A DNA stretch of 63,913 bases, counting the filler, from Collodictyon triciliatum (Eukaryota), in NCBI GenBank assembly GCA_043381765.1. It is 30 parts of 30 records of this genome, joined end to end, with 100 filler letters (N's around TTAATTAATTAA, not from the genome) between each part and the next. Parts side by side here need not be neighbours in the genome. Positions count along the whole stretch, not along the records: positions 59,831 to 61,822 come from JBHJMP010009760.1; 29 more parts are not named here. One strand, given 5' to 3'. This document shows positions 1-63,913 of this stretch, piece after piece. The translations under genes were made by a program, and so were the position numbers. Every line of letters begins with the position of its first letter. Within the stretch, counting starts at the first letter, position 1. Under the pieces are notes generated by a model that worked only from the letters and a program-made list of their open reading frames with translations, was not told where the DNA came from and did not search any database.

Positions 1-24960: not shown

Positions 24961-27588
24961 CAAATTTTATGTGCTTCAGTATAAGTATGTTGGCTGATTC
25001 ATAATAATTATGACAGAATAACAACAATAATAACAACAATAATAACAACAATAATAACAACAATAATAACAACAATAATAACAACAATAATAACAACAAT
25101 AAAAATAACAATAAAAATAACAATAAAAATAACAATAAAAATAACAATAAAAATAACAATAAAAATAACAATAAAAATAACAATAAANNNNNNNNNNNNN
25201 NNNNNNNNNNNNNNNNNNNNNNNNNNNNNNNTTAATTAATTAANNNNNNNNNNNNNNNNNNNNNNNNNNNNNNNNNNNNNNNNNNNNGCGGGGACTGTGC
25301 AGGCGAGTGTGCTGGATTTTTGTGAGTGTCTTGCATACTTTTTATTTGTTAAGTGAATGCGCGTGACAGAACACACAAAAAGAGCGTTAGGTTTTGTGAG
25401 GGACATAGATACTTAGAATTGTTGTGAGGGGTGGGGCTTACTGTCGAAAAAGAAAAAATAGTTGAATAAATCAGTCCGATACTTGTTTTTAATTAAAAAA
25501 AAACTTGCCTGGTGGTAAATGTTTAGCTCCGACCTGACATCAATATATGTATGCATACAAGTGAATGTGTGTATTTTCATTCGGCCATTGTCCTTTCGTG
25601 TTGTTGGTAGCAGAATACCGCCCAATTTAACGGGTATTTCGTAGTGGTTGCTACGGTAAAGAATTTTTTTTGCAATTAATGTATTTCAATATCTAATTAA
25701 CTATCATATATTGCTGCTTTTACTTTGTGCAGGATGGGCGGCGTTGCCTTGGTTCGCTAGCCTTTATTTGGACGAACATCACTTGTACATGGCGGCGCGC
25801 AAGTAAATATCTATCGATTAATTATCATTTTATACACCCATTTCATGTTTTGACTATTTATCAAGAAATCTCATGGATTTTCTATGCCTTATTTTTTTAT
25901 CAGTCGGTTTTTTTATCAATAAGAATTTTGGTGCAATCGAATGGGTTGTATCTCACGCGTGAACACTAAAATATCTTAAGGATTTCCAACACAACTGCAC
26001 ACTCACATCGATTACGACGTGAAATCCAATAAATTGGTATTGAGCAAATGGCGGGATAAATGCATTTTTTTCAAGGAGCTCATCCCATTCGACCAGGCAG
26101 ACCAGTTAAAATTCTCCATTGTACGACTGAAGGTATTAAGTTGCTGTTTTTTTTTTACACCAAAGACAGTCAAACACACTCGACTCTCCGCAATTTCTCG
26201 ATGACCATTGCATTTTCTAATTTCTTTCGATATGATATCACCAGTCCGAATCCTTACATACTGTAGAAAATGAGTCGATAAGCCGATACTATTGGTTTTA
26301 TAGACCCGCCGATAGTCAAAAGCTGGATGTAAGCCCGCACGTCCCAGCTACTCTCACCGCAAGCGAAGAGAGACGTGTGAATGTGTCGTGCGATATCTCC
26401 CGCAGTATATCCAACCCCTGCTACGCACGCAACCAATCAACCACTTGGGACGCCCTCCTGACCAACTCGCTATCACCGATTTGTTTCCGGTACTAGCCTA
26501 TCCATAGTTGCGTCTTCTCTTACTAGCGTTTGCTCTACCATGCGCTCCCATCCCGTCTCTTGTATGGCATAACCTTGTTACACTTTGAATCGAATAAAGG
26601 GAAGTAGTGAAAAAAAAGGGTTATGTCGAGATGTGCAAATAAGATGGGCTTCACAAACAAAAACAAAAAATGCATTCTATTAAAAAAAAAATTATCAACT
26701 CGCTTCAAACCTGAACCAAGTCGTGCCATTTTGATATAAAAAATATTGATGACACTTGCAACGATTCCATCACACATAAACCTCCGATTTGTTGGGTTAG
26801 TGGTATCTCATAGGAATTAAAATCATTCAGAAATGCCAATATGTGCATTAAATATAACTACCATCATTATCACTCACTGCTGTGCCTTATGCTCTGTTCA
26901 TTTATGCATCTTTCAAATCTTTGTTATACTTTCCAGGTTTGCAATCCAACGACACAGAGACAATTCGGCTTTCCGTTAATTTCAACGACTAGTTCGCTGG
27001 CTTATGCTTTTATTCGATTGGTGTGGATTCATCTGATTCATGGTTGAAAGCTATTTTTTTTTTTTAATGGTATTGCTGCATCAGAAAAATGGAAGAAAAT
27101 GAAGGAAAGGTTATTGGGGGTTGGCAGAGAAGGCCGAGACCGACTTTTGCGAAAGACTCGTGGCATAGAAAGTGCCATCGAGTCCGAAGCAGGCGCCCAG
27201 GCAGCCGTCCAAGAGGATGCGGTGCTGAACTGCGCCCTGATAATTGTAGAAAGCGACTGTCCCGGTCTTGTTCTCACAAACACCAAAGACNNNNNNNNNN
27301 NNNNNNNNNNNNNNNNNNNNNNNNNNNNNNNNNNTTAATTAATTAANNNNNNNNNNNNNNNNNNNNNNNNNNNNNNNNNNNNNNNNNNNNTTCATTCTTT
27401 CATTCTTTCATTCTTTCATTCTTTCATTCTTTCATTCTTTCATTCTTTCATTCTTTCATTCTTTCATTCTTTCATTCTTTCATTCTTTCGTTCGTTCATT
27501 CTTTCATTCTTTCATTCTTTCATTCTTTCATTCTTTCATTCTTTCATTCTTTCATTCTTTCTTAACCAAAGGTCCATTTGTGTCTTAC

Positions 27589-28475
27589 CCGCGTGAGTGG
27601 GGAGTCGTCAGAGGCGGTTGGTGCATCAGACTCTTTCTCCAGGTCTTTCAATTTGTCTTGTAGGCCGAGAAGCTCAGACTCTTTCGCCTTTGACAAGGCA
27701 ACCAGTTTCCCGTGCTTGAGACGGAGTTCGCATACCAGCTGATCCAACTTGCCCTTTTCTGTTTCGAGAGTTCCTTTCAACTGGGCTTCGGTGTGGCCCT
27801 ACAAAGAGATATATGTGCGATGAGAGTTGGTGCTGAATGAGAGATGGCTACGATTTAATAAATACATATGTAAAATTAAGGTGAAATCAAGAAAAGAAAA
27901 TGAAGAGGAAAGAATGGAAGAGAATGGACCAGGAACCTGGGGAAAAAGTTTTCATACCTTCTGAAGATTTGTTATGGCCTGTCGAAGCTGCTTATTTTCT
28001 TCGCGGATCAAGGATACGGTTTCACGGTTCTGTCGAATCGTCCATTGTGAAGTTTCGAAATATGCCTTACGATCCCCCTCTGAATAAAGCAGGAGGTGAG
28101 AAAGACTAGGCAGATGCGGCGAGGAAATTACCATTGATCAAAGTTTGAGTTACAGTAAGTAATAGAAATAAATGGAAGCAAATGGCAAATATGTATAGCA
28201 ATATCAATAATAATAATAATAACAGTAATAGTAATAATATAGAAATACTGTGGGGCAATTAGAGAGCAAAGAAAAGAATCAAGCTGAAAACGTTGTCAGC
28301 ATAGGGATCGAAAACAAGCTTCACGATCACAAGAGTAGAATCGAGTTTATGAAGGCTTTCCTTCGCCACGCGTGGTAGTGAGACGAAACATACCAAGCAA
28401 GTTGAACCGGCGCTTCAGGTCCAGGAGCTCCTCCTCTGGAGAGAGCGTTGCGTTCAGTTGATCTTTGCCCTTCAT
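27589..28475 (-). CDS. CCDC151: 5' part of outer dynein arm docking complex subunit CCDC151/ODAD3 (ODA10)
   Basis: Exons 28475-28394, 28079-27958, 27798-27589: LKRRFNLLEGDRKAYFETSQWTIRQNRETVSLIREENK, the CCDC151 N-terminal signature. Confidence 0.85.
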
Positions 28476-29492
28476 TTCTGTTTTTGTGTTCTCTTCTTCG
28501 GTATTCTTTCTTGCGTTGGTGTTTGTGTACTTTCTCACTTATTGCTGTGTCATACGATATATTTGTTACAATTGGTTCCATGAGTTCCATGAGTTCCACT
28601 CAAGAAAGAAGAGAAAAGAACAAATAAAAATCAAAGAGACAAAGCATTTCTGGTCGCGTTTCTGGGAGCCGATCAGAGTGAGCAATCGAACGAAGGCAAG
28701 GTTGAATTACAAAATGAAGTTCGGAAACATAGCCGCACACATGCTTCGCAGAGTATCTCGTATGAATACAGTCTGCGTCTTTTTTTACAACGTCTTGGCA
28801 AATCGGTCTCTGCAAGACGTTGCGTCCATGGCTTCTGCCTTCTTCCTGTCCGAGTATTATGTGTTTGGGACAAGAACAGAAGAGGGGCTGAGGTTTTTAG
28901 ATTCGTTGCAAGTAACGGACGCTTTCTGCGGCTCATCCGTTACCAATACATATATGGAATATATAGTAATATGTTTTTATATGTAAGATTTCCCAATAAT
29001 ACAATTAATTATATCATATTAAATCTCATGAATATTATTAATAATCTATATAAACAATTGTGTGGGGTTACGATGTAACTTTTCTACTCTCCACATGTGG
29101 AGATCCTCATTGTATCCTCTGGCAAAAGCGACATGACCACACATTTTCTTAATGTGGAGAATGTGAATGTCATCGCATTCGCGTCACCACTGCGTCAGAG
29201 CCCTATGAAGCGCCACGCAAACGCCAAGGCGGGCTCCGACACAAACTCCTGGGACGCGAGAGTCACCAAAACCCGACTGAGACAAGGACAAACTACCAAC
29301 CAGAAGACATCGACGCGCTTGTCAAATATCTACACGTAGTCATCTTAAAAAAAAAACAAAAACAAAAAAACAAAAAAACAAAAAAACAAAAANNNNNNNN
29401 NNNNNNNNNNNNNNNNNNNNNNNNNNNNNNNNNNNNTTAATTAATTAANNNNNNNNNNNNNNNNNNNNNNNNNNNNNNNNNNNNNNNNNNNN

Positions 29493-31357
29493 AAGGACCG
29501 AATGGTGAAAATTGGATGGCTTCTGGAAGTGAAGATAAAACAATACGTATTTGGGATGTAGCCACAGGAAACCAAATCAAAACATTAGAAGGGCATATAG
29601 ATGCTGTGAATAGTGTTTGCAGTATCCAAGGGCCGAATGGTGAAAATTGGCTGGCTTCTGGAAGTCTTGATAAAACAGTACGTATTTGGGATGTAGCCAC
29701 AGGAAACCATATCAAAATATTAGGGGGGCATACAATACCTGTCAATAGTGTTTGCAGTATTCAAGGACCGAATGGTGAAAATTGGATGGCTTCTGGAAGT
29801 GAAGATAAAACAATACGTATTTGGGATGTAGCCACAGGAAACCAAATCAAAACATTAGAAGGGCATATAGATGCTGTCAATAGTGTTTGTAGTATTCAAG
29901 GACTGAATGGTGAAGATTGGCTGGCTTCTGGAAGTGTTGATAATACAATACGTATTTGGGATGTAGCCACAGGGAACCAAATCAAAACATTAGAAGGTCA
30001 TACAAGTGTTGTCAATAGTGTTTGCAGTATTCAAGGACCGAATGGTGAAAATTGGTTGGCTTCTGGAAGCAATGATAACAAAATACGTATTTGGGATGTA
30101 GCCACAGGAAACCAAATACGCAGCATGAAAAAATCAGAAGCGACCTACAATGAGAAGAGCCAATTGGTCATGAAGGATAAACCAGAAGTCATCGCAGTAT
30201 TCAATAGTACAAGTGATGCGATGAATATGATTGATACACGCAGAATAATGAACGTGAGAACTGTTCGAATTATCGGCCCAAGAACACTGGAAGCAGCGAA
30301 CACTCATATCAACAGAGCTGAACTGGATGCAATGAACAAGAAACTATTTCTGCAAGAAGGTGCTGCTTCCTTTGATGCGGACTTTGTTGCGTATTGTGAG
30401 CAGGGTAAATTCACCACGTTCCAGGCTCAAATGATGGCTAAATGCTATAAGAATGGATGGAATGTTGAGAAGGACACCGAGAAAGCAGCTGTGTGGTTCG
30501 GAAAAGCTGAAAACTTTGAAAAACTGAAGGAACTCGCACAACAAGGCTCAAAGGAGGCATTCAATGTTTTAAAAGAAATGGCTGAAATTGTAGACGAAGA
30601 ATATGGGGAATACAAATATCCACAGGCTGTGTCTATTGTTGCTGAATGCTATGAGAATGGATGGGGTGTTGAGAGGGACACCGAGAAAGCTATCGAGTGG
30701 CTTGGAAATGCTGAAAACTTTGAAAAACTGAAGCAACTCGCACAGCAAGGCTCAAATGAGGCATTCAATGTCTTGAAAGAAATGGCTGAAATGATATATG
30801 AAGATGGGATATACAAATATCCACAGGCTGTTTCTATTGTTGCTGAATGCTATGAGAATGGATGGGGTGTTGAGAGGGACACCGAGAAAGCTATCGAGTG
30901 GCTTGGAAAAGCTGAAAACTTTGACAAATTGAAGCAACTTGCCCAACAAGGCTCAAAGGAGGCATTCAATGTCTTGAAAGAGATGGCTGAAATTAAGGGA
31001 GATATTCTCGATGGTTGGGGAGACAAAATTGGTGAAAGATACACATATCCACAAGCTGTTTCTATTGTTGCTGAATGCTATGAGAATGGATGGAGTGTTG
31101 AGAAGGACATCACATTATCCTTCAAATGGGAAATATTTGGTGGAAAGACTGAGAACTTTGACAAACTGAAGCAACTCGCACAGCAAGGCTTAAAGGAGGC
31201 ATTCAATTTTTTGGAAGATATGGCCGAAATGAAGGAATATGGAAGATACATATATCCACAGGCTGTTTCTATTGTTGCTGAATGCTATGAGAATGGATGG
31301 GGCGTTGATAAGGACACCGGGAAAGCAGCTGAATGGAGAAAGAAAGCCTCAGCTTAA
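29493..31357 (+). CDS. 3' part of a WD40-repeat + SEL1-like-repeat protein (same WD40 unit as 2111-4119), intronless
   Basis: Open frame from contig start to TAA at 31357. Five 45-aa WD40 units, a linker ending LDAMNKKLFLQEGA, then five CYxNGWxVxxDxxxA-type SEL1-like motifs. Confidence 0.92.
30430..31340 (+). repeat. Tandem ~200-230 bp SEL1-like coding repeats
   Basis: GCTGAATGCTATGAGAATGGATGG recurs at about 30641, 30842, 31070 and 31277, with a diverged first copy near 30436. Confidence 0.9.
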
Positions 31358-33918
31358 CATGGTAAGAACATTAATAAGTGCATATTAATACATGTGATGC
31401 TTTTTTTTATTAACGTATTATAAATAAAAAAAAGCATCAGGTTTTACCTGAACGCGAAAACTCAACCCCTTATATACTGTCCTACCCCTTCCTANNNNNN
31501 NNNNNNNNNNNNNNNNNNNNNNNNNNNNNNNNNNNNNNTTAATTAATTAANNNNNNNNNNNNNNNNNNNNNNNNNNNNNNNNNNNNNNNNNNNNTCCGAA
31601 ACCAGGGGACGGTCAAACGCCACTTCCGATAATTCCAGACAAGCAACGATGTATTGCTTTTTTTCTGAATCTCCCAGCAAGAAACGCAAGGAAAGTGACC
31701 CGTTGTCCCCTCAAAAGACTCATCCAGTGGAATGAAATAGGATGTAAATCTTGTCTGAGATAGACGGTTGAAAGGATTCGTCGGAATCAATTTGAGAAGT
31801 AACTGCCATGTGCGTACTTTCATCGACCCGACAACTTTATCCGCTCTCCTATCAGTCTCAAATACAACCAGAAATCGCGTTGGAGCTGATTCGCCTCGGC
31901 TATAATAGTCTGCGTGTGAGAACACCTTCTCTCATTTCTATTTTCTTTTTCTTTTTCTTCTTCTTCTTTCCTTCCCAAACACAAAAACTCCAACCACACA
32001 ATCCGGGGTTTTCCACTCCTGTCTCGCCCATGGCTCACTATTTTCGTCCTATAGTTGCGAAGGCGGTTTCCTCGGCTTTGTCTTCTCTCAATAAACTGTT
32101 GAAAAGAAACCAAAAAAAAAAAAAGACACCAATAGCTGAACAATCTAATGATAGGAACATAAATGTTTGCAATATTAACTATCATTTTTATTCCTGAACT
32201 AGATATTTACTTTTATGACAGTCACAAACCCGATTATTCAGATAGCAAAGACATTAGCCTCCTTTTTTCCACATTTGCTCCATCCATCACATTCCCATCA
32301 TTTTTCCTTTGGATTTCTCTGTGAGACAAAAATTTATTATAAGAAAACAAAATTTACCTATGTCTTTGTACTTCAAACCTCCGGCCAACCCTTTCAAACC
32401 GGCTGGAGCAACTTCAGACTCGAATCATAAGCACACATTAAAGACACCCTCACCTTCAACACAAGCACATTTCCACCAACGAAAGCACACAGACAGTCAA
32501 GAATCAAAGCCAAAGACCAGCACAACACAACTGATCTATTGAATCCCTTTTGCTTGGACACTTATTATTTTTAACAAAACACAAATAAAAAGCCACCGAT
32601 CAACATAAGGTCAAGCGAACCGAATAATACAACATGAAAACATACCTTTATTTTCTATTAAAAAAAGCGGAGGTTTATACCTAAGTAAGTCTTTTACCTA
32701 TGTCAGAAAGTCAGAAGACTTGATCGAGAATGAGGTAGTCTATCAACAGCTGGCAAAAAAATAAAATGAACGAAACAAGAACGGGCCAAAGATGGGTCTT
32801 TTCAACAAAACTTCATGTGATTGGCTCTAGCCTTGCCCAGCATAATCCCTGGGTTATGTTGCGCACGAACCGACCAAAACTCAAAACTCAAAACACATGA
32901 AAACTTATTTACATATCCAAATAACAATAGATTTAACTATTCCTCCTTCCTGCAAAGGTTTTAGGGTCCTTATCATTACAATTATTCGCGAGCCAAGGAG
33001 AGCTGACATCTTCCGGATTTCCGAGCCTTTCTGTCGCAAAGCATTGTTGGCCATGCATACACACTATATGAAATATCCTTGATTCTATTTTTATTTATGG
33101 AAGCTTTAGCTGATTTGTCAATTCGCTGTTACTAAGAATTTTAAGTGAATTCTATTCCAATCTCATGCAGTTTGTGATGCTTTCCAGGAGCTTCAGGGCG
33201 ATTGAATCTTTGGTTGCTCTGCCCACAGTAAGATCACTTCGATGGAGATCCTTCAAACGTAGACTTTAAGAACGTCTCTTAGATATTGGATTTGCTTTCA
33301 GGTTGGTTTTTGATCTGTTTTCTTTTCTCTTCTCAACTCGGCCTTTTTCATGGGATTCGCCTATTGGTAGAAATAAATAAATACCTCGTTTATACATATT
33401 TTCCTTTATTCGATACAAGTGAATGAAGGTGGTTTTAAAATTTTTTTACTGGACGCCGTAGTTGTTGCATGTTGGTTGAAAGCAGTGACACGTGTCGGTT
33501 AAGGGGTTCAGGCCAGCAGCGTATGGAATCTGGATTTGTGGCTCATCAATATGCAATTGATAGAGTCGAGAATAGTTGCAACCTTCAAGAGGTGCGNNNN
33601 NNNNNNNNNNNNNNNNNNNNNNNNNNNNNNNNNNNNNNNNTTAATTAATTAANNNNNNNNNNNNNNNNNNNNNNNNNNNNNNNNNNNNNNNNNNNNTTTT
33701 GTTTTTTGTTTTTTTTTTATTTTTTATTTTTTATTTTTTATTTTTTATTTTTTATTTTTTATTTTTTTTTATTTTTTTTATGAAAGACTTGTTTCGCACA
33801 TTATGCTGCGTGAATGTTCTAGAACTGGAGCAACATACCGACGTGGTCTCACTTTACGACTTTCTTCAACCCGAAATCCAACGAGACTTTTCAACATTTG
33901 TTTCAACACATTAACAGA

Positions 33919-35153
33919 ATGTCGCAGAGCGCTTCGGCCGCCCCAAATGCAACGCCCGCGCAGATGCCACCGAATTCATCGGCTCAAAACAGCGCGGCTG
34001 CGAAGCACGAAAGCTCCACGAAAATCGCGCTGTCGATGTTGCTCAACAAGCGTCGGGGGAGCGAACGCCAACCACTTGTTCCCTCATGTGAAACAATATA
34101 TATATACGGGATTTGTAATGTGCAAAATAAATGATTTCGTGTGCTGAAATAAGTCAATTGAGTTGTTTTTTTCTTTTTCTGAAGATGTAAGAAAATAAAA
34201 TGTTAAACAAGACAGCTGTTGATGTATTAGACACGATAATCGAACAAAACTACGAAAAAGAAGTCAAATGGGAAATGCATCGAATTAAAAATCAAAACAC
34301 AGCCTCCGCCGCACCATCGGGCGCGCTTCTCGGACCAAACACAAATGCGCACACGTCTGCAGCAGCAGCAGCAACAACAATAACAACAGCAGCATCGTCT
34401 TCGCTCCTCCACGCAAACTCTCCACCCATGGCATCACCCTTTCACAGCCCCGCCACGCCCCCGACCAACACGCCTATATCTGCCGTGTCCCAAACCCCGT
34501 CTTTCTCCAGCACAATGAACCAAACCACAGGCAAATACCATTCAGCACAGTCGTCTTCCATCGGCCACACATCACCCTTCTCGGACCCCCTGCCGAATCC
34601 GTCTTCTGGAAACACGCCCGCTGGCAGAGAATCCCAGTCCAATGCGATGCCGATTCCCATATCGTCAAAGGCACCCCACGCGATTCCGTCATCACCACAC
34701 ACATCTATAATGTCGGCGCTGCTCTACTCTTCTTCTGCTCCAAGTACGGCCGGCCTACCACGCAAATCAGCCCAGGATTTAATTCCGTACCTGAGTTCTC
34801 GCACAAACCTTTCCTCCCGGATTCAGATAGTAATGGAGTTTTGTGAGAATGCCAGAACCGAGAGGTTTGAATTCGCCTATATGGTACAATTAGTCCCGCC
34901 ATAATAGTCCCTATTGTTCGCGATTGCATTCTCTTTTGTCTCCCTTTCATCCTATTCTAAAAAAATGTGAGTAGCCAAAGTGAGCAAGCTAATAAACTAC
35001 GAGTTTAGTCTTCAACACGTCGACCGTATTTGGTCGCTCACGCGGGATCTTGTCGAAGAGCCGTCTATGCCGCAGGAGGCCATATTGGCAGGATTTCAAC
35101 TGATCAACAGTTGTATCATCGGCCAGTTCCAGTCGCTTGGACTATTGAGAATA
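33919..35153 (+). CDS. TSC2: 5' part of a tuberin/TSC2-like protein with a low-complexity N-terminal extension
   Basis: LSSRTNLSSRIQIVMEFCENARTERFE..HVDRIWSLTRDLV..EAILAGFQLINSCIIGQFQSLGLLR matches the TSC2 N-terminal HEAT region. Start codon uncertain. Confidence 0.75.
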
Positions 35154-37301
35154 GGTATAGATTGGAATCATGCCCCATTTATGCTCATCATACTTTCATG
35201 TCGGAAAGATACAAATTTGCACTTTATCCCCATCTTCGATGGATTCATGCCCAACAATCTTGGGGAAGAAGAATGGACAAGTGTTTGTCCCAAAATATAG
35301 AACGACTTTCATCTAAAGTTGATTGTTTTTCATTTTTCAAGAGTTTTTCCGAGTAGCTACAAAGTGTTTCGATGAACAACTCCATTTGTCGATTCTTGTT
35401 GGACTTACAAAAGCTGGGCGTGAAATCAAGCCTTTCGAGGTTTGTTCTGGCTGTAGCTCTATTTGTCACCACGCCTGCCTTATATGAAGTCGCACAAACT
35501 GTTGACTTTTCTTTTATCCTAGTTTTATGCACTGATCAACTCGTTCTCTTTGATTTCATCCTGATGTTCATTACTGAAAAGTATTGTTTTGTGTTTTGTT
35601 TTATGTGTTTTTTTATGTGTTTTTTTATGTGTTTTTTTATGTGTTTTTTTATGTGTTTTTTTATGTGTTTTTTATGTGTTTTTTTATGTGTTTTTTANNN
35701 NNNNNNNNNNNNNNNNNNNNNNNNNNNNNNNNNNNNNNNNNTTAATTAATTAANNNNNNNNNNNNNNNNNNNNNNNNNNNNNNNNNNNNNNNNNNNNTAT
35801 TGTATTGTATTGTATTGTATTGTATTGTATTGTATTGTATTGTATTGTATTGTATTGTATTGTTATGTATTGTTATGTATTGTTATGTATTGTTATGTAT
35901 TGTTATGTATTGTTATGTATTGTTATGTATTGTTATGTATTGTTATGTATTGTTATGTATTGTTATGTATTGCTGTGTATTGCTCTGTGTATTGGAGACT
36001 TCAATCGGGGGGTAAAAATTGGTGAAAATGGCCGAATGGAAGAACGACACCCGAGTGTTGCGGCGAACCTTCGAACCCTGTGTTGCGCTGCGCGTGAAGG
36101 GTGTGTCTGTGTGGTGCTTTGGCTTCTTCGCTGGCGTTCCGTTTGATAATCGGAATTTCTACGGAATTTCCGCCTTTCCACAAACAGTCGCTTCCGCCTA
36201 TGGGATGCTTACGCTGGATTCGGTGCAGATATTTCTTAATGAAGCTGAATGACAAGATTGGATGTCGAGAATTATAGCAACTATTGCCTCATTCGCTGTA
36301 GTGACGTGGACGAGATTCTATTTCGGTGATTTGTTGACCCATTAAGAATCGTATTTACCAGTATGGTTATTTTGTTCACCCAATCCAATGTACGGTATGA
36401 GTGAATATCCACACTTAAATTACTCAACTGCCTTAATATTAGATTATTAGACATATTTTATATTATATAATTGATCTTCACAGATCTATTCTCTGAATCA
36501 TATTTCAGTTATTATGATATCCGCATTTGTATTGGCCAGAGGGCGTTCTATTTTCTGGGCTTTGGTGACCTTCAACCCTGGGGCTGCATCAGAGCACTGG
36601 CTGCAGTTAATTTTCTCTATCTCTCCATCAGATGCACGAAAAGGGATATTAAGTCAGTTTTTAACTTATTTGTTAGATTCTCTAGATGTGAAAAAAGAAG
36701 AAAAAATAATGTCAATCTCGGTATTTATGCTTTTATATATTACAAGCAAAATCTAAGGCTTGGGTGGCTGCACACAGTTAAAGTATTAATCTTACTTTTT
36801 ATTTTTAAAAAGTGATTTAATTATTTTTTTTTCAGCTTTGCCACGGCGACATAAAAAAACAACTAATAAATGACTTCCCTCTAAAAAAGACAGCTCATAT
36901 TATGTACGAGGATAACAAGGATGAGGATACAAATTCGCTTGCAACTTGTGAACGCAGTTATTTTAAGAATAAATACACTCAAATTACGAACTGTACACAT
37001 TAAACGCTGAGCCAGAAGGTATCGGAGGATATTGATGCTTCTTTGTATCATAAGAGTTAGGGAAAACTTTGGAAATGACTTAGGTGCTTCTGAAAATCCA
37101 AAAAATGTTACGATATTTATAAAATTTGTGATTACACCAGATCATATATAAAAGTTCAAAGAATAGAATTCTATCATACTAAATCATTTACCCAAAAAAC
37201 CGGGGTATCATTAATTTGTTCTGAATATAGAGAACCCCTTAATAAGGCGCTTTCATCGATATTGAAGAACAAATCTTATAATTCAAGCACAAAGACCATG
37301 T

Positions 37302-37666
37302 TTATTGGGTTTTCTTCACACTTTGGGCCTTTTGGTTCTGTTGGTAAGTCACGAAAGCAAAGAACAGAAATACGGCCGAGAAAAGGAGACACAAAGCAAC
37401 GGAAGGTAGCATAATTGCATAGTATCGGTCAGGGAAGAGAGACAGAAATGGGTGGCCAGGTTCAACGAAAGGCTGCAAAGTTTAGAGTGTTACAATTTAA
37501 AAAATATCATCATAAACCTTTTTTCGGGCCAAAATCCATTATGTGTTAGTCCAATGACATATGATAAGGCAATACATACCGTAATCCAGACCCAAGCAGT
37601 GTAGTAAGTGAATATGATAATACTGGCTGCGACCAACGCACTCCCAAAGAGTTGCGATGATATGGC
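37302..37666 (-). CDS. DPM2: Dolichol-phosphate mannose synthase regulatory subunit (not in the ORF track; first exon missing)
   Basis: Exons 37666-37580 and 37472-37302: AISSQLFGSALVAASIIIFTYYTAWVWIT/PFVEPGHPFLSLFPDRYYAIMLP...KKTQ*. Confidence 0.92.
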
Positions 37667-37983
37667 CTACACGGGTAGTTTGGTTGAGTAGTTAAGAAAA
37701 AAGGAAAAAAGGAAAAAAGGAAAAAAGGAAAAAAGGAAAAAAGGAAAAAAGGAAAAAAGGAAAAAAGGAAAAAAGGAAAAAAGGAAAAAAGGAAAAANNN
37801 NNNNNNNNNNNNNNNNNNNNNNNNNNNNNNNNNNNNNNNNNTTAATTAATTAANNNNNNNNNNNNNNNNNNNNNNNNNNNNNNNNNNNNNNNNNNNNGAT
37901 TTTATTGTAGATTGCATGTTATATCTAGAATATAAATCATTTGAAATTTTTGTTTGATTGGTTTTTATATCAAACCTGCAAAG

Positions 37984-39340
37984 ATTCCTGTACGTTGTGG
38001 GAGAAGAAGTCGATGGTGCTGGCATGAAAAAGGCAAATGAGGTATATATTTGTTTGTCTTTAATGTTTGATTTCATGGCTTAAAAATGGTATATTTCTGT
38101 TTAATAGTGTATATATGTCAATTCCAATCATTTCAGAACTATATGATATGGATATTGTAGTAGAGATGTAATATCTTTGAGAAGAGGTTTACACTTTTTT
38201 CTATAGCTTCAATTGACCCCATTCTATTTTGTCAATGGTGAGCCCACCGAATCAATCATGGCAGAAGGTCACAAGGTTTTTGCTTTGTTTAAATTCTTTA
38301 TAAAAAACTGAAATAGAACAAAATAAATCAACCATAATCAGGTATTGTCAATAAAGTAAAAACAATCAGATAATTTCAAATGGCCCTGCATTTTATTAGG
38401 GCGGGTTATCTTTTGTCTTAAATACCACAGGCGTGGCTGGTCATTCAGGTTATCCAGAGTCTGGTATATCAGCCATATCTCCGATGCTGGATATGTTACA
38501 GGACTTGGAGAACGAGGTTATATTTCAAAATTTAAAAATAACGCTTTCTTTGTATTATATTGTTGTATATATTGTCGTATATATGTATGAATGTGGTGAA
38601 AATATCTAGATAGTAAAAAGATTTTTTTTGTAAAATAAAATAAAATTTTAACTATTATTTTCAATACACGCAGAAATGGCCGATAGATCCTTTCTTTGGC
38701 CCCACAACGCTTAACATTGGTAAGATCGTAGCAGGAGTTGCAAGCAATGTAATTCCTGACTACGCGTCTGCTAATATTATGATCAGAATAACGACTTCAA
38801 CAACAGAAATATTGGACAGAGTACTTGATATAGTCGGATCAAGGTTGCTTTTCTTTTATAGCCTGTGAATTGGACAGGATTCTGTTTTGTATTCTTTTTT
38901 TTTTTTGAGCTCTGTTTCTTGGACGACCTCGATATTTATCATTTCATAAATACATCAAGAGGGAAAGTCTACGTCGTCAATAGAAAGGAGCCAATTTACT
39001 GCAGTGTCATCCGTGGATATCCAAGCGCTGTTATGTCTTATGGAACCGATATCCCTTACTTTCAACACAACGGATTGGTATGTGTCTTTGGTTTTTTTAT
39101 CGAACTTGATTCTATTCATTCTATGGTATATGTGCGTGTGTATATGTTTGTATTGTAAAATAGTAGATGTATATATACTTGAATTTCATGTTTAATAGAG
39201 AAAATATGACGCAGAAATATCTCTATGGGCCTGGTTCTATCTTGGTGGCTCATAGCGAGAACGAGTACATGAATATCAATGATTTGCTTTCTGATATCGA
39301 AAAGTACAAAGATATTGCACTACGTTTGCTCTATGGATGA
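37984..39340 (+). CDS. 3' part of an M20-family metallopeptidase (acetylornithine deacetylase-like)
   Basis: VVGEEVDGAGM; VNGEPTE..GHKG; GVAGHSGYPESGISAI; TTLNIGKIVAGVASNVIP; YGTD; YGPGSILVAHSENE. Confidence 0.92.
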
Positions 39341-54190: not shown

Positions 54191-57084
54191 GTATTGTTAC
54201 TGTCCCATAATCGCGTTTCTTTTTATATGTTTTCATAGTTATGTCTATTTTAAATATATATATAAAAAAAGTGAAATAAAAAAGTTCATTTGTCATTCTG
54301 GCTCTTATACTCATTTATGAAAAATGAACTCACGAAAAGTTCGATATTCAAGATTATTAGTAGTATTATTAGTAGTATTATTAGTAGTATTATTAGTAGT
54401 AGTATTAGTAGTATTATTAGTAGTATTATTAGTAGTATTATTAGTAGTATTATTAGTAGTAGTATTAGTAGTAGTATTAGTAGTAGTATTATTAGTAGTA
54501 TTATTAGTAGTATTATTAGTAGTATTATTAGTAGTATTATTAGTAGTATTATTAGTAGTATTATTAGTAGTATTATTAGNNNNNNNNNNNNNNNNNNNNN
54601 NNNNNNNNNNNNNNNNNNNNNNNTTAATTAATTAANNNNNNNNNNNNNNNNNNNNNNNNNNNNNNNNNNNNNNNNNNNNTTTGTTTGTTTGTTTGTTTGT
54701 TTGTTTGTTTGTTTGTTTGTTTGTTTGTTTGTTTGTTTGTTTGTTTGTTTGTTTGTTTGTTTGTTTGTTTGTTTGTTTGTTTGTTTGTTTGTTTGTTTGT
54801 GCCGTTGATTCGCTTGTCTCTTTACATCCTTATGCCTTCTCTACGCTTCCATGCTCAATCACCATGGAAATGAATGGAAATGATCTTTTCGACACTACTG
54901 ATGTTGCATTGTGAATTATCATTCGCATCTCTGCCCCATCACCCACAACACACGCATTGATTCCTGGCAGACGGCCATCCGCCCACAGCGCCCACATTAT
55001 TTGACATTTCGACAAACCACCCAATGGATGAGCGACACGACCATACAAATCATATTGCAATATAATGCGCAACACTCACATTTCTTATATATACCTTTTG
55101 CTAAGGGCATATACCTTGTCTCGCGTTGTGTATTTATACATCCTTGCAATTCTTCTCCTTTTTCGTACAATATTTTTTTACGAATTCGTATTTTATCTAT
55201 ATTGGGAGCAAGTTGCCCGCGTGCATATATATTGAACAAAGTCCAACAACTATATAGTGTTCAACGGCCTTGTATTGCTCCGCTTCGTGCGCTCGTGGGT
55301 GCTGCGCTTGTGTCTTCCACTCGTGTGCTCCGTGCCTCCGGGCTCTCTGGCGCAACAGACTTTTGCTATGGCTGTGGCTCATTATTCCAACCAACAAAAC
55401 AACCGCCTGATCGCGTCCTATTTTCTTCACATCGCTGTGCTCACGGCCGTCCTCAACGCACTTGCTCTCATTTGCTTCGCCCGTGCCAGTCAATGAAGGC
55501 TGAGCGAGTAAGTGCGAGAGGCTGCGCTGAATTCTCTTTCGTTTTCCGGGTTTATTCTCCGCGCCGTGCGCCCGCTGCGTGACGAATGTCCGTGCCTTTC
55601 ACACAGAGCCCTGGGCTTGACGTTTGTATTCCTTGAGTTATTTCTTTGTTTACTCTGCCCCCCGCCTTCGTGAAAAGCCCCTGCCATTTGCCCGCAGGCT
55701 CAAGTGTCGGCGTGCGCACGGGCGGTGCAAGAAAAGCACACTCGCTGCGGCTCAGAATCACAAGACATTCTCCAAAGCGCAGGGCGCCGCAAACAAAATA
55801 AAAACATACACAGCCTTTGATCCAGGCAGAGACCATAAAACACAGTCTCTCTCGTCTCAGACCCACACAAAAGCTCCGCTGTGAGCAACACAACAGCGTC
55901 GGTAGGTCACTAGTCGGTTCATCCTCGGGTACATCCAAGAAACAAACCCTAGAACAGCCCATACATCGCTTGCTTTTGGAGTCGCTGAGTGCGTGACATA
56001 AAAAAAAACACCGCAAGTTTCACTGCGAGAGAAGCTGCCGCCACAGACGAAGCACAGCGCCCACGCTTCTTAAAGTCCTCCGAGCATTTCGCCAGCGACA
56101 TGGCAGAACACAACAAAATAAAAAAAAGAAACGCCTTGAAGCAAAAAAGTCAGAGTAGCGATCACAAAGGGTTCTACTCTCTCTTTTCATCGAAACAAAC
56201 AAACCACCACATAAAAGAAATAAAAAAACAGTCTTGTGTGGAATATCTGCGTGCGGAGGCAAAAGAACAGGCTGCCCGCCTCCCAACCCTCCACTCCCAC
56301 ACAAACACCCACCCTCCTTGCTCTGGCCGACCCTGCACACGCCGCTCAACAAGAAGCACAGCAAGCACTGACCCTCAAACACTGGGCACACTCTCCCGAC
56401 ACCGATGCAGCCCTCCCCACAGGCAGCGATCCTTTCCACCGCAACCAACGCCATCTCGCTCGCACACTGGCGCACACCCACTGGCTGCAACATTCTCCCC
56501 AACAAAACACATTCTCTATATACTGTCCGCTTATAGATAAAACTGCACCACAACAAAAAAATTATTTTATCCATCTTGGGTGTATGGAGCATTCGTCCTG
56601 TTCGGTCTATTTCCGTGAATAGCGGTATCGTAGCGCTCCTGCTATCTTCACACCATGGCAATCAAAACACACACNNNNNNNNNNNNNNNNNNNNNNNNNN
56701 NNNNNNNNNNNNNNNNNNTTAATTAATTAANNNNNNNNNNNNNNNNNNNNNNNNNNNNNNNNNNNNNNNNNNNNAAGAAAGAAGAAGAAAGAAGAAGAAA
56801 GAAGAAGAAAGAAGAAGAAAGAAGAAGAAAGAAGAAGAAAGAAGAAGAAAGAAGAAGAAAGAAGAAGAAAGAAGAAGAAAGAAGAAGAAAGAAGAAGAAA
56901 GAAGAAGAAAGAAGAAGAAAGAAGAAGAAAGAAGAAGAAAGAAGAGAGAAAGAAAGACAGAAGAAAGAAGGGGAAAGTTGTTGGATTAAATTTGGTGTAA
57001 AGAAAAACTTGGAAATTATATTATCTATCCTCGAAATAAATTATTCCTAAGAATCCGATTGATAGGCAAGGTCTAGTTTAGTAC

Positions 57085-59242
57085 CTGGCACTCAAGTCCA
57101 AGCAACGAATGGATGTGTTTTGTTTGATAAGTTGGATTGGGAAGGGGTTGTTGATAAAAACTTTGAGAACCACTCCATTTTTAAGGCCTACAAGCAAACC
57201 TTCACGGTTTGGCTGCCCACCAATTACCTAAATAAGATTGAAAAACAAAGGAACGTGTTACACGTAGCATAGGAAACTAGTCAAGATGCGTTAGTGAAGC
57301 GGACGAATATATTTTATGTAACGATGTACTTTGATGTAGCGGATTTGTGATTCCATAGTCCATTCTCTTTCGCGTGTTCCTTGGAAATCAAAGAGTTGCA
57401 AAGTCTTTTCCTATGCGATGTGCGACTTTTGTGAGATTATACTATATCTCTATCTTTTTTTTCTATCTTTTTATATTGCGATAGGTAGGAACAAGTATCA
57501 CTTTGTACTAATAGGAAAATGTTTTTTTTTTTTGAATTAAGAGTGTGAATAGAGGCAGTTTCAAAAGCTTTTAATAATCATCAGATTTTCTACCTGGCAA
57601 AGAATAATATGATTGGACGTCACAACAAGGAGATTGCATTCCATCTTTTTCATAATCTTCTCGCGAACGCGGTAATGCAATTCTAGTGAAATTGACTGAA
57701 GGTTATAGCTTTTGAAGAAAAAATAAAAGACAGGAGAAAGTAGAGAAAGTAGAGAAAGTAGAGAAAGTAGAGAAAGTAGAGAAAGTAGAGAAAGTAGAGA
57801 AAGTAGAGAAAGTAGAGAAAGTAGAGAAAGTAGAGAAAGTAGAGAAAGTAGAGAAAGTAGAGAAAGTAGAGAAAGTAGAGAAAGTAGAGAAAGTAGAGAA
57901 AGTGGAGAAAGTGGAGAAAGTGGACAAAGGATAATTTGCTTAATACGAAAGAGACCAACCTCCAGCATCATCATGGAAAAGTTCATAAACGACCACCTTG
58001 TCCGGCATCTGGACTGCAAGTCTGTCTTTGAATATTGCTATTTTCTTCACGTAATCTCGGCATTTAATACGGAGCTAAGGACATACATCTCGGTCAAATA
58101 AGGGTATGATTTATTTTTTTATTCTTTAAAAAAGCAACATGATTTAAATTTTGGCTTTTGGAGATTACCTTTTGTTCGGTGAGTAGATGTTGGACTATTA
58201 CATCGGTCATAAAATCACGATAGGCGTAGCGATCCTGCAAAGGTCCATAATATTACTTCAATGATTTGAATGACTCGAGTGAGAATGTTGTCGACTCAAA
58301 TTAAGCAGAAAGTAAAGGTGAAATAAAAGGGGATGTTTTGTTCATATCTTAGAGAACATATTGTTTTTATTTTGGCAGAGAAAATGAAACTATGATTAGT
58401 GGGCATAAAAACCTGGTAAAGTCCATGGACAGTACTGAAAATAAGTTGGTACATGGATATCGAGCCGTCATTGCATCCAATCGCCTATTTCCCAGTGCAG
58501 TTGGTCGTATAAGAAAAGTAGATGTGCATTTCTTGAAACGAAATGAATCATTAAGAATATATGTTCAGGAACTCGAGGCGGAGATTCAACGAGGGAAGCG
58601 TTGAGGTCCTTCCATTGAATTGGGCGTTGCCATTCTACTTACGACATAGTTCTGCTTCGGCTTCGGCTTACAAGCCCAGACCCAATCTTCGCGCTCACCA
58701 ATGTGGGTTAATTTGACCCCTTCTTTTGTCCATAAAGATACCTGTATATTTCGCTCAGTCAGGAACAAAGTCTTCCAATCAAATACTTCTCAGTCAAAAA
58801 AATAATCAAAATTAACTTCAGTCCTCGTTACTGAAGAGAAAGAAGAGATAAAAATCATGATGGAATGATTAACTCCAAGTACAATATAAAAGGTGAGCAA
58901 GGGTCTATCTGGCGCACATGGAATGGGATTAATCACCTTTCGGTCCGACCCACCGATGCATAGATATTCTCCATTTACAAAGTAGCCGATGGAGCACGGG
59001 TCGAAGCCGAGTTCGCGGTCTTTGCCTACCTGACGCCCATTGAGCTGATAGAAGGAGAGCTTCTGGTCCCAATCACCAACAGCCAAAAGGTCGTACGGCT
59101 CGTCTCTCGACGGATTCCATGCGATGCACCATACAGGTGCGTTTCGCTCAATGCGGACGCGTTCGTCTCCGTTTTTGTCGCGGATACTCACATTCCCGTT
59201 GTAGTGCCCAAGAGCGAGGAACTGTCCATCATTTGTCCAACT
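57085..59242 (-). CDS. IFT122: Internal part of intraflagellar transport protein 122
   Basis: [117 protein letters not shown]. Confidence 0.97.
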
Positions 59243-59261
59243 ATTAAATGAGTTGCATCAG

Positions 59262-59730
59262 AAGAGGAAACAAGAGGAAACAAGAGGAAACAAGAGGAAA
59301 CAAGAGGAAACAAGAGGAAACAAGAGGAAACAAGAGAAAACAAGAGAAAACAAGAGAAAACAAGAGAAAACAAGAGAAAACAAGAGAAAACAAGAGAAAA
59401 CAAGAGAAAACAAGAGAAAACGAGAGAAAAAAGGAAAACAAGAGAAAACAAGAGGAAACAAGAGAAAACAAGAGGAAACAAGAGAAAACAAGAGGAAACA
59501 AGAGAAAACAAGAGAAAACAAGAGGAAACAAGAGAAAACAAGAGAAAACAAGAGAAAACGAGAGGAAACAAGAGGAAACAAGAGGAAACAAGAGAAAACA
59601 AGAGAAAACGAGAGAAAACGAGAGAAAACGAGAGAAAACAAGAGAAAACAAGAGAAAACAAGAGAAAACAAGAGAAAACAAGAGAAAACAAGAGAAAACA
59701 AGAGAAAACAAGAGAAAACAAGAGAAAACA
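59262..59730. repeat. 10-bp minisatellite (AAACAAGAG(A/G))n, probably intronic in IFT122; representative of the simple repeats that end most contigs
   Basis: Directly visible tandem repeat. Others include (AAT)n at 4220, (ACAGAA)n at 14570, (TTCC)n at 46684 and (AGAGAAAGT)n at 57734. Confidence 0.95.
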
Positions 59731-59896
59731 NNNNNNNNNNNNNNNNNNNNNNNNNNNNNNNNNNNNNNNNNNNNTTAATTAATTAANNNNNNNNNNNNNN
59801 NNNNNNNNNNNNNNNNNNNNNNNNNNNNNNATGAACCAGAACTTGGTACAAGTTACAGACAATCAACAAATCCATACTTGAATCAACTTGTAAGAT

Positions 59897-59931
59897 TTAA
59901 ATAATTATTTTTTTATAAAACAATTATTTAA
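59897..59931. terminator. AT-rich hairpin between the MCP stop and a convergent stop codon
   Basis: TTAAATAATT (59897-59906) pairs with AATTATTTAA (59922-59931), then one mismatch, TTTT/AAAA and a 5-nt loop. Confidence 0.5.
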
Positions 59932-61664
59932 TAAAGAACTTGGGCGTTGTCCTTTCCAACGTCGAGAATACGTGTGTGCTCGATGATGACCCAGCAGGTG
60001 TAGTTATCAATAGGTGATACACTTGAAACAGCTGCAGATGCAGCAGCAGCATCGGCAGCGGTAACAGATTTACCCTCTTTACAAGATGCACCAAACTGAA
60101 GGCCGACCTGGACGATACCTGAATTTGATGATGCGTTATATCCTGACAACTCAAATTCGTCTGAGTAATCTGATCGGGTCATAGTCCAACCAAGCGCAAA
60201 ATATGTCGGAGTTTTCCAATAAATCTCCTCACAAACAAGTGGATTATTATTTCCGTTTGCAATAGCTCCAGTTGCCATAGCAGCATTAACAAGCATATTA
60301 TTATAAACTGCTTTATTACTTGCATAAAACGCACCAGCACCCGATTTTTGTACAGAATATACACCATTGGTTATACTTGGAGCTGATTCAACAACTGGGA
60401 AATTTACCTGGCCAAGCATTTCTGCGGATGTGTTATATCCCAATGCTTTCATTAAATAATTAAGAGCTTCTGGCTGTTGACACAATGCTTGTCCATGAAT
60501 CCCACTTGTTAAAAGGCCATTTGAAGTTGAAATAGTTTGAGCTGCTGATGGATATGTTAAATATCCTGGATTTTGAAAAAGTATAGGTACAGATGGCATA
60601 ACTTTACCATTTACAGTCAGTCTTGCTTGTGATAAACCCTCGATCGCATGCATTCTATCCGTTCCAAGATAATTAAGATTACCCTGCTCTGTATTTCGTG
60701 TAAAAATAAGATAAATACTGTTAATGTTTGAGTACTGAACCGAAATATTCTGAGTAACCCATCCATTTTGTCCTCGTGGAATTGGGAATTGGGTCATAAA
60801 ATAAGTTTCAATTGGAATCTGTAAATTATTATTTATTAAATATTGGGAAAGTGCATTATTATAACTGGGTTCAGTTTGAATATAATTAATATTCATGTGG
60901 ATGTTTGAAAGTGTATAACTCAATGTAGTTGCAGTAGAAGCAAGAAATGAATCATAAGTATAATTTGCATTTTGCGCACAAAATAACCTACCGGTCGTGA
61001 AGCACTCAGCCGCTGGTGACATCCAAATACGAATTTCCAATGAATTGGGACCTAGTAAATAAGCAGGCAATAAAGTTTTTATATTCATTAATCCAAGATA
61101 TCTAAGTGGAAAACCGATTTGTATAATATTACTTGATGTACCAGCCGCACCAACAAGCAACTGTTTTGATTTATCTAAAATAGACTGACCTAGTCCCATT
61201 CCACCACTCATAAGATTCACCCAATTCTGATTATTACACCAATTGTGCTTAAACGACTCGAGGTATGAATAGTTGTCGATTCTTTCCAATTCACTTCCAT
61301 TTAAGTAGACGGCAATGCGATAAATAAAACTTTCGTAACTTTCACAAGGCGCCAAAATTGGTATAGTTCTTGCGGCATCATTACCAGCAGTTGAAAAATT
61401 GGTGTTTTTTAAATTTCCAATAGCTGCAATTACATTTGCATCAAGTCCCTTAACTTGCAAATCAGCTATGATATGAGCACTGTCCATTTGAATGCTCCAT
61501 TCATTGTCGATTGGAACCCTAAATACAATTTGAGGACCAGATGAAAAATTTGCAGTTTGCTCGGTTCCGTTTGACGGAAGAACTTGTCTTTGTTGTTTTT
61601 CAAGAATAGTTTTCTTTTTTGACGATACATTTCTAAACTGTAGCTCCTCCGGTAGTGAATCCAT
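59928..61664 (-). CDS. Putative double-jelly-roll major capsid protein of a Polinton-like virus/virophage-related element
   Basis: Intronless 578-aa beta-rich ORF: PSNG..FSSGPQIVFRVP; SFIYRIAVYLNGSELERIDNY; LLPAYLLG..LEIRIWMS; YTLSNIHMNINYIQ; LQIPIETY; ISVQYSNINSIYLIF; LTVNGK..P; C-terminal HTRILDV. This layout is typical of PLV MCPs. Confidence 0.8.
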   Translation of the reverse strand: MDSLPEELQFRNVSSKKKTILEKQQRQVLPSNGTEQTANFSSGPQIVFRVPIDNEWSIQMDSAHIIADLQVKGLDANVIAAIGNLKNTNFSTAGNDAARTIPILAPCESYESFIYRIAVYLNGSELERIDNYSYLESFKHNWCNNQNWVNLMSGGMGLGQSILDKSKQLLVGAAGTSSNIIQIGFPLRYLGLMNIKTLLPAYLLGPNSLEIRIWMSPAAECFTTGRLFCAQNANYTYDSFLASTATTLSYTLSNIHMNINYIQTEPSYNNALSQYLINNNLQIPIETYFMTQFPIPRGQNGWVTQNISVQYSNINSIYLIFTRNTEQGNLNYLGTDRMHAIEGLSQARLTVNGKVMPSVPILFQNPGYLTYPSAAQTISTSNGLLTSGIHGQALCQQPEALNYLMKALGYNTSAEMLGQVNFPVVESAPSITNGVYSVQKSGAGAFYASNKAVYNNMLVNAAMATGAIANGNNNPLVCEEIYWKTPTYFALGWTMTRSDYSDEFELSGYNASSNSGIVQVGLQFGASCKEGKSVTAADAAAASAAVSSVSPIDNYTCWVIIEHTRILDVGKDNAQVLY

Positions 61665-62879
61665 ATTCTAAAAAAGAAAATAATTTTCTAACTAGTAACC
61701 AATTTTATTTCTGATATTGTCGTCGTATGATTTTATGACTTTTCCCAGGGATTCGTTTCGTTGTGCAGCTCCGCGAATTACAGGCGCGTATTTATTTACT
61801 TGGTCAACACCTTTTTTAAATTNNNNNNNNNNNNNNNNNNNNNNNNNNNNNNNNNNNNNNNNNNNNTTAATTAATTAANNNNNNNNNNNNNNNNNNNNNN
61901 NNNNNNNNNNNNNNNNNNNNNNTTCAGGATGTGATTGCCAGCTTTTGGCAAGGAACTCGGCGGAGCGGGCAATGAAAGACATTTCTAGTGACGAAGACTC
62001 TTTGGTTACGAGTTGCCCGTTCGCAAACACCTTTTCCAGCTGCGTCTCTTGCCTCACACACAAGCGAAAACCATCACAACACGATCCGGCCGGTCTTGCT
62101 GATTATTGCAAACTCGCAGCGATGAAGAAAAAGGTATCTACTTCTGGAATTTATTTTCTTGTTTAGTTTACATCCATTCGCAAGACAAAGCTTCATAACC
62201 AAATCTTTATTATGCGTTAGAATCCGCTCGGTTCCTGCACATCATCCCCTCGCAGAATTCCTTACCACACGCGCAGCTCGGCTGGCCAAGGCTCACATCA
62301 ACAGGGCTGAATCCAAATGCTGATGCGGGATTGTAAGACTCTGTGTAGCCGCGGAATCTTCCAAAGTACGGGTCGGAGGGGAACGAATGCGATGACTCGA
62401 AATGAGAAGAGTGGAACTGGTTCGTCTGACCTGTTTGTGCGCCGCACAAGTCGTTGTCTCTGTGGGTATCATCGGGTAATTGTGGGAAAATCAATTGAAC
62501 GAGGGTTTTTACAGGCGACATCAGGCTCTTGAAATCACTCTGTTTGTACGTATTGGTTAGTTATTTCATATATATATATATAATGAACGAAGGGCACATA
62601 CCTTTTCCTTTCCTTATGAAAAAAAAAACAGACGCGAAAAAAACCAAAAACTAAATAATAATCAGCAAAAAATAATAAAAATAAAATAATCTATTGGTAT
62701 AGAGTATGGTTTGTACCTCTTTCAAGGTAAATTCGAAGAAATATATCACGGCCAGGAAGAAAAAACACTAATTGATAAGGTTCGTTCACCTTTCGCCGAG
62801 ACATCTACGACCACCACGGACTCACTCCGTTCTCGATTCATTCGCTATTGACAAAAGCACTCAGCGCACCCAAATATCC

Positions 62880-63913
62880 TCCATGCCTTAGGAGCAGTGG
62901 GGAGAAACACTGGGCATCACCCACACCCCGCTCACTGCAAGCTGAACACAAGCACGAACCCTGCAAGTCCTTCCAAATCACCGCTCTCTAATGCATAATA
63001 TCACCAATAGGGAGCTATGGATAGGCACACACGCGGCAAAAGCTGGCAAAGTCTCCCAACAATCCACACTTTGCAGTAACAGTGATGAATCCATTGAGCA
63101 CACATTTGTGCAATGTCCCTTCGCTCAAAACCTGCGCGAAACAGCCGGTGAGATTCTTCGACTGACAATCAAGACGGCTGCGGCTGTTGTTCCAATCCAG
63201 GCGATATTTGGGCCTCTGCAACAGCTGCGTCCAGATGCAAAAACATTCTGGGCAGTGACGCGAGGCCATTTGTTATGGACTATGCGGATAACACGCATAT
63301 ACTCACACAAAACAAGACTCAACAATCAGCCACTCATTCCAGATAATGGCTGAATGACATCATACAAATCTCTGTCCTCAATGACTCCCTTCGCCACCAG
63401 CGCGTTCTCTATTTCTCAGACCCTGTGAGAAGATACATGTGGAAAGAAGCTGAGAAAGATATTAAACCTCGCCTTGCATCTCTCATACAAGCACAAGACC
63501 CAGGCTAAATGCCAAAGCGCATGATGCAATTCCTGATAACCGACTACTTCTCCGCCACCCAGCCGACAAGTAGCGTCCACGCAAACGATGGCTAGCGAAC
63601 CAAAGCCAGCATCTCTACCATCCTGCGCAAAATTGAAAATAAGAATAAAAAGAAAGAGGCTGAAGGAGCTGAAAGACATCTGCCGCAACTTCATAACTAA
63701 AGAATCAAAATTAAAAGCTGGAAGCAAGCCCGTATACCTCAGTTACCCCCGAAACACCGCGCCCTACTGCTCAATATCTCCAACAGAGAGCTGTGGATAG
63801 GTGCGTGTGTAGCCCATGCAGCAACGACCTCTCCAGAATGCACCATGTGCCATAGTGGAGATGACTCTATCGAACACACATTTGTGAAGTGCTCTCTTGC
63901 TCAAAAAGTGACA
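62880..63913 (+). mobile_element. Two decayed non-LTR retrotransposon ORF2 C-terminal (zf-RVT, CCHC) fragments
   Basis: NRELWIG..STLCSNSDESIEHTFVQCPFAQ..LLWTMRITR (62991-63353) and a second NRELWIG..CTMCHSGDDSIEHTFVKCSLAQ (63782-63913), with stops and frameshifts. Confidence 0.8.

Follow-up and report, generated by a model that had tools for sequence, protein, structure and literature searches.

A probable Polinton-like virus major capsid protein gene on a two-kilobase piece of the Collodictyon triciliatum assembly

An intact reading frame for what looks like a viral major capsid protein is found in the assembly of the eukaryote Collodictyon triciliatum (GCA_043381765.1), and it raises the question of what kind of virus the gene belongs to, and whether that virus is part of the sequenced genome or was sequenced along with it. 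The window, i.e. the whole stretch of 63,913 nucleotides analysed here, consists of 30 pieces of about 2 kb chained via 29 artificial 100-base linkers, each made up of 44 N, the string TTAATTAATTAA and another 44 N. The linker string occurs 29 times against 0.07 expected by chance, and a literature search for it gave nothing on assembly linkers among the matches listed. The gene lies on a 1992-bp piece (59831..61822), which is joined to the preceding piece by one such linker (59731..59830) and to the following piece by another (61823..61922), none of the three being assigned to a strand. Because the pieces are joined by artificial linkers, those rich in introns and microsatellites are not physical neighbours of the capsid gene; the initial annotation, in which the frame was set in an intron-dense window, was right about the frame but not about its surroundings. 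The pseudo-chromosome strings together unplaced contigs, and gene neighbourhood across its linkers is meaningless, which is a lesson for its annotation; non-host DNA can therefore sit in it. The remaining pieces of the window look host-like, with exons of IFT122 and of a phosphodiesterase and the tail of a retroelement. Compared with the protein atlas, the IFT122 exon fell among clusters of mixed taxonomy that gave no indication of the host taxon. Rfam gave no matches at gathering scores over the whole window. Tandem Repeats Finder, run over 56775-63913, reported three arrays, all of them within the adjoining piece and none in 59831-61822, in line with the earlier remark that the capsid-bearing contig is free of microsatellites.

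The frame was recovered at exactly the coordinates first given for it (59928..61664, minus strand), with an ATG start, a TAA stop and 578 encoded residues. The corresponding stop-to-stop frame exceeds it by just one codon, and since the initial methionine is invariant in 22/22 aligned homologues the start is considered sound, while a chance origin of the frame is excluded by homologues at E = 0. There are nine stop-to-stop frames of at least 200 codons in the window. Two other long ones, at 2743-4167 (474 codons) and 29441-31357 (638 codons), are both WD40-repeat frames and may be incomplete, as each runs into a linker, and hence reaches a piece end, at one end. The capsid frame is the only complete long frame, as had been claimed, but other long open frames exist beside it. 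Tested as bacterial contaminants, the WD40 frames matched six loci in prokaryote genomes at no more than 41% identity and within the WD40 repeats only. The capsid gene is under purifying selection, with a dN/dS of 0.175 against the closest metagenome locus (L001) and of 0.085 against another (L003). The recent activity that had been read from the intact frame carries no weight if the DNA is that of a co-sequenced free virus.

The capsid protein matched no family at E ≤ 10 in either Pfam or PHROGs, and its matches to the PDB by sequence were at chance level (E 1.7 for the single protein, 0.84 for a profile of 22 sequences), so that its placement among capsid proteins rests on structure prediction and on its neighbours. 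The AlphaFold2 model (pLDDT 75.7, pTM 0.80) has two beta-rich halves, at residues ~20-265 and 281-578, and is a double jelly roll, with two jelly-roll beta-barrels in one chain. In VIA the highest score was obtained with the capsid protein of PBCV-1 (Z 19.7, 357 residues aligned, model residues 3-578), followed by those of Faustovirus (18.9), ASFV (p72, 18.8), vaccinia (D13, 18.2), Sputnik (17.2) and mavirus (16.2) and by adenovirus hexon (13.2) and PRD1 (13.1); such scores cannot separate Polinton-like virus (PLV) capsids from those of giant viruses or virophages, as Z differs by just 2-3. Apart from that of D13, these alignments extend over model residues ~3-578, at Z 12-19.7, and the top matches, at Z 16-20, cover residues ~15-578. 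Foldseek returned 242 matches at E ≤ 1e-3 in the PDB (best 7e-16), led by the capsids of iridovirus, mavirus, PBCV-1 and Sputnik, and 106 in BFVD (best 4e-21), among them a protein of Tetraselmis viridis virus S1 at 5.7e-11. A fold other than the double jelly roll, which would have spoken against the first reading, was thus not what the prediction gave, and the best matches of both methods are viral capsids. Insertions rich in Ala, Asn and Gly had been placed in the second jelly roll, and loops rich in indels are indeed present there (361-390, 421-475 and 525-550), but they also occur in the first half (71-100 and 221-250), and the composition is clearly biased solely at 525-555 (29% Ala, 19% Ser).

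On sequence grounds, the protein is assigned to a small unnamed family. A word-indexed search gave 22 homologues of 35-82% identity, 21 of which cover at least 99% of the query, and 42 clusters at E ≤ 1e-3 came out of a profile search through 1.84 billion representatives. No homologue looks cellular; the relatives adjoin viral genes, on contigs of at most 25 kb. Scans of the IMG/VR viral contigs with patterns from the capsid alignment, from the capsid of one related locus (L007) and from the ATPase of another (L005) gave 53, 4 and 15 pattern stretches, of which none was confirmed, a result that rests on few peptide patterns and is not proof of absence. That these scans gave no relative is odd for an abundant virus group.

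The piece itself is purely viral, a stretch of a virus genome free of host sequence; it contains the one whole gene and the tails of two neighbouring genes, in an order that matches the metagenome relatives, and its bases 4-1898 align to L001 with 79% identity (blastn). Upstream, 61692..61820 (minus strand) is the 3' end (42 codons and stop) of a gene for a small basic protein rich in Lys, Gly and Ala, cut by the piece end. This tail aligns with the C-termini of ORFs of 114-145 residues directly upstream of the capsid gene in nine related loci, differs from L012 and L013 in one of 42 residues, and belongs to a protein family with no Pfam or PHROG match. On the other side, 59833..59904 (plus strand) is the 3' end (23 codons and stop) of a convergently oriented gene whose charged product is rich in Lys and Glu. 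This end is likewise cut by the piece end, and its C-terminal NPYLNQLVR motif recurs in the convergent ORFs of 131-170 residues that follow the capsid gene in L001-L004 and L006. In the closest relatives (L005 and L012) the genes are ordered ATPase, small basic protein, capsid, and in L001-L004 and L006 the capsid gene precedes the convergent one for the Lys/Glu-rich protein. The very short intergenic gaps noted at first are borne out: the capsid gene is separated from its neighbours by 27 nt on the upstream side and 23 nt on the downstream side.

The wider gene context comes entirely from relatives whose capsids have 37-86% identity, as the piece itself carries no ATPase, integrase, terminal repeat or penton gene. 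A Pox_A32 packaging ATPase (Pfam) lies beside the capsid gene in 5 of 13 related loci (E 3e-13 in L005, 9.5e-14 in L007, 9.4e-14 in L008, 2.5e-11 in L010 and 9.1e-10 in L012), the one in L005 at 2499-3221. Six loci extend for over 800 bp upstream of the capsid gene, and these five are among them; the present piece is too short to include an ATPase gene. L005 also encodes a DUF5906 / primase-helicase protein (3-2210). L007 has 15,603 bases with 69-nt terminal inverted repeats (1-69 and 15486-15554, 91% complementary) and a sub-threshold match to an rve integrase (E 1e-4, 22.8 bits against a cutoff of 32.6). Neither a maturation protease nor a polymerase B was found by Pfam among its 10 ORFs, i.e. 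all those of at least 90 residues except the capsid gene, where the protease result concerns a single near-complete relative and a divergent protease could escape detection. Its large proteins had no match in the PDB by sequence, and in PHROGs just endonuclease VII and a short stretch of a tail protein. Two families were considered as penton candidates. The better one, of 291-330 residues, gave an AlphaFold2 model with a pLDDT of 44.1 (four sequences, two of them identical); the second, of 274-399 residues with two members, adjoins the ATPase and includes a low-complexity stretch, and neither member has a Pfam or PHROG match.

The gene content of the relatives is of PLV type and not that of virophages, Mavericks or giant viruses. 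Very probably, the product of the frame is the major capsid protein of a small dsDNA virus of the Polinton-like kind, from a lineage otherwise seen only in unnamed metagenome contigs of freshwater type. The initial reading, a major capsid gene of a PLV or virophage-related element, is supported by the double jelly roll and by the A32 ATPases, primase-helicase, weak rve match and inverted repeats of the relatives. PLVs, which we take to include Tetraselmis viridis virus S1 and other TSV-type viruses as well as Gezel-14T (PgVV), resemble the present family in the double-jelly-roll capsid, the A32-like ATPase that adjoins it in the relatives, a genome of ~15-25 kb with terminal inverted repeats, a replication gene of primase-helicase type, the weak rve match, the freshwater metagenome habitat, and in that no maturation protease or protein-primed polymerase was detected. 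In Bellas & Sommaruga 2026 (bioRxiv 10.64898/2026.06.19.733378), where PLVs are placed in Aquintoviricetes and related groups, the capsid module that defines them is made up of a major capsid protein, an A32-like ATPase and a minor (penton) capsid protein. The first two are found in the relatives, in which no penton gene was recognised. PLV genomes are given as 14-40 kb of dsDNA in PMC12220804, and the relatives are likewise small, with L007 at 15.6 kb and the longest contigs at 13-25 kb. The family differs from PLVs in the conserved gene for the small basic protein between ATPase and capsid in its closest relatives, and in having, with the tools used here, no detectable sequence likeness to named PLV capsids, for which ~230 profile clusters are published. 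The proposal that the virus is probably undescribed stands in the sense that no relative bears a name, and in that sense only. As to Maverick/Polinton elements and animal adintoviruses, the double-jelly-roll capsid (BFVD hit 5, at 8.1e-16, is a capsid-fold protein of an adintovirus), the A32 ATPase, the rve-type integrase and the terminal inverted repeats are common to both, while neither a protein-primed polymerase B nor an adenain-type protease was found on L007, L005 carries DUF5906 / primase-helicase instead, and the present relatives come from water metagenomes and not from animal genomes.

Whether such a virus is integrated in the assembled genome is less clear, and we lean only weakly towards a virus sequenced alongside the organism, or one belonging to a co-sequenced microbe, over an integrated copy. 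The endogenous state proposed at first finds no support on the piece, which shows no host junction and has artificial flanks. It is still quite conceivable that a PLV, possibly an active provirus, is integrated in the sequenced eukaryote and was left unplaced only because repeats or several copies broke the assembly. The weak rve-type match and the terminal inverted repeats of L007 are in favour of this, as is the wide integration of PLVs in protist genomes reported in PMC10120064, PMC12220804 and 10.64898/2026.06.19.733378. The other pieces of the window, with their IFT122 and phosphodiesterase exons and retroelement tail, look like host DNA, and the composition of the capsid piece resembles theirs, although this test has low power: the piece ranks 14 of 30 in trinucleotide distance, which does not discriminate a foreign origin, and its CpG ratio of 0.82 falls inside the range of the other pieces (0.50-1.39). 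Against integration, the piece begins and ends within viral genes and no junction between host and virus is found on its 1992 bp, which concerns the piece only and does not show that the virus is unintegrated; the neighbours in the window are joined to it artificially; and nothing like the related virus loci is seen in the rest of the window, since in a tblastx comparison of the window with 13 such loci only 6 of 320 HSPs fell outside the piece, all at no more than 36 bits and in low-complexity sequence. Moreover, among the part of the sequencing runs that could be searched, no organism-labelled run contains the sequence. Parts of it occur in 20 runs from 13 studies, every one an environmental metagenome or metatranscriptome (freshwater, lake water, wetland, subsurface, aquatic). 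The share of the words of the piece in those runs is 0.06-0.28, with none reaching half. Contigs from four of the runs match the piece in a patchy manner at 85-100% identity, with a few identical stretches (98-176 bases), and the parts of the piece left uncovered in these runs carry no meaning. In one RNA run (X19), three segments have 85-95% identity to the piece and continue into sequence that does not match it, and this indicates a relative in the RNA library and not transcription of the capsid gene.

A true virophage capsid gene, of the Sputnik/mavirus class and dependent on a giant virus, is very unlikely. Mavirus and Sputnik do give strong fold matches (Foldseek 4.7e-14 and 2.7e-13, VIA Z 16.2 and 17.2) that comprise both barrels over the whole chain (6g45, 3j26), the proteins are of similar length and the genomes of a similar size class, Qinghai Lake and Sissi virophage capsids are among the BFVD matches, and in an Atlas cluster at rank 17, which is a lead only, 29% of the members carry Sputnik capsid families. 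The fold scores are, however, lower than those of giant-virus capsids, and as far as Pfam families go, neither the present protein (at E ≤ 10) nor any of 33 family members matches the virophage capsid families Sputnik_MCP_1st or MCP_V20_C. In PMC9952930, a virophage-type capsid, an ATPase and a cysteine protease are required of a virophage, and no protease family, including that of cysteine proteases, was seen among the 10 scanned ORFs of L007. With no virophage capsid match in Pfam and no maturation protease on a near-complete relative, the term Polinton-like virus fits better than virophage.

Even less probable is that the capsid gene comes from a giant virus (Nucleocytoviricota) sequenced along with the organism, despite the fact that giant-virus capsids (PBCV-1 Vp54, Faustovirus, ASFV p72, iridovirus) are the best structural matches, at Z 17.5-19.7 over 336-367 aligned residues. 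The nearest Atlas clusters are labelled Nucleocytoviricota, with Capsid_N or Capsid_NCLDV on 11-12% of members; weak Capsid_N matches occur in 4 of 33 distant family members (best E 8e-5), and one of these four (P0062) reaches 22.7 bits for Capsid_N against a cutoff of 24. The protein of the window itself has no match to Capsid_N or Capsid_NCLDV at E ≤ 10, and the context is that of a small virus: contigs with family members have at most 24,938 bases, and L007, which looks near-complete at 15.6 kb with its terminal inverted repeats, has the gene content of a small virus. According to 10.64898/2026.06.19.733378, giant viruses have small relatives of PLV size, and a likeness to giant-virus capsids therefore need not mean a giant genome.

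That the frame is a capsid-derived cellular gene now serving the host can practically be dismissed, for although it sits in a eukaryote assembly with an intact frame under purifying selection, all the context found is viral, the gene is intronless, lies 23-27 nt from its neighbours in an order common to virus contigs, and has its relatives in environmental metagenomes.

Solved double-jelly-roll capsid proteins are trimers of hexagonal appearance that tile an icosahedral shell. By analogy, the protein of this Polinton-like virus would form such trimers, the conserved beta-barrel cores building the shell and the variable, indel-rich loops (71-100, 221-250, 361-390, 421-475 and 525-550) presumably pointing outward, while the A32-type ATPase encoded nearby in the relatives would package a linear genome that is ~15-25 kb long and has terminal inverted repeats. 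Of such a genome, the 1992-bp piece would then be a fragment, with the tail of the basic protein, the capsid gene and the convergent Lys/Glu-rich tail.

The capsid piece is an orphan fragment of 2 kb and could just as well have been carried along with the sample. Even so, finding a capsid gene from an unnamed lineage in a eukaryote assembly is a possible clue to the host. We regard it as rather doubtful that the piece stems from a PLV integrated in, or persistently infecting, the sequenced eukaryote; if this were true, a host would for the first time be known for a freshwater capsid lineage otherwise seen in unnamed metagenome contigs only.

The capsid ORF occupies 59928..61664 on the minus strand and encodes 578 aa from ATG to TAA, exactly as in the initial annotation with respect to both coordinates and intactness. 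A stop codon is found one codon upstream of the ATG, all 22 aligned homologues share the start Met, and only 27 and 23 nt separate the gene from the flanking gene tails, in line with the very short gaps that had been described. The gene is a genuine, intact Polinton-like virus (PLV) capsid gene.

The surroundings of the ORF in the window (59150-63913) are bounded by N runs flanking the string TTAATTAATTAA, of which the window contains 29 copies where chance predicts 0.07. Each linker consists of 100 bases (44 N, TTAATTAATTAA and 44 N; for instance 2011-2110 and 59731-59830). All-frame stop linkers are used for chaining unplaced contigs into a pseudo-chromosome. Splitting at the linkers gives 30 pieces sorted by decreasing length from 2016 to 1991 bp, with the exception of one of 2956 bp at 56775-59730, and the capsid gene stands on its own piece of 1992 bp (59831-61822). 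Since the pieces are joined by linkers, the intron- and microsatellite-rich sequence around the capsid piece is not physically linked to the gene. The intron-dense surroundings that had been taken as its context belong to other pieces, and gene-neighbourhood readings across the linkers are invalid.

The absence of repeats from the capsid piece was borne out, as the three tandem arrays in 56775-63913 (56775-56965, 57734-57929 and 59262-59730) all lie in the preceding piece; they have 9- and 10-base units in 19-47 copies with 95-98% matches, and give long spurious ORFs in several frames. The description of the capsid gene as the only long ORF holds in part: two stop-free WD40-repeat frames exist on the plus strand, 2743-4167 (474 codons) and 29441-31357 (638 codons), but each meets a linker at one end (2743-4119 and 29495-31357 within their pieces). 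One of them also has pentapeptide repeats and the other Sel1 repeats, which is unusual next to intron-split host exons, and their closest prokaryote relatives show at most 41% identity, over the WD40 part. Host-type exons include the first beta-propeller of IFT122 at 58790-59191 (-) (E 6.6e-27) and a cyclic nucleotide phosphodiesterase at 17062-17850 (+) (E 7.8e-20), which makes the assembled organism a eukaryote with cilia or flagella. On the last piece, the zinc-binding tail of a reverse transcriptase at 62991-63353 (+) (zf-RVT, E 5.7e-6) and a second, diverged zf-RVT copy at the window end (about 63770-63913, +) are remains of non-LTR retroelements.

A metagenome scan reduced 178 pattern matches to 13 related loci (L001-L013) holding homologues of the capsid gene. 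By blastn, bases 4-1898 of the capsid piece match L001 at 79% identity, and shorter stretches match L012 (84.5%) and L013 (93%). In L013, a short contig, an ORF at 353-775 (+) starts capsid-like (68% identity over 38 residues) and stops after 140 aa, which may reflect a truncation, a chimera or a fault in assembly. On the upstream side, the capsid gene of the piece is preceded by the final 42 codons of a gene for a small basic Lys/Gly/Ala-rich protein, and one of these 42 residues differs from L012 and L013; the full-length protein (114-145 aa) stands directly upstream of the capsid gene in nine loci. On the downstream side stand the terminal 23 codons of a convergent gene, coding for a Lys/Glu-rich protein with a conserved C-terminal NPYLNQLVR motif; a convergent gene of this kind comes after the capsid gene of L001-L004 and L006 as well. 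As these tails are matched in relatives, the piece begins and ends within viral genes; it is a fragment of a virus genome, and the 1992 bp contain no host DNA. The Nei-Gojobori dN/dS of the capsid gene is 0.175 versus L001 and 0.085 versus L003, with synonymous sites saturated against three of the seven loci compared; the family is under purifying selection.

None of the other pieces in the window resembles the related virus loci, and composition does not set the capsid piece apart. Some part of it is present in 20 of the 23 sequencing runs listed (best share of words 0.28). These 20, which come from 13 studies, are all metagenomes or metatranscriptomes of environmental samples (freshwater, lake water, wetland, subsurface, aquatic), and no organism-labelled run appears. 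Contigs from four of the runs are many and short, with 85-100% identity to the piece, frequent breaks and a few identical stretches of 98-176 bases, as would be seen with close relatives that form a diverse natural population. A co-sequenced freshwater virus, either free or carried by a protist, agrees with this, and the run data would be no different for a copy integrated in the genome of a freshwater host. We lean slightly towards the co-sequenced virus, since each end of the piece interrupts a conserved gene and no junction is present.

With Pfam and PHROGs no family matched the capsid protein at E≤10, and the PDB searched by sequence gave chance-level matches only. When 5.8 billion proteins were searched through a word index, 22 homologues were obtained at E≤1e-3 (436-632 aa, 35-82% identity, at least 99% of the query covered in 21). 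The contigs that encode them are at most 24,938 bases long; none of the homologues carries a Pfam domain, and four bear only the name "hypothetical protein". The profile built from the 22 was run against 1.84 billion representatives and retrieved 42 clusters at E≤1e-3, of which 22 reached E≤1e-30. The family is thus small and unnamed. Weak Capsid_N matches were found in 4 of 33 distant members (best E 8e-5), and one of these four, P0062, scored 22.7 bits with a cutoff of 24. The nearest Atlas clusters are viral, which is a lead only.

The AlphaFold2 model based on the 22-sequence alignment (pLDDT 75.7, pTM 0.80) has two beta-rich halves. Foldseek gave 242 PDB matches at E≤1e-3, led by the capsid proteins of Singapore grouper iridovirus (7.4e-16), mavirus (4.7e-14), PBCV-1, Sputnik, ASFV and Faustovirus. 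Structural re-alignment (VIA) placed PBCV-1 first (Z 19.7, 357 residues aligned, model 3-578), followed by Faustovirus (18.9), ASFV p72 (18.8), vaccinia D13 (18.2), Sputnik (17.2), mavirus (16.2), adenovirus hexon (13.2) and PRD1 (13.1). Among 106 BFVD matches at E≤1e-3, those with names are capsid proteins, or proteins with a capsid fold, from giant viruses, an adintovirus, adomaviruses, virophages and Tetraselmis viridis virus S1 (5.7e-11). The predicted double jelly roll across both halves, which the initial annotation had proposed, is well supported by the model, with viral capsid proteins leading the matches.

Lower conservation and indel clusters occur at residues 71-100, 221-250, 361-390, 421-475 and 525-550 of the 22-sequence alignment, and columns missing from the window protein cluster after residues 79, 174, 429 and 432. 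Residues 525-555 contain 29% Ala and 19% Ser, and the low-confidence model segments 413-437 and 498-512 overlap the variable loops in part. By analogy with solved capsids we take these to be outward-facing tower loops. Insertions had been placed in the second jelly roll; the loops of that barrel are variable, but the first barrel has such loops too.

An A32-type packaging ATPase is found by Pfam in 5 of the 13 loci (L005, L007, L008, L010 and L012; E 9.4e-14 to 9.1e-10). These five are all but one of the six loci in which the flank upstream of the capsid gene exceeds 800 bp. In L005 and L012, the closest relatives with enough flank, the ATPase gene comes first on the upstream side, followed by the gene for the small basic protein and then by the capsid gene. 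In L011, the sixth locus, the ORF that precedes the capsid gene (266 aa, 80-880, +) is possibly a fusion: it has a SAM-dependent methyltransferase domain (E 1.7e-15), and blastp clustering puts it with the small basic proteins. L005 (74% capsid identity) encodes a 736-aa DUF5906/primase-helicase protein. L007 (37% capsid identity, 15,603 bases) has 69-nt inverted repeats with 91% complementarity (1-69 and 15486-15554). Its match to an rve integrase stays below threshold, and one of its proteins, of 1262 aa, contains an endonuclease VII domain; Pfam found neither polymerase B nor a protease in the 10 ORFs of at least 90 aa that it has besides the capsid gene. The 399-aa ORF adjoining the ATPase in L007 contains a 9-base tandem repeat (7463-7633), which translates into low-complexity Ser/Ala/Pro sequence. 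In L009 the capsid gene is immediately followed by an HNH/NUMOD4/AP2-domain gene of homing-endonuclease type (1391-1882, +), a sign of mobile endonucleases within the virus lineage. A penton gene was not recognised; the best candidate is a conserved beta-rich family of 291-330 aa downstream of the capsid gene, with a model pLDDT of only 44.1.

PLVs are defined by a capsid module in which a double-jelly-roll capsid protein is combined with an A32-like ATPase and a minor capsid protein (10.64898/2026.06.19.733378); for virophages, a virophage-type capsid and a cysteine protease are required in addition (PMC9952930). The predicted double jelly roll and the ATPase of the related loci bear out the proposed PLV-type capsid gene. 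Virophage capsid proteins are among the structural matches, and Pfam showed neither a virophage-type capsid in the family nor a cysteine protease in the L007 ORFs; giant viruses, also among the matches, are excluded on genome size. "Polinton-like virus" is therefore the best supported reading.

Published surveys count more than 70,000 PLV capsid genes and 230 capsid profile clusters (10.64898/2026.06.19.733378), so that another PLV capsid is not surprising. The exact window sequence is absent from 15 billion collected proteins, and pattern-based scans of IMG/VR found no relatives. The capsid gene adds a further member to the PLVs, a kind of virus that is already known.
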